Positions 1-64,000 of a DNA stretch of 64,000 bases are shown one piece after another. The DNA is from a virus. The notes below the pieces were generated by a model, which was not told the DNA's origin, did no database searches, and saw nothing but the letters and a program-made list of their open reading frames with translations. The translations under genes were made by a program, and so were the position numbers. How positions within the stretch are numbered: the first letter of the stretch is position 1; every line of letters begins with the position of its first letter. Where the stretch lies: IMG/VR virus record IMGVR_UViG_3300011193_000001; one strand, given 5' to 3'.

Positions 1-183
1 GCCCTCCTGATCTCCCTCGAACTCGCGACGCACACCCGACCCGTTCAGATCATCCTCGATCGCCGCGGTGATGTCCGCTTGATCCGCGCGCGCCTCACGC
101 CAAGACGGACGGTCACGCTCGGCGCCCAACGCCTGCTCGCGCGCGGTACTGGCCTCGTCGCCTGAGCAGTGAACGAGGGTCAT
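1..183 (-). CDS. hypothetical protein (C-terminal part runs off window)
   Basis: ATG at 183 overlaps upstream stop (ATGA); frame open to window edge; G/C-rich third positions. Confidence 0.4.
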   Translation of the reverse strand, partial: MTLVHCSGDEASTAREQALGAERDRPSWREARADQADITAAIEDDLNGSGVRREFEGDQEG

Positions 184-551
184 GGCCGCGCCTCATCCGC
201 GCGGCCGTTGAACTCCGCCAGGTGCTCAAGTGCGTTTGCGTTATCGCGGTCGATCTGCGCCACCTGCGCGGCGTCGTTCATCCGGCGCAACTCGTCAATC
301 ATCGCCCGCTTCTCCGCTTCGAGCTTGTCCAAGTCAATCTCGAAGTACGCCGCGAGGACCGCTTGGATTGACCTACCGACCGGGGCCAACCGCGGCTCAG
401 TTTCGTACGTTAGGCCAGGCCGCCCACACAGCGACGGCTCGATGAACGTCCGCATCTCGCAGAGCATGTAGCCGCTGAAGTCGAGGAACTCTCCGATCGC
501 CTGCGCCGCGTCCTTGACCGCGGCTTGCTTCTCGTGCTCGGGGTAGCTCAT
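180..551 (-). CDS. hypothetical protein, 123 aa
   Basis: ORF track; ATGA coupling at both ends; ends ..ARP*. Confidence 0.6.
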   Translation of the reverse strand: MSYPEHEKQAAVKDAAQAIGEFLDFSGYMLCEMRTFIEPSLCGRPGLTYETEPRLAPVGRSIQAVLAAYFEIDLDKLEAEKRAMIDELRRMNDAAQVAQIDRDNANALEHLAEFNGRADEARP

Positions 552-1045
552 GGCCGTAGTCCCGCGGCCGACAGCAGGTCACGGACCGCGTCCTGCTCAA
601 GCGCGTCAGCTATCTCCTGCTCGTAGGCGTAGCGCAGCGGCACGTCATCCGGGCCGCCGCCTGCAGGGATGGCAGCGGGATCAGTCGGGATGTACCACCA
701 CGGGCCGCGCAGATCGCCTTGCGGCACCGCGCTCAGGCAGACGCATGCCTCGATCTCGGAGTCCCCGTGGCAACTGTCGCTGACGGTCGTGCAAGCCGGG
801 ATCGCGCCGCGGCCATCGCAGACAGAGCACGCGGGCGTGTGCATCGATGTGCCGTCCCAACCCGACCCGTCGCCCTGCGGCTGACCATGACCATGGCAGT
901 GCGGGCAGACGCGCCAGTCGAGAACTTCCGTCCATCCGCATGCGAGTAGAGCGTCCGTGCCGCGCAACGGCAGCACCTTCACCGCGCCATGCTCCACGGA
1001 CAGGGCTTCGATGATCTTGTCCTGCTCGGAAGTGGTCAGACTCAC
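548..1045 (-). CDS. DnaJ-type zinc-finger protein (CxxCxGxG x2)
   Basis: GTG at 1045 overlaps stop of 1042..1332 (GTGA); motifs CPHCHGHG and CSVCDGRG; upstream part of the 264-aa ORF is Arg-rich filler. Confidence 0.6.
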   Translation of the reverse strand: MSLTTSEQDKIIEALSVEHGAVKVLPLRGTDALLACGWTEVLDWRVCPHCHGHGQPQGDGSGWDGTSMHTPACSVCDGRGAIPACTTVSDSCHGDSEIEACVCLSAVPQGDLRGPWWYIPTDPAAIPAGGGPDDVPLRYAYEQEIADALEQDAVRDLLSAAGLRP

Positions 1046-1332
1046 TTGACCCACCGCAAATAGGGCGCGTCGTCCCGCTCGCGATTTCCGCGCACGAAGA
1101 CTGCGCCCGGGTCGCTCATGGCCGCTGCGATGTCCGCGGCGTTGCCGCTCACGCTCATGTGGTTCTTCGCGTGGTAGCGAGTTACGCCTCCGAAGCGGCA
1201 CGCATCCGCTACCGACGTGGCTGCAACGACGGCGCGCACCTGATCGCACCGCTTGCCGCTGCGCTGCTCGATCTCGGCGCGCACCGGTCCATAGATCGCG
1301 TCCGTCCATCCGTACACCTTGAGCTTGCTCAT
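1042..1332 (-). CDS. hypothetical protein, 96 aa
   Basis: ORF track; coupled to neighbours. Confidence 0.6.
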   Translation of the reverse strand: MSKLKVYGWTDAIYGPVRAEIEQRSGKRCDQVRAVVAATSVADACRFGGVTRYHAKNHMSVSGNAADIAAAMSDPGAVFVRGNRERDDAPYLRWVK

Positions 1333-1409
1333 CGCCGTGCACCTGCCTTCAGCGGCTCGCAGCGCTTCAACGCCGCGGCCTGCGCGGGAGTCAACTGGAC
1401 AGCAGTCAT
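1329..1409 (-). CDS. small ORF, 26 aa
   Basis: ATGA overlaps at both ends (1406-1409 and 1329-1332); below ORF-track cutoff. Confidence 0.3.
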   Translation of the reverse strand: MTAVQLTPAQAAALKRCEPLKAGARR

Positions 1410-1624
1410 GGCCGCGGCTCCAGGTCGCGCTCAGCCTTCCAAATGACCGGGTACGGCGCCGGGCCGAGCCGCAAGATGCTGACGAGCCGCATCGCGGGAT
1501 CGTGCGTCGGGCGCGCGGCCATCTTAGTCGCGAACGTCAGCGCCGCCGGCTCGCTCGCGAAGTCCGCAAAGGCGGACCATCCGTACGTCACGCGGAAGCC
1601 TGCGGGGCTATCGGTGGCGGGCAT
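1406..1624 (-). CDS. hypothetical protein, 72 aa
   Basis: ORF track; ends ..PRP* at conserved junction motif. Confidence 0.5.
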   Translation of the reverse strand: MPATDSPAGFRVTYGWSAFADFASEPAALTFATKMAARPTHDPAMRLVSILRLGPAPYPVIWKAERDLEPRP

Positions 1625-1886
1625 CTAGACCGCCGCCGACCTCTGGACGGAGCGCGCTCGCGAGGGATGCGAGAACGCCTTGGACATCGCGTCGGTTCGC
1701 GCGTCCTTCGTTGCTGACGCGGCCGAGTCGCTCTCCCTGTTCGCGGGCCATCTCGCCAACCAACTCCACGATGAGATCGTGGTCCTCCGTGCAGGCGTCC
1801 TTGCGGTAGACATCGACGGACGGCGCCTGCGGCGAGTCGGCGGGATCGCCCGTGATGATGAAGTAGAACTTTGCCGTGGCGGGCAT
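1608..1886 (-). CDS. hypothetical protein, 92 aa
   Basis: ORF track; plausible composition. Confidence 0.5.
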   Translation of the reverse strand: MPATAKFYFIITGDPADSPQAPSVDVYRKDACTEDHDLIVELVGEMAREQGERLGRVSNEGRANRRDVQGVLASLASALRPEVGGGLDARHR

Positions 1887-1943
1887 TGCGGGGTCCTCTC
1901 AGTCGATTGCGGCTACGCGGCGAAACCTAGCAGAACGGCGAGG

Positions 1944-2135
1944 CTAGTTCAACCACGCGCCATGCGGCTCATCCGCCGCAAGCCGCGACCGCAGCCCCGA
2001 CCAGCCCGCAAGGATCCGGCGCACACCCTCAGCCGCCGCCAAATCCCCGGCAGCCGCGCGACGCATCATTGCCGCGTGCGCGGCAACCTCCATCCGGATC
2101 ACCACCCGTGCCGGAGTCGCGGTCGACGGCTTCAC
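1944..2135 (-). CDS. hypothetical protein, 63 aa
   Basis: GTG at 2135 overlaps stop at 2132 (GTGA) and is preceded by GGAGG. Confidence 0.45.
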   Translation of the reverse strand: MKPSTATPARVVIRMEVAAHAAMMRRAAAGDLAAAEGVRRILAGWSGLRSRLAADEPHGAWLN

Positions 2136-2509
2136 GCCGCCTCCGGATCGAATGTCGGCAGCGCCGCCCACAACTCCAGCGCATCTATCGCCGCGGTCTC
2201 CTGCCGCGCCACCCTCGCCGCCGCCGCGCAGCCACGGCAGAACAGCAGCGGCTCCGGCAGCGACGCGTGCCCCGTTCCCGCCACATCATCCAAGCCGGCA
2301 CCGAACACCGGGGCTACCTCGCCGCCGCGCGGATCGCCGCCACAAACGCAGCACTCCGCATGCTGCGCGGCAATGGAGTCCGTGACACGACCGGACGCCC
2401 AGCACGGCCAGCACTTGCCGTCCTGATAGACGGGCCGCGCAGGCTTGCCGGGGTTGCACTCCGGGCCGTTGATGCAGCCACAGCCGATGATCCTGACGCT
2501 CATGCCCAT
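2132..2509 (-). CDS. Cys-rich hypothetical protein, 125 aa
   Basis: ORF track; many CxxC-type pairs. Confidence 0.5.
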   Translation of the reverse strand: MGMSVRIIGCGCINGPECNPGKPARPVYQDGKCWPCWASGRVTDSIAAQHAECCVCGGDPRGGEVAPVFGAGLDDVAGTGHASLPEPLLFCRGCAAAARVARQETAAIDALELWAALPTFDPEAA

Positions 2510-3765
2510 TGTCCCGTCTGGATGTGGCGCATCACGGCGAGCCCGACGAGATGGGCGACGGTGACGTGAACGCCGTCGCCGAGTGCGGACAATCGCTGTC
2601 GGTCCAGCCGCGCCCGCATTCGCTGCACCGTGGCTCCCCCATCATCCAGCCGACGAACGAGGGCTTCAGGCGCAGGCCCGTGGATGGCTTCCCATCGTTG
2701 GATTGCGGGTCTGTAGTCGCCCCAGTCGACTGCGACCCCCCCGGCTGATGCTGGATGGCCGTCGCCAATGTCACGGCCCGCTTCGCCCCACTTGGGCGCG
2801 TCCCGCCCTTCTCTCGACTCACGCGGCCGCCCGTTGCGTCGCTCGCCTCCGGAGTCGGGAGCATCCGCACGAGCGCGTTCAGCGGCGGCGAGTTGCGGTT
2901 TTCCTGCGACGCTCCCGCCACGTTCGAGCCATCCTGCCTCGTCGGGGTTGGGAGCAGGTTCAACATCGCTACCTGATCCTCCAGGCGTCCCCGCGCGTCG
3001 CCGTTGGCCACGTTCTCCGCATGTCGAATCAGGTGCTGCATCCCATCCGCCGCTCGCGGTGTGCCGAGCAACGGCGAACACCCGGTCACGGAGGTGCGGG
3101 GCGCCGACGGCCGCAGCGGGAACACAGTCCCATCGGATGTCACCAAACCCGAGCGCGGCCAAGTCCCCCACCACAGATCCCCAGAGGGAGCCAGGAGGCT
3201 CCATTGAGCCCGCAGCCATGCCCAGTATGTTCGCGACGTTTTCGATGAGTACGTAGCGGGGTCGAACTTCGCGAATGACCCTTCGCATCTCGTGCCACAG
3301 AACAGTTTCGGCGTGGTCGAAGCCGTTGCGTTTGCCGGCGGTGCTGGCGCCTTTGCAGGGGAAGCCGCCGGCGACGAGGTCGACCCCGCAAGCGCGAAAA
3401 TCTCGTTGGCGAACTGCGCACCGTGATCCACTGGCCTCGGCGTATGCGTCCGCTCGTGAGCCGTTGGCGTCGGAAGCAGCTTCACGAGCCCGTCCAGCGA
3501 GGGGCGCACCGCCGCTCCCGGCGACGGGCTCTGATTGTTCCCGTAAGGCGTAGCCGAAGGCGTCGGCAGCAAACGGACCTCGGACGGTTCGCACGTCGTC
3601 ATAGACAGGGACGCCTGGGAACCGGGCTCGCAGGAGCTCGCGGCGCTCGGGCACGGACTCGCACAACCAGGCGTGCTCGAACCCGGCGAGACTGAGGCCG
3701 CAGTCGAGCAGTCCGGCTCCGCTGAAGAGGGATCCGACCGTGGGCACATCAGCCACGCGACCCAA
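2500..3765 (-). CDS. DNA (cytosine-5)-methyltransferase, frame carrying the catalytic motifs (integrity doubtful)
   Basis: FSGAG (motif I), GFPCKG (IV), ENV (VI), APHLRDRVF (VIII), LSALGDGV (X) in order; regions between motifs are low-complexity. Confidence 0.7.
   Translation of the reverse strand: MGRVADVPTVGSLFSGAGLLDCGLSLAGFEHAWLCESVPERRELLRARFPGVPVYDDVRTVRGPFAADAFGYALREQSEPVAGSGGAPLAGRAREAASDANGSRADAYAEASGSRCAVRQRDFRACGVDLVAGGFPCKGASTAGKRNGFDHAETVLWHEMRRVIREVRPRYVLIENVANILGMAAGSMEPPGSLWGSVVGDLAALGFGDIRWDCVPAAAVGAPHLRDRVFAVARHTASGGWDAAPDSTCGERGQRRRAGTPGGSGSDVEPAPNPDEAGWLERGGSVAGKPQLAAAERARADAPDSGGERRNGRPRESREGRDAPKWGEAGRDIGDGHPASAGGVAVDWGDYRPAIQRWEAIHGPAPEALVRRLDDGGATVQRMRARLDRQRLSALGDGVHVTVAHLVGLAVMRHIQTGQWA
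2532..3749 (-). other. 405-aa +1-frame ORF over the methyltransferase gene, carrying LLPTP-type repeats typical of phage C5-MTase variable regions
   Basis: LLPTPSATPYGNNQ, LLPTPTAHE, LLPTPTRQDGSN, MLPTPEASDATGG, LKPSFVGWMMG..GWTD; higher hand-counted GC3 than frame A in these segments. Confidence 0.4.
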
Positions 3766-4039
3766 GGTCTAGCGTGAGTTGCGGTGCGTCTGGCCGCGGG
3801 CCGCCCTGCAACCGCTCACGGGCCGCGTCAAGCCTCCCGGCCGCCTCAACCTGCCCAGCGGTCGCCGGGGGCCGCTCGGGGCGCAGGAGAGCCGCGTGAC
3901 GGTCCTTCAGGGCTTCGGCCGCTGAGGCGATGCCGTTCGCCGCAGCGTGTTTGCCGCGGCGGTGAGCACCAATGCCGAGCACACGATCACCGAACTCGGC
4001 GTCGCGGTCCTCTTCGTGCCTCCAAGCAGGAACGGTCAC
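3749..4039 (-). CDS. hypothetical protein, 96 aa
   Basis: ORF track. Confidence 0.45.
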   Translation of the reverse strand: MTVPAWRHEEDRDAEFGDRVLGIGAHRRGKHAAANGIASAAEALKDRHAALLRPERPPATAGQVEAAGRLDAARERLQGGPRPDAPQLTLDLGSRG

Positions 4040-4166
4040 GACAGGACGCCGATGCTCACGTACACTTCGCTGGAACCGTCTTGGCTTCGGCTACGCCCTG
4101 ACTTGACGGCAGGCGGTCGGCCGCAGCCCCCGGACCCCGGTGTGTGCGCGGCCGGCCGTCGCTCCA

Positions 4167-4343
4167 TCATCGCCTGCCCTGCCGCATGTCGATGACGGCT
4201 CGCCACGCGCGATCACGCTTGATGATCGCCGCGGCCAGCCGCACACGCTGCCGCGGCGTCGGGTAGACCACGGCCCGTAGCCTCACTACCTCCGCACTGA
4301 GTTCATCGGCGCGGCGCTCCGCTGGCGTCCGGTCGAAGATCAT
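4167..4343 (-). CDS. hypothetical protein, 58 aa
   Basis: ATG at 4343 overlaps stop of small upstream ORF (ATGA); longer start at 4382 possible. Confidence 0.45.
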   Translation of the reverse strand: MIFDRTPAERRADELSAEVVRLRAVVYPTPRQRVRLAAAIIKRDRAWRAVIDMRQGRR

Positions 4344-4462
4344 GGCTGCGCTCGAATGGCCCGCGCGATCGATCGTGAGCACATCCAGATCAGGACATAG
4401 CCGCCGTCCCAGCCAAGCCGCCAGTCCACACCCTCATCGATGCACGGGAACGGTGGACTCAT
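4340..4462 (-). CDS. small ORF, 40 aa
   Basis: ATGA overlaps at both ends; below track cutoff. Confidence 0.3.
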   Translation of the reverse strand: MSPPFPCIDEGVDWRLGWDGGYVLIWMCSRSIARAIRAQP

Positions 4463-4701
4463 GCTGCCGGGCCGCCTTCGACATCATGGGTGGCGGCATT
4501 CATCTGCACGTAGGCCAGCCGCGCAACCTCTGCTAGCGCCGCCGCTGCCTCGTCGCTCAGCGGCACGCTCCCACTGACACTGAACGTCAGGCCGTAGCCT
4601 GCGTCTACATGCGTGCGGACTCGGCGGCCCGTGCCGTCGCACTCCGAGCAACCGCGGCCCTCACAGATCGAGCAGTCAGAAGATGAACCGTGGCGCCTCA
4701 C
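4459..4701 (-). CDS. DnaJ-type zinc-finger mini-protein
   Basis: CSICEGRGCSECDGTG (two CxxCxGxG units); GTGA overlap at 4698-4701. Confidence 0.55.
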   Translation of the reverse strand: MRRHGSSSDCSICEGRGCSECDGTGRRVRTHVDAGYGLTFSVSGSVPLSDEAAAALAEVARLAYVQMNAATHDVEGGPAA

Positions 4702-4832
4702 GGCCGCGCCTCGCCGTCGCGCGGCTCGTACACCGTCTGCCGGTCACCCTCGGCGGCCACCCGGCACAACGCGAACACGAGCAGCATGACCGCCGCATAC
4801 GCCACGACGATGAGGGCCGCGACGAAGATCAT
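4698..4832 (-). CDS. small membrane protein, 44 aa
   Basis: MIFVAALIVVAYAAVMLLVFAL hydrophobic segment; ATGA/GTGA coupling at both ends. Confidence 0.4.
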   Translation of the reverse strand: MIFVAALIVVAYAAVMLLVFALCRVAAEGDRQTVYEPRDGEARP

Positions 4833-5107
4833 GGCGCCTCGATCTGCTCAAGACCATCGCCGCACACGGGGCACCAGTCGCCCGGTGCGATCATGCCGCC
4901 ACCGTTGCACCGCGAACAGAGCTTGAGTCCTTCGGCCGCGCGAACCACGTCAGCTGCGGTCGCCCAGCAGATCGTGCAGCCGTCGCCCTCATCCCACTCC
5001 GCGCAGAAGTGCGGACGGTAGCCACCATCGATCGCCGCGCCGAGCGCCTCCGCCGCGCGGGTCATCGCGGCCGTGTCGAGCGTCAAGCTCTCGTCCGTTT
5101 CGGTCAT
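4829..5107 (-). CDS. Cys-rich (zinc-ribbon-like) protein, 92 aa
   Basis: ATG at 5107 overlaps stop at 5104; CTIC..CSRC..CPVC. Confidence 0.5.
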   Translation of the reverse strand: MTETDESLTLDTAAMTRAAEALGAAIDGGYRPHFCAEWDEGDGCTICWATAADVVRAAEGLKLCSRCNGGGMIAPGDWCPVCGDGLEQIEAP

Positions 5108-5475
5108 GCGCGCCGCCACCATCCGCCGCGGCACACCGCGTACCCGCACGCCTCAAGGCCGCGCAGGATCTCCACGCACTCGCGACGCTCCGCTGCGGTC
5201 GCGCGCAGCACCGGCCTCAGCGACCTCGGCATGCTGGCCGCGTCAACCCATCCCGGCGAGTGGGTGATCTCACGATCCCAGCAGCCACGGCACACCTTGC
5301 GCTGCGTGCCGCTGCCGCGCGGCACTTCGCGGCCACAGGCATCGCAGTGCCAGTACCGCGCTCCGAACGCAGCGTGTGCGACATCTGCCGCGCGCATCCC
5401 ACGCTCATCGGCCGCGGGCAGGCAAGAGAGAACGCGGCTATCCAACGCTGTCAGCCGCGGGGCAAGGATGCTCAC
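5104..5475 (-). CDS. hypothetical protein, 123 aa
   Basis: GTG at 5475 overlaps stop at 5472 (GTGA); HCDACG..CRGC. Confidence 0.5.
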   Translation of the reverse strand: MSILAPRLTALDSRVLSCLPAADERGMRAADVAHAAFGARYWHCDACGREVPRGSGTQRKVCRGCWDREITHSPGWVDAASMPRSLRPVLRATAAERRECVEILRGLEACGYAVCRGGWWRRA

Positions 5476-5819
5476 GACGGCAGCGCTTCCAGCTCGATGC
5501 GCCAGACAAGTTCGCTCTCGCTGTAGCGGCCGTTGATCGCTCGCCATGCCTCCATAAACCCCGTCCACGTCGCGAACCCCTCGCGCTGCGCCTCGCCATC
5601 CTCACGCACGCCAATCAGGCGGTCCAAGCGCACATCGATGATCCGAGCGCGACCGATCGCGTGCTTGCCGCGGCCGGGGCAGATCGCCACGTCCTGCCCG
5701 ACGCGGTAGGCGCAGCGATCACGCCACCAGGGCGAGCGCGGGTTGTCGGACACCTTGCGCCGCGTGACGGTCTTGCGCCGCGCCATGACAGCCTCGGCCA
5801 GTTCGGGCTTGAAGTTCAT
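5472..5819 (-). CDS. ASCH-domain protein
   Basis: MNFKPELAEAVMARRKTVTRR start and overall pattern recall the ASC-1 homology fold; ATGA overlap at 5816-5819. Confidence 0.6.
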   Translation of the reverse strand: MNFKPELAEAVMARRKTVTRRKVSDNPRSPWWRDRCAYRVGQDVAICPGRGKHAIGRARIIDVRLDRLIGVREDGEAQREGFATWTGFMEAWRAINGRYSESELVWRIELEALPS

Positions 5820-6163
5820 CGCCGCACGCTCCCGACAAGAATCGCGTAGCCCGCACACAGCCGCTTCGGCTCGCCGTCTGGTCCCTTGTGGCAGTAGAAC
5901 GGCACGCCCTCGACGAGCGCCTTGACGGCATCCATGAGGGTTTCCGGGCAGCCGTTGGGATCGGTTCCGGCCCGGAACGCGCAGTCGCCGCAACGATGCT
6001 GATGACGCGGAAACCGCTCGCGCAGCCGCGCCTCTTCGACATCTGCCAGCCGCGCAAGCTCGGCGCCGAGCAGGCGGCCCTCGTGGGTCGGAAGGTTGGG
6101 GACAGCGTCGGCATCATCGTCGGCGGGGGTGCTGAAGTCCCACGGGACGCGGACAGCGGTCAT
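5816..6163 (-). CDS. hypothetical Cys-rich protein, 115 aa
   Basis: ATG at 6163 overlaps stop at 6160. Confidence 0.5.
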   Translation of the reverse strand: MTAVRVPWDFSTPADDDADAVPNLPTHEGRLLGAELARLADVEEARLRERFPRHQHRCGDCAFRAGTDPNGCPETLMDAVKALVEGVPFYCHKGPDGEPKRLCAGYAILVGSVRR

Positions 6164-7083
6164 GGCCGCGCCACCGGGACACGCGGCACCGGGAACTCTG
6201 ACCACTCGCGGCCATCGATCTCACGGCCCCCGGCCTTCGGCGTCCGGCCACCCCACTGCTTCCAAAAGAATGGCACCCCGGCTGCCGCGCACGCGTCGCG
6301 CAAGCTACGCGCCCACTGCTCACGATCGGCGCGCGGTGCGCCCGCCTGGTCGACGAGGAACCGGTGCGGATGCGTGCTCAAGTGCTGCCCCGACTCGCCG
6401 CCGCCGATCACCCAGCCGATGCCGTCAAGGTCGACGGCCGCGCCGACATCGCCGAGCAGCGGCTCGCAGGAGAGGAACCGCACATACGCCGGGCATGCCT
6501 TCAGGTCATCGAGCCGGCGGCCCGCCCACGTCGCATTCTCGACGGTGCAGCCAAGTTGCACGTTCGGCAGCGGCCAGTTGAAGTCGCCGCACCCCGGCCA
6601 GCCCTTCTCGCGGGCGTCGTCGACCATCGCCACGAACTCGATCTCGCGGTCGCAGAGCAGGTTCGCCATCCGCTCCGGCCGCTTGCTGAGCACCTGATAG
6701 GTGTGCTGCGGCGTCTGCGCCATCGTCGCGAACACGCTGGCAATGAACCCGTCCGGCACCCGCTCGTGAAAGAGATCGCCCATCGACGTTACGAAGATCC
6801 GCCGGCCACGCTTCAGCCGCACCGGCCAGTCGAGCAGGTGCTCGTGGCAGACGACCTCGAACCCGACGCCGCTGGACGGCCGGTCGCTGTCGGTCTGGTA
6901 CTTCAGGACCGGCGCCGGCTTGCCCTCGGCCGCGAGCTTCGCCGCGCGCGCAAGCTCCATCTTCTGTAGGCGCGGCGCGAACTCACGCGCATAGCAATGC
7001 GCGCACGCGGGTGAGACAACGTCGCAGCCGGTGACTACGGTCCATGTTGCGTCCGTCCAGCCGATCGCGCTCTGATCGGCCAT
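6160..7083 (-). CDS. phage Gp37/Gp68-family protein (DUF5131)
   Basis: N-terminus IGWTDATWTVVTGCDVVSPACAHCYA matches family signature; 307 aa. Confidence 0.8.
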   Translation of the reverse strand: MADQSAIGWTDATWTVVTGCDVVSPACAHCYAREFAPRLQKMELARAAKLAAEGKPAPVLKYQTDSDRPSSGVGFEVVCHEHLLDWPVRLKRGRRIFVTSMGDLFHERVPDGFIASVFATMAQTPQHTYQVLSKRPERMANLLCDREIEFVAMVDDAREKGWPGCGDFNWPLPNVQLGCTVENATWAGRRLDDLKACPAYVRFLSCEPLLGDVGAAVDLDGIGWVIGGGESGQHLSTHPHRFLVDQAGAPRADREQWARSLRDACAAAGVPFFWKQWGGRTPKAGGREIDGREWSEFPVPRVPVARP

Positions 7084-7296
7084 CTATGCCGCCGCCCCGG
7101 CATCGCCCTCGGCGTCCGAGCGCGCCTTGTCGATCGCCTCGGCGGTCAACACCATGCCGCGAGCGAGATCCCGTCCGGCGGGCGATGCTGCCTGCCCGAT
7201 GCCCGTCAACTGCGCGAAGACAGCGCGCGACGCATTGAACATCGCCTCGGCCTCAGCGATCGGGTACGCGACGGGAACGAAGATCGGCTTAGGCAT
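7084..7296 (-). CDS. hypothetical protein, 70 aa
   Basis: ORF track. Confidence 0.5.
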   Translation of the reverse strand: MPKPIFVPVAYPIAEAEAMFNASRAVFAQLTGIGQAASPAGRDLARGMVLTAEAIDKARSDAEGDAGAAA

Positions 7297-7498
7297 CGGT
7301 CATCGCCGCCCCGGCATGCTCGGGGCAACGCAACTCGCGAGCGAACACGTCGATGCCCGTGCCCATCCAGCCCGTGCCCGCCGCAAGCCCCTGCGCGCTG
7401 AGCGCAAGCCCCCCCGTAACCGTGTTGACGGGCCTCGTCGCAATCTCCAGCCGCGCGTCGCAGCCCGGCTCGTCGCAGGACAACACGAGCGTCAACAT
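7289..7498 (-). CDS. hypothetical protein, 69 aa
   Basis: ORF track. Confidence 0.5.
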   Translation of the reverse strand: MLTLVLSCDEPGCDARLEIATRPVNTVTGGLALSAQGLAAGTGWMGTGIDVFARELRCPEHAGAAMTDA

Positions 7499-7908
7499 GG
7501 CCGCGCACCCTCGGCAGCGCGCAAGCGGTTCGCCTCAGCCAAGCACGTCCAGCAGTATGAGCCGCCGATGTCGCTCGTCGGATAGTCCACGAGCGCGACC
7601 ACGCGACGGTCTGTCCATGCCTGCTCGCAGAGCAGCACGCCATCCTTCGCTGCATGGATCGCGTCATCGGGCAGCACATCCTCGACGAGCCGGTGACCGG
7701 GGATCGTGCGCGACCGTGGCGATCGCAGCGTCACCGTCGAAGGCCGCGCGGTCAGATGCACCGGCCCGTACTCCGTCACGAGCTGCACCTTGCACGCGGC
7801 CATGTTCACCGCGACGACACGCCTACGCTGCCGCTCGCCTTTCGCGACATCGCCGCTGTGCGTGCTGGCGTACACCTGACCGACCACGATGCTCATGGCC
7901 GTCAACAT
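7492..7908 (-). CDS. hypothetical protein, 138 aa
   Basis: ATG at 7908 just inside the end of the upstream gene (stop 7902); upstream part of the 176-aa ORF overlaps that gene. Confidence 0.5.
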   Translation of the reverse strand: MLTAMSIVVGQVYASTHSGDVAKGERQRRRVVAVNMAACKVQLVTEYGPVHLTARPSTVTLRSPRSRTIPGHRLVEDVLPDDAIHAAKDGVLLCEQAWTDRRVVALVDYPTSDIGGSYCWTCLAEANRLRAAEGARPC

Positions 7909-8060
7909 GTGGTTCCGTTGACCGTGAACGTCTGCGACATGCCGCACTGCGGGCACGTATGGCGATACGCGCCGGGCTGCAACACGATCATGCTCGGCGG
8001 GTTGTGCGACGACGAAGGGCACGGCCGCGGTAGTTCAGCGATCCTCTCGATGGTGGTCAT
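7902..8060 (-). CDS. small zinc-ribbon protein, 52 aa
   Basis: ATG at 8060 overlaps stop at 8057; CPQCG. Confidence 0.4.
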   Translation of the reverse strand: MTTIERIAELPRPCPSSSHNPPSMIVLQPGAYRHTCPQCGMSQTFTVNGTTC

Positions 8061-8275
8061 GGCCGCGCCCGGCCCTTGATCGTCAGGATGTGCGTCCCGT
8101 TGGCGAACGACTGGACGTGCGCGACGTGGCAACTGCCGTCCGTCGTACACACGTAGTCGTTCACGATCACGACGCTGTCCTGCTCCCCGCTCGCGAGGTC
8201 GCATGCCGTGACCTTCGTGCCGGGATGACTCGCCTCGATGAGGTCCATGCCGCGTCCCTTCGATCGCTTCGCCAT
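8057..8275 (-). CDS. hypothetical protein, 72 aa
   Basis: ATG at 8275 preceded by GGAGGG (8281-8286). Confidence 0.5.
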   Translation of the reverse strand: MAKRSKGRGMDLIEASHPGTKVTACDLASGEQDSVVIVNDYVCTTDGSCHVAHVQSFANGTHILTIKGRARP

Positions 8276-8326
8276 GACTGCCCTCCAGGATTGGCTACGT
8301 GCCGCCAAACCTAGCAGACCTCGCGG

Positions 8327-8758
8327 TCAGGTCGCAAGACGAAGCACTACCTGCACCGCGGCCACGCCCGTCGCGGCAAGCCAAAGCATCCACGGCCGCA
8401 CCGTATCCTCACGCCGCTGCGTCGCCGTCGTCGTCGCGGTCTGCGAAGTCACGTAATTCGCGAGCGGCACAATCTGCGCCTCAAGCTTCGCAACGATGCT
8501 CGCAATCTCCTCGCGGCTCGGATACTCCGCCCGCTCATCCCGCAACTGGCCGAGCAGCCCGTTATGCGCCTCCTCGCGATCCGCGGTCGCCTCGCGCGCC
8601 AACCGCAACGCCTCGGCATCCGCAAGCTCCTTGATCTTCAATGCCTTCTCGCGCTCGGCCGCGACCTCCGTGTACCGCCGGTCCCGCTCGGCCGCGAGGG
8701 CTGCGTCAGCCGCGAGCTGAGCCTCGTACAAGCGTTCGTCGACCGTGCGCCGCCGCAC
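8327..8758 (-). CDS. coiled-coil protein with C-terminal transmembrane segment
   Basis: Ala/Glu/Arg-rich heptad-like stretch, then WMLWLAATGVAAVQVVL. Confidence 0.55.
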   Translation of the reverse strand: MRRRTVDERLYEAQLAADAALAAERDRRYTEVAAEREKALKIKELADAEALRLAREATADREEAHNGLLGQLRDERAEYPSREEIASIVAKLEAQIVPLANYVTSQTATTTATQRREDTVRPWMLWLAATGVAAVQVVLRLAT

Positions 8759-8761
8759 GGT

Positions 8762-9085
8762 TCACCGCGAGGCTTCCAGCGCGGCCAGCCGTGCTCGCAG
8801 GTCCTCGTACCGCATGCCCAACCAGCCGAACAGGATCCACAACGACACGACGAATGCCGCGAGCAGCGCCACCCCGAGCCCGGCCAAGAACGGCACGATC
8901 ACAGCGGCGAGCGCCACGGCCCAGCCGATCGGCGGATGCCAGCCGCGCCGCTCAATCATCACGCCGACCCAGAACGCGAGCGCGCACGGCAACGCGAGGC
9001 CCGGGGTGAACACGGCCAGATGAAAAAAGTCCAGGCCGCCCGCGAGCCCCTCAGGCATCGCCGTCAACTTGTCCGCATGCCTCAC
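8762..9085 (-). CDS. multi-pass membrane protein, 107 aa
   Basis: several hydrophobic spans; GTGA overlap at 9082-9085. Confidence 0.5.
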   Translation of the reverse strand: MRHADKLTAMPEGLAGGLDFFHLAVFTPGLALPCALAFWVGVMIERRGWHPPIGWAVALAAVIVPFLAGLGVALLAAFVVSLWILFGWLGMRYEDLRARLAALEASR

Positions 9086-9600
9086 GGCGACGATCCCTCC
9101 TGCTGCTCACTCGGGCCGCGCTGCTTCACGCTCTGCGGATCGCGAGCGAGCTGCTCACAATCAGGAAACCGGATGAGCGCGCCCGCACGCCGCAACTGGT
9201 GATACAGCCGCGCGATCCTCGCGCGGACATCAGGCGGCGACAACCGGATGACCTGGTCTATGACGACGACCGTCAGCCGCCGGTTTAGCCGCGACGCCTT
9301 CGACGCACCCGTTCGGCTGGCGCCGGCGCCGGCCTGCTGCGCGAAGTTGACGAGCAGCGTGCATGCCGTCTCGACGCCCTTCGTCGCCTTCTCGGCCGCC
9401 TCGTTCGCCTTCAGCGCGAGCGCCCGGTTGCTGGCGCTCAGGGCGCGCTGCTCGCCCTGCCGCTGGGAGTTCTCGCGGTAGAAGTAGTAGGACGACGCGC
9501 ACCCGAGCACGACGAGCACGACCATCAGCCGCAGCGTCCACTGGCCGCGGCGCAAGATCCGCAGCACAGCGTCATCCGTGCCCTCGCGGTGGTCAGACAC
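9082..9600 (-). CDS. membrane-anchored coiled-coil protein
   Basis: GTG at 9600 beside upstream stop (9593); WTLRLMVVLVVLGCASSYYFY span. Confidence 0.5.
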   Translation of the reverse strand: MSDHREGTDDAVLRILRRGQWTLRLMVVLVVLGCASSYYFYRENSQRQGEQRALSASNRALALKANEAAEKATKGVETACTLLVNFAQQAGAGASRTGASKASRLNRRLTVVVIDQVIRLSPPDVRARIARLYHQLRRAGALIRFPDCEQLARDPQSVKQRGPSEQQEGSSP

Positions 9601-9772
9601 GACGCCGCCTGGCCCGCTCGTCATACACCGCGACCGCGAGCACAAGCGCGAACCATCCCGGCGCCAGCGTGTCAGCCGTCGCGCGGTCAGCGAGATACAG
9701 GGTGCCGAACGACGCGACCATCCACACCCGCCAAGCGTCGCACAGCAGCACGAGGACCATCCCGAGCGTCAC
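9593..9772 (-). CDS. small membrane protein, 59 aa
   Basis: GTGA overlap at 9769-9772; two hydrophobic spans. Confidence 0.4.
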   Translation of the reverse strand: MTLGMVLVLLCDAWRVWMVASFGTLYLADRATADTLAPGWFALVLAVAVYDERARRRRV

Positions 9773-10005
9773 GGGTCGCCCCCCGAGTCGTCGCGCTCGC
9801 CACGCCTGCCAAGCGCACGCCGCGCCTCGTACACCGTCCGTTCCGCCCCACCGCCGAGCAGGATCATGGCCCCGGCTATCGCGAGGATCGCGGTCGGCTC
9901 GTCCTTCGTGATCCGCCACAGGACGAGGCTCGCGATCAGCACGGCGATCCCTACTACCTGGATCACCCATGCCGGCAGGAACCGATCTGACCGCTTGTCG
10001 CGCAC
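9769..10005 (-). CDS. two-TM membrane protein, 78 aa
   Basis: GTG at 10005 directly after the TGA at 10006; high GC3. Confidence 0.55.
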   Translation of the reverse strand: MRDKRSDRFLPAWVIQVVGIAVLIASLVLWRITKDEPTAILAIAGAMILLGGGAERTVYEARRALGRRGERDDSGGDP

Positions 10006-10312
10006 TCATCCGTCGCTCTCTACCCGGCAAGACGACGGTTCGCGCATGCCGTGAAGCGTAGACGCTGCGGGTGACAACGCGGCCACAGCGGCCACAGCGC
10101 ATGGCCGCGCGGCCAGCAACGACAACGACCGCCCCGGAAGGGACGGCCGCGCGCTCAAGGTCTTCTCTCCGAAGATGCCGCGCTGTGATGAGCAGACCTC
10201 GTAGCCGTTCACCTTGGGCGATGGCCTCCGCTTCGAGCAGGGGCATCGCGGTTTCGCCCTCCCGATAGGCCGCGAGCATGCAGCCGTTGAGCATCGGGTC
10301 GTGCGGTGTCAC
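10006..10312 (-). CDS. uncertain ORF(s); coding signal appears to change frame
   Basis: the 239-aa ORF frame looks coding at 10312-10200, while the 68-aa frame has better GC3 at 10200-10006 and stops just before the next start. Confidence 0.3.
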
Positions 10313-10462
10313 GACGGGTCCCAGAGTGACCAGAACATAGTGACCGGCGTCAGCGTCGAGCCGCCCGGAGGCGTGCCAGCGCTTCGAGCTCTGCTGTGAT
10401 GTCTACGGGCCGCGGCCGGCAGTAGTCGCCCGTGCCGCGAAACCTCGCAAGGCCGGAAAGCA

Positions 10463-10488
10463 CTAGGCCCGCCTTTCGACGGGCCTAG
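10463..10488 (-). terminator. stem-loop after the operon ending at 10503
   Basis: CTAGGCCCG-8 nt-CGGGCCTAG perfect 9-bp stem, 15 nt past the stop; no U-run. Confidence 0.5.
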
Positions 10489-10502
10489 CGGCGCTCAGCC
10501 CG

Positions 10503-10901
10503 CTACCCCTCTACCGGGGGCCGACCGAGCAATGCGGCCATCCTAGCGCGATCCTCAACCTGCGACCTCGACGCGCCCGCGAGCCGCATAGCCGACCGCG
10601 CCGACGCCTCAGCGGCCTCCCGCGTCAGCGACGCCACGCTCCACAGCCACCGGGGGCCACCCCACTCATGCGCCGCCGGGTGCCGAACCACGAAACCCCG
10701 GATGCCGGCCGGATCAACGCCAACCCAACTCCCGAGGTTACATTCCCCCGCGCAGATGTCGCTGAGTTGCCGAACCGCTACCGGTGGGCTCGGTAGCTCG
10801 TCGAAGTCGCCCGCCTCAGCACAGAGAAGCAGCCCTAGGAGTTCCGCCTGCTTGTCGGTAAGCCCTGCGCGCTTCCTGGTTGCCTCACGTGACGGCGGCA
10901 T
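10503..10901 (-). CDS. hypothetical protein, 132 aa
   Basis: ORF track. Confidence 0.55.
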   Translation of the reverse strand: MPPSREATRKRAGLTDKQAELLGLLLCAEAGDFDELPSPPVAVRQLSDICAGECNLGSWVGVDPAGIRGFVVRHPAAHEWGGPRWLWSVASLTREAAEASARSAMRLAGASRSQVEDRARMAALLGRPPVEG

Positions 10902-10907
10902 CAGTTG

Positions 10908-11201
10908 TCACGCCGCGTCCGTGGCGCGGCCCATGACCGCCTCGGCGAACACCTCCAGGTCCCTCGGATCCCACGCCGGATGACCCGGCTTCCCGCCCTC
11001 CGTCACCAACCGCCGCGGCGGCGGAAACCGCTGGCCAAGCACAAGCTCGCCGCGCATCGCAGCATTCCACCACCGATACAGCGTGTTGCGATCCAGCAAC
11101 GGCCTGCCCATCCACTCGCGCAACAGCTCCGTTGCGCGGCCCTGATTCACGAGCTCGGGCAGTTGTTCCGTGCGCCACTGCTCAGATGCCTCGACGGCCA
11201 T
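10908..11201 (-). CDS. helix-turn-helix DNA-binding protein (excisionase-like)
   Basis: segment RPLLDRNTLYRWW resembles the HTH_17/Xis type; weak. Confidence 0.4.
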   Translation of the reverse strand: MAVEASEQWRTEQLPELVNQGRATELLREWMGRPLLDRNTLYRWWNAAMRGELVLGQRFPPPRRLVTEGGKPGHPAWDPRDLEVFAEAVMGRATDAA

Positions 11202-11204
11202 GAT

Positions 11205-11324
11205 CTACGCCGCCAGCCGCGCGTACAGCACGGCCTCGCGCTCATGCCGCGCACGTAGCCGCGCAATGAACGCCTCGTCAAGCCGCGCCGTCTCAATCGC
11301 CGCAGCGATCTGCTCATCAGTCAT
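11205..11324 (-). CDS. small ORF, 39 aa
   Basis: ATG at 11324 preceded by GGGAG; below track cutoff. Confidence 0.35.
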   Translation of the reverse strand: MTDEQIAAAIETARLDEAFIARLRARHEREAVLYARLAA

Positions 11325-11353
11325 GGTCGCTCCCATCGGTTCATCCCATCATG

Positions 11354-11770
11354 CTAGCTTTCGCCGCGGCGGATGGCGAGCAGGACAGCCGCGAACCTAG
11401 CGTCCCGCGCCTCCGCAGTCTCCAGATAGTCGGCCGCGGCCCGCAGCCACTCCGGCGTCATCCAGTCCTTCAAACCCGTGTTGCACGGGAACGCGCAGAG
11501 CAGGCCGCGGCGGATCCCGTCGCCCTCATGCGCGTGGTCGCGGTCCAGCTTGCGCGACTTCGGCGGTGCTCCGCAGATGCCGCAGACCTCCCCGAACTCC
11601 GCAACCCACATCGTGTAGTCGAAGTCATCCAGCGCGGCCATGTGCGCCGGCGCCTTCGACGGCGGCCGGCGCTTCCCGCACGCCCGGCAGATCTGGTATC
11701 GCCGCGCGTTCACATGCCGGCACTTCACGCCGCCCGTCTGACGCTGGCAGGTCCAGGTGCGCTCAGCCAT
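11354..11770 (-). CDS. recombination endonuclease VII family protein
   Basis: CGICG..KLDRDHAHEGDGIRRGLLCAFPCN matches the T4 endo VII zinc/H-N-H core. Confidence 0.75.
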   Translation of the reverse strand: MAERTWTCQRQTGGVKCRHVNARRYQICRACGKRRPPSKAPAHMAALDDFDYTMWVAEFGEVCGICGAPPKSRKLDRDHAHEGDGIRRGLLCAFPCNTGLKDWMTPEWLRAAADYLETAEARDARFAAVLLAIRRGES

Positions 11771-12317
11771 GAGTAGATACGCCGCCGGGGGTTATGTAGT
11801 GCGTCGGGCACGGTGCACGGCCGCCGCCACAGCACCGGCCGGTCAGCGCGTCGTACTGGCGCAGCGCGCCCATGCCCCGCTCGTAGGCGTTCTTCGCGTT
11901 GTCGGCGCTGACGTGCGGCGGTGAGCCGGGCGTGCCCTCGTCGAGTTTGCGAAAGGCGGTCGTGACCCAGCCCAGGGTGCTGGTCGTGGCGCGCGGTGCC
12001 TCCACGATGGCGTCGCGCGCTGCGACCTCAGCCTCCAGCGCCTCGTAGTCGACCGCGAGCACGGCCGTGTGCACGGCTGGTTGCGGCGGGCCGTCCGGCG
12101 GCGCAGGCTCAAGCGGGTCGCCTGGCGCCGGGTAGCCGCAAGGGTCCTGCACGATGAGCCCGCGCAGATCCGCGGCCCGTCGTCCGTACTGCGACGAGCC
12201 GGAGCACCGTGGCGACTGGCAAACCTCGCACGCCGCGCACCCATCGCAGTACCAGCCGCCCTCCCGCCAGTGCCGCGGATCGATGTCGCCGCTGACGAGG
12301 TAGCGCCGCGCCGCCAT
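11763..12317 (-). CDS. Cys-rich hypothetical protein, 184 aa
   Basis: ATG at 12317 (MAARRYLVSG..); high GC3 from there on; the upstream part of the 225-aa ORF is filler. Confidence 0.5.
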   Translation of the reverse strand: MAARRYLVSGDIDPRHWREGGWYCDGCAACEVCQSPRCSGSSQYGRRAADLRGLIVQDPCGYPAPGDPLEPAPPDGPPQPAVHTAVLAVDYEALEAEVAARDAIVEAPRATTSTLGWVTTAFRKLDEGTPGSPPHVSADNAKNAYERGMGALRQYDALTGRCCGGGRAPCPTHYITPGGVSTHG

Positions 12318-12319
12318 CA

Positions 12320-12868
12320 GCCGCGGAAGCGGCGAGCACCGCGGCCACGATGACCGCCCACACCTCCCGGCTGTAACGGCCCCGGAACCCTTTCGGCGGG
12401 TTCGCTTCAAGGGCCGCCGCGATCCGGTCGCGGCGATCAACGGGCGCCGTCATGCCGCACCGCCGAAGAGTGCGCGCTGACGAGCCCGGTTGTCCCTGCG
12501 CCGGCGAAACGGATCGAGCACGGTTCCTGCGGTCGGGTCGGCGTCGTGGTCGCAGGACGGCTCGAAGCCGATCGTGCGGGCGATCCGCGCGGACCGAAGA
12601 ACAACCTCGGCCAGCGCGGCACCGTTCGCGCGGTCGGACGGCTTACGGCGAAGGTGGTCCGCGAGCGACTCGGGCGTCTGCGCCTCGCGGATCGCGTCGG
12701 CATCGTAGAAGTAGCGAGCCTGCTTGCTCAACAGGAACACCTGCTCATGCGCCTTCGTCGGCCGGTCCGTCACGCTCTCGGGCATTGGGTTCGGCTTACT
12801 CCAGATGATCTCGCTGAGCAAAGGCGACCATCCACGGGATGCCCCGTCAGGTCCTTCGGCTTCAGGTC
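12320..12868 (-). pseudogene. N4/N6 DNA methyltransferase remnant, 5'-truncated and frame-broken
   Basis: LKPKDLTG, GIPWMVAFA, IIWSKPNPMPESVTDRPTKAHEQVFLLSK and GTVLDPF / AGAGTTGLV lie in different frames; no DPPY segment. Confidence 0.65.
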
Positions 12869-13447
12869 GGCGCTCAGGCCGCGCTTCGGCGGCGTGATCT
12901 GCGCGCGAGACGCCGGCCGCGACCGCACTGCGAACGTCATTCCGAGCCCGCTCGCCGCTACAGCCGCGGCGCACTCCTCACCGAACGCCATCAGCAGCGA
13001 CGGAGCCCCAGCGTTCCCGTTCGTGCGGCCCTCGGCCACCGATGCGGAGTCGGCAGGTACGAACGTCAGCCGCCCGGCCAGGAAGCAGAGCGCGTGCGCG
13101 GTCTGCGCGACCTCGTGAAACCACGCGGTGTCCGTGCGAGCGAAGACGAGCGCGATGCCATCGCCATGCGCGGCCAAACGGCGGACCCATGCGGATGTCG
13201 CGGAGCCGTATGGCGGGTTGAGATACACGCGGCCCTCCCACGGCAGCACGAGCCCGTCGTCGGGTAGCGAGTAGCGCCGCGCCGCCGGGATCCAGTCCGC
13301 GGCGGGTGGCGGTGGCGCGCACGGGTCCAGATCGAAGGTGAGCCCGAGCGCGTCGAAGACGGCCGGCGGCGTGTACCACTCGTCCGACGCGCCGACCGCG
13401 GCGTGATGTCCTCCCATGCCGCGACGCGCGCCGCGCAGATCCTTCAC
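12770..13447 (-). CDS. phage Dam-type N6-adenine DNA methyltransferase; ORF tail runs into the remnant
   Basis: DEWYTPP..FDLDPCA..VYLNPPYGS..GRLTF pattern of the phage N6A methylase family. Confidence 0.75.
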   Translation of the reverse strand: MKDLRGARRGMGGHHAAVGASDEWYTPPAVFDALGLTFDLDPCAPPPPAADWIPAARRYSLPDDGLVLPWEGRVYLNPPYGSATSAWVRRLAAHGDGIALVFARTDTAWFHEVAQTAHALCFLAGRLTFVPADSASVAEGRTNGNAGAPSLLMAFGEECAAAVAASGLGMTFAVRSRPASRAQITPPKRGLSADLKPKDLTGHPVDGRLCSARSSGVSRTQCPRA

Positions 13448-13716
13448 GACGACCCGCCTTCCGCGCGCACCATCGCCGTAACCGGATCAGCCGCCCACCA
13501 CTCAGCGATGCCGTCAGGTGCGAACGCCGCCCAGCCGTCACGCTCGCGGCCAACATGCGCTCGCCGGATCGTCCAGCCGTTCGCCGACACCCAGCCCTGC
13601 CCCTCCCGCGTCCAGTCGCAGGCCGCTCGCAACGTCCGCGGGTCCGTTGTCGCGCGGCAGATCAGCGGCAGCGTGCCCGCGGGCTGCTTAAGGCGTAGGG
13701 CGAGCTGCACTGTCAT
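13444..13716 (-). CDS. hypothetical protein, 90 aa
   Basis: ORF track; ATGA coupling. Confidence 0.5.
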   Translation of the reverse strand: MTVQLALRLKQPAGTLPLICRATTDPRTLRAACDWTREGQGWVSANGWTIRRAHVGRERDGWAAFAPDGIAEWWAADPVTAMVRAEGGSS

Positions 13717-14309
13717 GCCGCGCTCTCAGGCATCTCGGCCGTCCCGAGCGACTCGTCGCCCCAGTAGTCGCCCTTGGAGCGCATCCATGCAGCTACTCGC
13801 TCCAGTTCGCTCGGGCTGGCGTCGCGCTTTAGGTTGTTGCAGCGCCAACACAGGAACGCGATGTTCTCCACGACGTAGCCGCGCGCTGGCACAATCCGGT
13901 CTGTGCTCGGCGACAACGGGCAGAATTGCCCCGGCGATGTTGTCGGGATCCTGAAGACGCGACCGCAGCATTCGCACGCAGGCGAGGCCCGCAGCCGGGC
14001 CTCGACCCACAAGCTAGTGATCGTGTCGCGGTCGAAGGGGAGGCCGTTGTCATCCGCCCGCTGGCGCATCCCCGATCTGAGTTGTTGCGCCGCCACCTTG
14101 ACCGGGTCGCGAACACGGCGCTTTGCTTCACGGCGGTTGTGTACCTCCATCGGCTCCGCTCTCCGGTCAGCGTTGAGCCTATCCCGATTGCGCGCCTTCC
14201 AGGATCCTTGGGCGCATTTCTTCCCGCAGAACCGCCGCTTTGGGCCGAAGTCATTTGGCGGCAGTGGACCGCCGCAGTGTTCGCAATCAGGCGTCGATTC
14301 CACGCACAC
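13713..14309 (-). CDS. HNH endonuclease-family protein
   Basis: C-terminus SPSTDRIVPARGYVVENIAFLCWRCNNLKRD; N-terminal CxxC pairs. Confidence 0.6.
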   Translation of the reverse strand: MCVESTPDCEHCGGPLPPNDFGPKRRFCGKKCAQGSWKARNRDRLNADRRAEPMEVHNRREAKRRVRDPVKVAAQQLRSGMRQRADDNGLPFDRDTITSLWVEARLRASPACECCGRVFRIPTTSPGQFCPLSPSTDRIVPARGYVVENIAFLCWRCNNLKRDASPSELERVAAWMRSKGDYWGDESLGTAEMPESAA

Positions 14310-14883
14310 TCACCCCCGGAGTACTCAGTGCTTCGTCCCCGAGATACGACCATCCAAACCGGGCGCGTCTCGCAAACAGCTCCACGTACGGGCCGGGACT
14401 GACCTGCTCAACGATGTCGAGGAACGCCTCCGGCTTGGCGCTGTGACCGCCGCGCGGCCACAGCCACCACGTCGAGTCCGCGCGAGCGTTGCGGATGTCG
14501 CGGCCACGACGGGCAAACAGAATGTGCTCGGTTGTCTGTGAGAACGCGCCACCGGGGCCGAGGCCCATCGGCGCCTTCGCCCACGTCAGCAACGCGGCGG
14601 GCGTGAACCCCCAGGCGCGAGCGATGGCGTAGGTCTCCTCGACGTAGCGGTTGATCGTCCAGACGTAGAGATGAGCGTCTGTCGCAGCCAGATCACGGAC
14701 CGGCAGCGCCGCAATGGTGTCGACGCTCATCGTCCGGTAGGGCAGCGTCACGCTCCGCAGCCCAGTCCGGGTGCCAAAGGCTTTGGCACCCGGACTCTCA
14801 AGCCGCTTTACGTCCCAGGGTGGGTCCGCGACGATCGTGCGGTAGCGGTCCATGCCGCGAAACATAGCAGCGGGCGCCGACAC
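14287..14883 (-). CDS. MT-A70-family N6-adenine methyltransferase
   Basis: IVADPPW catalytic motif, HSAKPEAF, about 200 aa. Confidence 0.8.
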   Translation of the reverse strand: MSAPAAMFRGMDRYRTIVADPPWDVKRLESPGAKAFGTRTGLRSVTLPYRTMSVDTIAALPVRDLAATDAHLYVWTINRYVEETYAIARAWGFTPAALLTWAKAPMGLGPGGAFSQTTEHILFARRGRDIRNARADSTWWLWPRGGHSAKPEAFLDIVEQVSPGPYVELFARRARFGWSYLGDEALSTPGVSVRGIDA

Positions 14884-15369
14884 CTAGAACGCCTCCCCAT
14901 CAGCCCCGGCAAAATCCCGGCCGCGCGCCGGCTCCACGGCATCGGCCATGGGCCGCCACAGCCGCACGAGCGCCGTCCCGTCATCCACATACTCCCCATC
15001 CGGCAGCGGCGTGTCCCCAAGCGCCCACAGCCGCAGCAACGCCACCCCGGCCGGAACGGACACCGGGAGATCCCCGAAGCCGTGCGCCCGATTCAAGCGG
15101 CGCGCCTCCCGCACGAACAGCGCCTCAAGATCGGTCGCGTACCAGCGCAACAGGTTGACCTCACCCGACAGCCGCGCGACGACCTCTTGCGCCGTCAGCT
15201 CGCCGCGCAGGCTGCGAGCCATCTCCTGCTCCGCGCCGCGGCCACGCCACCCGCCCGGCACCGTCGCCAACTCCCTCTTCCACGCATCCCTACGTTCCGC
15301 CGCGGCCCTCCTCTCGGCACCCTCAGCCTGCCACCGCTCCCACTCCTCATCGCTGACATACAGACTCAC
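14884..15369 (-). CDS. hypothetical protein, 161 aa
   Basis: GTGA overlap at 15366-15369. Confidence 0.5.
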   Translation of the reverse strand: MSLYVSDEEWERWQAEGAERRAAAERRDAWKRELATVPGGWRGRGAEQEMARSLRGELTAQEVVARLSGEVNLLRWYATDLEALFVREARRLNRAHGFGDLPVSVPAGVALLRLWALGDTPLPDGEYVDDGTALVRLWRPMADAVEPARGRDFAGADGEAF

Positions 15370-15647
15370 AACGTCAACCCCAGCTGGAACGCCTCTTCGC
15401 TCTCCGGCGACCTCGCGCACTGCACGCACAACCCGCCCTTCAACGTGCACGCCAGCACAAGTTTGCCGTGCTTCGCATGATGCGCGTCCGCGCGGTTGTC
15501 GACCAGCCGGTTCCCGCAATGCCCCGCCGAGCAGTTCTTGCCCTGGCAGACCCGCCGGTCAACGCAAGCCGCCGACATGCGCGCCGGCCGCGGCTCGCCG
15601 CAACCGCACGGGTCGAAGGTTGCAGACGTGCCCCAGGCTAACGTCAT
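15366..15647 (-). CDS. Cys-rich hypothetical protein, 93 aa
   Basis: ORF track. Confidence 0.5.
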   Translation of the reverse strand: MTLAWGTSATFDPCGCGEPRPARMSAACVDRRVCQGKNCSAGHCGNRLVDNRADAHHAKHGKLVLACTLKGGLCVQCARSPESEEAFQLGLTL

Positions 15648-15746
15648 CGCGCCCCAGCCGAATCCACGGCGCAGCCATCCGCGATCACGACGCTCTCCGC
15701 ACCGGAGCCATCAGACCACATCCACACCGGCAGAGCGAAGACGCGG

Positions 15747-16235
15747 TCACGGCGTCCATCCTTTCGGCGCGCGGCTGACCCACTCGCGAAACTTGTCCTC
15801 CGTGCGGAACAGCAACTCCCAATCGTCGTGCACCTTGACCGACCCGTTCCGTCGCGTCGTACGGAAGGCGTCGTACGCAATCCCCGCGATCCCCCGGCGA
15901 ATCCACACGACACGCTCATCCGCCGTCGCCCCGAACCGCGTTCCCGTCAGGAACCTCTCGGCTTGCCAGAACCTCTCGGGCGTCCATTGACAGCGCGAGT
16001 GGCGACAGAGTGTGCGCCACTCGCGGAACAGCGCCTCGCCGACCTGCCACATCGGATGCTCCCGTGCCTCGGCGTCCTTGTCGCGCTTGAGTTCCGCATA
16101 CCTAACCGCCCAGCCGCGGATGTCGCGCTCAAGCCCGGCGATCTCGTCGTTCTTGCGTTTGCAGTGCTCGCAGTCGGTCTTGTGGACTTCGCCGTTGTCG
16201 TCGAACTCGACGACCTTGAGATGTGGTGCGCTCAT
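15747..16235 (-). CDS. hypothetical protein, 162 aa
   Basis: ATG at 16235 (MSAPHLKVVEF..); upstream part of the 230-aa ORF lies in a low-G+C non-coding tract. Confidence 0.55.
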   Translation of the reverse strand: MSAPHLKVVEFDDNGEVHKTDCEHCKRKNDEIAGLERDIRGWAVRYAELKRDKDAEAREHPMWQVGEALFREWRTLCRHSRCQWTPERFWQAERFLTGTRFGATADERVVWIRRGIAGIAYDAFRTTRRNGSVKVHDDWELLFRTEDKFREWVSRAPKGWTP

Positions 16236-16593
16236 CGATCCATGCCTCGTCCGCTCCTCGGTTGCGCCTTCGTTACTCGCGCTCGCGCGCCCTAGTCTTC
16301 TACCTCTCAAACTGCTTTCTCTAAGGACTGAATGCTCACGTTGCTGGACTCTCAACGTCTGTTGAGGGCACAACGTGGCAAGCCCTCGGGAGGAACTGGC
16401 CCTCTCCGAAAACTGTTCGGATCGGCCGATCACGCTCAACGCCGCCGCGCGGGTCGCCCGCTGTGCCGGGGTACTCGCTCTACGCGTTTCATTGCGCTAC
16501 TGGTGCCCTTCCGCCTCCTCACGTGTCGGGTGGCGGACCGCTGGCTGGCCCTTGCTTTCCGGCTGGGGGGCCTGTGCCGGGGTCGGTTGTGAA
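16236..16593 (-). promoter_or_regulatory. 358-bp lower-G+C intergenic region, probable operon control region
   Basis: no convincing ORF; CTGTGCCGGGGT twice (16460-16471 and 16570-16581); small hairpins CTCAAC-GTCT-GTTGAG and GAGGGC..GCCCTC. Confidence 0.4.
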
Positions 16594-17079
16594 TCAGCGC
16601 ATCCGTGCCTCTCGCTTGACCGCTGTCGCTGCGAACCAAAGGTCTGTGCCGTGATCGCGTTCGTGTGCGTGCACGTCGGCGTGATGGCGCCGGCATAGGG
16701 GCTGTAGGTCGGCCAGGTACTCGCGGCCGAGTCGCACGTAGGTCCGGTGATGCAGCACGACGGGGCGAGCGCCGCAGATCCAGCAGCCCTTCGGCAGTCC
16801 TGACGCGAAGTAGCGCCGTCGCACCTTCTGCCAGTGCGGTGAGCGCAGATAGTCGGCGTAGGTTGCGTGTCCGAGCTTTCGCAGGCGCTCGTGAAAGAAT
16901 CGTGCGCTGGCCCGCTTGTCGTCGCCGGACACGAGGAGGATTGCGGACACCATGTGTGGTTTGCCGTCCTCGTCGAGAACGAGCGCGCGATCGCCGTTGC
17001 GCTCGACGAACTCGTACTCGTGGCCGTCGCGGTGGAATATGCGCTGTTCCTGCAGGCGCTTGCGCTCTGCCTTCGTCAT
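16594..17079 (-). CDS. HNH-like zinc-finger nuclease-family protein
   Basis: SPHWQKVRRRYF..CWICG..VLHHRTYVRLGREYLADLQPLCRRHHADVH. Confidence 0.5.
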   Translation of the reverse strand: MTKAERKRLQEQRIFHRDGHEYEFVERNGDRALVLDEDGKPHMVSAILLVSGDDKRASARFFHERLRKLGHATYADYLRSPHWQKVRRRYFASGLPKGCWICGARPVVLHHRTYVRLGREYLADLQPLCRRHHADVHAHERDHGTDLWFAATAVKREARMR

Positions 17080-17157
17080 GGCGCGATGGCGGGGAGGCTC
17101 ACGCGTGCGGGCGCGGTGTGGCGCTGATGTCTTGCCGGAACGCCCAGTCGACGGGGT

Positions 17158-17637
17158 TCATGTCGTCGCCAGGCGACGCTGAAGGGCGAGGCGCTGCCCG
17201 TCAGCGTCACGCGCGGCCTGCCGGTACTCGTCGCGCTCGCCGCGCAGGCGCAGCAACTCGTCCATGACTGCCGGCGTCAACGGTTCCTTCTTCGCGGTTT
17301 CCACGTTCTGGATGTGGTCGTGTGCCGCGGCGAGCTTGCGTTGCACCGAGGCGAGCTGCGCCCGAAGGTCATGTTCGCGGGCCGCCGCGGCTGCCACACG
17401 ACCGTTCTTCTCGTCAAGTAAAGCGAGCCGCGCGGCGGCCTGCTCGGGCGTCAGCATTGCCGCGAGCTCTTCCTCGCAGCCGAGGCGTGTGCGGCCGAGG
17501 CGCTGGGGTCCTTTCGTCGCGTCTGTCTCCGCGACGAGGTACCATCCCTCGCGCGGCCTCGGAATCGCAAAAGCATACGCGCCCGTCCTGCCACCGGCAA
17601 GGCGGGCGCGGGTCGTTTCACGACCGGTAGAACTCAT
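17158..17637 (-). CDS. coiled-coil protein, 159 aa
   Basis: ATG at 17637; the middle of the 245-aa ORF is filler, the C-terminal half is heptad-like. Confidence 0.5.
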   Translation of the reverse strand: MSSTGRETTRARLAGGRTGAYAFAIPRPREGWYLVAETDATKGPQRLGRTRLGCEEELAAMLTPEQAAARLALLDEKNGRVAAAAAREHDLRAQLASVQRKLAAAHDHIQNVETAKKEPLTPAVMDELLRLRGERDEYRQAARDADGQRLALQRRLATT

Positions 17638-17895
17638 GGCACAGCAGCACGGAGATGCGATCCCTCGGCCGGACTCCAAGGTTCGACCCGCCGTCCCACT
17701 GAACGAACAGGGTGCCGCCGTCATCGCCGCCTTCAGATGTGCCCCACTCGCCAACCATCGGGGCGTGTGGCCGATCGTGTCGTACGGGTGGCCGATTACG
17801 TCCACAATCTCGCTGGCGGTCAAGTCTTCGTGTGCTGGCCGCTCACGCATCCAGCGGAGCAGGTCGGATTGCCGCGACGAGATGCCGCCGATCAT
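17618..17895 (-). CDS. small protein readable only with a -1 frame change at a C4 run
   Basis: frame 1 is coding at 17895-17764 (GC3 about 84%); the -1 frame is coding at 17758-17618 (MVGEWGTSEGGDDGGTLFVQWDGG.., GC3 about 78%); junction ACGCCCCGATG. Confidence 0.35.
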
Positions 17896-18122
17896 GGCCG
17901 CAGCGACGGGTCAAGCGCGGCAAGGTCTGCGAGCAGCACACGGCGAGCAGGCGCCCCCGTGATAGCCATTCGCACTGTGACCGGATGCGAGTCCAGCGGC
18001 ACGCCGGTTGCGCGTGTGTCTGCGAAGAAGCAGAGTTGCCCACTGCCGTTCTTCGCGATGAACCCGTGAACCTCGATCGTTGGTACGTCGCCGTGGTCGT
18101 CGTGTACTCCGGAGCCAGTCAT
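17892..18122 (-). CDS. hypothetical protein, 76 aa
   Basis: ATGA overlap at 18119-18122. Confidence 0.5.
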   Translation of the reverse strand: MTGSGVHDDHGDVPTIEVHGFIAKNGSGQLCFFADTRATGVPLDSHPVTVRMAITGAPARRVLLADLAALDPSLRP

Positions 18123-18337
18123 GGTCGCGCCTCGGATTCGTTCAGCTCCGCGGTCGTGTAGCGCGGGTACAGATAGGCGCCGATGAACGTGCTCGCCCAT
18201 GACGGATCTCCAAGGTGCCAGCCGGCGGCGCGGCGCACAACGGCCATGCGCTCGTCGTGGTCTGCTGGCCGCGGCAAGTCTTCCGGCAGCGCGGTGGCTG
18301 ATTGCCCGCCGTCTTCTGCGGTACGATCCTGCGGCAT
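18119..18337 (-). CDS. hypothetical protein, 72 aa
   Basis: ORF track. Confidence 0.5.
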   Translation of the reverse strand: MPQDRTAEDGGQSATALPEDLPRPADHDERMAVVRRAAGWHLGDPSWASTFIGAYLYPRYTTAELNESEARP

Positions 18338-18412
18338 CCTGAAACCGTCCTTTCGTGGGTGTCGTGACCTCGGCGTCTGAGCAACGCGCGACGGTCGATC
18401 GTGAGACTACAG

Positions 18413-18441
18413 CCCCCCGCAAGCCACTGGCAAGCGGGGGG
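18413..18441 (-). terminator. GC-rich stem-loop after the gene ending at 18453
   Basis: CCCCCCGC-13 nt-GCGGGGGG, 12 nt past the stop. Confidence 0.45.
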
Positions 18442-18452
18442 CCCTGTCTTTC

Positions 18453-19367
18453 TCATGCCGCGCCGCCTTCCGTCGGGCCGCGACGATGCCGCGCATCAGG
18501 CCGGTGGCTCACCCATCGCACGAGATCGTTGATCGACCGGCGGCCAGACGCGATCGGCTCCGGTGTCTTCCGCCGCGGGCTCTTCTTCACCACGGTGCAT
18601 CCGCGCGCGCTGACGGTCACGAGGCCCACATCGCGCGGCACCCAGAGCGTTGGTGCTTCACGCTCGACACGGGACTTCTGCAGGTAGCCCTTGCCGCCGC
18701 AGCGCCAGCACTCCGCGTACGCTGGGCTCTCATGGATACGGCTGAGGTAGCGCTCGGCTCTCTCGGCCACGGTCTGCTCAGCGTGCCCGAAGTAGTCCGT
18801 CAGCACGACGACCTCCGGCACGGGGACGGGCACGACGTGAGCGCCGTAGCGGCCATAGCGGGCCTCGCCCACACAGCCGTACCGTCGATGACATTCCCCA
18901 CCCCAGCGCTGCCGGCGAGCACGGGGATGCGCAAGCCCGCCGAACTCCGCGACTCCGGGGCACACCGTCCGCTCGAAGTCGCTGAGATCCCACTCCGGCT
19001 CCTCGTACGCGATCTCGGCCGCCGTCAACAGCCCGGCGGGCACGGCGAAGTAGAACTCGGTTGTGCAGTCCACGCCGATCACGCGCTTTGCGGGCCGCAG
19101 CAACTCGGAGCGCATGTCCGAGCGGCTGACCTTGACCTCGTAGCCGATCACGTCACCTTTCTGCCAGGCGTTGAGGGCGAGCAGGTCGATGTTGCGCCAC
19201 TCCTCGATGCACGTCCACTGACCGACGAGGCCGCCGCGGTTGTCGTCGCTCGGATGCCGGCCGCGCAGCGCAGCTTTCACGTCCGCGGCCGTCATCTTCA
19301 CGGGCGGCTCGTCGGGCTCCGGTGGCGGCTCGACGGCGGGCACATCGAAGAGGCCGCGCGGCGTCAT
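18453..19367 (-). CDS. PD-(D/E)XK nuclease, MmcB-like
   Basis: IDLLAL..VIGYEVKVSRSDMRSEL..EFYFAVP pattern. Confidence 0.55.
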   Translation of the reverse strand: MTPRGLFDVPAVEPPPEPDEPPVKMTAADVKAALRGRHPSDDNRGGLVGQWTCIEEWRNIDLLALNAWQKGDVIGYEVKVSRSDMRSELLRPAKRVIGVDCTTEFYFAVPAGLLTAAEIAYEEPEWDLSDFERTVCPGVAEFGGLAHPRARRQRWGGECHRRYGCVGEARYGRYGAHVVPVPVPEVVVLTDYFGHAEQTVAERAERYLSRIHESPAYAECWRCGGKGYLQKSRVEREAPTLWVPRDVGLVTVSARGCTVVKKSPRRKTPEPIASGRRSINDLVRWVSHRPDARHRRGPTEGGAA

Positions 19368-19540
19368 CTCGCGACCTCGGCCAGTCCTTTATGTTGGGCC
19401 GCGTAATGCGCGGCCCACGCCTCATGGTTCCATCCCCACGGCTTGCCGACCGGATGCACTGGGCAGCCGCAGCACCACTGGCCGCGGCAGTCGGGCGGCT
19501 CGGGGCCGTCGTGGCGCTCGACCTGCTCGGGCGCGGCCAT
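19364..19540 (-). CDS. small Cys/Trp-rich ORF, 58 aa
   Basis: coupled at both ends; below track cutoff. Confidence 0.4.
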   Translation of the reverse strand: MAAPEQVERHDGPEPPDCRGQWCCGCPVHPVGKPWGWNHEAWAAHYAAQHKGLAEVAR

Positions 19541-19773
19541 CAGTCCTCAACCTCCGCGCGGCCAAACTCACTCAACGCAGCAAGGCAAGCCGGCGAAGCG
19601 TCATACCGCCACGGGTAGCCGAGGGTGACGCGGCGCTCCTCACCGTTCGCCATCGCCACGATGAGCTTCAGCCGGTGACGGCCGGGAAACCGTTTGGCCG
19701 CGAGCTTGACCTGAGTCAGTACGGCCGTGGCCTCGGCGCCGGCATGGACGTGGAGAACGATCACGGCCACCAC
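19540..19773 (-). CDS. hypothetical protein, 77 aa
   Basis: ORF track. Confidence 0.5.
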   Translation of the reverse strand: MVAVIVLHVHAGAEATAVLTQVKLAAKRFPGRHRLKLIVAMANGEERRVTLGYPWRYDASPACLAALSEFGRAEVED

Positions 19774-19937
19774 CCATGGTCGCTCTCAAGCTCCGCGAGA
19801 TGAGCGACGCAGACCCACAAGGGCGTGATGTTCGGGTTGCAGAACACGAGCACGTCGACTGCGCACTCTCCGCATGGACGGTCCTCGGTGAGACACACGC
19901 CGCAGGCATGGTCACCGATGTGGAGCGCGAGAGTCAT
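19761..19937 (-). CDS. small Cys-rich protein, 58 aa
   Basis: ATGA overlap at 19934-19937. Confidence 0.45.
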   Translation of the reverse strand: MTLALHIGDHACGVCLTEDRPCGECAVDVLVFCNPNITPLWVCVAHLAELESDHGWWP

Positions 19938-20473
19938 CGCCGCGGCCCCGATGTCAACTCGCGTTCGTAGGCGTTGGGCGCTTCGCCTTGCCGCGAGCAC
20001 CATCCGAGATGGTTGCCCCAGTACGCGCCGTCCCGCTTCGGTCGCCGCTTGCATTCCGAGCAGCGCGTCAGCCGCCGCGGCTCTTCGAGCGTGAACGCTG
20101 TGCACGCGCAGTCTTGGCATGCGCCGCCCGCTTCGTGACGGCCTGGCCCGTGGCCGCACGCGGGGCGAGTGCAGATGATGGCGACGCGCCTCATGTCGTC
20201 CAATACGGCCGCGCGTCGGGAAACGTCGCACGTCGCGTCATCGACGGTCGGCAGCGGCCCGTAAACGACTCGCACGAGCGCGTCGACCTCCTCCTGCGAG
20301 TGGTCGACCTCAGCGCGGCCCTTGTCGTCCCACAGGAACACGATGGACAGCCGGTGGCCGCCGAAGTGAAGCGACCGTAGTCGGTTCCGATGCGTAGCGA
20401 GCCACGCGAGCGTCATGCACGTTTCGTGCGCGCCGTCAGCGGCTAAGTACCTATCTCCGAACGTGCGCCTCAC
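19934..20473 (-). CDS. hypothetical Cys-rich protein, 179 aa
   Basis: ORF track; GTGA overlap at 20470-20473. Confidence 0.5.
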   Translation of the reverse strand: MRRTFGDRYLAADGAHETCMTLAWLATHRNRLRSLHFGGHRLSIVFLWDDKGRAEVDHSQEEVDALVRVVYGPLPTVDDATCDVSRRAAVLDDMRRVAIICTRPACGHGPGRHEAGGACQDCACTAFTLEEPRRLTRCSECKRRPKRDGAYWGNHLGWCSRQGEAPNAYERELTSGPRR

Positions 20474-20955
20474 GACGCCTCCCTCGGGTAGACACGGCGA
20501 TCCATCACACGCGACCGGAAGCCATGCTCAAGCGCCCACTCCACGGCGCCCGCTGGCAGCCGGTCGAAGGGGATGCGGTGCGCCGCGGCCTCATGGTCCA
20601 TGTGGCACTGAAAACAGACTGGGCAGCCCTGCCGCTCGTCGAACGCCAACGCCTCGCGCTCGGGGACGCTGAGATGCGTGGCGCGCAGGATCACGTCCTT
20701 GCCGGTCACATGGTGGGCATGGACGGCCTTACGGCCGCAGACGACGCAGCGGTCCCCGTGGAGCTCGAAGACACGTTGCGTCCAGCCGCGCTCACCGGGC
20801 AGCTCGCGGCGACGAGCCGGCGGGCTGGCTAGCGCGGCCGTGCGTGGCATGCCCGATCGCTTCAGGCTGCCGCGGCTTGCGAACGTTGAGCCGCGCTCCA
20901 GCGACTTCGCTCCCGGCTTCAACGCCGACCGTTTCAGAGGGGCTCCGCGCTTCAT
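20470..20955 (-). CDS. HNH/NinG-like nuclease-family protein
   Basis: basic N-terminus MKRGAPLKRSALKPG.., CVVCG..HAHHV, CFQCHMDHE. Confidence 0.45.
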   Translation of the reverse strand: MKRGAPLKRSALKPGAKSLERGSTFASRGSLKRSGMPRTAALASPPARRRELPGERGWTQRVFELHGDRCVVCGRKAVHAHHVTGKDVILRATHLSVPEREALAFDERQGCPVCFQCHMDHEAAAHRIPFDRLPAGAVEWALEHGFRSRVMDRRVYPREAS

Positions 20956-21206
20956 GCGCCGCCCTTGACGAACGTCTGCCACGCCTCAACGACCGCCGCG
21001 GGCATCTCGCCTACGCGCTCCATCGCCACGCTGTAGACGGCCACATCGCCGCGCATGACCGAAAGCCGCCAGTGAAACGGCGACCATCCGAGCACGTCGA
21101 CGTACCGCGGCGACAGGCGATCCATCACGACCGTGAGCCCGTGACTTGCCGCGATGGCGTGAAGGTGGCGCAGGCAGTCCGCGGCCGGGATCTTGACCAC
21201 CGTCAT
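20952..21206 (-). CDS. hypothetical protein, 84 aa
   Basis: ORF track. Confidence 0.5.
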   Translation of the reverse strand: MTVVKIPAADCLRHLHAIAASHGLTVVMDRLSPRYVDVLGWSPFHWRLSVMRGDVAVYSVAMERVGEMPAAVVEAWQTFVKGGA

Positions 21207-21391
21207 CCCGTGGCCCTTCTCGCGCGGCGCTCAGCGCACTCCGCTTTCAGCCGGGCTTGCGAACGGCGCAACTCGACGAGCTCGCGGGCCGCGTGCTCTT
21301 TCGCCGCGGCCTGCAACGCGCGGCTCTTGGCTTTCTCGACGGCTTTCTCCGCGTTGAGCGCGACCAGTGCGGGTGACGGGCCGGGGGTCAT
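21203..21391 (-). CDS. coiled-coil mini-protein, 62 aa
   Basis: ATGA overlap at 21388-21391. Confidence 0.45.
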   Translation of the reverse strand: MTPGPSPALVALNAEKAVEKAKSRALQAAAKEHAARELVELRRSQARLKAECAERRARRATG

Positions 21392-21483
21392 CGCTGACCC
21401 CTCGCGCCGTCGAGCCATGCGCTGATCTCACGCCAGCACTCCGCGAACCCCTGGTCGACGGGATCACCCGGGTCACTTGCCAT
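21388..21483 (-). CDS. small ORF, 31 aa
   Basis: fills the gap between 21473 and 21391; coupled at the 3' end. Confidence 0.3.
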   Translation of the reverse strand: MASDPGDPVDQGFAECWREISAWLDGARGQR

Positions 21484-22015
21484 CGGTCGCCTCGCCTTCA
21501 GGGAAGAGGGCTGCGATGACCGTCGGCGCATTGAGCCCATACGAGATGCGCAACACTGCGGTGATGTCTGCGCGCAAACCATAGCGGCCATCGTCATCGA
21601 ACTCTCCTGGGGTCCACGTCGTGAGGAAGGCCTCGACCGCCGCGTCCTCAATCGCTTGGGTTGGGTAGTCAGCCGGCGGCCCAAGGCGAATCCGCTCGAT
21701 CAGTGCTTCACGGTCCAGTGCTGCCTCGGCCGCGGCGATGTCTTCGGCGGCAGACTGGAGCCATGATGCGCGCACGAGATCGTTCGCCGCCGCCCATCGC
21801 GCTCGGCCGCCCCGTCTGCCGCCGTCAGCGTGATGGCCGCACATCTCGCGCGAGAACCGCCGGATAGCGACTGTCTCTACCGCCTCCGGTCCAAAGATGC
21901 TCATGCGGGCTACATGGGCCGCGTCCTGCCACGGCGCGCACTCCGGGCAATCACCGACGCCGTGGTCCACGCAGGTGTAGTGGCGGCCATCCTCGGCGCG
22001 GGGAAAGGTGCTCAT
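21473..22015 (-). CDS. hypothetical protein, 180 aa
   Basis: ORF track. Confidence 0.55.
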   Translation of the reverse strand: MSTFPRAEDGRHYTCVDHGVGDCPECAPWQDAAHVARMSIFGPEAVETVAIRRFSREMCGHHADGGRRGGRARWAAANDLVRASWLQSAAEDIAAAEAALDREALIERIRLGPPADYPTQAIEDAAVEAFLTTWTPGEFDDDGRYGLRADITAVLRISYGLNAPTVIAALFPEGEATDGK

Positions 22016-22224
22016 GCCGCACCGCTCGCCAGCGCCGCGCGGAAGCCTGCATACTGCTCCCCGCGACGCGAGATCCCATACCGGTCGACGGCCCGCAATG
22101 CTTCAAGGCCGAGCGCGATCGACCGGACGTTATGCCGCCAGTCCTCGTCGCAGACGTTGCGCAGCAGCCGATGTCCGTCTCGCATCTCGCCCGTGTCGAA
22201 CACGTCCTTGCGGTGGCCGCTCAT
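22012..22224 (-). CDS. hypothetical protein, 70 aa
   Basis: ORF track. Confidence 0.5.
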   Translation of the reverse strand: MSGHRKDVFDTGEMRDGHRLLRNVCDEDWRHNVRSIALGLEALRAVDRYGISRRGEQYAGFRAALASGAA

Positions 22225-22865
22225 CTCGCCACCCGCTTGATGCTCGCCCTACGTGCCGGCGGGTCGACCTCGATGCGACACAACGCGATGGCCTCCGCCA
22301 CGTGGGCGCTGACCTTCTTCAAGGCCGCGACGCCGCGCAGGTTCGTCTTGTATGTCGGCGGCGGCTCCTCGTTGATGAGCAACTCCAGCGTGTGAGCGAG
22401 CGCGAAGTCCGTCGGCTGGCTGACACGTCCATCCAGGGCCTCCGCAAGCTGCCGTAGAAGGCCGTAGCCGACCTCGGCCTTGGGATACGTCGGAACGCAT
22501 GCCGCGTCCGCTGCGCGCTGCGAAATGGCGCCATCCTCGACGAGGCTCGCCAGGGTGGCGCGCAGGAGGTCTGTCGCGTAGACCTCCGTGCCGGCGGTGG
22601 GGCTCGACGACTTCATCTCGTACTCGCCGACGCGCTGCGTCCACTTGCCGTCCATGTCCATGCGTGCGACGACCTCGCGGGACAACTCGCCGCGGGCTTC
22701 CTTCGTGATGCTCGTCATGTCGTTGAGCGTTTCGTCGGCGACCGCGATCTCCAGCGCGTCGGCTCCGGAGAGGTCGGTGATCCCGACGACGGCAAGTAGG
22801 CGCTCGGCAGTGACGACATCCGCGACGACCTCGCCGTAGCGGTCGATCATGGTGAGGGCGCTCAT
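22221..22865 (-). CDS. hypothetical protein, 214 aa
   Basis: ORF track; next to the recombinase-like ATPase. Confidence 0.55.
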   Translation of the reverse strand: MSALTMIDRYGEVVADVVTAERLLAVVGITDLSGADALEIAVADETLNDMTSITKEARGELSREVVARMDMDGKWTQRVGEYEMKSSSPTAGTEVYATDLLRATLASLVEDGAISQRAADAACVPTYPKAEVGYGLLRQLAEALDGRVSQPTDFALAHTLELLINEEPPPTYKTNLRGVAALKKVSAHVAEAIALCRIEVDPPARRASIKRVAR

Positions 22866-23827
22866 CCCGCGGCCTCCGCACGGGCGTCTGCGATGTCCAG
22901 CTGGCCGCCGGGGTCATCCGCTGTCGGGTCGTCTGGGTCGGGCTCGCTCCACGGGATGTCGTCGGCCGCGGCGGCCTCCGCTGTCGGCGGTACGTCAGCG
23001 GGCACATCGGACTTGCCGCTGCGCTTTACGTCCGTACGCTCCGGCGGAGCGACCTCGGCGGGCCGCTCGGCCGTCGGCGGCACGGGCTCGGCAATAGGCG
23101 CCGCCACCTTGCGCCTGCCGTCCTCGTACTTCGCCGGGTTCAGCGCCATATCCATGGCGGTCGCCACGGCGCGCGCGTCCATCGGGAGCGGTGAGGCGAT
23201 GGGCACCCGTGAACCGGCCTCGAAGTGCTGCGTCGGCTGCGTGTGGATCTGCCGCTTGCCCTTGACGGACTCCGCGAGCCACAGGAAGTCCACGGCGCCG
23301 GCGATGTAGGCGTGGACGTTCTTGTCCATGTCGGGCACGTAGGCGAGCAGCTCGCCCTTGATGTTCATGCGCTCGCGTAGGTGCGTGATGAACCAGATGC
23401 CGATGGGCGCTCCCAGCAGGCGCCCGACCTGCTGGTTGAATGCGGCCACGGCGCGCTTGATCGACCGCTGATAGTCGTCGACCCCGGACGCAGGGGTGCG
23501 GATCCCGTCCTCGACCTTGCCGTAGTACAGGTCGCAGAAGCGCCAGAGGTCGTTGACGAGGTCCAGCCCCACCGTGTGGAATCGGTGGTTGCCGGCGCAG
23601 ATGTCGTTCACGACGCGGACGAAGGTCGGCCAGTCGTGCGTGTGCACCACGAAGTGCTCACCCTCCAGCAGGAGCGTCCCCTGTTGCGTGTCGACGATCA
23701 GCGTCGTTGTCGGCGCCCATGTGCCGAGCAGGGTCGACTTGCCGACCTTGTACGTCGCGCCGAGCAGCACCCGGGCACGACGCGGCGGCATCTCGACGCG
23801 TCCTTGCGGCTGTGTAGGAAGGCTCAT
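22862..23827 (-). CDS. RecA-fold ATPase, AAA_24/Sak4-like
   Basis: Walker A-like GATYKVGKST then LIVDTQQG; acidic Pro-rich tail. Confidence 0.6.
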   Translation of the reverse strand: MSLPTQPQGRVEMPPRRARVLLGATYKVGKSTLLGTWAPTTTLIVDTQQGTLLLEGEHFVVHTHDWPTFVRVVNDICAGNHRFHTVGLDLVNDLWRFCDLYYGKVEDGIRTPASGVDDYQRSIKRAVAAFNQQVGRLLGAPIGIWFITHLRERMNIKGELLAYVPDMDKNVHAYIAGAVDFLWLAESVKGKRQIHTQPTQHFEAGSRVPIASPLPMDARAVATAMDMALNPAKYEDGRRKVAAPIAEPVPPTAERPAEVAPPERTDVKRSGKSDVPADVPPTAEAAAADDIPWSEPDPDDPTADDPGGQLDIADARAEAAG

Positions 23828-24723
23828 GCTGCCCCTCTCAAGGTGACTGGCCCGCCGGCCAGCCGCGCGCTAGCCGTTGAATCGCCGACGGGTGTTGTCT
23901 GTCCGCGGTTTACCCTCGTGCTGGCGGCCATCCGGCGCGTCCCGGAACTCGTGAAGTGATCGGCGTAGCGGCGCGTGTCCTCGCGGCAGACGCCCATGAA
24001 CTCTGCGTCGCGACGAAGCATGCAAGCGATGTCTCGGCAGGGCGTCCAGTAGGAGAGCGCGTCCCGGCGCGTGTCATCGCCGGACGCGTTGTGGTGGATC
24101 TGGCCCGTGCCGCAGCATGAGCAGTGGTACGGGTCAGCGGGTATCGTCTCGTCGTGCATGAGGCTTGCTCCTCTTGCCAGGCGCCCGGACGTGCAACCGT
24201 CGCGGGCGCGCTTACGTGAAGGGCCGATCGTAGCGCGTGAGCCGCAGTTCGTGCAGCGCCATGCCTGACGGGTTTCCGGGGCATCCGTGATCTCCGGCAG
24301 CCCGCGCAACCGGGCTGCGGCCTCCGGGCGCTTTGCAGCGTCCAGCCGCATTGGGAGGACCGTGCGGATCGCCCAATCGGACCCGAAGTAGCGGCGGCGG
24401 TCGGCGAGGCCGTCATCGGCCGTCGCGGCGAGCGCATCGGCGTTCGCGAACATCCAGGCGTCGAGCCGGTCGCGTGTCTCCTGGTCGCAGCGGTCGTTGA
24501 TTCGCATCGTGACGGCGGAGATCCGGCGGCACATGTTCGGCGGCCGATCGGTCCACGGCTGGCCGGTAACATACGACCACTTCTCGTTAACGCAGAACGC
24601 GCCAGGCGATGCGTCGCCCTTCGGCTCAGCGTGGCTGCTGACGCTGAGCGGGATGTCTTTCACGCGCTCGTAGCGCTCGCGGATCACAACGGATGCGGCG
24701 GGCTCGGGTGTGGTGCTGGCCAT
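23824..24723 (-). CDS. hypothetical protein, 299 aa (first gene of the leftward operon; may be two in-frame genes)
   Basis: ORF track; internal AGGAG + ATG (MHDETI..) near 24161. Confidence 0.5.
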   Translation of the reverse strand: MASTTPEPAASVVIRERYERVKDIPLSVSSHAEPKGDASPGAFCVNEKWSYVTGQPWTDRPPNMCRRISAVTMRINDRCDQETRDRLDAWMFANADALAATADDGLADRRRYFGSDWAIRTVLPMRLDAAKRPEAAARLRGLPEITDAPETRQAWRCTNCGSRATIGPSRKRARDGCTSGRLARGASLMHDETIPADPYHCSCCGTGQIHHNASGDDTRRDALSYWTPCRDIACMLRRDAEFMGVCREDTRRYADHFTSSGTRRMAASTRVNRGQTTPVGDSTASARLAGGPVTLRGAA

Positions 24724-24764
24724 CGGTGGGTCCCTTCGATCGTCGGTTGCAGGCTACGCGGCAG

Positions 24765-24794
24765 AACCTAGCACGATCATGGCTAGCGGCGCAA
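24765..24794 (-). promoter_or_regulatory. candidate leftward early promoter
   Basis: TTGCGC-18 nt-TAGGTT on the minus strand, about 35 nt ahead of ATG 24723 with AAGGGA in between; flanked by GCTAGC palindromes. Confidence 0.3.
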
Positions 24795-24829
24795 CCCGTT
24801 GTCTGCTAGCTTTCGCAGCGCGGGTGTCG

Positions 24830-25440
24830 CAAGCCCGCCGCGGCGGGCTCACTCCCCGTGAGCTAGGCCGCGGCACAGCGCGGCGAAGACCCGACAGTCG
24901 GTGCGGCTACAAGCCCGGGCCTCGTTTTCGAAGTGGCGAGGCCCGGGTCGCACCGCTCGACAAGTAGGGACGCGGTACAGACAAAACCCTGAGCCGCCCG
25001 CTCTTTCGACGGAAGGGCGGTTCAGGGCTGCCACGCCCCGGAACGACGAGAGGCGCCCCGAAGGACGCCTCTCGCTTGCTTCGCCTTTTTCCGCCGCACC
25101 TTTGGGTGATGGCTCGGGTCCCGGCGTCCCGCTGGTAGCCAAGGTGGAGCCCAACCGCCGAAATGAGTCTGCCTGTCTCGCGAGGACCGGTCGTGGAATT
25201 CGGCGGCGGGCAACTGGCAGCCTACCAGCCCGCGCGGCTGCGAACGACGAGAGGCGGCCACCATGAGGATGACCGCCTCTCGCGTGGGTCGCTTAGCGGG
25301 CGAACCCGGATGCCACTCGGATGAGGGCGCGTCCGTTCGCAGGCTGTGAGCCGTTAGCCGCGCTTGCGCCCGACCGCGGCTCCGACGCGATTCCCTCAAG
25401 CCGCGAGACTACCGCTCCGGCTGGCGCGGGTCCAGCGTCG
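24830..25440. other. ORF-poor, hairpin-dense tract (structured RNA or terminator cascade)
   Basis: stems at 24833-48, 24847-63, 24900-54, 24987-25027, 25047-74, 25248-82; nested helices 25131-38/25222-29 and 25155-62/25199-206; repeat GAACGACGAGAGGCG x2. Confidence 0.4.
24987..25027 (-). terminator. intrinsic-terminator-like hairpin
   Basis: 13-bp G/C-rich stem followed on the minus strand by TTTTG. Confidence 0.5.
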
Positions 25441-25450
25441 GAAAAATGTC

Positions 25451-25495
25451 TAGCGCGCTATTGCATTGTGCAGCGCGCTATGCAATAATGGGGGC
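25451..25495 (+). promoter_or_regulatory. rightward promoter with palindromic operators; leaderless start
   Basis: TTGCAT(25461-66)-17 nt-AATAAT(25484-89)-6 nt-ATG; TAGCGCGCTA and AGCGCGCT palindromes; ATTGCAT/ATGCAAT inverted repeat. Confidence 0.6.
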
Positions 25496-25753
25496 ATGAA
25501 CTCCACCGCCCCCTCAGCCGTCGCCTTCACCGTCGCTCCCCGCAAGCCCGCCTGGCAGACGGCCATGGAAGGCCCGACAAACCGCGAGGCCCGCAAGATG
25601 GCCGCGCGACGCACCAGCCTCCTGGAGAGCAGCGCCGCGGCCACGGCAGCCGGCAACGACGAGCTCGCCTTCGACCTCGACTGTGACGCATGGGACATCG
25701 AGCGCGACCTGAACGAGTACGGCTTCACGCTCGCCGGGAACCCGAAGCGATGA
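25496..25753 (+). CDS. hypothetical protein, 85 aa
   Basis: ATG 6 nt after the -10 box; good GC3. Confidence 0.55.
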   Translation: MNSTAPSAVAFTVAPRKPAWQTAMEGPTNREARKMAARRTSLLESSAAATAAGNDELAFDLDCDAWDIERDLNEYGFTLAGNPKR

Positions 25754-25959
25754 AGGAGTACGGCATTCACACGACCTATGACAACTACGCCGAGCCGTTC
25801 GCTGTGCGCGACGCAGACGGAACGATCCTGGTGGAGTGCTCTTCGATCCAGGAGGCGGACGACATCGCGATGGCAGTCGTCCGCCAGCGTCAACTGGACG
25901 ATGGCGCCGAAAGCGTGGGAGACGGCTCGTACGAGCCGATCGAATGGCCCCGGTTCTGA
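25750..25959 (+). CDS. hypothetical acidic protein, 69 aa
   Basis: ATGA overlap at 25750-25753. Confidence 0.55.
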   Translation: MKEYGIHTTYDNYAEPFAVRDADGTILVECSSIQEADDIAMAVVRQRQLDDGAESVGDGSYEPIEWPRF

Positions 25960-26147
25960 TGAGCGCCGAGCTCCGCAAGGCGCAGCAGGCGTACGGCGCG
26001 GCCCTTCTAGCAGCCGAACGCCTGCGCGCGGCTCGCGACGCGCAGGTCCGGGCCGATCTCGCGGCCGGGTTCCGTCAGCGCGAGGTCATGGACGACACCG
26101 GCCTGTCCCGTGGGCGTGTCGACCAGATCCGCCGCGGCACACGATGA
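25959..26147 (+). CDS. small helix-turn-helix protein, 62 aa
   Basis: TGATG overlap; FRQREVMDDTGLSRGRVDQIRRG looks like an HTH. Confidence 0.5.
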   Translation: MSAELRKAQQAYGAALLAAERLRAARDAQVRADLAAGFRQREVMDDTGLSRGRVDQIRRGTR

Positions 26148-26154
26148 AGCACGT

Positions 26155-26277
26155 TCAGCCCCAGCCGCGGCCGGACTGCTGCATCGCCACGACAGCCGCG
26201 ACGATCAGCCCGTCCAACAGCCGCCCAGGCATCATCGCCATCATCGCCATCATCGCCATCGCCGCCATCGCCGCCAT
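26155..26277 (-). CDS. small hydrophobic ORF, 40 aa, starting inside the 9-bp repeat
   Basis: MAAMAAMAMMAMMAMMPGRLLDGLIVAAVVAM..; very high GC3. Confidence 0.3.
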   Translation of the reverse strand: MAAMAAMAMMAMMAMMPGRLLDGLIVAAVVAMQQSGRGWG

Positions 26278-26282
26278 CGCCG
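26231..26282. repeat. 9-bp tandem repeat (ATCATCGCC x3, ATCGCCGCC x2 plus a partial copy)
   Basis: read directly. Confidence 0.9.
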
Positions 26283-26384
26283 TTCCCCGGCCGCATCGAA
26301 CGTGGCGATCCGAACACCCCACCCCGCGATGCCTGCGGCGAGATAGCCGAGCAGAGCGTTGCGCGCCCGCCTGGCGCGCCTCAT
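26250..26384 (-). CDS. small membrane ORF, 44 aa, ending inside the 9-bp repeat
   Basis: ATGA overlap at 26381-26384; ALLGYLAAGIAGWGV span; tail (RRW)n is encoded by the repeat. Confidence 0.35.
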   Translation of the reverse strand: MRRARRARNALLGYLAAGIAGWGVRIATFDAAGERRWRRWRRWR

Positions 26385-26650
26385 GCCGGCCTCGTGAGCA
26401 TGAACACGACGACATCCTCGGCCGCACCAAGCCCCGTCCAGTACTCGACGTTCGCGCGGTAGACGTCGTGCGCTTCGACGCGCACACATGCCGCGCAGAC
26501 CGTGAACGGATCGCAGCCGTGCAGCTCGCGGCGGCTGGACGTGTAGCCCGCCGCGAATGCCTCCAGATCGTCAACATGGCCGGGCTCGCGTTTGCAGTGC
26601 GCGCAGACCCACGCCGCCCCGGTCGCCGGCAACGCTGGCACGTAGCTCAT
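26381..26650 (-). CDS. Cys-rich hypothetical protein, 89 aa
   Basis: ORF track. Confidence 0.55.
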   Translation of the reverse strand: MSYVPALPATGAAWVCAHCKREPGHVDDLEAFAAGYTSSRRELHGCDPFTVCAACVRVEAHDVYRANVEYWTGLGAAEDVVVFMLTRPA

Positions 26651-26895
26651 CCGCCGACCGGCCTTGCGCCACCGGCCGCGATGTCGTCATCCCATGCCGG
26701 GCTCGGCTCCGGGAAGTCCGGTTCCGGCCCGGCACGTTCGGCCGCGCCGTGCTCCGCCTTGACCTCGTCGCGGAGTACGATCGCGCGTTGGCGAAGCTCG
26801 TCGAGCGGCTTGGATAGCCACCCACCTGCGCTCTCCGCCTCCAGCAGGTCGACCAGCTGGGCAAGCTCACGATCAGCGATCGGTAGCTCGTTCAC
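26647..26895 (-). CDS. hypothetical acidic protein, 82 aa
   Basis: GTGA overlap at 26892-26895. Confidence 0.5.
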   Translation of the reverse strand: MNELPIADRELAQLVDLLEAESAGGWLSKPLDELRQRAIVLRDEVKAEHGAAERAGPEPDFPEPSPAWDDDIAAGGARPVGG

Positions 26896-27080
26896 GCGGC
26901 CCCCCACATGCCGAGTTTCGCCAGCTGCGCGTGGTGCAGCCGTGTGCGCTCGGCCATCAGCGCGTACTGGCGCAACGTCCAGTTACGCGTGTTCTTCCGT
27001 GGATGCTTGCCGGTGACCTTCTCGACCTCGGCGAGCGTTAGCGGAAGCAGGATCGTGTCGGTTCTCGTGTCAGGGATCAT
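26892..27080 (-). CDS. hypothetical protein, 62 aa
   Basis: ATG at 27080 preceded by GAGGAGG. Confidence 0.5.
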   Translation of the reverse strand: MIPDTRTDTILLPLTLAEVEKVTGKHPRKNTRNWTLRQYALMAERTRLHHAQLAKLGMWGAA

Positions 27081-27099
27081 GCGGTCAGCCTCCTCGTGC

Positions 27100-28011
27100 T
27101 CATGTCGGCCACGGCGGCCGGGCGAACCCAACGATGCGGAAGTTGCCGACCGTCGAGCGCTGCCGGCGGAACACGCCGCCCCCGTTGGACTGCGAGCCGC
27201 CGTCGCCCGAGCTCGTGTTGCCCTCCACGGTCTGGTACGTGCCGCCGCCCATCCGCCGCTCGACGATGCCGACGTGGACAGCGGTCGGGCCACCCGGCGT
27301 GTCGAACAATGCAAGGTCGCCCGGCTTGCCGTCCTCGTGCCACGACCAGCCGCCGCGCCCCGCCTTGGCGTGCGCGACGATCGCCGGGGTGTAGCCGATC
27401 GCCCAGCCCTTCCCGTTCTCGCAGCCACCCGCGATGATCACCGCGTTGACAAAGCATCCGCACCACGGGACCGGGGAGCCGTAGCCGCAGATCTGCCACC
27501 ACTGCCGGATCTTCGGGCCGTCGTTCGAGCCGGCCGGGCTCTCCGTCGTCCCGACCTGCGCCGCCGCGAACCTGAGTGCCGACTGGACGCCCTTGCCGGT
27601 CGCGCCAGCCTCCTTCGCGAGCTTGTCGTACACGGCCGGGCCGTCCTTCAGCCGAGCGCGGCGAACCTTCGCGCGCTCGAGCTGCTCGTCGGTGCGCTCG
27701 TCGGGCTCGCGGATCATCTGCTGCAAGCCCTCCGTGCAGACACGGCGGCCCTTGTCCGTCCGAAGGTACGTGTCCGAGCGCGCGCCGAGCCAGTGCGACG
27801 CCTCGATCGCCGCCAGGGCAGCGGCCAGGGTGAACTTGTCGTGCGTCGGCGACGACACGTCGTCCGTTAGGCCGCGCGCTTTCAGCCGGGCGTGCGTCGC
27901 ACGGTTGAGGTTGCCGACGTCGCGGCCGAGCATCGGCTCGTCAACGACAACGAGCTCGCGGTGCACGGTCGGGTCCTCGGAGGGCCTGCGATTCATGTCG
28001 ACGGGGCTCAT
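27100..28011 (-). CDS. endolysin with C-terminal CHAP peptidase domain
   Basis: PWCGCFVN (Cys) .. HVGIVE (His) .. TVEGNTS pattern; sits next to the holin-like gene. Confidence 0.8.
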   Translation of the reverse strand: MSPVDMNRRPSEDPTVHRELVVVDEPMLGRDVGNLNRATHARLKARGLTDDVSSPTHDKFTLAAALAAIEASHWLGARSDTYLRTDKGRRVCTEGLQQMIREPDERTDEQLERAKVRRARLKDGPAVYDKLAKEAGATGKGVQSALRFAAAQVGTTESPAGSNDGPKIRQWWQICGYGSPVPWCGCFVNAVIIAGGCENGKGWAIGYTPAIVAHAKAGRGGWSWHEDGKPGDLALFDTPGGPTAVHVGIVERRMGGGTYQTVEGNTSSGDGGSQSNGGGVFRRQRSTVGNFRIVGFARPPWPT

Positions 28012-28241
28012 GGCCTCGCGTCCTTCGTGCTGTAGCCGGCGCCGAGCGCGGCGATGAGTACAACCGCGATAGCTCCGGCTGTCTCCTCGTCGACCCCGAG
28101 CACGTAGGCGATGACGATGCCGAGTGCGCCAGCGATGCCGGTCGCGGCAATCTTGCGTGTCGGCTTGGCCGACTCCTGCGATGCGAGCATGGTTGAGGGC
28201 ATGCGTCGAAAGCTAGCGTGCGGGGATGACAGACCGTCCAT
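28008..28241 (-). CDS. holin-like two-TM protein (start uncertain: 28241, 28202 or 28190)
   Basis: IAATGIAGALGIVIAYVLG and AIAVVLIAALGAG spans; immediately upstream of the lysin. Confidence 0.55.
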   Translation of the reverse strand: MDGLSSPHASFRRMPSTMLASQESAKPTRKIAATGIAGALGIVIAYVLGVDEETAGAIAVVLIAALGAGYSTKDARP

Positions 28242-28254
28242 TGTGTGCTAGGTT
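28226..28254 (+). promoter_or_regulatory. candidate promoter of the plus-strand island
   Basis: ATGACA-17 nt-TAGGTT; about 35 nt upstream of GGAGGAG + ATG 28292. Confidence 0.35.
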
Positions 28255-28291
28255 TGGCCGCGTAGCCGTTCATCGACCAGGAGGAGTAGAC

Positions 28292-28501
28292 ATGCCGCGA
28301 ACCCTCACCGATCCGACTACGGGCGAAAGCCTCTGCCGGCATTGCCAGACCCCCACCGACGATGGCGGTACATGCGACTGTGACGGCGCGACCGTCGTCC
28401 TGCTGACCGATCTGCTAGCCGCCCTCCGCGGGCGCCGCCCCGTCACGGCGGACGATCTCGCCGAGGCTGACTCGTGGCTCGACGTGGCGTGGCTGTCATG
28501 A
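28292..28501 (+). CDS. Cys-rich mini-protein, 69 aa
   Basis: GGAGGAG Shine-Dalgarno; CRHC..CDCDG. Confidence 0.55.
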   Translation: MPRTLTDPTTGESLCRHCQTPTDDGGTCDCDGATVVLLTDLLAALRGRRPVTADDLAEADSWLDVAWLS

Positions 28502-28776
28502 CGATCAAGCAGCGCAAGCGTCGCCACGCCCGCCGCCGTGCCCATGCCGCGGGTGTCAGCCGCGCGATCGGGCGGCCCGTGCCGCGGCCACAGCCCTTGA
28601 CGCCGTCCGTTGCCGCGGCCGAAGTCGTCGCCGAGCTTCAACGGGAGAACGCCCTCCGGTTGCTCACCGTCGCGAAGCTCCAGGCGCTCGCCACTCGCCG
28701 CGGCGTGGAGTACCGGGCGAAGGATCGCAAGGCCGACCTCATCGCGAAGATCATGGCCGCAGGGACGCCGTCATGA
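28498..28776 (+). CDS. basic protein with C-terminal Rho_N/SAP-like motif, 92 aa
   Basis: ATGA overlap; LTVAKLQALATRRGVEYRAKDRKADLIAKI. Confidence 0.5.
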   Translation: MTIKQRKRRHARRRAHAAGVSRAIGRPVPRPQPLTPSVAAAEVVAELQRENALRLLTVAKLQALATRRGVEYRAKDRKADLIAKIMAAGTPS

Positions 28777-29057
28777 GCCCGGTCTGGCACCACCACATCA
28801 CCGGCCTGCACCCGCTCAAAGTCGGGTACCAGGACGGAACGCTCACGTTCGAGCAGTCGCGAGACCAGCAGGTCGCGGTACTTCGCGCGGCCCCGTGCTA
28901 CTCGTCAGCAGACACGGAGTCGGACCCGTGGTCGTTCTCGGGCATCGTGGACGATGCCCTTGCGACCGCCGACGACGAGGACGAGTTCGACGCGGCCCTC
29001 AGCATGCTGTACGACGTGTGCGACCGTGACCGCATTTGGCTGGATCCGGTCTCATGA
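28773..29057 (+). CDS. acidic hypothetical protein, 94 aa
   Basis: ORF track; ATGA coupling. Confidence 0.55.
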   Translation: MSPVWHHHITGLHPLKVGYQDGTLTFEQSRDQQVAVLRAAPCYSSADTESDPWSFSGIVDDALATADDEDEFDAALSMLYDVCDRDRIWLDPVS

Positions 29058-29293
29058 TCGCCGCCACGGACTACGCGGCGCTACGAGCCGCGCGACGCAC
29101 CCTGACCGACACGGCCGAGGCGCTGTTCGCAGCGGTCGGTGAAGCGCGGCCGATGGCGTCGAGCGACATGACGCGCGTCGCCGTTCTCTGCGAACTGGCC
29201 GAGACGGCCCTGTTCGATGCGCTGAACACGGCCGCGCATCATCTCGACGACGCGGAGTCGGCAGCGTCGCTGTTCCCGGACGCGCCGTCATGA
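29054..29293 (+). CDS. hypothetical protein, 79 aa
   Basis: ATGA overlap at 29054-29057. Confidence 0.5.
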   Translation: MIAATDYAALRAARRTLTDTAEALFAAVGEARPMASSDMTRVAVLCELAETALFDALNTAAHHLDDAESAASLFPDAPS

Positions 29294-29454
29294 CGAACGC
29301 TCAGCGTGCCGTGGCCCGCCAGCGCCTTGAGGACTTGCGCGGCGACGCGATCGACGTGCGGGACGAAACGCCGGCCGACTCGTACACGTATGGTCATCTT
29401 GTCGTGATCGTCCGTGAGTACGACGCGGCGATCGATGAGTTGAGGTTCCCGTGA
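29290..29454 (+). CDS. small ORF, 54 aa
   Basis: ATGA overlap at 29290-29293; good codon usage; below track cutoff. Confidence 0.45.
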   Translation: MTNAQRAVARQRLEDLRGDAIDVRDETPADSYTYGHLVVIVREYDAAIDELRFP

Positions 29455-29470
29455 CCGGCGACAAGATGGC

Positions 29471-29499
29471 TTGACACTGCGCCGCGCGTCAGGTAACCT
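29471..29499 (+). promoter_or_regulatory. internal promoter; leaderless start
   Basis: TTGACA-17 nt-TAACCT-6 nt-ATG(29506). Confidence 0.6.
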
Positions 29500-29505
29500 T
29501 GTCGC

Positions 29506-29823
29506 ATGACAACGACCGAGGAGCCCGCCATGACCAGCGCCGTCTTCATCACCGACGCCGACTTCAACGACCTCATCACCGGCGCCGCGACGTTCGGCAC
29601 GAAGCATCACCCGTCCGGCGCTCCCGTCGACCTGGACCCGAACTGGTTCAGCGGTCAGAATCTCAGCGCCCTGAACGCGGGCAAAGTCGTCACCGCGAAC
29701 GGCGTCCGCGTCGCGTACCCGCGTTGGCCGTCGCCGCGCGACCTGCACTTCGGCACGACCCTCGGCACGCGGCCCGCGGAGATCCTGGCGCGCGAGCTCA
29801 AGCATGCGAGCGTGCCCGCATGA
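29506..29823 (+). CDS. hypothetical protein, 105 aa
   Basis: ORF track; leaderless position. Confidence 0.55.
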   Translation: MTTTEEPAMTSAVFITDADFNDLITGAATFGTKHHPSGAPVDLDPNWFSGQNLSALNAGKVVTANGVRVAYPRWPSPRDLHFGTTLGTRPAEILARELKHASVPA

Positions 29824-30023
29824 GTGCGGCGGCTGCCTACCTCTCGACTGGCGGCCCGGCACTGCGCCAGCTCGCCACCATCCCCGAGCGCCGCGCGGCC
29901 CTCGAAGCGGAAGCCCGTAAGCTCGTCGCCGAGGCGCGCGCGGCCGGTGTGTCGTGGCCGCAGATCGGTGCGGCTCTCGGCACGACCAAGCAAGCCGCGA
30001 ACGAACGGTACGGGCCGGGCTGA
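29820..30023 (+). CDS. small helix-turn-helix protein, 67 aa
   Basis: ATGA overlap; AGVSWPQIGAALGTTKQAANERYG. Confidence 0.55.
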   Translation: MSAAAAYLSTGGPALRQLATIPERRAALEAEARKLVAEARAAGVSWPQIGAALGTTKQAANERYGPG

Positions 30024-30514
30024 TGTTCGCGCGGCTGTTGCTCTTCGTGCTGGTGGTCTTGGCCGCGGTGCCATCGAACGCGCAGGCGGGGCCGCCGCCA
30101 GCCGAGCGCGCGCTGACGAGCCGCCTTGCCGTCGATTCCCTCAAGATCGCCGCAGCATTCTGGCGGTCGGATCTATCCGATGTCCGCGTCTTCGCCGTAG
30201 ACATCCGGCTCATCTGGGCAGCCACCGGCAACCCCAGCGCCGCAGCAACTGCGGATGCCGCCATGCGGGCCGTGTGGATCGCGGAAGGCAGCAGCTCGCA
30301 GTACCTCGTCCGCATCGCCGCTTGCTCCGAGGTCGTCCACGAAGCCGGGCACGTCCTCGGCGTCGAGCACTCCGCGGCACCACGATCGATCATGGGCACC
30401 GAACTATCAGACCGCGAAGTCGTCTACGAGTGCTACCGCCGATTCCTGCCGCCGGGGAAGATGCGCGAGTGGCGCGAGAACGCTGACGGCCCGGCAATCT
30501 GGATGACGCGCTAG
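30023..30514 (+). CDS. secreted small zinc metalloprotease (metzincin-type)
   Basis: signal peptide MFARLLLFVLVVLAAVPSNAQA; HEAGHVLGVEH = HExxHxxGxxH. Confidence 0.7.
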   Translation: MFARLLLFVLVVLAAVPSNAQAGPPPAERALTSRLAVDSLKIAAAFWRSDLSDVRVFAVDIRLIWAATGNPSAAATADAAMRAVWIAEGSSSQYLVRIAACSEVVHEAGHVLGVEHSAAPRSIMGTELSDREVVYECYRRFLPPGKMREWRENADGPAIWMTR

Positions 30515-31278
30515 CCCAGCCGGACCGGCGTCAAGCTCAACAGCCGGCCATCGAACGTGCCGCTACCGCCGACGGAGCGCACCTTGGCTGTCACGACGGC
30601 CCCGCCAGTGATCGTCTTCAGGATCCCCGACCGGGCCAGAGAGCCAGTCCCCGCGATGTGGTCACCGATATCTGCCGCGGTAGCCCCCACAGAGAACGAC
30701 TGGTCCGTCCCCGTCCCGGACATAAACGCTTCGTGTGCCACGAGCCACACGCCCGTAACGGGACAGGTGACGGACAAGATGGTCGCCAGATTGCTGTAGT
30801 TCGTCGTGCTGCCGCCGGTGCTTTCCTGCAATACCGCGCGCCCGATCAACGGCGCCGCGGAGATCACCGCCCACTTGCTTGACCCGCTCAGCGACGAGTC
30901 GTAGCGCAGCAGGTACGGCGGCACCCCTGCCGTGACCATCGCGGCTGTCTGAAACAGGATCTCCATGCCCGCGTCGAGCCCCGCCCCGGTGCCGCTCGCG
31001 GTCGGCAACACCGCGAACAAGCCATCTTTCACGGTCACCCACGCCGTGCCCGTGTCGCGATCGATGCCGCCATCCCCCGTCGACAGGTACTCGCGGCCAA
31101 CCTTGCCGGGCGTCCCCGGCGTCGACACAGGCCGCGAACCGCGCGCGCCCGCACCGAAGATCATCGACACCGCCTCATGGCGGGCAACCATCGCCTGCGC
31201 GACCGCGGGGTAATCCTCGATCTGATCGCCGTCGGACGGCGCGATCAGGCCAAGACGACTGGATGCGGGCTCAGGCAT
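30511..31278 (-). CDS. tail fibre / receptor-binding candidate, 255 aa
   Basis: last gene of the tail operon; Gly/Ser/Thr-rich; GAGGAG Shine-Dalgarno. Confidence 0.45.
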   Translation of the reverse strand: MPEPASSRLGLIAPSDGDQIEDYPAVAQAMVARHEAVSMIFGAGARGSRPVSTPGTPGKVGREYLSTGDGGIDRDTGTAWVTVKDGLFAVLPTASGTGAGLDAGMEILFQTAAMVTAGVPPYLLRYDSSLSGSSKWAVISAAPLIGRAVLQESTGGSTTNYSNLATILSVTCPVTGVWLVAHEAFMSGTGTDQSFSVGATAADIGDHIAGTGSLARSGILKTITGGAVVTAKVRSVGGSGTFDGRLLSLTPVRLG

Positions 31279-31289
31279 GGCGGGCTCCT

Positions 31290-31904
31290 CTACGTAACAT
31301 CGGCTGGCTCAACATCGCCCCACAGAACGCCCGACCCGACCGCGTTCCACGCGAGCACTCCCTCGCTCCACAGCGCGGCATCCGAGATGATGTGTTCAAT
31401 GATGTCGCCCTCGGGCTTCCCCGCTGCGATCGCCGCGAGCACCGCCGGCACGTCTGGGGTCTCATCGGTCCGCGTGATGACGTAGTGGCGCCACGCCGAA
31501 CCGCCGACGCGCTCCACGATCCGGACGCTCTTCGATCCCGTCAACACCGCCTTCACCGCGGCGATCGTCGCGCTCGGGCGGCCGCGATCCTTCCCGGCCC
31601 TCCGGCGAACCTCATCACGCTGCTGCTCATCAGGGGCGCCAACCGTCGGCTTTACCCCGACGATCTGCCCGAGATACCCGAACCCCGCGGACGCCGGCAG
31701 CCGCTCAATGTCGAGCATCTGAGAGTAGCCTGGGCGACCGTCCCGGTCCTCGAACAGATCCATAGCCGCGACACGCATCAGCCCGAGCGCGTTGGACACG
31801 TGAGCGAGGACGTAGCCGCGCGGCTCGTCCAGGTCGTCCGCGAGCTGCCACAGTTCCTCGTACAACTCGGCGCCACCGAGGTTCATCGCGGGGAGCGGGC
31901 TCAC
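31290..31904 (-). CDS. baseplate/tail protein (P2 gpI / DUF2313-like by position)
   Basis: GTGA overlap at 31901-31904; follows the baseplate J region. Confidence 0.4.
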
Positions 31905-32545
31905 AACAGTTTCCCCTCGTAGCGCCACAGGATCTCGCGCGCCCACGCGCAGGCCTCGTCAACTGTCAGCCCTCGCTTATGGGCGCCGACCCTCAGCTCA
32001 AGATTCTCCAGACGGTTGTCGTCACGGACACCGTTGCGATGGTGGACCGTCTCTCCGGGCGCGAGTGGCCGGCCGAGGTGGTTGGCCATGACAAGCCGGT
32101 GCTCGAAGATCTGGCCGTTGCAGTTGAGGGCGTTGGGATGGCCTACCGAGTGCACAACCCGATAGCCCTCATAGTTGAGGGAGCCGACGGGCGGCTTACG
32201 AGCCCCTTTGAGCGGGTCCCCGTGCTTCTTCGCCCTGGCCCAGTGCATGTCGCACAGACCGCGCCCTGCGACGAACCTGTCGCAGCCATCCACCGTGCAA
32301 CGGTTGCGCCGTCTGACGGTTTTGAGTGGATCGCCGTGCTTCAGCCATCTGCAGTAGTGCGTCGTGCACCATCCCCGCGCTGCATTCGCCGTCGTCTTCT
32401 CGCAGCCCTCGATTGCGCAGGTGCGCGATCTGGTCGCCGCGGACTTCTTGCAGCACGCGCGGCATTCGGTGCCGCCTGGGTAGAACGACCGGCGAGCCTT
32501 GCTCTGCCCGCACCGCGAGCAACGGAGGTACGCTTCGTTTGTCAT
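31901..32545 (-). CDS. HNH homing-type endonuclease
   Basis: repeated GWCxxHYxRWxKHGDP-like units and C-terminal [21 protein letters not shown]. Confidence 0.75.
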
Positions 32546-32625
32546 GAGGCCACATCCTCGTGCCCGGCCCCGGAGCGTTAGCGCGCTGCCGGGGCGATTT
32601 CTGTTGGGGACCATGGTAGTGCAGG

Positions 32626-34023
32626 TCACGGCGCTGTCGCCGTTCCCGAGATGGTTCCCGGTCGCGTCAAGGGAGCGGGTCCCGGCAGCGCCACATCGGC
32701 CGTCTGCGGACTGCGTACCGTCCCGCTGGTGATGTCCGTCGTGAGATTGATCGCGCCGCCGCCAGCGGTCGCGGCCACCTTGTAGGTATCGCCGCTGGCG
32801 TCCCGCGCGTAGTACGTCGTGCCGTTCACGAGTGGGGCGCCGCCGGCCAGCCCCGCGAACACCACCGGGGTGTTGAGCACGAAGGTGTGCGCGACCGTCG
32901 TCAGAACATCGGTCGCTTCAACGGCGGTCACGTCGAAGACCCGTGCAATCGTCAGCGACGTGATCCTGTCGATTGGCTCCACGGCGTTGATGACCGACAC
33001 GACCTCGTACAGGTAGACCGCCGCAAGGGCTCGCCATTCGTCGCCGTCCGAGTTCGCCGAAGTGCTCCAGACGAGCGGGTCAAGGTACGTCGTCAGTGCC
33101 GCGTTCGTGACCTCTTCCGCCGCGTCAGGATCGAAGCCGGCGTGAACGATCGCGGTCCATGCCACATCGATCAGGGCATAATCTGCGTCGATCACGTCTG
33201 TCTCGAACCCCCATGTGCGCCGCGACTCCAGCAGCGCGACAGCGAGCGCCTTGACCCCGGATCCGAGCGGTTCGCCCTCAAGGTCTGTAGCGGCGATCGG
33301 GTTGAACTTCTCGTGCCCGAACGTGCCGAGCGCCGGATCGTAGTTGTCGAGCGCGAGGGTACGGCCAACACCTGGGATCAGGGCTTTCACGAGCGCCGCG
33401 GCGTCCGACGCGAGGATCGGCGAGTCATGCGACAACGCCCGCAACGCAATCCACTGCGACAAGTGCTCATCGTCGGTCTGCGCGTCCACGCCGCCCGTCG
33501 TCAACTCCTCAAGCGTCACCGACTCGATCCATGCGAGCGCGTCGACCGGCTCCACGTCGCTGTCCTCTGGCAAGCCCGACCCGGCCGCGCCGGCGGTCTC
33601 GGCGATCAGGACAACCTCGCCCACCCCAGTAGATGTCGACAGCGGCGCGATGGTCGTGTCGCCGACCGCGACGAACACCTGGCCCTCATCGCCGCTCGTC
33701 GCGATCTCGAACCGGTCACCGTCCCGGACCGTGTAGCCGAGATTGTCGACCGCGACGACCGTAGCCGTCGTCTGCGCCGATGTCGCAAGGCCCGGTGCGA
33801 GCCCGTCAACCCACAACGCGAGCCACCTGAGCGCCTCATACGACATTTCCGACGCCGTCTCGTTCCCTTGTGCCGCGATCCGTGCGTCCGCAGCGACGAG
33901 CTGCGTCATCGCATCGCCGCGAGACCTGTTCCAGCCGGGGAATGCGGCCTCCAGGTAGTCGTACGCGAGGGCCGCGAGCTCGTCCGGATCCGTTGTGAGC
34001 AGCACACCGATCGCCGGGGGCAT
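32626..34023 (-). CDS. baseplate J-like protein
   Basis: size, position after gpW and N-terminal pattern of the Baseplate_J family. Confidence 0.7.
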
Positions 34024-34358
34024 CAGTTCTCCTCGCCGACGTGCAAGTGGATCGTGTCCGTGCGGCTCGACAACGGGATGTAGCCGGGCGTGTCGTGGCC
34101 ATCATCGCCGGGCCGCGTGATCGTGACCGGAATGTCCGGCTCCGAGATGCCGATCGCCGCGGCCAGCATGTCGATGTTCACGCCGCCCGCGCGCTCGAGG
34201 TCTCGCGGGATCCCGAACTTCGGGTCGTCGAGCCGGGATCCGCGCGGGGTGCGGACGAGGACGTGGATGCGGTCGCGCATGTGCCGGATGCTGTCCTGCT
34301 CGACCTCCGCGAACTCGCCGTCGGCGAACTCAAAGGGGAACGCGAGATGCCGAGTCAT
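34023..34358 (-). CDS. baseplate wedge protein gpW/gp25-like
   Basis: FPFEF..DSIRHMRDRIHVLVRTPRGSRLDDPKFG. Confidence 0.7.
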   Translation of the reverse strand: MTRHLAFPFEFADGEFAEVEQDSIRHMRDRIHVLVRTPRGSRLDDPKFGIPRDLERAGGVNIDMLAAAIGISEPDIPVTITRPGDDGHDTPGYIPLSSRTDTIHLHVGEEN

Positions 34359-34398
34359 GCCGTGCCCATCGTCGCGGCAACCCGTGGCGCTAGGTGCA

Positions 34399-36417
34399 TC
34401 ACAAGGCGTACCAGTCCGCATGGTCCGACACCCACACCTTTGATGCCCCGGCCGCGAGGGATCCCGCTTCGACGCTGCCGCCGGCAGCGGTGACCGTGAC
34501 CACACCGGTCCCGTTGTTGCGGACCGGGTAGTCAAAGCCGCCATGCGTCGCCGCTGCCGGCAGCGTGACCGTCTGGTCTCCGCCGACGCAGAACACGTAC
34601 CGGTCGCGTGCCGAGAGCGTCGCGCCCGCGGCCGTGTTCAGGACGCGGTGCTCACGATCGTCGGTTCGTGCGACCTCGACCCACAATCCGGCGGTGCGCT
34701 CCAGCGTGATGCTCGACCCCGCGACCGGCGCGAACGGCCGGAAGCCCTTGAGGATGATCCCGGCGTTGTGCTCGATGGTGATGAGCGGCCCGTTGAAACG
34801 CAGCTTGAAGATGTCGCCGTCGCGGCGCGGCACGATGTCCGTGACCGTCGTCGCACCACCGGGCTCGACGACATCGAGGATGGGTGCGCGGCGGTCTGAC
34901 AGGTCCAGCGTGTCGCCGCCCGTCACGCTGACGGTCTGGTAGTGGTCTTCGGTTGGTAGCGGCCAGTTGCCGCGCCCGACGATGACCGTCGGGTTGATGT
35001 ATCCGAGCGAGAGGGCGCCCGAGCCGCCGAACGCGATGATGTCGTCGTAGCGCGCGATGAACGTCTCATCGCTCGACGTGCGGACGGCATAGCCGGTGCC
35101 CTGCAGAACGAAGTAGGCGCCCTCGACGAAGTACGAGCCGCCACCGGCACCCGTGAACAGGATCCCGTCCGGGTCCCCGCTGCCGATGTTGAAGAACGAC
35201 ACCGATGAGTCGACCTTGACGTTGAAGCAGGAGACCGCCTTGATCCATTCGTCGTCGCCCGAGTAGTACAGCAGGGCGCCGCCCGTGAACTTGACCTGCG
35301 CTACGTTCTCGAAGACAGCGCAGTGCGTCGAGCAGGCCATGTGCCCGCCGACCCAGGAGAACATGGGCATTCCGTAAGCGACGGTGCTCGTGACCTCCAG
35401 CCCGATGTCCGTCAGGAACACGCATCCCGTCCACTGCAACCCCTCGATGCCGGGATGCATCGTGTTCGCGACCTGCGCCCCGCGCGCAGCACCGTAGACG
35501 CGGCACGCCGTGAACTGGTGGTCGCCGCTCGCGCCGCCGGGCGAGTCCACGGCGTTGTCCATCCGCCATCCGGCCGTCATCGCGCTCGTGCCCGAGATGA
35601 ACACGGACTGCGCGTCCACGCCCGCGCAGTCCGTCAACCGGATCCCGATCTCAAAGGTGCTGCCGGCCTCCCGGTCGATGACGACATTCGAGAGCGTGCC
35701 GGCCGGGTAGTTGTGGGCGCCGTCCAGGTGGATCGCGGAAGCCGTGATCGTCGCGCCCGTCGCGGCCGTGATCGTCATGCCGGCAACGGTCGCGTGCGTG
35801 GTGCCCGGCAGCGCACCAGTCGCCGCGTGCGCGAACGCGGCGAACGCGGCGTTCGCGGTCTGTCGCCAGCGCGTGACGCCGGGGCCAGCCCCGAAGAACG
35901 CGAGTGGCTCATTGCTTTCGCGCGCCAGCGTCGAACGCGTCACGTACGTGCCAGCGGGGCACCACACGGCCGCTGACGCGCTCAGCGCTTTCTGCGCGGC
36001 AGCCCAGTCGAGCTCGTCGTCAAGCGACGCGGCGAACGGGTAGACGGCCTGCGCGGCGGCGAGCGTCGCGAAGAACCCGCTGAGCGGGTGAGACAGGCCG
36101 TCGCCGATCGCGCCATGCGTGAACATCGGGCCTGGCCCCCACCGCGGCGACCGGATGTTCGCCACTCTGCTGTCCGCTTCGATGTCGGGCGGCGCCGTGG
36201 CAGGGAACGCCCACACCTTCGCTTTGTCGTCGATGACGGCGAGAACCCGATCGTCGCGCCCCGGCACCTGGCCGGCGGCGACCCACGTCGCACGGTCCTC
36301 GTACGTGGTGCCGTAGTTGTCGAGCGTCACGCTGAACGGGTCGACGCGCGATACCTTGGCCGCGAACGCCTGACCGGACCGTGCGGGCGGATCGGGAAGC
36401 AGCGAACCGGCGGTCAT
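34399..36417 (-). CDS. baseplate spike with beta-helix (pectate-lyase-like) domain
   Basis: ATGA overlap at 36414-36417; HGAIGDGLSHP.. then long Gly/Thr/Ala-rich repeats. Confidence 0.5.
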   Translation of the reverse strand: MTAGSLLPDPPARSGQAFAAKVSRVDPFSVTLDNYGTTYEDRATWVAAGQVPGRDDRVLAVIDDKAKVWAFPATAPPDIEADSRVANIRSPRWGPGPMFTHGAIGDGLSHPLSGFFATLAAAQAVYPFAASLDDELDWAAAQKALSASAAVWCPAGTYVTRSTLARESNEPLAFFGAGPGVTRWRQTANAAFAAFAHAATGALPGTTHATVAGMTITAATGATITASAIHLDGAHNYPAGTLSNVVIDREAGSTFEIGIRLTDCAGVDAQSVFISGTSAMTAGWRMDNAVDSPGGASGDHQFTACRVYGAARGAQVANTMHPGIEGLQWTGCVFLTDIGLEVTSTVAYGMPMFSWVGGHMACSTHCAVFENVAQVKFTGGALLYYSGDDEWIKAVSCFNVKVDSSVSFFNIGSGDPDGILFTGAGGGSYFVEGAYFVLQGTGYAVRTSSDETFIARYDDIIAFGGSGALSLGYINPTVIVGRGNWPLPTEDHYQTVSVTGGDTLDLSDRRAPILDVVEPGGATTVTDIVPRRDGDIFKLRFNGPLITIEHNAGIILKGFRPFAPVAGSSITLERTAGLWVEVARTDDREHRVLNTAAGATLSARDRYVFCVGGDQTVTLPAAATHGGFDYPVRNNGTGVVTVTAAGGSVEAGSLAAGASKVWVSDHADWYAL

Positions 36418-38291
36418 CGGCCAGACCAGTGGCGGGCCGTGAAGCCGGCAGTAGGCCGCCGTGTCGTGTGAAACCGCGGCCCGTTGCCGCCTCCCGGTCC
36501 GCCGGTGTCGAACCGCCAGTTGTTGTCGCCCTCCCCCTGGATGAAAACGTGGCCGCCGTTCGCGTAGATGCTCCACTCGCGGCCACGGCCCGGCTGCCCG
36601 TACGACGACGCGAACTTGCCCGACACCCAGGCGACCGACGCGGAGAACATGCCGGCCTCGCGCAGCGCCTTAGAACAGGACGAGGAGCAATCCATCGGCG
36701 AGTTGAAGCTCAGCGATGCGAGCGCGCCACCATGGCCGCCGCCGTACACGTAGCGGCCGTTGAAGCGGCGGCAGATGCTCACGAGGGAGTCGCTTGATCC
36801 GGCCGCGCCACTCTGTGTGCCCGCGCCAAGCGAGATGGTGCTCGACGCCGTTTCCGTGGTGCGTTCCGGCTGCACGAGCTCGGTGCCGCGGCGCAACTCG
36901 ATCGACGCTTTCACGCTGAACCGCGACTGCGCGACCTTCGACACGAGCCATCGGCCATTCAGGAATCCCGAGTCGCGCACGATGATCGAGCAGCCCTGCG
37001 GCAACGACCACAACTTGGCGAGGACTTGGAGGCTCGCGGTGTTGACCTTCTTCGCCGGGTCCATCTCACCGTCCAACCAGTCGACGCCCGGCGACGCTTC
37101 GGACAGGATCGCGCGGGCGCGGCTATCGATCAGGTCATGCTCATCGGCGTAGACGGCCGTGTTGCGATCGAAGAACAGCCTGTAGCCCTTCGCCTTCCCG
37201 AACCGGCTGATGGCCGTTAGCGAGGACTCCTGCGGGCTCTCCGGCGTCCCTCGCTGCACAAGCGCTGCAGTAACCCTGGCCTTGTCCCGCGCAGTCGAGC
37301 GGCCGAGAGGGCCATGATAGGCGCTGATGATTGCCGTCGCCTCACCGATGTGCTGCTGGTAGTGACGTTCGGCCGCGGCATCCGACCCAAAGTTCGCTCG
37401 TGACCCCTCGACGCGGTACGCGATCTCTCCCGGCGACCATGACGGGTGCGCTTTGCTTGCCGCGATCGCGCCACCGACCTGGAAGCCATTGCCGCCACGC
37501 AGAAATGCCCGGGCCTGCTGGGCAGTGCTCAAACCAAGCGCGCGGTCGGCCTGAAACACGCCGGTGTACTTGCTGCCCGCCGCGTTGGGAACGTCTCTGA
37601 TGCTGCTCTCACCGATCGCTGCGACCACCATCGCCTCGATCGCGCGGCTTGCACCGTTCGCGCCGGCCTTCTCTTTGGCGGCAACGCCGAGGATGATCTC
37701 GATGTTGCGGATCTGCTCGGCCGTGGCCTTCTTGCCCTTCACCTTCAGGTTGGCGCCCTCAGCGATGCCCTTCTCGCGGCGCTTGTCAGCGTCGTCGCGC
37801 TGCGCTTTGACCTGCCGCGCCGTCCCGGCCTTCGTGACCGCAACGCCCGTTGGTGTGACGAACGGCACCCCGGCGAGCGCGCACAAGTGTCGCGCGAACC
37901 GAACATGGTCCTCGCCGTCACGTGGCTTGAGTTGGCCGCGCGCGCCGCGAAGGATGGCCGCGGACCGATCCTCGCACCCGAGCGTGAACGTGTCCCCCGC
38001 CTTGCCGCACTTCGCGACCCGGTACCACGCCGCCCCGACCCGGATGTCCAGCGACTTGTCCAGGCGGCCGTTGCTGTCGCTGTCGAGCACACCGGAGCGC
38101 AGGAGCTTGCGTTGCTGGTCGCGGACCGTGATCTGCACCGCGAGCGTCGAGTCCATGTTTAAGTCCAGGTCAACGGCGGTCGTGGCGGCGCCAAGCACGA
38201 CATCGACTTCGCGGCCGTCGAGCAGCAGATCAAACGGCGGCGTGAGGATGCCAGCGTCTTGCAGCGCGAGCGGCACGGCTACCGTCGCCAT
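36414..38291 (-). CDS. baseplate hub protein with C-terminal NlpC/P60-like peptidase
   Basis: position; YVYGGGHG..MDCSSSCSKAL. Confidence 0.55.
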   Translation of the reverse strand: MATVAVPLALQDAGILTPPFDLLLDGREVDVVLGAATTAVDLDLNMDSTLAVQITVRDQQRKLLRSGVLDSDSNGRLDKSLDIRVGAAWYRVAKCGKAGDTFTLGCEDRSAAILRGARGQLKPRDGEDHVRFARHLCALAGVPFVTPTGVAVTKAGTARQVKAQRDDADKRREKGIAEGANLKVKGKKATAEQIRNIEIILGVAAKEKAGANGASRAIEAMVVAAIGESSIRDVPNAAGSKYTGVFQADRALGLSTAQQARAFLRGGNGFQVGGAIAASKAHPSWSPGEIAYRVEGSRANFGSDAAAERHYQQHIGEATAIISAYHGPLGRSTARDKARVTAALVQRGTPESPQESSLTAISRFGKAKGYRLFFDRNTAVYADEHDLIDSRARAILSEASPGVDWLDGEMDPAKKVNTASLQVLAKLWSLPQGCSIIVRDSGFLNGRWLVSKVAQSRFSVKASIELRRGTELVQPERTTETASSTISLGAGTQSGAAGSSDSLVSICRRFNGRYVYGGGHGGALASLSFNSPMDCSSSCSKALREAGMFSASVAWVSGKFASSYGQPGRGREWSIYANGGHVFIQGEGDNNWRFDTGGPGGGNGPRFHTTRRPTAGFTARHWSGR

Positions 38292-39064
38292 CAGCCCGGC
38301 ACCCTCGGGCCAACCGTGTCCGTCACAGCGGGGATCCTCAACGTGTCGCCCGGCCGGATGCTCTTCGGATCACGGATCTTGTTCAGCTCTTTCAGCGCAC
38401 GGACAGCCGCGGCGATGAGGGTTGCCGTCGAGGCGCCCATCCTGTCGCGCGCGATCGATGCGAGCGTGTCGCCGCGACGCACCGTGTACGTTCCGGACGA
38501 CTTCGCGGCCTTCCCCGACGCCGACGAGCGGCGGATCACGACGACTTCGGCGAGCGCGTACTCCAGCAGGTTGACCGTCGCCCAAATCTGGACGCGGCTC
38601 ATCTGCCGGCCATCCCACAGTTCCTTACCCTCGTCGATGCTGCCGATTACCCACTCGCGCCCGGTGCCAGGCACCATCCCGCCGACCCGCACGACGGGCG
38701 GCAGCGTGCCCCGCGGCGAACGTTCCGGCGGTCGGCCCATGAGATACAGCATCTCGATGTCCGCCTCCACGCTGCGGAGTTCCGTCAGGCCGTCCAGGAG
38801 GATCGGGATGCTCAACGTGCGGCCCGGCGTCGACCCGAACTCAATCGCGTCCGCGCGGCCTGCGAGCTCCAATGACTGCCACCCGCCGACACCGCCGCCC
38901 GGTGTAGCGCTCTCAGCGCCGAGCTTGCACACGACGCGCAGGCGCGGCTGCGCGGTCGAAAACGCCACGCGGCCCGGCCCGGCCGTCGGGCGTACCGCCT
39001 CAGCGATCTGCGCACCGAACCCGGTGGCTGAGATGAGCGTCTTTGGGCCGACGGTGACGGGCAT
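38291..39064 (-). CDS. tail protein with C-terminal LysM domain
   Basis: YTVRRGDTLASIA..IRPGDTLRIP. Confidence 0.7.
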   Translation of the reverse strand: MPVTVGPKTLISATGFGAQIAEAVRPTAGPGRVAFSTAQPRLRVVCKLGAESATPGGGVGGWQSLELAGRADAIEFGSTPGRTLSIPILLDGLTELRSVEADIEMLYLMGRPPERSPRGTLPPVVRVGGMVPGTGREWVIGSIDEGKELWDGRQMSRVQIWATVNLLEYALAEVVVIRRSSASGKAAKSSGTYTVRRGDTLASIARDRMGASTATLIAAAVRALKELNKIRDPKSIRPGDTLRIPAVTDTVGPRVPG

Positions 39065-41013
39065 CAGGTCGCGTACGCCGCGTCGGTCTGAAACTGCTTG
39101 GCCGTAGCAGTGGCGATCGGCTGCCCATCGATCGCCACAACGATGGCCGGCAGGTTACGCATGACGGCCGCGACGATACGCGCGATCGATCCCTCATCCA
39201 GGCCAGCGCCGCTCATCATGCCAGCCGATGTCTTCGCATCATGGACGTAGCCGCTGCGGCCCGGCGTGAAAATCTCCTGGCCCTGCTCGTTGACGAGGTA
39301 GCTCTTGCCTGCCGTGACGGGGCCTCCGCTGGCGCGCCGGCCGATGCTTGCCGCGGCACTCGTCGCCCGGTCCTGCGCGCCCTGATCAACGATGTGGCCG
39401 ATCGTGCCGACCGGGTCACCGGGCAGCACCTTGTTCAACGCGCCGCTCATCGCGTTCACGGCATCGATGACGCCGTTGATGACGCCGCGGACGAACCCGA
39501 CGATGCTGCCGAAGTTCCGTTTGATCGCGAGCGCCGCCAACCCGAACGGGCCGGTCAGGATCGCGAGCAGCAGCGGCCAATTGCCCTTGATCCACGAATA
39601 GCCGGTCTTCAGGGCGCCCCACACCGTGTTTACGACGTTACGGAACGCCGCGCTGCGCTTGTAGGCGATCACGAGCGCCGCGCCTACAGCGACGAGCGCG
39701 AGCACCACGAGGCCGATCGGGTTGGCTGTCATCGCCGCGTTCAGCGCCCACTGCGCGGCCGTCGCGACACCCTGCACAACCGCTGTCGCGATCATCGCCG
39801 TCTTGTACACCGCGAACGCCGCCGTCAACCCGCCAACCACGGAGATCAGGATCGTCGTCGTCGTCTTGTGCCGGTCGAACCATCCGACCAGATCCGACAC
39901 GGCGCCGACCACACCGTTGATCGCCGGCTCAAGGTTCGCCGAAAGGAACTGCATCACGCTCGTCGCGGCCGGCAGCAGCTTTGACCCCCACGTAATCGCA
40001 AGCGTTTCGACCGTCGACTTGAACGCCTCCAACGACCCCTTGAACCCCTTCGTCTGCGCCTCCGAAAGCTTCTGCGCGGACCCTGTTTTCGTGACGGCCT
40101 TGTGCATCTTGTCGTACGCCTTCGTGCCGCCCAGCAGCACGATGTTCGCCGCGCGGCTCGCGTCCGAACCGAACAGCGTTTCGATCGTCTGCGCCTGCTG
40201 CTCAGTCGTCAGCCCCTTCAGCGCCTTTCCGTACACCTGGATAGCTTTGCGGACCCCCACGAACTTCCCGCTCGAATCGAAGACATCGATCCCCAGCTTG
40301 CGCATCGTCTTGGACTGCTTCGTTGTCGTCGGGATGAGACTCGACATCATCTGCTTCAGCGACGTACCGGCATCCGACCCCGCGATCCCCTTGTTCGCCA
40401 TGACCCCCAGCAGCGTCGTCAAGTCCTCGATCGGGACGCCGAGCTTCGCCGCGCTCGCGCCGGCCTGCTGCATCCCCAACGCGATGTCCGTGATCTCAGC
40501 GGTCGACGCGTTCGACGCGCCCGCGAGAAGATCGGTCACCCGGGCAGCCTCCGTACCGCGCAAGCTGAACGTGTTCAGCGCGCGCGCCGTGATGATCGCG
40601 GCCCGCTCATTGTCGACCTGCGCGGCAGCAGAGAGTTGCAGCACGGACCGCGCGGAGTCCAGCGAATCGCGCACCGACAACCCGCCCTTTGCGAGCGCCG
40701 TCATCGCAATCGCCGCGTCAGCCGCCGACGTGCCCGGCAACTTCACGTCCGCGCCGAGACGCTTCGCGGCCTTGCCGACCTCATCCATCTGCTCTTTGTT
40801 CGCGCTTGAGACCGCCTGAAAGACGTTCAGCGACTTCTCGTAGTCGCCGGCCGCGTCGAGTGCCGCGATGCCGAGTGCTCCGAGCGCGCCGACAGCCGCG
40901 CCGCTCGCCATCGCTGCGCGGCGGCCGAACGATGACGCGCTGTTGCCGGTCTGTTGCAGGCCGCGCTGAACCTGACGCTGCCCGGCAAGGCGCAAGCGTA
41001 GGAGGATGTCCAC
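39064..41013 (-). CDS. tail tape measure protein
   Basis: 649 aa; Ala/Gly-rich helical; TP901-type core (..PGTSAADAAIAMTALAKGG..); C-terminal TM-like spans. Confidence 0.85.
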   Translation of the reverse strand: MDILLRLRLAGQRQVQRGLQQTGNSASSFGRRAAMASGAAVGALGALGIAALDAAGDYEKSLNVFQAVSSANKEQMDEVGKAAKRLGADVKLPGTSAADAAIAMTALAKGGLSVRDSLDSARSVLQLSAAAQVDNERAAIITARALNTFSLRGTEAARVTDLLAGASNASTAEITDIALGMQQAGASAAKLGVPIEDLTTLLGVMANKGIAGSDAGTSLKQMMSSLIPTTTKQSKTMRKLGIDVFDSSGKFVGVRKAIQVYGKALKGLTTEQQAQTIETLFGSDASRAANIVLLGGTKAYDKMHKAVTKTGSAQKLSEAQTKGFKGSLEAFKSTVETLAITWGSKLLPAATSVMQFLSANLEPAINGVVGAVSDLVGWFDRHKTTTTILISVVGGLTAAFAVYKTAMIATAVVQGVATAAQWALNAAMTANPIGLVVLALVAVGAALVIAYKRSAAFRNVVNTVWGALKTGYSWIKGNWPLLLAILTGPFGLAALAIKRNFGSIVGFVRGVINGVIDAVNAMSGALNKVLPGDPVGTIGHIVDQGAQDRATSAAASIGRRASGGPVTAGKSYLVNEQGQEIFTPGRSGYVHDAKTSAGMMSGAGLDEGSIARIVAAVMRNLPAIVVAIDGQPIATATAKQFQTDAAYAT

Positions 41014-41019
41014 TACGCC

Positions 41020-41717
41020 TCACCTGGCCTGCGCGTTGTGATGCTGGACGGCCCGTCGGATGTGATGACGCCACTTCGCCCGCTCGACCTCATCGCCGTA
41101 CAGCAGGTGCTCCGCGGCCCGATCAAGGCCGAGCGCGAGAGCATGGTCGACATCTACGTCCTCCGGGCCGAGGCTTCCCCCACGACAGACTCCGCCGTCG
41201 CGGTGCTCTCCGCGCGGTCGGTCACGATCGCGGCGGCGATGTTCGACGCGGCAGCCATCAGCATCAGCGCGTTCACGTCCGGCGGACTGCCCTCCGTGAA
41301 CGCGAGCAGCACCGCATCGCGGGGCTCCGTGACGGACGGGTGACCCATCGCGGCGGAGTACGCTGCGCCGAACCGCACGGGGCATCCCGTGTCATCGAGC
41401 CAGGCTGTGAACGTGCCGTCGTCTTCGCGCTTGTGCAGGCCAGCCGTCGCGGCTGCGACGACATCGGCGAGGTCGTCGAGGGTGAGGTCGATGTCGTTGC
41501 CGCCCGCGAGGACCGCCATCGAGCGCATCGCGCCGCGCGCGCCGGAGATGTCGGCGCTTGACGCGACTTGCGCGACGAGCCGGCCGCGGATGTTGACGTA
41601 GACGGGTTCGGCGGCGGTCTGGCGTGCTTCGTAGTCGGCGCGCAGATCATCCATCGGGCTGCCATGCGCGGCCGGTGCTGGCGTCGTGTAGGGCTCGTCG
41701 GGGACGGGCGCGATCAT
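41020..41717 (-). CDS. tail assembly chaperone, -1 frameshift-extended form
   Basis: G5 run (41177-41181) in GTG GGG GAA; the -1 frame continues as GSLGPEDVDVDH.. to the TGA at 41020, just before the tape measure start. Confidence 0.5.
41154..41717 (-). CDS. tail assembly chaperone (short form)
   Basis: lies between the tube and tape measure genes. Confidence 0.6.
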   Translation of the reverse strand: MIAPVPDEPYTTPAPAAHGSPMDDLRADYEARQTAAEPVYVNIRGRLVAQVASSADISGARGAMRSMAVLAGGNDIDLTLDDLADVVAAATAGLHKREDDGTFTAWLDDTGCPVRFGAAYSAAMGHPSVTEPRDAVLLAFTEGSPPDVNALMLMAAASNIAAAIVTDRAESTATAESVVGEASARRT

Positions 41718-42148
41718 GACGGCAGCCCCTCAACGGTGAACGTGAGTTCCATGAACGTGATCGCGGTCCCGTTGGAATCCATCGTCGGCTCCGCCAGTCC
41801 CGCGAGCTTCACGCGGTACGTCCTCAAGCCCCCGGCGACCGCGGACTTGTCGGGGTTGAGGAACTGCACGCCGACGACGCCCGCGTGGTTGATCCTGGCC
41901 GCGAGCCACGCCAACAGCGGCACGTCACGCGCGGTCCGCATCGCCCGCGCGATCTTCAACTCCCCCGTCTTCACGACGCCCGCGAGCGCTTCCGGGTCGA
42001 CCATGCCGCCGGCGTTGTAGGTCTCGGCGCCGTCGGCCATGATGTCGCCGCCGTCCTTCTTGTCGAAGCTGCCGGCGAGCGGCTGCCCGTCGATGGCGAC
42101 CGAGATCGCCACCATGTGCTCCTGAAGCAGGTAGTCGGCCATGCTCAC
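41714..42148 (-). CDS. tail tube protein
   Basis: 144 aa, directly after the sheath gene. Confidence 0.6.
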   Translation of the reverse strand: MSMADYLLQEHMVAISVAIDGQPLAGSFDKKDGGDIMADGAETYNAGGMVDPEALAGVVKTGELKIARAMRTARDVPLLAWLAARINHAGVVGVQFLNPDKSAVAGGLRTYRVKLAGLAEPTMDSNGTAITFMELTFTVEGLPS

Positions 42149-42154
42149 CGCCTC

Positions 42155-43615
42155 CTAGATCTCGTCGCTCGGGGCGACGGTCGTGATGAGCAGATCGATC
42201 GTCTTGACGCTGGTCGTCGGGCGCATCGCCAGGTTCGCCGCGAGGGACCTTGGCGCCGACCCGGCGCCGACGATGGCCGCGAATGCCTCGCCCGCGGTCG
42301 CTCCGAACAGAGCGTCCCTCGCGTACCACGCCGACCCGCGGCCGACAAGATCCTTCTGCACTTCGCTGTAGATGTGCAGGGCCGGGTCGATGTTCTTCTC
42401 CAGGTACTTCTGCATGTCGTCTTCGCACTCGTCGGCGACGGCGAGGACGACGCGGACACCGGCCGCGCCCGAGTACTGCTCCCACACGTCGGGGTCCGCG
42501 AGGGTGCGACTGCCAACCGCGTAGATGCGGCCTCGGTCGTTGCGGGTGACCGTCACGCCCGCGTCGTGCAGCGTGTCGCGATCCGCCTTGCTCCAGGTCT
42601 GGGTGACATCCGCGACGAACCGCATGACACCGAAGCTCTGCGCCGCGGGCTGCCCGGGGCCTGGCCGGTTCTCGCGGTCTGCGGCGGCCATGCGGCCCGC
42701 CTGCGCCCCCGACGGCGGCACCGTGACGAGTCCGGTGCCGGGGCCGGGGATCTTCTCCCACGGCGCGTACATCGCCCCGTAGCCCGCGCGGCTGCCCAGG
42801 GCGCGGAGCGTGGCCGCGGGCGCCGTGAGCGACGCGACCGTTGCCGTATCGATGGCGTCGAGCGCCGCGAACCGCCGGAACGACTCGGCGTGCTGGACGA
42901 GCGCGGCGTGCGCGGCCGGCGTCGTGATGCCCGGAAGGCTGACGGTGCCGGTCGGCGCGTCCCCATCGAAGATCGCAAGCTCGGCGAGCCACCCCGCCTG
43001 CGTCGTTGGGATGCTCGCGCGGTCGTCGGCGCCAGCAGACAGCGCGGTTTCGGCGAGGACCGCGAGCGGCCATACCCCGACGCCCGTTGCGACGCTGACG
43101 AGGCCCGTCGCCTCGAACGCATCCTCCAGGGCGGTGGCCGTGGTGAACGCTTCGCTGAAGAGGGTGGCGCCGTCCTGCTTGAACGTGACGGTCCGGGTTG
43201 AGCCGGCGCCGGTGAGCACTTCGACGGTGAGCTCGGTTGACCATGCGCCCGGATTCGCGTGCAGAACACCGTCCGCGTCCATGGCCGCGGCGGTGAGCGT
43301 CATCACGACGGCCGGCGCGGCGGATGACAGGGCGAGGGTGCCGCTCGTGGCGGCCGGTCCGACGAGTCGTTTCGCGAGCAACCGGCCCGCGCCGTTCGCC
43401 TCCCGGAAGTACGCCTCGGCGTTGCGGATGCCGTAGGACCCGGAGTCGACGTCGCCGTAGACGGCCTTGACCTTCGAGAGGCTGAGGCAGGTGGTGTAGA
43501 TGTCCGCGGGGCCGCGCTCGGCAACGAACGAGGCCATGAGCGCGCCGACATCTCCGGGCTGGGGGACTGCTTCGCCGCGGTCACCGATCGTGATGTTCAG
43601 CTCGGGCTCAGGCAT
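42155..43615 (-). CDS. tail sheath protein
   Basis: 486 aa; ..YAPWEKIPG..VPPSGAQAGRMAAAD.. pattern. Confidence 0.75.
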   Translation of the reverse strand: MPEPELNITIGDRGEAVPQPGDVGALMASFVAERGPADIYTTCLSLSKVKAVYGDVDSGSYGIRNAEAYFREANGAGRLLAKRLVGPAATSGTLALSSAAPAVVMTLTAAAMDADGVLHANPGAWSTELTVEVLTGAGSTRTVTFKQDGATLFSEAFTTATALEDAFEATGLVSVATGVGVWPLAVLAETALSAGADDRASIPTTQAGWLAELAIFDGDAPTGTVSLPGITTPAAHAALVQHAESFRRFAALDAIDTATVASLTAPAATLRALGSRAGYGAMYAPWEKIPGPGTGLVTVPPSGAQAGRMAAADRENRPGPGQPAAQSFGVMRFVADVTQTWSKADRDTLHDAGVTVTRNDRGRIYAVGSRTLADPDVWEQYSGAAGVRVVLAVADECEDDMQKYLEKNIDPALHIYSEVQKDLVGRGSAWYARDALFGATAGEAFAAIVGAGSAPRSLAANLAMRPTTSVKTIDLLITTVAPSDEI

Positions 43616-43787
43616 CGGGCTTGCCTTCCTGCTTGGCGGGCTTCAGCGGCAGGAGGTGCCCCGCGTCGATGAGGGCCGCGGTGTGCTCGGAGTCGGCGGC
43701 CTTCCCGGTGTCGCCGTGGGCGAGCATGCCGCCACCGTCGATGGCGATGGGGCCGCGGCTGCGGGACACGTTCTTGACCGCGATCAT
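43608..43787 (-). CDS. small ORF, 59 aa
   Basis: ATGA overlap at 43784-43787. Confidence 0.4.
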   Translation of the reverse strand: MIAVKNVSRSRGPIAIDGGGMLAHGDTGKAADSEHTAALIDAGHLLPLKPAKQEGKPDA

Positions 43788-44047
43788 GGCTGCGGCCAAC
43801 CGGTCGACGGGTTGCAGCTGGGGCAGTGCGCCGACACGAGGCCGCGCGCGTGGTCGAAGAAGATCGTCCGCACGCGGCTGCATGCGGGGCAGTTGAGCGA
43901 GATCGTCACGCGCGGCTCTCTTCGTCGGGGGTCACGTTCACACCGCGTAGCGTCCACCCCGATCGCCGCGCAAGGTCCATCGACTACCGCACTGGCCGCG
44001 CAGTACCGCGGATCGCCACGCTCAACAACGGGGCGCGTGTCGCTCAT
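43784..44047 (-). CDS. zinc-ribbon mini-protein, 87 aa
   Basis: CPACS..CPSC; the start shares CATG with the divergent plus-strand gene. Confidence 0.45.
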   Translation of the reverse strand: MSDTRPVVERGDPRYCAASAVVDGPCAAIGVDATRCERDPRRREPRVTISLNCPACSRVRTIFFDHARGLVSAHCPSCNPSTGWPQP

Positions 44048-44330
44048 GGCTCGTGAGTTCATGGGCGAGCAGATCCGCAAGACGAACGAAGCAGCCGAGG
44101 CCGAGGGCCGCCGGACGATGGCGATGGCCGCGCACTACTTCGCCTGCACGCGCGCGGATCGTCACCGGCTGGACCCTCGCCGCCTTGGCGACCGGTACGC
44201 CGAGGCGGCTTGCCGCCGTTCCGTGCAGCGCAGCAGGACGGCAGAGATCGCGCGGCTGAACACGCGACTGGCCAACTACGCGGATGCGGCTGGCGGCGCG
44301 GTCGTCTACAGCGCCGACGAGCGCGGCTAG
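44046..44330 (+). CDS. reverse-oriented hypothetical protein, 94 aa
   Basis: typical codon usage and high GC3; fills what would otherwise be a 266-nt gap. Confidence 0.55.
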   Translation: MAREFMGEQIRKTNEAAEAEGRRTMAMAAHYFACTRADRHRLDPRRLGDRYAEAACRRSVQRSRTAEIARLNTRLANYADAAGGAVVYSADERG

Positions 44331-44357
44331 AACCGGCTAGACCGGCTAGACCGGCTC
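44323..44357. repeat. 9-bp tandem repeat CCGGCTAGA (about 3.5 copies)
   Basis: read directly; supplies the stop codons of both convergent genes. Confidence 0.85.
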
Positions 44358-45026
44358 GTCGACTGGTACAGCCGACACGACCGCCGCGGACCCGACGCGG
44401 CCAAGATCCCCAGGATCAGGCGCTGGATCCCCGATCGGCGGATCCAGCTCATCCCAATCCGCCGGCAGCCCCGCGAGGTCGCACAGCATGTCCTGCACCC
44501 CGATATGGATGCCATACGCGAAGATCGCGCGGCTCCGCTCGTCACCGTCCACGTCGACATCGGTCGTGACCGCGCCAACCCACCGGGTGCTCGTGATGCG
44601 CTCGTCGACCCGTGGCAGCATCGTGAGCAGCACCGCAGTCGACGCCGCGCACAGATCCGATGCGACCTCGCGGCCAACATCCTCATCGGTCGCCTGCGAG
44701 ATCGCAGCTACCGTCATCTGCCACACCGCCGAGTAGCGGCCCTCACCGTCGCGGACGGGCTCGCCTACCGTGCCCGCATTGACGAGCACGATGCTCGGCA
44801 GCATGTCCTCGCTGAACCGGCTCGCGCGCCACCGGACCTTCACAGACTTCGGCCGCTCGATCCGGATGACCGGCCCCGTGTCGCCAGCGATCGCCGCGTA
44901 CTGCCGGTTGATCTCGTCGGCGTACAACCCGACGAGACCTCGATCGGCGACGAGGAGATCGCGCGCGGCCCGCTCGAACGACCAGGGCGACACGAGAGGG
45001 CCGAGCACGCGATCTGAGGGTGTCAC
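44346..45026 (-). CDS. tail completion/neck protein candidate, 226 aa
   Basis: position only. Confidence 0.4.
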   Translation of the reverse strand: MTPSDRVLGPLVSPWSFERAARDLLVADRGLVGLYADEINRQYAAIAGDTGPVIRIERPKSVKVRWRASRFSEDMLPSIVLVNAGTVGEPVRDGEGRYSAVWQMTVAAISQATDEDVGREVASDLCAASTAVLLTMLPRVDERITSTRWVGAVTTDVDVDGDERSRAIFAYGIHIGVQDMLCDLAGLPADWDELDPPIGDPAPDPGDLGRVGSAAVVSAVPVDEPV

Positions 45027-45493
45027 GCGATCCCCGCGAGCAAGCCCGGGCTCGGCATCCGGTCGTTCTGGACGACGTAGACCTGCACGGCCTTAACCCA
45101 GCCGCGTTTCTCCGGCTCGGTCGGCTTCACAAGCACGTTGCCGCGCCGCTTCGCCCACTGCGCATGCTCCGACATCGACCAGACCTGAAGCGTGCCGCCG
45201 TCCGCACGGTAGGCGTTCAGGCCGCCCTTCTCCGTCAACGACTTACGGAGCTCCAAGGCGGCGTGCTCCGTGCGCGGGTCAAGGCCGCGCGCTGCCTTCG
45301 TGGCAAGCCACTCATCTGATGCGTCGGGCCACTCACCATCGCCGGCAGTGTCGAAGCGGCGAGCGTTCGACTCCAAGAGGCTGTCCAGGATCGGGCCGGC
45401 GAGGACCGGCTCGACATCGACGGCACGATCCGCCATGCGCAGCAGAGCGCGGCGCATCGCATCGACGCCTTGCGCTTGGACGACTACCTGCAC
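45023..45493 (-). CDS. head-tail joining / virion morphogenesis protein candidate
   Basis: position; ..FDTAGDGEWPDASDEWLATK.. recalls the P2 gpS/Mu gpG type. Confidence 0.4.
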   Translation of the reverse strand: MQVVVQAQGVDAMRRALLRMADRAVDVEPVLAGPILDSLLESNARRFDTAGDGEWPDASDEWLATKAARGLDPRTEHAALELRKSLTEKGGLNAYRADGGTLQVWSMSEHAQWAKRRGNVLVKPTEPEKRGWVKAVQVYVVQNDRMPSPGLLAGIA

Positions 45494-45496
45494 GGC

Positions 45497-46009
45497 TCAG
45501 AACCTCTCGTGCCACGTCGTCATGGGCCGCCCGTAGGGGACGCGCCCGAGCGGCATGCCTTCTAGGTCTGCGGCGGTATCTCCCGGCAGCGGACAATTCT
45601 CATTAATCGCCTTGGCCGCGCTCGCGCTCGACGTTTTCCACATCGATTCGAACGCCTTGAACGCCGTTCCTTCGCCGTCCGTCTTCTCGGGCTTGTAGGA
45701 CGCGCAGACCATCATCGCGGCCCGGTACAGCGCGGCGACCCGGAACGATCGCGCGAACGACCCGGAGCACGGCTCGCGGCCCTCCACAAGCCCGCTCATG
45801 TCATCCACGGCGATCTGAATGATCTCGACGACCTGCGCATACGTGGGCCGCGTCGTCGCCGTGAAAGCGTCCTGCTCCCCCGCGACGGTTGCGTCCCGTG
45901 ACGCCGGGCCGCGCGTGTACGCGCGGAGGATCGCGGCAAGCATCGTCGGGGTCGGCATCCACTCCGGTGTTTCGGTGCTGCTGTTGTTGAGGGTGGTGAG
46001 GAGCGTCAC
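45497..46009 (-). CDS. head-tail connector candidate, 170 aa
   Basis: position only. Confidence 0.4.
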   Translation of the reverse strand: MTLLTTLNNSSTETPEWMPTPTMLAAILRAYTRGPASRDATVAGEQDAFTATTRPTYAQVVEIIQIAVDDMSGLVEGREPCSGSFARSFRVAALYRAAMMVCASYKPEKTDGEGTAFKAFESMWKTSSASAAKAINENCPLPGDTAADLEGMPLGRVPYGRPMTTWHERF

Positions 46010-46094
46010 TGAGCTAGATGTTCATGGCCGCGCGGGCTGCGGAGTCCATCGCCGCGAGCGGCTCAGGGCCGCTTGCGCATCCGACGCGAAGCGG

Positions 46095-47588
46095 TCATGT
46101 CAGGCGTGCTCTTTCGCCCATTTGGACGGGCGCGCCGAAATCGAGGCCGGGCGGGGGCGTGTCAGAGATCCGTCCGGCCGCGTGGTGGATCGTGACCGGG
46201 CCGGCGAACTCGCCCGCGCCGCGGTAGTGGGTCAGGTGAAAATCGTTGCCCGCGTTCTCGTCCGGGTTGATCGTCGGGTAGACGGTGCGATAGCGCTGGG
46301 GGAGCGGATTCGCCGGGTCGACCAAGAGTTGGCGTCGGCCCTGATACCACAGTTCGACGAACCCGGTGAAGTCCTGCGCGAACCGAATGCGGACGCAGAA
46401 ATCAAGCCACACGCCGCGGATGAGCCGGGTGCGCCAACTCGCGCGATTCGCAACGACGGTGCCGGTGCCGTCGACTCCACGTTGGCGCATCACGATGTCG
46501 TTTCCGTAGGTGTACATCGCCCAGTTCGGCGGGCCGAACGGAGGCCCGTTGATCTGCGCGAACAGCAGCCAGGTCCCGTCAAGCCATGGCTGGGCCGGGT
46601 CAAACAGGCCGAGTGCCGGGTCACGGCTGATCGGTGGGAAATCCGCCGGGAAGCGCGTTTTCCAGCTAAGCCACTTGTCCATGCCTGGGTACAAGATCCG
46701 CGGGCTCTGAAGCTGCGCACGCGGGTTCTCGGTTGGTGTCAGCGGATACACGTCCACGTCGTACACCGTGAGGCTCGCGTAATTTGCGAAGCCCGACGGT
46801 GGAGTGTCGCTCTGCACGACGATGCGGGTGCTGCCAACACCTGCGGCGACCGGATCGGCCTGGCTCACGATCGGGAACTGGGACAGGCCGGTCGAGAAGT
46901 CGCCGACCCACTCGGGCGCCGGCGCCACGAGGGAGATCGCGACCTGGCCGACCTTGAACACACCGGCCGACGACGCGAAGGGATTGTCGTTCGTGACACT
47001 CGGGCCTGCCTGGGGCGAGCCCGCACCGCCTGCGAGTTGCTTGACGCCGACCCACAGGCTGCGGTCTGTTGTTGTGTCACCGGAACGCACGTCGATCTGC
47101 TCCGTCCACCCCCCCGGCGCGCTGAACGTCGTCGCCTTGCCCCAGCCGGCAACCGCGATCAACAGGTCATCGGCCTGTGCCGGAGTGACAGACGGGCACA
47201 CCGCCGGACCAGTTGATGACGCCGTCGCTTCGAACGCCTGCGCGTCTACGCCAAACTGGTACGTCGGGTGCGCCGGGTCTCGCTGGAGCGCGACCAACCC
47301 GATCGCGTAGTGGTTGCTGAGCGGCGCGCCTCCACCATCGGTGAATGAGACGCTGCCGAGGCTCCCGGTCGGGTTGGACCCCGAGTACTCGATGAAACGG
47401 ATGGTGCCCGAGCCCGCAAAGTCGCTGGCCACCGTTGACCATCCGGTGGGCAGGACGTACTGCACGCTGGCGTCATGCAGAATCCACCCATAGAGCTTGT
47501 CGCCAATCTGCACGCCCGCGAGCGCGGGGAACGCGACGGAACTGCCGATGCCGCCGACCTGAGAGGCTGCGCGTACCGCGATCGCCAC
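46095..47588 (-). CDS. virion fibre-associated protein, 497 aa
   Basis: GTG at 47588 just after the upstream stop; coherent sequence throughout. Confidence 0.5.
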   Translation of the reverse strand: MAIAVRAASQVGGIGSSVAFPALAGVQIGDKLYGWILHDASVQYVLPTGWSTVASDFAGSGTIRFIEYSGSNPTGSLGSVSFTDGGGAPLSNHYAIGLVALQRDPAHPTYQFGVDAQAFEATASSTGPAVCPSVTPAQADDLLIAVAGWGKATTFSAPGGWTEQIDVRSGDTTTDRSLWVGVKQLAGGAGSPQAGPSVTNDNPFASSAGVFKVGQVAISLVAPAPEWVGDFSTGLSQFPIVSQADPVAAGVGSTRIVVQSDTPPSGFANYASLTVYDVDVYPLTPTENPRAQLQSPRILYPGMDKWLSWKTRFPADFPPISRDPALGLFDPAQPWLDGTWLLFAQINGPPFGPPNWAMYTYGNDIVMRQRGVDGTGTVVANRASWRTRLIRGVWLDFCVRIRFAQDFTGFVELWYQGRRQLLVDPANPLPQRYRTVYPTINPDENAGNDFHLTHYRGAGEFAGPVTIHHAAGRISDTPPPGLDFGAPVQMGERARLT

Positions 47589-47589
47589 A

Positions 47590-48513
47590 TCAGACCTCGA
47601 CGGCCGCGAGCAAGGGCGCGTTGCTCGTCGTGCCAGTGAAGCCACCCGCCGACACACTCGACGGCAGCGGAAACGACGACGCCTTGTAGGCCGTCATCAG
47701 GTTCGGGAACGCCGCCCCGAACAGCGCGGGTTTGTTGACATCGGTCGTGGTGACCGACGCCAGCGTGAACGTGATCGTGCCGGCGACCGCGCCCTCGAAT
47801 GCCAACCCCACAACGTAGGTCGCTGTTGGGTCGACGTTCTGGGCGAGCGATAGCAGCACGAGCCGCGCCGACCCACCGTTCAGCAGCGATGCCACGGATC
47901 CGGTGGACGCCACGCGCGTGAGCGATCCGTCACCGTTGACCGTGTACAAGCCGACATCGACGAGATCGTTCGCGCTCGCGACGACCGTCAGATCGAGGCG
48001 AAACCCGATCAGCGCCCTCGCGCGAGTCGGCCGGTACCGGTACCAGAAAGCGCGGGCCGCCGTGGGTACGATCGTGCTTGTCGATCCGAGCCCCGCCGGG
48101 AACTGCGGGAGGATCTCGCCCGGCAGACCGAGGCCGACGCTGATCGCCTCACCGCCGAGCGCGAGCGGGACGCCCCATGGCGTTGTGCCGCCGCTCGCCT
48201 TCGGGCCGTAGAAGAGCTGCCCAGTTGTGTCGACGTAGAAGTCGCCAACCTTGCCAAGGCCGCTGCTGGGCGCTCCGGCGCCGCTGAGCATCGGTGACGG
48301 AATCTGTGCTGTCGGCACCAACACGCCTGCGTCGAGCGTCGCGACCCCGTTCGCGGCGGCACGCTGTGCCAGCGGGACCTTGGACGGCAGCCCTGTGACG
48401 TTGTCGCTTTCCACCGTAGCGAGCCGCGGCTCAAGCCCGGTGACATCGGTCGTGACGAGCGTGACCGAGCCCGTCTTTCCAGCGACCGAAGCAACGCGAA
48501 CCGCGCCGCTCAC
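47590..48513 (-). CDS. fibre protein
   Basis: NGVATLDAGVLVPTAQIP and GDFYVDTTGQLFYGPK motifs are common in phage fibres. Confidence 0.55.
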   Translation of the reverse strand: MSGAVRVASVAGKTGSVTLVTTDVTGLEPRLATVESDNVTGLPSKVPLAQRAAANGVATLDAGVLVPTAQIPSPMLSGAGAPSSGLGKVGDFYVDTTGQLFYGPKASGGTTPWGVPLALGGEAISVGLGLPGEILPQFPAGLGSTSTIVPTAARAFWYRYRPTRARALIGFRLDLTVVASANDLVDVGLYTVNGDGSLTRVASTGSVASLLNGGSARLVLLSLAQNVDPTATYVVGLAFEGAVAGTITFTLASVTTTDVNKPALFGAAFPNLMTAYKASSFPLPSSVSAGGFTGTTSNAPLLAAVEV

Positions 48514-49439
48514 AGAGAGAACACCGACCCCTCAACGGCGCCGCTGACGACCTGCAAGTAGATCGTTCCCGATGCCGCCGAGCGGCCACGAGGGTACGTG
48601 TAGGACACGCTCTCGTTCGCCTGCAAGGTGATCGAGTCCAGAATCACGCCGCTCACGTTCTGGTTGCGCACGCGCACCTTCGCCGCGGCCGATCCCGACG
48701 TTTCGCAGACCGTGACGCCGATGTACCGCGTCGCGCTGACCGTCGCCGCGTCCACGATGGCCGTAGGCGTCGCGGCGGCCAGGTCAACCGTGCCGATCGC
48801 GTTGGTGCCAGCAGGCAGCGCGGTGCCGATCGTGATCGACTCGAGCGCGGCGAGCGTCCCGGCATCCAGCGTCACCGCGCCGAGCTTCGTCAGCACCGCG
48901 GCGAGCGTCGTCTGCGTGGCAGGATCAGCGCTGATCTTGGCGAGCACAGCCGCGAGCGTCGTCTGCGTCGCGGGGTCCGTCGACAGCTTCGCGAGGATCG
49001 CCGCGAGCGTGCTCTGCGCCGCCGTCTGCGCCGCCTCCGTTGCGGGCGCAGCGATGAGTTTCGCGAGGACCGCGGCAAGCGTCGCTTGCGTCGCGTAATC
49101 CTTGCCCTCCAGGCCGTCGACCCCGGCAAGAAGCGCGGCAAGCGTGACCTCCGTTGCTTGCCCCGTGCCGGGGTTCGCGACCGTTACCGTCAGGTTCTCC
49201 AGGGCCGCGAGCGTGCCGGCGTCCAGCGCGACCGCCGGCAGCCGCGTGATGTCGACATCCATGCCGAACGCGAGATCGCCGGGCAGATCGACGGCGGTCG
49301 CATCCGCTGTCCTGAACGCGAGCAGGATCCGCTGCACCTGCTGCGCGGCAACCGTGCCGGCGTTCAGCGTCGTGACCTCCTCCGAGGAGATCTTCGCGAC
49401 GCCCGGCCCGACTACCGCGATATCGACCGTGTCAGCCAT
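48510..49439 (-). CDS. fibre-like protein with 17-aa internal repeats
   Basis: ATG at 49439; DPATQTTLAAVLAKIS-type unit about 4 times. Confidence 0.55.
   Translation of the reverse strand: MADTVDIAVVGPGVAKISSEEVTTLNAGTVAAQQVQRILLAFRTADATAVDLPGDLAFGMDVDITRLPAVALDAGTLAALENLTVTVANPGTGQATEVTLAALLAGVDGLEGKDYATQATLAAVLAKLIAAPATEAAQTAAQSTLAAILAKLSTDPATQTTLAAVLAKISADPATQTTLAAVLTKLGAVTLDAGTLAALESITIGTALPAGTNAIGTVDLAAATPTAIVDAATVSATRYIGVTVCETSGSAAAKVRVRNQNVSGVILDSITLQANESVSYTYPRGRSAASGTIYLQVVSGAVEGSVFSL
48885..49095. repeat. about 51-nt in-gene tandem repeats
   Basis: GCCGCGAGCGTCGTCTGCGT recurs; protein repeats ATQ[AT]TLAAVLAK. Confidence 0.7.
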
Positions 49440-50019
49440 GCTCAAGCCTTCCTGACTGTCGCGAACATCGCACCGGCCGAATCGAAGATGACCTGGCCGG
49501 CGAAGGCGGTGCTGAAGACGACTGGTCAGGCGGGTGCGTTGTCGGTGTCGGTGGCTGGCGGACTGGGTCATGGACGTGCAACTCATCCGGGTGTCCGCTT
49601 CGGTCGTCAGATATGCCGAAGCGCTCAGCGTCAACCCCGACAACTCGTCGACGTTCGCGTACGCGCCCAGCGACGCGCCCGTCAGCGTCAGCGCGACGGT
49701 ACGCGCGGAGCTGCCGTGTTGCGGTCGCGGACGGCACGAGGACGCCCGCGACCTTCGCGGTGATCACGTCACCGTTCGCGGCAAGCGTGCCCCCAGCAAT
49801 GGTGTCCGAGGAGAGGTCCGTTTCCGCGGTGCCCGTGTTTCCGACGCTCGCGAGGAGCGTGAACAACGCGGCGCCGCCCGTAGCGCCGGCAGCACCAGCA
49901 GCGCCCGTCGCCCCGGCCGGTCCCGTTAGCCCAGTCGGGCCGGTATCGTTCAGGACGTGCCCAGACGCGAGCGTCGCCTGCGACTGCCCAGTCACCAGTC
50001 GCACGGCGACATACGCCAT
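49432..50019 (-). CDS. collagen-like repeat protein (3' third changes frame)
   Basis: GPTGLTGPAGATGAAGAAGATG Gly-X-Y run; after about 49700 the coding signal moves to other frames. Confidence 0.45.
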   Translation of the reverse strand: MAYVAVRLVTGQSQATLASGHVLNDTGPTGLTGPAGATGAAGAAGATGGAALFTLLASVGNTGTAETDLSSDTIAGGTLAANGDVITAKVAGVLVPSATATRQLRAYRRADADGRVAGRVRERRRVVGVDAERFGISDDRSGHPDELHVHDPVRQPPTPTTHPPDQSSSAPPSPARSSSIRPVRCSRQSGRLEHG

Positions 50020-50027
50020 GCGACGAG

Positions 50028-50405
50028 TTACCCGCGCGCCTTCTTGGCGAGCGCGATCTGCTCAGCCGCGTGCGCTTCGAGCGTTGCGCCACCGACCGTG
50101 CGGCCACCGAACGGGTTGGCATCCGGACCGCGCAACGCCACGACCGCCGCCTCGGCGTCACGCGCCGAGATGGCCTCCTCGCGAGCCAGGTCGTCCTCGT
50201 CGGCGGCGCGGATGACGCCGAGCTTCAGCAGCCGCGCGGCCTCCGCGTCGGACAGGTCGATGACACGGTGATGCAACCCGAGTCCCGGCTCGGTCGGAGT
50301 GGTGTTCGTGGCGTAGCAGACGCCGACACCGATGACGACGTACAGGCCGCCATCGCTCGCCTTGCCCGCGGTGGCGGTCTTTGCGGCAGTGATGGGAGCA
50401 GGCAT
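50028..50405 (-). CDS. hypothetical head-associated protein, 125 aa
   Basis: ATG at 50405 just after the capsid gene; the upstream part of the 327-aa ORF is filler. Confidence 0.5.
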   Translation of the reverse strand: MPAPITAAKTATAGKASDGGLYVVIGVGVCYATNTTPTEPGLGLHHRVIDLSDAEAARLLKLGVIRAADEDDLAREEAISARDAEAAVVALRGPDANPFGGRTVGGATLEAHAAEQIALAKKARG

Positions 50406-50410
50406 GGCGC

Positions 50411-51337
50411 TCACAGCCCCGTCATCTCGACCATGGCGAACTGGTCGTCGACGGCGTAGCACGGCGAGGCCGTGGTCTCGCTCCACCACTTCATGTCCTC
50501 CAGCGGATCCTCCCACTGGCGCGTCATGATCGGGAACTCCATCGCCCACACGCCGACAGCGCCGGCCTCGTAGAACTTGGCCTTGCCCTGCGTCTGCTGC
50601 ACGCTGACATCGACCGTCGTGATCCCGTTCGCCGCAAGGATCGCGCGGGCACCGGCGTTGCCGTCCGTGCCATCGACGCCGTAGATGGACACGAGCGTCG
50701 CCCAGTCCAGCGTGTTGTAGATCGCCGAGTTCAGCCGGTGGCCGCGCTGCTCGTTGTGGATCGTCGCGACCAGCCGCGCCAGGTCGGCGCCCGGCTGATT
50801 GGCAGCAGTCCTCGTCGTCCATGTGAACGCTGCGGACGCCGCGAGCGTCTGCGTTGCCGCGAACGTTCGTGATGTCGCGGCGATCACCGCATTGAGCTCC
50901 GACTGCGCCATCGATTCGAGGTCGCGAGCCATCGTGTTGGCGATCTGGGTGATGGCCCTCTCGGCTAGCCGCGCATCGTTGCGCTTGCGTTCCTGCTTTG
51001 TCAGCGACCACTTGCCGCCGATCTGGCGGGGCAGCGCGACCATCGGGACGCCGCGCACGAACGTGACCTGCGGCGCCTCGGTACCGGGCGCCATCTCCTG
51101 CAAGCGACGCTCGGTGTACAGGTCGGTCAGCAGCGGGTTGGGCCGCTCGAACAGGATGGCTCCGCCCGACACGCCCCCGCCGTTGCTGAAGATGTTGTGC
51201 GCGAAGAACTCCTGCGCCGCAATGTCCGCGATCCGGCGGTTACGAACGGTCGGCGCGTTGACGTACTGGTCCAGCGTGATCGTGGTCCCGGAGACCGTGA
51301 CCGGATCCAGCGGGTATGGGAATCCGACTGTTGGCAT
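50411..51337 (-). CDS. major capsid protein
   Basis: 308 aa, after the protease/scaffold and decoration genes. Confidence 0.75.
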   Translation of the reverse strand: MPTVGFPYPLDPVTVSGTTITLDQYVNAPTVRNRRIADIAAQEFFAHNIFSNGGGVSGGAILFERPNPLLTDLYTERRLQEMAPGTEAPQVTFVRGVPMVALPRQIGGKWSLTKQERKRNDARLAERAITQIANTMARDLESMAQSELNAVIAATSRTFAATQTLAASAAFTWTTRTAANQPGADLARLVATIHNEQRGHRLNSAIYNTLDWATLVSIYGVDGTDGNAGARAILAANGITTVDVSVQQTQGKAKFYEAGAVGVWAMEFPIMTRQWEDPLEDMKWWSETTASPCYAVDDQFAMVEMTGL

Positions 51338-51349
51338 GGGTCAGGTCTC

Positions 51350-51784
51350 CTAGTAGAGCTCGACGAAGACGTCGCCGTTAAGGACGCCGTCCGTGGTGGC
51401 GCGGCCGACCGCGATCCCGGACGCGAGGGTGATCGCCTTGCCGTTCGCGCCGACCTCGACCTCGGCTGGTGCCGTGATCGTGGCCCCAGCCGTGACCGGA
51501 ACGATCGCGTGGCCCTTGCCGGCGCGAATCATCGGGACGACGGTGGTGATCGCCGCGTCGTACGCGAACACGCCGCTGCACCGCTCCCCGGCCGGACAGG
51601 TGATCGCGGGGACGTTGCCGCCGTCGTACGTGGCAGGCAGGACCGCGGTCGTGATGACCGGCCCCGACTCGAACGCGTCGCTGAGCTTCGCGAACGTCTT
51701 GCCGACGACAGCCGCGGCAGTCGCGCGGACCGTGATGTCCTTCTCGCCGCCCTTGAACAGCGGAACGCAGATGTTGGCGGGCAT
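51350..51784 (-). CDS. head decoration protein (DUF2190-like)
   Basis: 144 aa, Gly/Ala/Val-rich beta protein between the scaffold and capsid genes. Confidence 0.55.
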   Translation of the reverse strand: MPANICVPLFKGGEKDITVRATAAAVVGKTFAKLSDAFESGPVITTAVLPATYDGGNVPAITCPAGERCSGVFAYDAAITTVVPMIRAGKGHAIVPVTAGATITAPAEVEVGANGKAITLASGIAVGRATTDGVLNGDVFVELY

Positions 51785-51787
51785 GGT

Positions 51788-53350
51788 CTACGCCTCCTGT
51801 CCAGCCTTGAAGTTCATCCGCGACCGTGACGCCGCGAGCAGTTCGCGATCTGCGCCGGTGAGCCCGTCATCGCCGGGCGCGCTTGGGTCCGGCGTCTGCG
51901 CGCGCGCTTCGAGCGGGACGAGGCCTTCGGGGAGGGAGTGCAGGGCCGCGAGCTGGGCTTCCGCGCGCGCCCTCGTGGCCGCATCGGGACTGTCGCCGGG
52001 ATCGATCGAGGCACGCCACGCTTCCCGTGACGCCGGGGTGATTCGCCCCTTGGACAGCGCGGTGGCGATCTCGCCGTCGAGCTTGCCGCGCTCCGTGTCG
52101 CGGCGATCCTTGCGGTACTCCGCGAGCGTTGCCTGCGTCTGCTCCCACTGCGTCCGGTCCACGGCCATCGTCAGCGATGCCGCGTCGGGCTTGGCTGCGG
52201 CGACCGGGACACGCTCGGTCTCAGGTGCCTCCACGACCTCTGCGGCCGGCGGCGCGATTTCTGGCGGCGCAGCCTCGGGCGGCGGCTCGACTTCGGCCGC
52301 CGGCTGCTCGGCCATCAGGACCGATGCGGCATTGATCTGCACGTCCGTCGCCTTCTCGGGGTCAATGCCCCGGGCGACGAGGAACTCGCGGACATCGTCG
52401 TCCATGGTGTTGACCCCTTGATCGGGCCGCGTGATCGCGGCCGGTGTGGTTCCTGCGGCGACCGGAGGCCGCTGAGGCTTGGATGGCCGCGCGAAACACG
52501 CAACCTGCGCGACGGACGCGGCAACCGGGATGTACGTCTTGCGGACCTCGCCCGGCTCACCGAACGTCGTGACACCGTCCGCGTCGGTGAACGGCACCAT
52601 CCACAAGTGTCCCTCGTCGTCGTCGGCGATGACCTCGCCCTCGGACACGCGGACCTCGCGGCACCACCACCAGTAGGTGTCTTCGGCCGCGCCGTTCTCT
52701 TCGTCCATCGCCCAGTCGAAGTTGAAGCGCTGCCGGATCTCGTCCTCCGAGATGCTCAACGCCGCGCGCCCGTCCGCGGCGAGCGCGGCCGGGGTCTTCG
52801 CGGCGGTGAGTGCGGAAGGTCCATCCATGATGAGTTCGCTGAGATCCTTGAGATCGCCGATGGCGGGTAGCTCGACGCCGAGAAACGACACGGCCGTTAG
52901 GCACATGGAATAACGCTTGCCGCCAGCCGTTTGCACATCGAAGGTCGGCGGCTCGACCGCCCACGTGGCCTCCGCCGAGCGATTCGGGTACGTGCTTGGC
53001 GCGCTCAACGCGAGCCACGCAATCACGTTGTCGGCGTCGCCGACGAGCACGGCACCGTCGTTGACGGTGCGCAGGTTGACGAACTGACCGAAGCTCGGCT
53101 CGGCGTCGCCGAGCGCCGCGAACGGGTTGTGATCCTCGTGATCGCCATTGATCGAGGAGGAGTGGCCCAACTTGATCCGCGGCGCCTGGATGTGCGGATC
53201 ACTGGCGGCAGCGACCGCATCCTCAAGGTGCTGCATTGTGATGGTGACCGGTCCGGTGGAGGCTGGCCAACTCATCCCGACAGTCATCAACGGAACGGCG
53301 CGGAAGTACTCCGGCACGTCGTCGCCGCTAACAAAAAGAGCGTCGCTCAC
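51788..53350 (-). CDS. Mu gpI-like head protease/scaffold protein
   Basis: 520 aa; Pro/Ala/Glu linker; coiled-coil C-terminal half; position. Confidence 0.6.
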   Translation of the reverse strand: MSDALFVSGDDVPEYFRAVPLMTVGMSWPASTGPVTITMQHLEDAVAAASDPHIQAPRIKLGHSSSINGDHEDHNPFAALGDAEPSFGQFVNLRTVNDGAVLVGDADNVIAWLALSAPSTYPNRSAEATWAVEPPTFDVQTAGGKRYSMCLTAVSFLGVELPAIGDLKDLSELIMDGPSALTAAKTPAALAADGRAALSISEDEIRQRFNFDWAMDEENGAAEDTYWWWCREVRVSEGEVIADDDEGHLWMVPFTDADGVTTFGEPGEVRKTYIPVAASVAQVACFARPSKPQRPPVAAGTTPAAITRPDQGVNTMDDDVREFLVARGIDPEKATDVQINAASVLMAEQPAAEVEPPPEAAPPEIAPPAAEVVEAPETERVPVAAAKPDAASLTMAVDRTQWEQTQATLAEYRKDRRDTERGKLDGEIATALSKGRITPASREAWRASIDPGDSPDAATRARAEAQLAALHSLPEGLVPLEARAQTPDPSAPGDDGLTGADRELLAASRSRMNFKAGQEA

Positions 53351-53384
53351 CCGAAAAACGCTAGGCGCGCGACGCTCTTATGTG

Positions 53385-53678
53385 TCCATCCTCGCCTGCC
53401 GATGCCTTGCAACGCCACGCCCTGCCATGCCTGCCGGGCGGAGCCCCGCCGAGCCAAGCCTTGCCGTGACCTACCACGCCTGCCTTGCCTGCCAAGCCGA
53501 GTCGGGCCATGCCGATGCCTTGCCAATCCGTGCCTGCCAAGCCCCGTCGAGCCAACGCCTGGCCGAGCCTAGCCTTGCCTGCCGCGTCGCGACTGGCCAC
53601 AACTTGCGAAACCCCGCCTAGCCTGCCATGCCCGGACTTGCCGCGCCAAGCCAACGCCTCGCCTAGCCTGCCAATCGA
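53385..53678. repeat. C-rich tract built of NNGCC units with recurring 10-17-mers
   Basis: about 45 GCC in about 300 nt by hand count; GCCTAGCCTGCCA x2, TGCCTGCCAAGCC x2, GATGCCTTGC x2. Confidence 0.7.
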
Positions 53679-53679
53679 G

Positions 53680-54120
53680 CTACGCGGCCTCCGACACCGC
53701 CTCAGCCACCATCGCCGTGAACTCCGCGAGCGCGCCGTACTTGCGATGCAACGCCTTCCACTCCCGCTCAGCGTCACGCAACGCCATCGCCCGCAACATC
53801 GGGTCCTGCGCGATCGCGTCGACCGGCGTGTAGTCGTAGCCGCTCGGCGACTTCGGCGACGGCAGCGCATGGAACGCGCGGACCGACCGCGCGGGCTCCG
53901 TCTCCGTCGCATCGGCATACACGACGCGCACCGAGCGGATCAGGTCACGCGCTTGGCTGAGGCGATGCGCGTCGGCCGCCACGTTGTCGCGCCATTCCAG
54001 CCGCTCGTGCAGCAGCGCGCCGGCCTCCGTCTTCCCGATCCGCGCCTCTTCGACGACGAGCGCCGGGGTGAGGATGTCGTGGCGGCCCCGGATGTCCTCC
54101 AACGCCTCCTTGAGCGTCAC
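53680..54120 (-). CDS. hypothetical protein, 146 aa
   Basis: ORF track. Confidence 0.5.
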   Translation of the reverse strand: MTLKEALEDIRGRHDILTPALVVEEARIGKTEAGALLHERLEWRDNVAADAHRLSQARDLIRSVRVVYADATETEPARSVRAFHALPSPKSPSGYDYTPVDAIAQDPMLRAMALRDAEREWKALHRKYGALAEFTAMVAEAVSEAA

Positions 54121-54743
54121 GAGATTACCTCCACGTCACGGTCCGGGTCGATCTGGAAGCAGCCGAAATCGCCCTTCTTCTCTGGCCGCCACTCGCCGAC
54201 GCCGACGCCCATCCCGGCCGCGTCGATGAGCGACAAGACCGACGCGCGGTCCAGCGCGGACGTGACGTAGACGACGCGGAGCAGGGTGCTCCACTCCGTG
54301 AACTCCGGCCGGTAGCGCAGATCGGTACCCATCCCGACACGCACGACGTCCTCGCGCATCCGGGCCTCGCCCGTGATCGGGACGAGCGCCTGCCCGTCCA
54401 CGCCGAGCGCGCCCTTGATGAAGACGAACTGCCGCAGCCCGACCTTCGTGACCGACTTGTCGTAGAAGCGGCTGGCCTCGACGGTGGCCGCCTTGAACGC
54501 GACGGCGGGGAAGCCGGGCGACCCGTCCTCGAAGCGGTAGAACGCGGCCTGGAAATCGGCCTCGGGGTCCTTGTGCGTCTTCGGGGTCTTGCGGCCCTGC
54601 ATGTTGTCGAGCATCTGCCGCTTCGCCTTCTCGCTGAAGCGATGCATGATGAGCGGGCTCGTGCCGAGGATCGGCACATCGATCGTTTCGACCTGGATAC
54701 GGTCGATCTTGACAACGGGACTCTGCTGAGTAGCAGTAGCCAT
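54117..54743 (-). CDS. hypothetical protein, 208 aa
   Basis: ORF track; coherent sequence, ..GVGEWRPEKKGDFGCFQI.. Confidence 0.55.
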   Translation of the reverse strand: MATATQQSPVVKIDRIQVETIDVPILGTSPLIMHRFSEKAKRQMLDNMQGRKTPKTHKDPEADFQAAFYRFEDGSPGFPAVAFKAATVEASRFYDKSVTKVGLRQFVFIKGALGVDGQALVPITGEARMREDVVRVGMGTDLRYRPEFTEWSTLLRVVYVTSALDRASVLSLIDAAGMGVGVGEWRPEKKGDFGCFQIDPDRDVEVIS

Positions 54744-54758
54744 GGTGAGGCTCCTTCG

Positions 54759-54866
54759 GTTGTGGAAGATACTGCGCCGCGAACACTAGCACGGCAACTT
54801 CTACAGCGCGAGAACCTTTTAGGTGCGCGGCGCGAGGACATCCGCGCCGCGCGGGTCTTCCACAAC
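54759..54866. promoter_or_regulatory. nested inverted repeats in the portal-downstream gap
   Basis: outer GTTGTGGAAGA (54759-69) / TCTTCCACAAC (54856-66); inner GCGCGGCGCG-8 nt-CGCGCCGCGC (54825-52). Confidence 0.4.
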
Positions 54867-54886
54867 CCGCCACGGAGCCTACCTCG

Positions 54887-57049
54887 CTACACCTCGCCCT
54901 CGAAGATCGCTACGGCCGTCCCGCGGCAACGCTCCCCGCCCTCACAGTCGAAGAACGCGCCGAGACTCGGGTAGTCCAGCATCGCGTCCTCGATGTCCTC
55001 GTACTCGCGGCCATCGACCGCCGAGCACGGGCCGCACGTAGCCACATCGAGGATCTCGGAGGCGATCACCCGCTCGGTTGGCGCTGACGCGATCGCTCCG
55101 AACCGGCCGCCACCGTTCGCCCGCGACGTCGCTCCCGCCGCAGCCTGTTCGGCCGCGGCGGGCGACAGCGACGACAGGAAGTCTTCGATCGCGCCCGCCT
55201 CGACGGTTGCCATGCGCGGCGCCGGGCGAAGCTTGCGCAGCAGGCCGCGGCCACCCGATGCCTGCACGGCCGCGGCCGGCGCCAGTGTCCGTGCGGCGGC
55301 CGCGCAAGCCTCCGTGATCTGCACCGCCATCCGCCGCTGAAGTTCGTTCGCTTCGACCGCGGCACGCGCCGCGTAGTCGACGTCGGGCGTGATCGTCACG
55401 CCTTGCCGCGCGGCCTCCCCGACGACCTGCGCGACACCCTGCGCCGCGGTAGCCGTCAGCATCGTGACGAGCGGCGCCGTGTCCATCGCGTTAGCGTGCG
55501 CGGCCAGTAACGGCCCGAGCGCACCGCCCAACGTGAGCGGGTCCACGGTTGGCATTGCTGCGACGATCGCGACCGCGGTTGCCGCGAGCTCGTCACGGTC
55601 GCGGAGCAGTACAGCGGCGAGATCATCGACGGCTGCGACATGCTCACGCTCGAGCTGCCCGAAGTCGGTTGCCGCCGCAAGCTCGACGGGGGTCGGGTCG
55701 CGGCGTAGCTCACGGCCGGCGACTGCGGCGAACGCTGTGCGGGCCGCACGCTGCCGGCGAGCGAGCGTCGTCTGCGCCGGGCCGCGGCGGCGCGCGGCGA
55801 TCGGCGCGGCGGGAGGAGGCTGGGCGGTGTCGTCCACGACCTCGGCGTCCACCACGTCATCCTCCGGCGCCTCGTCGGGCCGCCGCTTCCACACAAGCCG
55901 CGGCGCTGGCGCATCCTCACCACGGTTCCGGTCGACCCAAGGCTCGACGAGCTGCATCGTCATCGTGTCGCAGTACCAGTCCACGATCGTGTCGTGAAAC
56001 ATCGCGAGAAGATCATCGAACGTTGTGCCGAGCGCGCGGCTACCCGTCTCCGTCTGCCCGAGCTGTAGCAGCATCGTGAGCGTCGCGCGGGCAATGATCT
56101 CGTCCAGGTACTTCAGCATCCCAACGATGTCCGGCGTCGACCCGGTGACGCCCATCAGCATCACGGACTTCGCGATGTCCTCGTCGGTCTCCAGCACGAG
56201 GCAGGTGTCTTCGCCAGCCGCGTACCCGGCCAGCAGGCTCTCCAGCTTCTGCTTGACCGCGAGCGGCGAGCCTGGCGCGACCTTGCCGACAGGGACGCCC
56301 ATGCCGTTCTTCTCCGCGCTGAAGCCCATGACGCGAATCAGCCGGTCGCTCATCGACCACGCGCCCGTCAACGGCCTGAGCATCGACTTGCCGCGCGGAT
56401 CGCCCGGGCGGCCCTGCCATGTGAACGTGACGAGATGATCGGTCGGGATCTTGACCGGCGGGTTGCAACCCCACTGCACGACCCGAATCAGGTTGCCGTG
56501 GTTGTCGATCTCCCATGAGTTCGCGTCATCGATCGTCCACTGCGGCACCGGCGCAAGATCGGTCAGGCGCCAGTAGCCGGCGTCGTCCAGGCGGCCCGCC
56601 TGTTCGAACACGGCGTGCCCGTAGTCGAGTGCGTCAATCGCCCGGTCGAAGTGCCGGCGAGCGCTGAACCGCTTCGCTCGGCGGCCGGTGCGCTTCTCGT
56701 CGCTGCCCTCGATCGGTACGTCCAGATCGGCCGCGATCAGGTCCGTCGCGACGACATCGCAGTCCTGCGGGTCAAGCTCGATGATGTACCGGTGCGTCGG
56801 CAAACGGATCGCTTGGCGGCACGCGGCGACCTGCCAATGGTTGAGCATGTCCTCGACGGTCTCGGTGCGCTGCTTGCCGCGCCAGCGCTCCGACACTTCG
56901 CGTTCGGTCGGAAGGAAGTGGCTCCAGCCCGGCACCCCTGTTGATGGGGTGGAGAGCTCGGGGACGATGCTGCTGCGCGCGTCACCCGGTCCGGATGCGG
57001 CTTGCACTCGGGCGGCCGCGGCGGCAAGGTTGATCTGCCGCGTACTCAC
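54887..57049 (-). CDS. portal protein fused to a Mu-F/SPP1 gp7-like head morphogenesis domain
   Basis: GTGA overlap at 57046-57049; 720 aa; C-terminus ..TCGPCSAVDGREY..CEGGERCRG. Confidence 0.75.
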   Translation of the reverse strand: MSTRQINLAAAAARVQAASGPGDARSSIVPELSTPSTGVPGWSHFLPTEREVSERWRGKQRTETVEDMLNHWQVAACRQAIRLPTHRYIIELDPQDCDVVATDLIAADLDVPIEGSDEKRTGRRAKRFSARRHFDRAIDALDYGHAVFEQAGRLDDAGYWRLTDLAPVPQWTIDDANSWEIDNHGNLIRVVQWGCNPPVKIPTDHLVTFTWQGRPGDPRGKSMLRPLTGAWSMSDRLIRVMGFSAEKNGMGVPVGKVAPGSPLAVKQKLESLLAGYAAGEDTCLVLETDEDIAKSVMLMGVTGSTPDIVGMLKYLDEIIARATLTMLLQLGQTETGSRALGTTFDDLLAMFHDTIVDWYCDTMTMQLVEPWVDRNRGEDAPAPRLVWKRRPDEAPEDDVVDAEVVDDTAQPPPAAPIAARRRGPAQTTLARRQRAARTAFAAVAGRELRRDPTPVELAAATDFGQLEREHVAAVDDLAAVLLRDRDELAATAVAIVAAMPTVDPLTLGGALGPLLAAHANAMDTAPLVTMLTATAAQGVAQVVGEAARQGVTITPDVDYAARAAVEANELQRRMAVQITEACAAAARTLAPAAAVQASGGRGLLRKLRPAPRMATVEAGAIEDFLSSLSPAAAEQAAAGATSRANGGGRFGAIASAPTERVIASEILDVATCGPCSAVDGREYEDIEDAMLDYPSLGAFFDCEGGERCRGTAVAIFEGEV

Positions 57050-57345
57050 GATGATGGCGGCGCGTCGGGCACGGCGGCGAGGTCGCCCAGGTCCGGCGTG
57101 GTCGAGGCCATCGCGCAAAGCCACTGCTCCTCGAACTCAGCGAACGTCCCGATGTCGCGGCCGGCCTCGACCAGGATCTCGTGCAGCCGCACCATCGCGC
57201 TGCTCGCGTGATCCCACTGGACCATCGGGACCTGCTCTACGCGGCCGTCACAGTCCCGCTCGCCCTCATGCTCGAAGGCGAAGCAGACGTCGCGACAGCC
57301 GTGCAGGCCGTGGACGGGGCAGCGCGCGATGTTGACGACGGTCAC
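57046..57345 (-). CDS. hypothetical protein, 99 aa
   Basis: ORF track. Confidence 0.5.
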   Translation of the reverse strand: MTVVNIARCPVHGLHGCRDVCFAFEHEGERDCDGRVEQVPMVQWDHASSAMVRLHEILVEAGRDIGTFAEFEEQWLCAMASTTPDLGDLAAVPDAPPSS

Positions 57346-57542
57346 GCGGCCACCAGCCGATCACGGTCGACCCACTTCTCGCGGTCCTTGTGCTCGTAGC
57401 ACAAGAGGACCATGCGACCGTCGAACCTGATGATGCGCGCGGGCCGCGACATCTCGTGCGGCGCGCCGAAGGCGGCGAACCTAACTCGCTGACCGACGCC
57501 GAACTCGGCTGCGCGTGCAAGGTCCGTTGGGCGGGAGGCCAT
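57342..57542 (-). CDS. hypothetical protein, 66 aa
   Basis: ORF track; high GC3. Confidence 0.5.
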   Translation of the reverse strand: MASRPTDLARAAEFGVGQRVRFAAFGAPHEMSRPARIIRFDGRMVLLCYEHKDREKWVDRDRLVAA

Positions 57543-57656
57543 GCTTGAACGCTAGGCGCGGCGATGCGCGGCGGGTCAATCAGGGGCTGGCCGCAGCCGC
57601 ATTCGCACAGGCCCACGGGTATCGTTTCGTCGCGCATCGGGTACCTCCCGGTGTCA

Positions 57657-57685
57657 GCCCCCGGCCGTTGCCACGGTGCGGGGGC
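57657..57685 (-). terminator. stem-loop after the large terminase gene
   Basis: GCCCCCG-15 nt-CGGGGGC; followed on the minus strand by GGGAGG + ATG. Confidence 0.35.
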
Positions 57686-57725
57686 GCTTTACGAGCGACG
57701 AATTCTACCCGTTCAGAAGCAGTAT

Positions 57726-59417
57726 TCAGATGCAGCTCGGAGCGAACTTCATGTCGAGAATCCCGCTCATCACGCTCTTTGGCCGCGGCAACCCTTCCGG
57801 CTCAGGTTCTGGCCGCGGCATCGGGTTCGCCCAGGTAAGCGCTTGGGAGTGCGCGTCCACCTGATCGTCATTCGCGCCCTTGTCAAAGACGGTGTGCTCA
57901 TGGATCCATTCCTCGACCGTCGTCGGAACCAGCGCATGCCACTGCCCCGCCGCGTCCTCATAACCCGCCGGGCACGGGATCGACGGCGCCGCGGGCAAGA
58001 CCACGTTGCCGGACTCCGACAGCGGCGAGATCGCTGACGCCCGAGCTTTCTTGTCGCCCTTCGGAGGGACAGGGATCAGCCCGCCGATCTCGCTTTTCAT
58101 GGTGCTGATGACCGCCGGCCCGTTCGCTTTGTCCTCCACGAGCTTTGCGACAGCGCGCGGCTCAAACGCTGTCAGCGCCCGCAGGATGTGCAGCGTGTCC
58201 GCGAAGCTGAACCGGCCACGCACCTGCGCCATGAGGTAGCAGTCGGCGCCATGGAATCCCCAGACCTGTCCGACGACGTACGACGCGCCGGCGGACTTCG
58301 AGGCGAGCACCCCGAAGTGCATGTCCCATGACTGCACGACGCGATCGAACCCGAGCTCGAGGTAGCGGTCGAAGCCGGGTTCCCATCGCCGCGTGTACCA
58401 GTCGCGTTTGAACATGCCGCCGCCGGCCGGCGCGGGCTGCTGCTGGTACTGGCCGGCGTAGACGAACGCGTTGCCGCGATGCTCCGCGAGCGTCGCCTCA
58501 CTCAGCCGGACCGGCTCAAGCAGCTCGCCGGCCTCCGTGCGCGGATCGCCGTCGATGACGCGGCCAGACGGCAGCATCACCTTCGCCGGGTACGTGAACT
58601 GGTGGCTCGGGATGTACTCCGCCGGCAAGCACAGATGGTGCCAGCCCGCTTCCTGCGCTAGGAGGTAGCCGGTCAGGTCGTTCTCATGCAAGCGCTGATG
58701 GACGATGACCGCCGTTGCCTTGTCGTCGATGAACCGGCTTTTCATCGTGCCGTCCCACCATCGGTTCACGCGCTCACGATCAGCGTCGCTGTATGCCTGC
58801 TCGGGGTTGAGGGGGTCGTCGACGACGATGCGGTCCGCGTGATCGCCCGTCGCTTGGCCGCGCACGGCCGTCGCGAGCCGCATACCGCCGGCTGTCGTGT
58901 CGTAGCGGCCTTTCGCGTTCTGGTCAAGCGCGAGATGCCACCCCTGCCCGAGCAAGGCGAGGACGCCCTGGTAGCCGCGGCGCTGAAACAGGCGTCCCTC
59001 GGGCCGCCCACCGCGGCTAGCGATCAGGTCACGCATCTTGCGACTGTCGCGCAGCGCGAACTTCTCGCTGTAGGACGCGAACATCCAGCGCAGGTGCGGG
59101 CTGTTGATCCACTCCCATGCGGGCCAGCAGATCGCGGCCGTCACGCTCTTTGTGCTGTTCGGAGGCTGGTTGATCAGCAGCCGCGGGATCTCGCCTGCGC
59201 TGACGGCCATGAGGTGCTCGCAGACGAGGTCGATGTGCCATGCCTCGACGAACGGCCGCGCCGGCTCAAGCAGCGGCCATGCCTCCCGGATGAACACCCT
59301 GAGATCAGCCGCGCACCGTAGGGCTAGGTCGCGGTCGTCGCCGTCGTCGTCCGGTGGATCCCACCAGTCAGCTGCGATTGTTGCCGCAGCTGTCCATGCG
59401 GACGGGGCGAGAGTCAC
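57726..59417 (-). CDS. terminase large subunit
   Basis: 563 aa; ..INQPPNSTKS.. Walker-like, ..IVVDDPLNPEQA.., nuclease-like C-terminal half. Confidence 0.85.
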   Translation of the reverse strand: MTLAPSAWTAAATIAADWWDPPDDDGDDRDLALRCAADLRVFIREAWPLLEPARPFVEAWHIDLVCEHLMAVSAGEIPRLLINQPPNSTKSVTAAICWPAWEWINSPHLRWMFASYSEKFALRDSRKMRDLIASRGGRPEGRLFQRRGYQGVLALLGQGWHLALDQNAKGRYDTTAGGMRLATAVRGQATGDHADRIVVDDPLNPEQAYSDADRERVNRWWDGTMKSRFIDDKATAVIVHQRLHENDLTGYLLAQEAGWHHLCLPAEYIPSHQFTYPAKVMLPSGRVIDGDPRTEAGELLEPVRLSEATLAEHRGNAFVYAGQYQQQPAPAGGGMFKRDWYTRRWEPGFDRYLELGFDRVVQSWDMHFGVLASKSAGASYVVGQVWGFHGADCYLMAQVRGRFSFADTLHILRALTAFEPRAVAKLVEDKANGPAVISTMKSEIGGLIPVPPKGDKKARASAISPLSESGNVVLPAAPSIPCPAGYEDAAGQWHALVPTTVEEWIHEHTVFDKGANDDQVDAHSQALTWANPMPRPEPEPEGLPRPKSVMSGILDMKFAPSCI

Positions 59418-60034
59418 TAGCCGCGCGCCTGTCCTTCGCTGATCTCCTCGCCGTCAAGCGTCGCGGGCCGCGGCTCCTCGCCCTCGCGGACGAAGCGGCG
59501 TTGCGGCCGGTACACGCGGCCCAGATCCGTCGTTAGGTCCGTCGTGCCGCCATCACGCAATCGACTTCCGCGCAGGACGACGGCCGCGCGGCCGTCGATC
59601 GTGACCGTCGCTCGCTCGTCGACGTACGGGTCGCCGATGATCTCAACGGTGCGCCCGGCCGCTGTCCGGCCGACGAGCCATTGGACCGGAGCGGGCCTCG
59701 GCGCCCAGTCCTCGACCTTGACGACGCCGCGGTGCAGACTGCCGGTGCTCACGTACTCGGTCATCGCGGCTCCGTTCCGCTGCCGCCGCATACCTCGCAC
59801 GTCCCGGCACCATCGCAGCGGGTGCAGATCGGATCGTTCGCGCACGCGAAGTCTCTCGGCGGCCTCGCGGTCATCCTGCGCGGCTACCCATTCGACAGCA
59901 AGCCGCCACGGACAATCAGGCTCGTGAGGGTCGGCCTGGACGCCTACGGAGCCACAGAGCCCGCAGCCGTACCACGCGTCTTCGCAGATCGGGTCTGCCG
60001 CGGCCAGTGCCCGAACGATCTGCTCAGCAGTCAT
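59417..60034 (-). CDS. hypothetical protein, 205 aa (possibly two in-frame genes)
   Basis: ORF track; internal GGAACGGAG + ATG (MTEYVSTG..). Confidence 0.45.
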   Translation of the reverse strand: MTAEQIVRALAAADPICEDAWYGCGLCGSVGVQADPHEPDCPWRLAVEWVAAQDDREAAERLRVRERSDLHPLRWCRDVRGMRRQRNGAAMTEYVSTGSLHRGVVKVEDWAPRPAPVQWLVGRTAAGRTVEIIGDPYVDERATVTIDGRAAVVLRGSRLRDGGTTDLTTDLGRVYRPQRRFVREGEEPRPATLDGEEISEGQARG

Positions 60035-60375
60035 TGGATCGCCTCATATCCGCCAGCCGCCGTCTTCCGAAAATGGCCGTGTGGCGTGAACTGCGGCGCC
60101 ACGCGGCAACCCGGCCGGGCGCATGGGATCGGCAGGACGCCGTATCCGAGCGGCCCAGCGTCGCCCTCTACCTGCGTCCCGATGACCCGGTCACCGCGAT
60201 AGGCGTCGACCTCCACCAACGCGCAGCGGCACCGCCGAGCGCGCATGTCGGCATCCTCCGCGGCCAGCCGCACAACCATCCGCGACAACTCCAGCGTCGC
60301 CTCCATGCTCGCGGCCTGAGCCCACCCGTACAGGATCGTGGCCACGTACGCCCGGAACTCCCGCCACGCGGTCAT
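60031..60375 (-). CDS. hypothetical protein, 114 aa
   Basis: ORF track. Confidence 0.5.
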   Translation of the reverse strand: MTAWREFRAYVATILYGWAQAASMEATLELSRMVVRLAAEDADMRARRCRCALVEVDAYRGDRVIGTQVEGDAGPLGYGVLPIPCARPGCRVAPQFTPHGHFRKTAAGGYEAIQ

Positions 60376-60533
60376 CCGCGCCTCTCGATGCCTGCCGCGG
60401 CGAGCCCCGCCACATACGCGGCCATGACAGCGACCGGGCCGAACGGCAACCAGCCGTCACCCGCAAGCCCAGCCGCGCTCATGGCCGTCAGGATGCACCC
60501 GGCGATCAGCCAAGCTCTAACGACGTTGCTCAT
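60372..60533 (-). CDS. small two-TM membrane protein, 53 aa
   Basis: ATGA overlaps at both ends; below track cutoff. Confidence 0.4.
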   Translation of the reverse strand: MSNVVRAWLIAGCILTAMSAAGLAGDGWLPFGPVAVMAAYVAGLAAAGIERRG

Positions 60534-60928
60534 CGCTTGCCGCCCTTCGGCCGCGGCTCAGCCACGAAGCGGTACCGCCACGGCCTCCCCGGCGCCACGC
60601 ACGGCGCAACGATCGGCCCAGGCGCGATCAACTCCACGACACGCACGATCCGCGTCGCCGACCACGGCTGGCCGAGCGCCAGCAGATCACCTACGGCGAG
60701 ATTGCCGCCGAACTGCGGGTAGGCGAGATGGACGGTGCTGGCCGCGCGGTCAACCCAACCGTCGTCGGGATGGGCCGCCTTGACGCCGGCCGCGCGCAGG
60801 TCCGCGATCCAGGCCGCCTTGCGCTCCGCAAGCACGCCTCGATGCTGACGAATGAACGCGGCCATCGCGGGCGGACAGGACGAGCTGATCTGCACCGTGT
60901 AGCCGTCGAAGTGGACGGACTCGCTCAT
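60530..60928 (-). CDS. hypothetical protein, 132 aa
   Basis: ATGA overlap at 60925-60928. Confidence 0.5.
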   Translation of the reverse strand: MSESVHFDGYTVQISSSCPPAMAAFIRQHRGVLAERKAAWIADLRAAGVKAAHPDDGWVDRAASTVHLAYPQFGGNLAVGDLLALGQPWSATRIVRVVELIAPGPIVAPCVAPGRPWRYRFVAEPRPKGGKR

Positions 60929-61188
60929 CGCTTTCCCTTCGGGATCGGCGGCGTGTATCGCTTTGGCGCAACATCTGCGCGGTGCGTTCGAGTCGATGCC
61001 GGGGCAGGCGGGAGCGACCCGGCCGCGGCTGATGGTTCGAGTACGCCTGGTTCCACCACCGTGGCCCCCGACACCGACTCCAACGCCTGCTCGCATGCTG
61101 ACCGAACCCACGCCTCGCGTGAGGTGGTCGACGGCCGCGAAGCGTCGATGCGGGCCCTGAGATCGTCGGGGATGCGGACCGTTACCAC
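60925..61188 (-). CDS. ribbon-helix-helix DNA-binding protein, 87 aa
   Basis: GTG at 61188; VTVRIPDDLRARIDA..SREAWVRSACEQAL. Confidence 0.6.
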   Translation of the reverse strand: MVTVRIPDDLRARIDASRPSTTSREAWVRSACEQALESVSGATVVEPGVLEPSAAAGSLPPAPASTRTHRADVAPKRYTPPIPKGKR

Positions 61189-61274
61189 AGCGCACGCGAG
61201 ATCAAACTGCCCACGACACCGATCGTCCAGCCAAGCCAGAAACTCTTGCGGTGGAACCACTCGGAGATATTCAT
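61182..61274 (-). CDS. leaderless 30-aa hydrophobic peptide
   Basis: MNISEWFHRKSFWLGWTIGVVGSLISRALW; GC3 about 80% versus about 47% for the overlapping 122-aa ORF frame. Confidence 0.45.
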   Translation of the reverse strand: MNISEWFHRKSFWLGWTIGVVGSLISRALW

Positions 61275-61280
61275 GCATGC

Positions 61281-61309
61281 AGTGTAGACACACCGTGCAT
61301 GCATTGCAA
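61281..61309 (-). promoter_or_regulatory. promoter with overlapping inverted repeat; leaderless start
   Basis: minus strand TTGCAA-17 nt-TACACT-6 nt-ATG(61274); ATGCATGCA / TGCATGCAT inverted repeat. Confidence 0.55.
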
Positions 61310-61316
61310 GCACTAC

Positions 61317-61964
61317 CTACGCCGCGTCGCGGCCCGGCGCCAACTGCAACGCCGCGCGCCCCGCCCGCCGAACAACCTCATCCGCCGGATCCAACCCCAT
61401 CGCCTCCACGAACCGCCGCAGCACCCCCAACATCTCCCCGGCAATCTCCTGCTGCATGTCCAAGGTCCGCTGAGCCACCCCGGCATGCAGAGCTTTCGCC
61501 GTGACCTCAGCAAGGTGCTTGCGCTCGGCCATCCACAAGCCCACGAGAACGTGCGGCTTAGCCTCACCCGTCAACTCGCCCGACGCGTGCCGCGTATTCC
61601 GGTACAGCCGCCACACGCCCTGCTCATCCTTCGGCAGTAGAGCGATCTCGCCCTCGTAAAACACGATCGCGCGATGCGTCCGCGTGACCTCCCCGAGCAG
61701 CGCCTCGGCCGGGTCGATGTCGCCGCCATCCAGGCCGAACAGGGCGCATGCTTGCCGCGCCTGCTCACGATCTGCCGCAGTCTTCGCCGCCTTCGTCGCG
61801 CCCCCGTGCCGTTTGCAGGCCCCGGATCGCGGATGCGACGTGCCCCAGCCTGCACGCTGTGAACACGGCTCCAGACACCCTGGACACCCCGTCTTAGGGC
61901 ACTCGGGCTCGTGCCGCGTCGCGTCGCAATACCAGCCCGCCGGCTTGGACGGATCGCGTGCCAC
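61317..61964 (-). CDS. possible terminase small subunit / zinc-ribbon DNA-binding protein
   Basis: GTG at 61964; RAGWGTSHPRSGACKRHGG motif, recalled from actinophage small terminases. Confidence 0.35.
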   Translation of the reverse strand: MARDPSKPAGWYCDATRHEPECPKTGCPGCLEPCSQRAGWGTSHPRSGACKRHGGATKAAKTAADREQARQACALFGLDGGDIDPAEALLGEVTRTHRAIVFYEGEIALLPKDEQGVWRLYRNTRHASGELTGEAKPHVLVGLWMAERKHLAEVTAKALHAGVAQRTLDMQQEIAGEMLGVLRRFVEAMGLDPADEVVRRAGRAALQLAPGRDAA

Positions 61965-61966
61965 CG

Positions 61967-62131
61967 CTAGTGCGGGACCGTCGCCGCCGCGTCTAGTGCT
62001 GCGGCCCGCGCAAGCATGACGTGCCCCTCGCCCATCTTGGGGTTCCACAGCAGGTCGCCGACCTCGGCTTTCCATGCCGTATCGTCGCAGCCCTCGCCGC
62101 GCAGCTCCCATGTGACGTCGCTGCACTTCAC
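61967..62131 (-). CDS. small ORF, 54 aa
   Basis: GTGA overlap at 62128-62131; high GC3; below track cutoff. Confidence 0.4.
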   Translation of the reverse strand: MKCSDVTWELRGEGCDDTAWKAEVGDLLWNPKMGEGHVMLARAAALDAAATVPH

Positions 62132-62364
62132 GGTCCGACCAGCGTTTCCATGACCGCGTGGCGGCGCGGCACAAGGTTAGGGGCCGCCTCTTCTTTCATC
62201 ACGTAGCCATCGCCTACCTCGGCTGCGATGACGCCGAACGCTTCGACCGCCGCTTTCAACCTGTCGAGCTGCGCACCCGTCATCTCCATCAGGTCCGCGG
62301 CATCCCAGTTGACGCGGAACTCGTAGTAGCCGGGCTCCAACTGGATGGGAGGGTTGACCATCAT
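62128..62364 (-). CDS. hypothetical protein, 78 aa
   Basis: ORF track. Confidence 0.5.
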   Translation of the reverse strand: MMVNPPIQLEPGYYEFRVNWDAADLMEMTGAQLDRLKAAVEAFGVIAAEVGDGYVMKEEAAPNLVPRRHAVMETLVGP

Positions 62365-62708
62365 GGCCGGCCGTCCAGCGACGCGAAACAGCGCACCTTC
62401 GCCAGCGCCTCCGACTTCGAGAGCCCCGCTGAGAGAAGCATCTGGTAGCCGCCGCGTATCAGCCGCGCGTTCTCGCGCTGAGCGTCGCGACTGCGGTCCG
62501 CTTCGTCGGCCAGTTCGTCAGCGAACCTTGAGGCCAGGCCGTGCATGTCTGCTTCGAGTGCTGCCGCGTGCGTGTTCTGCCGCAGCGCCATGAACCGGCC
62601 GTGATAGGTGACCGCGACGCACACCTGGTCGCCGGGGCAGTGCAGCGGGATCGCGCGATGTGTGCCGCGCCAGACGCGCCAGGCGTCCTTTGTCTTGCCG
62701 AACTTCAT
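62361..62708 (-). CDS. hypothetical protein, 115 aa
   Basis: ATGA overlap at 62705-62708. Confidence 0.5.
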   Translation of the reverse strand: MKFGKTKDAWRVWRGTHRAIPLHCPGDQVCVAVTYHGRFMALRQNTHAAALEADMHGLASRFADELADEADRSRDAQRENARLIRGGYQMLLSAGLSKSEALAKVRCFASLDGRP

Positions 62709-62924
62709 GGCCGCGGCCCCCAGTGATGCCCGATCGCGAAACAGCCCCGATCCGTCAGCCGCGCCAACCCATCCTTGACCGTCGCGAGTTTCACGAGCCG
62801 CGAGGCCGCGCAGATCATCCGACGACGCGCGGCCCACGATCTTGAGCGCACGGATGCTGACGCCGCGCGGCCACATGAGTTCCAGCAGGCGGCGTTCCTG
62901 CTCCTCAAGCGTCGGATCTAACAT
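62705..62924 (-). CDS. winged-helix-like mini-protein readable only with a +1 frame change
   Basis: N-terminal part MLDPTLEEQERRLLELMWPRGVSIRALKIVG.. is in one frame; C-terminal part ..RLVKLATVKDGLARLTDRG..GPRP* is in the +1 frame. Confidence 0.35.
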
Positions 62925-62925
62925 C

Positions 62926-63141
62926 TCAGCCGCGCGCCGGGTTGAACTCTTCGATCGCCGCGCGGAACGTCCTGAACGCCCGCAGATAGCGCACCTGATT
63001 CGACAGCGACTCCGAGCCGCGCATGAACGCTGTGGGATCAAGGATCGGGCCGAGCGACTCGTCGATCGTCGCGAGGTCGACCTGGGCGGCTGCGCTGCCG
63101 ATCGCCACTGCCACATCACGGGTCGCTGCGAATGTGCTCAC
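62926..63141 (-). CDS. hypothetical protein, 71 aa
   Basis: ORF track. Confidence 0.5.
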   Translation of the reverse strand: MSTFAATRDVAVAIGSAAAQVDLATIDESLGPILDPTAFMRGSESLSNQVRYLRAFRTFRAAIEEFNPARG

Positions 63142-63851
63142 GCGGCCCTCAAATACTTGCCGCGCTTCAGCCGCGCCTTATGCGCCCGCCAAGACGCCTT
63201 CGCCGCCGGCAGCCACTCCGACAGGAACACGAACGCCTCGTCCATCGCCGCGACATCCCCGGGCTCGACGGGCCACAGCAACTTGTCGAGCGCCGGCAAC
63301 GTTTGCAAGCTGCTGGCCGCATTCTCGATCCGGGAGTAGCGGATGTCACTGCCGGGATGAGGCGCCGCCGTTAGCACTAGCCCAGCCTCTTGCGCGACGG
63401 CCGGTAGCCGCGCCGTCAACTGCGCGCGAACCTTCGCGGCAACCTGCGGCCCTGTCGGCTTCTCGCCGTGCTGCTCCACAGCCGCGCACCATGCCTCACG
63501 CATCGCCGCAGGATCATCGCGCAGCGGCGTAAGAGCGCGCGCGACCCGCTCCGACGACGGCTCGGGCATCCCGTCGACCGTTACCGCGGTAACGGTCTCG
63601 ACGGCTCCGACGATCTGTCTGGCCCGCGAGTCGTTGAAGTCCCAGACTTCGCGGCAATAGTCCTCGAACGTGTCGTGCGTGTCGCGGTACAGGCGGGCAT
63701 CGCGGATCTCGGCGAGCGCCCGGCCGATCTGGATGAACGTCTTTGCCGCGCGCTCGATGACGGCCTCAAGGGATCTCAGCCGGTCACGCTCGGCAGGGTT
63801 CAGCCACTCCTGCTCGCGCGGCACAGCCGCGGTCTTCGTCGTCTTGCTCAC
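63138..63851 (-). CDS. DNA-binding protein candidate (ParB/KorB-HTH-like)
   Basis: FIQIGRALAEIRDARLYRDTHDTFEDYCREVW pattern is common in plasmid/phage partition-like proteins. Confidence 0.4.
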   Translation of the reverse strand: MSKTTKTAAVPREQEWLNPAERDRLRSLEAVIERAAKTFIQIGRALAEIRDARLYRDTHDTFEDYCREVWDFNDSRARQIVGAVETVTAVTVDGMPEPSSERVARALTPLRDDPAAMREAWCAAVEQHGEKPTGPQVAAKVRAQLTARLPAVAQEAGLVLTAAPHPGSDIRYSRIENAASSLQTLPALDKLLWPVEPGDVAAMDEAFVFLSEWLPAAKASWRAHKARLKRGKYLRAA

Positions 63852-64000
63852 GCCGCGATCTCCCTCGGTCGATCCTGAATGCCCATGAACTCCCGTGCCG
63901 CGAGCGCCGCTGCGTCCGCGCGATCGTCGCCCTCCGGCAGTTCGACAAGCACGATCGACGCGAGCAGCGCACGGCCGAGTTGCGCGGGCGCGAGCGTCAC
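63848..64000 (-). CDS. hypothetical protein (N-terminal part off window)
   Basis: open frame from the window edge to the stop at 63848; GTGA coupling. Confidence 0.4.
   Translation of the reverse strand: MTLAPAQLGRALLASIVLVELPEGDDRADAAALAAREFMGIQDRPREIAA

Follow-up and report, generated by a model that had tools for sequence, protein, structure and literature searches.

Two overlapping open reading frames at one locus

The window analyzed here is a whole stretch of 64,000 nucleotides of viral DNA (IMG/VR record IMGVR_UViG_3300011193_000001). Two minus-strand ORFs were found near one end of it, with the coordinates, frames and lengths reported in a preliminary description of the sequence. ORF B sits inside ORF A in the +1 frame, and the overlap covers about 1.2 kb (405 versus 421 codons). 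The ORFs and their starts are as follows.

3765 to 2500, minus strand: ORF A, 421 aa from TTG 3765; putative catalytic (large-domain) subunit of a C5 DNA methyltransferase
3749 to 2532, minus strand: ORF B, frame A+1, 405 aa; putative target-recognition subunit with an array of target-recognition (TRD) modules and motif IX
3745 to 3751, minus strand: stop/dual-start overlap TGATGTG, formed by the TGA stop of the upstream ORF (3751-3749), the ATG of B (3749-3747) and the GTG of A (3747-3745)
Minus strand: predicted N-termini, MCPR... for B and MPTVGSLFSGAGLLDCGLSLAGFEHAWLCESVPER for A

The likely start of ORF A is GTG 3747, which gives a product of 415 aa, and the translation from this codon is 100% identical to a 415-aa protein (P0001). 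The A and B starts of the relatives lie 2-13 nt apart, directly after the stop of the upstream gene, in about 24 of 26 loci, and NTGAATG is the stop/start arrangement in 10 loci. Gene callers annotate just one of the two frames per locus.

The preliminary description had pointed to an open +1 frame of this length as unusual. The control rate of +1-frame stops, determined from the confident genes of the window (9097 codons), was 0.0254 per codon, so that about 10 stops would be expected in B; none was seen, which is far beyond chance. In the other genes of the window, neither codon-position GC nor the rate of off-frame stops departed from normal. A sliding plot of third-position GC alternated between A and B much as had been claimed from hand counts.

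C5-methyltransferase motifs in frame A

Frame A holds the C5-methyltransferase motifs I-VIII and X, with motifs I (FxGxG), IV (PC), VI (ENV) and VIII (RxR) in order along the chain. All A and B motifs quoted in the preliminary description were located at the mapped coordinates; those of A are listed below.

3712 to 3726, minus strand: motif I FSGAG (AdoMet binding), invariant in family alignments
3349 to 3366, minus strand: motif IV GFPCKG (catalytic Cys), from family alignments
3235 to 3243, minus strand: motif VI ENV, from the M.HhaI profile alignment
3076 to 3102, minus strand: motif VIII APHLRDRVF, from the M.HhaI profile alignment
2689 to 2724, minus strand: WGDY helix WGDYRPAIQRWE, a predicted helix (residues 343-356) that single-chain relatives keep between TRD and motif IX
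2569 to 2592, minus strand: motif X LSALGDGV

Frame A matched PF00145 in Pfam (E 8e-27, 94.9 bits, gathering cut-off 22) and phrog_363 (E 6e-49), and scored 66.7 bits against TIGR00675, under the cut-off of 100.65. The A family profile aligned to residues 16-176 of M.HhaI (E 9e-24) and, by hhalign, to residues 1-191 of prophiT46-2 gp23 (E 5e-43). AlphaFold predicted a confident large domain with pLDDT above 90 in the core, for which M.HhaI was the best structural match in Foldseek. Confidence fell below 50 at residues 71-113 and 238-338, which are the B-coded segments. Between motif VIII and the WGDY helix frame A reads as filler, again with pLDDT below 50, and both a TRD and motif IX are absent from the A chain.

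Motif X is invariant across the family as LSALGDGV, with Asp replacing the Asn of GN(A/G/S)V; its position and predicted helix fit motif X. The catalytic competence of A is only assumed because of this GDGV and because motif IV reads PCK and not PCQ. In some relatives A would also have to accommodate, between motifs VI and VII, a loop of filler about 150 aa long.

TRD modules and motif IX in frame B

Five LLPTP-type modules were found in B (3480-3572, 3381-3479, 2958-3071, 2865-2957 and 2742-2864) and none in A. The presence of such units in B had been described correctly, but their number had been put at four. The modules and motif IX are arranged as follows.

3381 to 3572, minus strand: B TRD modules 1-2 (LLPTPSATPYGNNQSPSPGAAVRPSLDGLVK; LLPTPTAHERTHTPRPVDHGAQFANEIFALAGS), inserted between A motifs III and IV; frame A is here a low-confidence filler loop
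2742 to 3071, minus strand: B TRD modules 3-5 (LLGTPRAADG...; LLPTPTRQDGSNVAGASQENRNSPPLNALVR; MLPTPEASDATGGRVSREKGG...); frame A is here Gly/Arg/Ala/Asp filler
2598 to 2675, minus strand: B motif IX LRLKPSFVGWMMGEPRCSECGRGWTD (LRLKPSFVGWMMGEP..GWTD, with a CxxC insertion), with variation peaking at B position 3; 'LVRRLDDG' in frame A is a by-product

Modules 1-2 share 57% identity with the in-frame TRD of prophiT46-2 gp23 and vary mostly at B codon position 3; the insertion that holds them is missing from P0016 and P0022. Alignment with hhalign placed the B profile on residues 236-356 of gp23, its TRD and motif IX (probability 97.5%, E 5e-12), and motif IX of B on RLAAAFSEWMMGWPIGWV of the same protein. 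Full-length homologues of B were found (for example P0121, 61% identity over 97% coverage). The separate PF00145 searches proposed in the preliminary description thus gave a match for A and no Pfam match for B, but B matched phrog_1008 'DNA methyltransferase' (E 4e-21). The outcome envisaged there as contrary to two coding frames, A aligning end to end to known enzymes and B having no hits, was not what was found: the variable regions of A did not align to C5-methyltransferases and B gave significant matches.

Pfam gave no match for frame B or for the B-type sequences P0137, P0157, the CheeseTouch +1 ORF and Andrew gp44, and NCBIfam gave none for frame B. A sequence search of the PDB returned no match for the B profile or Andrew gp44 even at E 1-10, and the identity of motif IX in B is therefore based on hhalign to the single-chain gp23 together with the motif pattern. 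The AlphaFold model of B alone had a mean pLDDT of 54.9, mostly low-confidence and uninformative for most of the chain; motif IX reached pLDDT 80-89 and residues 200-211 about 87.

About 50 N-terminal residues of B and residues around 120-150 showed no amino-acid constraint, which is an odd design for a protein. Module types recur at varied positions along B, ahead of motif IV or past motif VIII, which fits a chain of separate modules. Relatives carry 1-7 module types per gene, some of them ahead of motif IV, and the five modules of the present locus form a tandem array that includes distinct types.

Conservation of both open frames

The comparison with related loci called for in the preliminary description revealed the two-frame layout in about 31 distinct complete loci, none of which had a stop in either frame anywhere in the gene. 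These came from many samples, as phage contigs and Solirubrobacterales MAGs in JGI, ENA, Logan, IMG/VR and GTDB assemblies, at 36-60% identity, and both frames are kept open down to about 40%; in the single-chain relative prophiT46-2 gp23 the parts are in frame. The +2 frame of the same loci contained 4-17 stops. In a synonymous-shuffle test frame B had 8 stops against 73 expected (a depletion of about 9-fold) and frame A had none against 189 expected. A and B were always co-encoded among relatives and started together.

A Logan assembly contig was 100% identical over positions 1500-4747 of the window (3.2 kb), and the collapse of everything into one frame in corrected reads, foreseen in the preliminary description as a possible outcome, was not observed. 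Derivatives with frameshifts or deletions occurred in a few relatives (L018, L020/L058, L023 and L054), and in L054 the core is fused in frame to TRD and motif IX. A nucleotide search of deposited phages gave only short matches of about 73% identity and no close cultured relative.

Three diverged loci carry a homing-endonuclease-like insert in frame B (phrog_5046, E 9e-24), throughout which frame A stays open; the insert has no obvious intein termini. A LAGLIDADG identity was considered for the insert of L007 and L008 and rejected, as the Pfam match was weak (E 0.06-0.07) and the solid match was to phrog_5046 'HNH endonuclease'.

Selection in the two frames

The core motifs varied most at codon position 3 of A, and the TRD modules and motif IX at position 3 of B. 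In 65 module pairs the nucleotide differences at B codon positions 1, 2 and 3 were 548, 415 and 1015, respectively, and the amino-acid identity of the modules was 0.76 in B versus 0.40 in A. The sequences compared are saturated at synonymous sites, and amino-acid purifying selection was seen in A over the core and in B over the modules and motif IX.

Fixed synonymous codons of A preserve B residues at three places, TWPRSG, LRL..F and DPDCPxSAxEF. The synonymous-codon identity of the three dual-constrained stretches was 0.60-0.69, against a baseline of 0.35-0.47. Two of them were delimited from fixed codons and synonymous-codon identity:

3147 to 3168, minus strand: A GDLAALG (motif VII region) over B TWPRSG
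2568 to 2597, minus strand: A motif X RQRLSALGDGV over the B tail SDCPHSATAF

In the GDLAALG/TWPRSG stretch the codons were Ala GCC in 22/22, Gly GGG in 21/23 and Leu NTG in 22/23 sequences, with a synonymous-codon identity of 0.64. In the stretch over motif X the fixed codons were TCC (20/20), CTC (25/25) and GTT (22/25), with an identity of 0.67. Over motif IX two rare codons, CCT (22/25) and CGT (21/23), were fixed in A, as was GAT (24/24). Since one ribosome pass decodes one frame only, constraint on the same nucleotides in both frames cannot be explained by a single stitched chain.

Frame junctions and alternative explanations

The preliminary description had traced a path of best motifs that alternates between the frames, with two of its switch points on a G4 run and the following G7 run, and had named four explanations with no choice among them, one of which was slippage-dependent expression.

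2736 to 2742, minus strand: G7 run (plus strand: C7) closing the TRD array, specific to this genome

The G7 run exists as described, but its role as a switch point did not hold up, the relatives being without it. No homopolymer or X_XXY_YYZ heptamer at the frame junctions was conserved among relatives, which goes against slippage at either run. Both the G7 run and a GGGTTTG heptamer are present here and were rejected as functional switch points for lack of conservation. A programmed frameshift is expected to combine a conserved slippery site, stop or hungry codon with a 0 frame that closes soon after; this arrangement was not found, and neither frame closes anywhere in the gene.

The path itself maps well the frame under selection in each segment. 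That it represents a single stitched polypeptide is improbable, given that stops are absent from both frames throughout and that some nucleotides are under constraint in the two frames at once. A ribosome that switched frame four to six times along this path, with shifts of +1 and -1 in turn, would make a canonical single-chain multispecific methyltransferase, and in the stitched product the motifs do come in the order found in prophiT46-2 gp23 and other single-chain relatives. Selection acts mainly on one frame per segment, and in this genome a G GGG GGG heptamer in the B phase lies just ahead of the WGDY segment. We nevertheless regard one mosaic polypeptide as very unlikely. Its junctions lack any conserved slippery heptamer or homopolymer, and programmed shifts have no need of an unused frame that is stop-free for 120-250 codons, as seen in about 31 loci. 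Besides the stretches constrained in both frames, 'GPAPEP' in A overlaps 'GLRLNP' in B and the two cannot both fit one stitched chain, and four to six serial shifts would be expected to give very little full-length product. A recently frameshifted pseudogene or indel errors of assembly, both raised in the preliminary description, are scarcely credible. The alternation of frames superficially resembles a run of compensated indels and true frameshift or deletion derivatives do occur in L018, L020/L058, L023 and L054, but the identical layout in about 31 loci from five assembly sources at 36-60% identity refutes decay or artefact, and the identity of the Logan contig and the normal codon-position GC and off-frame stops of the other window genes point the same way.

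High-GC genomes yield long shadow ORFs and gene callers report one frame per locus, as would be expected if only one frame were functional and the other were an evolutionary relic or were kept open for a non-protein reason. Purifying selection on amino acids in both the A core and the B modules and motif IX, at synonymous saturation, together with the depletion of stops in B and their complete absence from A, makes this quite improbable. It is also unlikely, to a lesser degree, that both frames are translated and B has become a separate protein outside the methyltransferase, such as a factor for DNA binding or anti-defence that arose from TRD modules, with A acting alone or inactive. B would then be expected to look as it does in matching no curated family, in being mostly disordered when modelled alone and in the many metagenomes where a B-type ORF is annotated by itself as a hypothetical protein. 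On the other hand, B keeps motif IX, an element of the C5-methyltransferase small domain, beside its TRD-like modules, and A by itself lacks a folded TRD. The two are always co-encoded and start together, and in relatives these modules are found either in frame with the core or on a second subunit like that of M.AquI.

A putative two-subunit methyltransferase

The computations here show the two ORFs, the way in which their homologies to a single-chain relative complement each other, the open frames kept among relatives, the purifying selection in each frame and locally in both, and the paired starts. Dozens of related phages keep this layout, indicating that one stretch of DNA most likely yields an enzyme of two subunits. 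Genuine dual coding, one of the possibilities named in the preliminary description, is the reading favoured by the open frames and the dual constraint. We consider it probable that two full-length overlapping proteins are encoded on the same strand and assemble into a heterodimeric, probably multispecific C5-methyltransferase that protects phage DNA.

According to this two-subunit model, ribosomes leaving the upstream stop would start at the ATG (B) or the GTG (A) within TGATGTG, and both frames would be translated. Frame A would give the catalytic large domain, with motifs I-VIII, the WGDY helix and motif X, its target-recognition region being replaced by disordered filler loops. Frame B would give five LLPTP-type target-recognition modules in a chain ending in motif IX. 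The A and B polypeptides would then associate, motif IX of B docking on A. The heterodimer may be multispecific, as its module architecture suggests, and may shield phage DNA from host restriction.

A more speculative proposal, which we hold to be highly unlikely, is that the fully open frames form a combinatorial system, in which any ribosomal or mutational shift of +/-1 gives a readable A/B chimera, re-partitioning modules between the chains and changing specificities. The phage lineage might then put up with such frame switching or even benefit from it. If true, the gene architecture would be frameshift-robust and diversity-generating. The natural indel derivatives L054 and L018, cited for this proposal, show A/B swaps occurring in evolution.

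If both products of the two-subunit enzyme are confirmed, same-strand dual coding would extend here over about 1.2 kb, or 400 codons, a length unusual for a phage and conserved family-wide. To our knowledge there is no longer phage example of same-strand dual coding. The catalytic and recognition halves of one ancestral enzyme would be written on the same nucleotides in different frames, and the B-type 'hypothetical proteins' and A-type 'methyltransferases' of metagenomes, hundreds in number, would be the two parts of one enzyme. Among cultured phages, at least Gordonia phage CheeseTouch seems to have no annotation for its recognition subunit. The family may serve as a natural model for the partition of constraint in overlapping genes, with single-frame and dual-constrained segments and with single-chain and split relatives as controls. 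A detachable TRD-array subunit could also be of use in engineering methyltransferase specificity.

Comparison with known systems

Literature searches on 'LLPTP' and on overlapping-frame phage methyltransferases found nothing relevant. Among embedded phage genes, lambda Rz1 lies in the +1 frame wholly inside Rz, and its product acts jointly with that of Rz. The overlap there amounts to a few hundred nucleotides with a short embedded gene, whereas the present one covers about 1.2 kb and holds the halves of one ancestral enzyme.

The multispecific C5-methyltransferases of Bacillus phages (SPR, phi3T, H2 and M.phiBssHII) combine one core with several tandem target-recognising domains, as here, but each is a single polypeptide in one frame and not the product of two. 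The TRDs of M.phiBssHII lie at separated locations, according to a title cited in PMC8936443. The single-chain relative gp23 of Mycobacterium phage prophiT46-2 and gp88 of Gordonia phage CheeseTouch have the same core, LLPTPxATxYGxNQSPSPGxAVRP modules, WGxYxPAIRRWE helix and EWMMG motif IX. All these parts are in one frame in prophiT46-2 gp23, unlike in the A/B locus. CheeseTouch gp88 shows an intermediate layout, with motif IX in the annotated frame and the TRD modules in an unannotated +1 ORF that is open for 267 codons from the gene start (PP208929.1, about 43477-44277; predicted peptide ...LPTPTATPYGSNQSPSPGAAVRPSLDGLVR).

Two subunits are also the form of M.AquI and of split methylases from actinophages (Andrew gp43/gp44, ArV1 067a/067b and Gordonia phage Upyo gp54/gp53), in which the TRD part is in the other frame and overlaps the core ORF at its end. 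In Arthrobacter phage Andrew, gp44 is in frame +1 relative to gp43, with an overlap of 239 nt and the same LLPTP modules. The M.AquI type, which Andrew and ArV1 fit, is a sequential split, with motifs I-VIII on alpha, TRD, IX and X on beta, a short overlap and an internal start. In the present locus, by contrast, A retains motif X and the WGDY helix, and the two frames overlap completely.

The nearest layout, a precedent from experiment compared here by description, is that of M.EcoHK31I (E. coli HK31; Lee, Kam & Shaw 1995), in which a second chain is likewise encoded in an alternate frame within the gene of the first. The accounts in PMC2836561 and PMC3404938 describe alpha and beta chains that must associate, with beta, which carries motif IX, encoded in another frame within the alpha gene. 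As described there, the TRD of M.EcoHK31I is on alpha, whereas all TRD modules are here on B and none on A. Beta is, by the same accounts, shorter and nested with its own internal start; B, in contrast, spans 405 of 421 codons from a start adjoining that of A. B also differs in carrying five TRD modules in addition to motif IX, and constraint is interleaved between the two frames as a mosaic. The locus is a new and more extreme variant of the M.EcoHK31I-type layout.

Two open frames in the methyltransferase gene

In the window, two minus-strand ORFs, A and B, cover the same DNA of a C5 DNA methyltransferase gene, to which two small flanking ORFs are tightly coupled:

3765-2500, minus strand: ORF A, 421 aa
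3749-2532, minus strand: ORF B, 405 aa, frame A+1
3749-4039, minus strand: upstream 96-aa ORF, its closing TGA overlapping the ATG of B
2132-2509, minus strand: downstream Cys-rich 125-aa ORF, beginning 10 nt before the stop of A

Every motif quoted in the preliminary description was found where it had been placed, and a sliding plot of third-position G+C switched between the frames as described there; the LLPTP-type units of B, modules of the target-recognition domain (TRD), number five, however, and not four. PF00145 was run on both translations and matched A (E 8e-27), which also matched phrog_363 among the PHROG profiles, while B matched phrog_1008, 'DNA methyltransferase' (E 4e-21). The confident genes of the window (9097 codons) have 0.0254 stops per codon in the +1 frame and 0.0148 in the +2 frame. 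B, which is fully open, would carry about 10 stops at that +1 rate, and chance is not expected to yield the open +1 frame that had been called unusual. Codon-position G+C and off-frame stop counts are ordinary in the neighbouring genes, indicating that the region is not merely a patch of poor sequence. Window 1500-4747 is matched at 100% identity, without gaps, by a Logan assembly contig (ERR4837118).

The window (68% G+C) appears to hold the greater part of the genome of a myovirus-like phage, whose genes lie almost entirely on the minus strand. Its phage gene set includes a protease gene and the following:

57729-59453: terminase
54890-57136: portal
42158-43642: sheath
39067-41019: tape measure
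27103-28212: endolysin

The presence of methyltransferase relatives in Solirubrobacterales and Thermoleophilia MAGs suggests that this is the likely host clade.

Conservation of both frames

Protein searches returned full-length homologues of both A (P0002, 59% identity, 97% of the query covered) and B (P0121, 61% identity over 97%, annotated as a hypothetical protein), and gene callers choose A at some loci and B at others. DNA of relatives was taken from Logan, JGI and ENA contigs, IMG/VR viral contigs, GTDB MAGs (Solirubrobacterales, Thermoleophilia) and JGI metagenomes. B was open over more than 95% of A in 24 of the first 25 family genes examined, each of which had 4-17 stops in the +2 frame. 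Profile searches of all loci identified about 31 complete and distinct genes in which A occupies frame f and B frame f+1, both intact, and all partial loci were consistent with this arrangement. When synonymous codons were permuted, holding the protein of the other frame and codon usage, 73 stops were predicted in B and 189 in A, against 8 and 0 observed. True indel or deletion derivatives occur at L018, L020/L058, L023, L024 and L054:

L054, 517-1371: core (motifs I-VIII) fused in frame to the B TRD and motif IX, with motif X in another frame
L018, 401-1601: +1 shift displacing both frames
L020 and L023: middle of the gene lost
L024: partial N-terminal duplication

At L008 the two-frame gene is followed immediately by an N4/N6 methyltransferase gene (PF01555; 3950-4909), and in the database protein P0218 a B-type ORF continues into the C-terminal portion of an enzyme of this kind.

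In the sequence TGATGTG (3751-3745) the upstream stop, the ATG of B and the GTG of A all overlap. The starts of A and B are 2-13 nt apart, directly past the upstream stop, in about 24 of 26 relatives; ten loci share NTGAATG, where NTG starts A, TGA ends frame B on its upstream side and ATG starts B. A few bases upstream there are purine-rich, Shine-Dalgarno-like sequences, and B always ends 8-45 nt ahead of the A stop. This layout suggests that a single initiation or re-initiation site may supply both frames.

Selection and the case for two products

Codon-position diversity in 25 genes showed that variation peaks at A position 3 in the core motifs, the WGDY..APxP stretch and motif X, and at B position 3 in the LLPTP modules, the insertion between motifs III and IV, and FVGWMMG. 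In 65 same-length pairs of TRD modules from different genomes, with CheeseTouch, a cultured Gordonia phage, among them, B codon positions 1/2/3 showed 548/415/1015 differences, and amino-acid identity was 0.76 in B compared with 0.40 for the same DNA in A. B lacks amino-acid constraint over long stretches (the N-terminal 50 or so residues and about 120-150). Certain other stretches are constrained in both frames, A fixing rare or specific synonymous codons that keep B residues: GCC (22/22) and GGG (21/23) where A GDLAALG lies over B TWPRSG; CCT (22/25) and CGT (21/23) where GPAPEPLVR lies over GLRL..F; and TCC (20/20), CTC (25/25) and GTT (22/25) where RSRLSALGDGV lies over DPDCPxSAxEF. Where pairs below 65% identity share a 4- or 6-fold degenerate residue, the fraction using the same codon was 0.35-0.47 over most of A and 0.60-0.69 in three stretches of it (codons 150-200, 356-368 and 380-393).

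One ribosome pass cannot decode a nucleotide in two frames, so this dual constraint favours two products over a chain stitched together from both frames by serial frameshifting. The latter, which corresponds to the slippage-dependent expression proposed earlier, is disfavoured also because no slippery site is conserved among the relatives and the unused frame is open everywhere. A frameshifted pseudogene or indel and assembly errors, likewise put forward in the preliminary description, are excluded by the comparative data, since about 31 complete loci keep both frames and the Logan contig is identical. The best-supported reading is the genuine dual coding that had been listed among the options, both frames being open, and in places dually constrained, across relatives: two full-length overlapping proteins would be made, a catalytic A and a B carrying the TRD array and motif IX. 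A and B would then associate into a heterodimeric, probably multispecific C5-MTase. The long unconstrained stretches of B count as a weak point of this model. That B instead has an independent, non-methyltransferase role is less likely, given that B has motif IX and A is without any TRD.

Catalytic and recognition halves

The single-chain relative gp23 of the Mycobacterium phage prophiT46-2 has all of the following in a single frame: motifs I-VIII, LLPTP modules, WGxYxPAIRRWE, EWMMGxPxGW (motif IX) and GNGV (motif X). The A family profile aligned to gp23 residues 1-191 (E 5e-43) and M.HhaI residues 16-176 (E 9e-24), and the B family profile to the stretch of gp23 with the TRD modules and motif IX (residues 236-356; probability 97.5%, E 5e-12). 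By these complementary alignments, the parts of the large catalytic domain lie in A, together with the WGDY helix (which precedes motif IX in single-chain relatives) and motif X, and those of the small recognition domain lie in B. The small domain makes every sequence-specific DNA contact in enzymes of the M.HhaI type (PMC3404938). An AlphaFold model of A built on a 73-sequence alignment had pLDDT above 90 at residues 1-60, 121-230 and the C-terminal helix, and below 50 at residues 71-113 and 238-338, the B-coded segments; M.HhaI was its first-ranked Foldseek match. B modelled alone was mostly of low confidence, except near residues 200-211 and in the motif IX region (360-390).

Motif IV (window 3349-3366) has a family-invariant PCK compared with the textbook PCQ, and motif X (2569-2592) a family-invariant GDGV compared with GN(A/G/S)V; the Asn-to-Asp change is silent in B and thus not forced by it. 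Motif IX of B (2598-2675, B residues 359-384) contains a CxxC insertion followed by C-x-H (EPRCSECGRGWTDSDCPHS), which looks like a small zinc knuckle; the insertion is found in a subset of relatives, others being without it (EWMLGMPEGWSDPDCPLS).

Recognition modules and inserts

Each B carries 1-7 modules of recurring types. The type PYGNNQSPSPGAAVRPSLDGLV lies ahead of motif IV in the window, L004 and L005, past motif VIII in L011, L028 and L032, and in frame with the core in prophiT46-2; such position-independent modules are in keeping with a chain-like recognition subunit.

In CheeseTouch (L001 1213-2013; PP208929.1 about 43477-44277), the annotated methyltransferase gp88 is filler across the variable region, and the LLPTP modules sit in a +1 ORF that lacks annotation, runs without a stop for 267 codons from the gene start and is under frame-specific selection; this ORF is likely a gene missing from the annotation of this cultured phage. 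Despite its 'single-chain' type, prophiT46-2 gp23 has an extra LLPTPRAAADRTS... module just past motif VIII in a +1-frame ORF (L002 1505-2014), where the annotated frame is filler.

Three diverged loci carry a homing-endonuclease-like insert in frame B:

L007, about 3010-3470
L008, about 2710-3180
L043, about 330-800

The insert matches phrog_5046, 'HNH endonuclease' (E 9e-24), and its LAGLIDADG signal is weak. It occupies the same site, right past the ENV motif of A, and is stop-free, A staying open throughout; the copies are mutually 40-57% identical, and none has obvious intein termini.

Comparison with known methyltransferases

The B modules bring to mind the multispecific methyltransferases of Bacillus phages, with their tandem TRDs, and also M.phiBssHII, whose TRDs lie at separated locations (PMC8936443). 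In the experimentally characterised C5-MTase M.EcoHK31I, the whole of the beta chain (motif IX) lies in a different frame within the alpha gene, the alpha chain carries motifs I-VIII and X with the TRD, and activity needs both chains (PMC2836561; PMC3404938). M.AquI is split sequentially, I-VIII / IX-X (PMC3404938), and splits of the M.AquI kind, with modules of the family seen in B, occur in the actinophages Andrew, ArV1 and Upyo. The two-frame family differs in that the overlap is complete, both ORFs start together, the alternate frame holds the whole TRD array plus motif IX, and constraint switches frame along the gene. Our literature searches found no description of a complete-overlap A/B methyltransferase architecture. 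On account of these four differences, we regard the layout as new, within an already known kind of enzyme.
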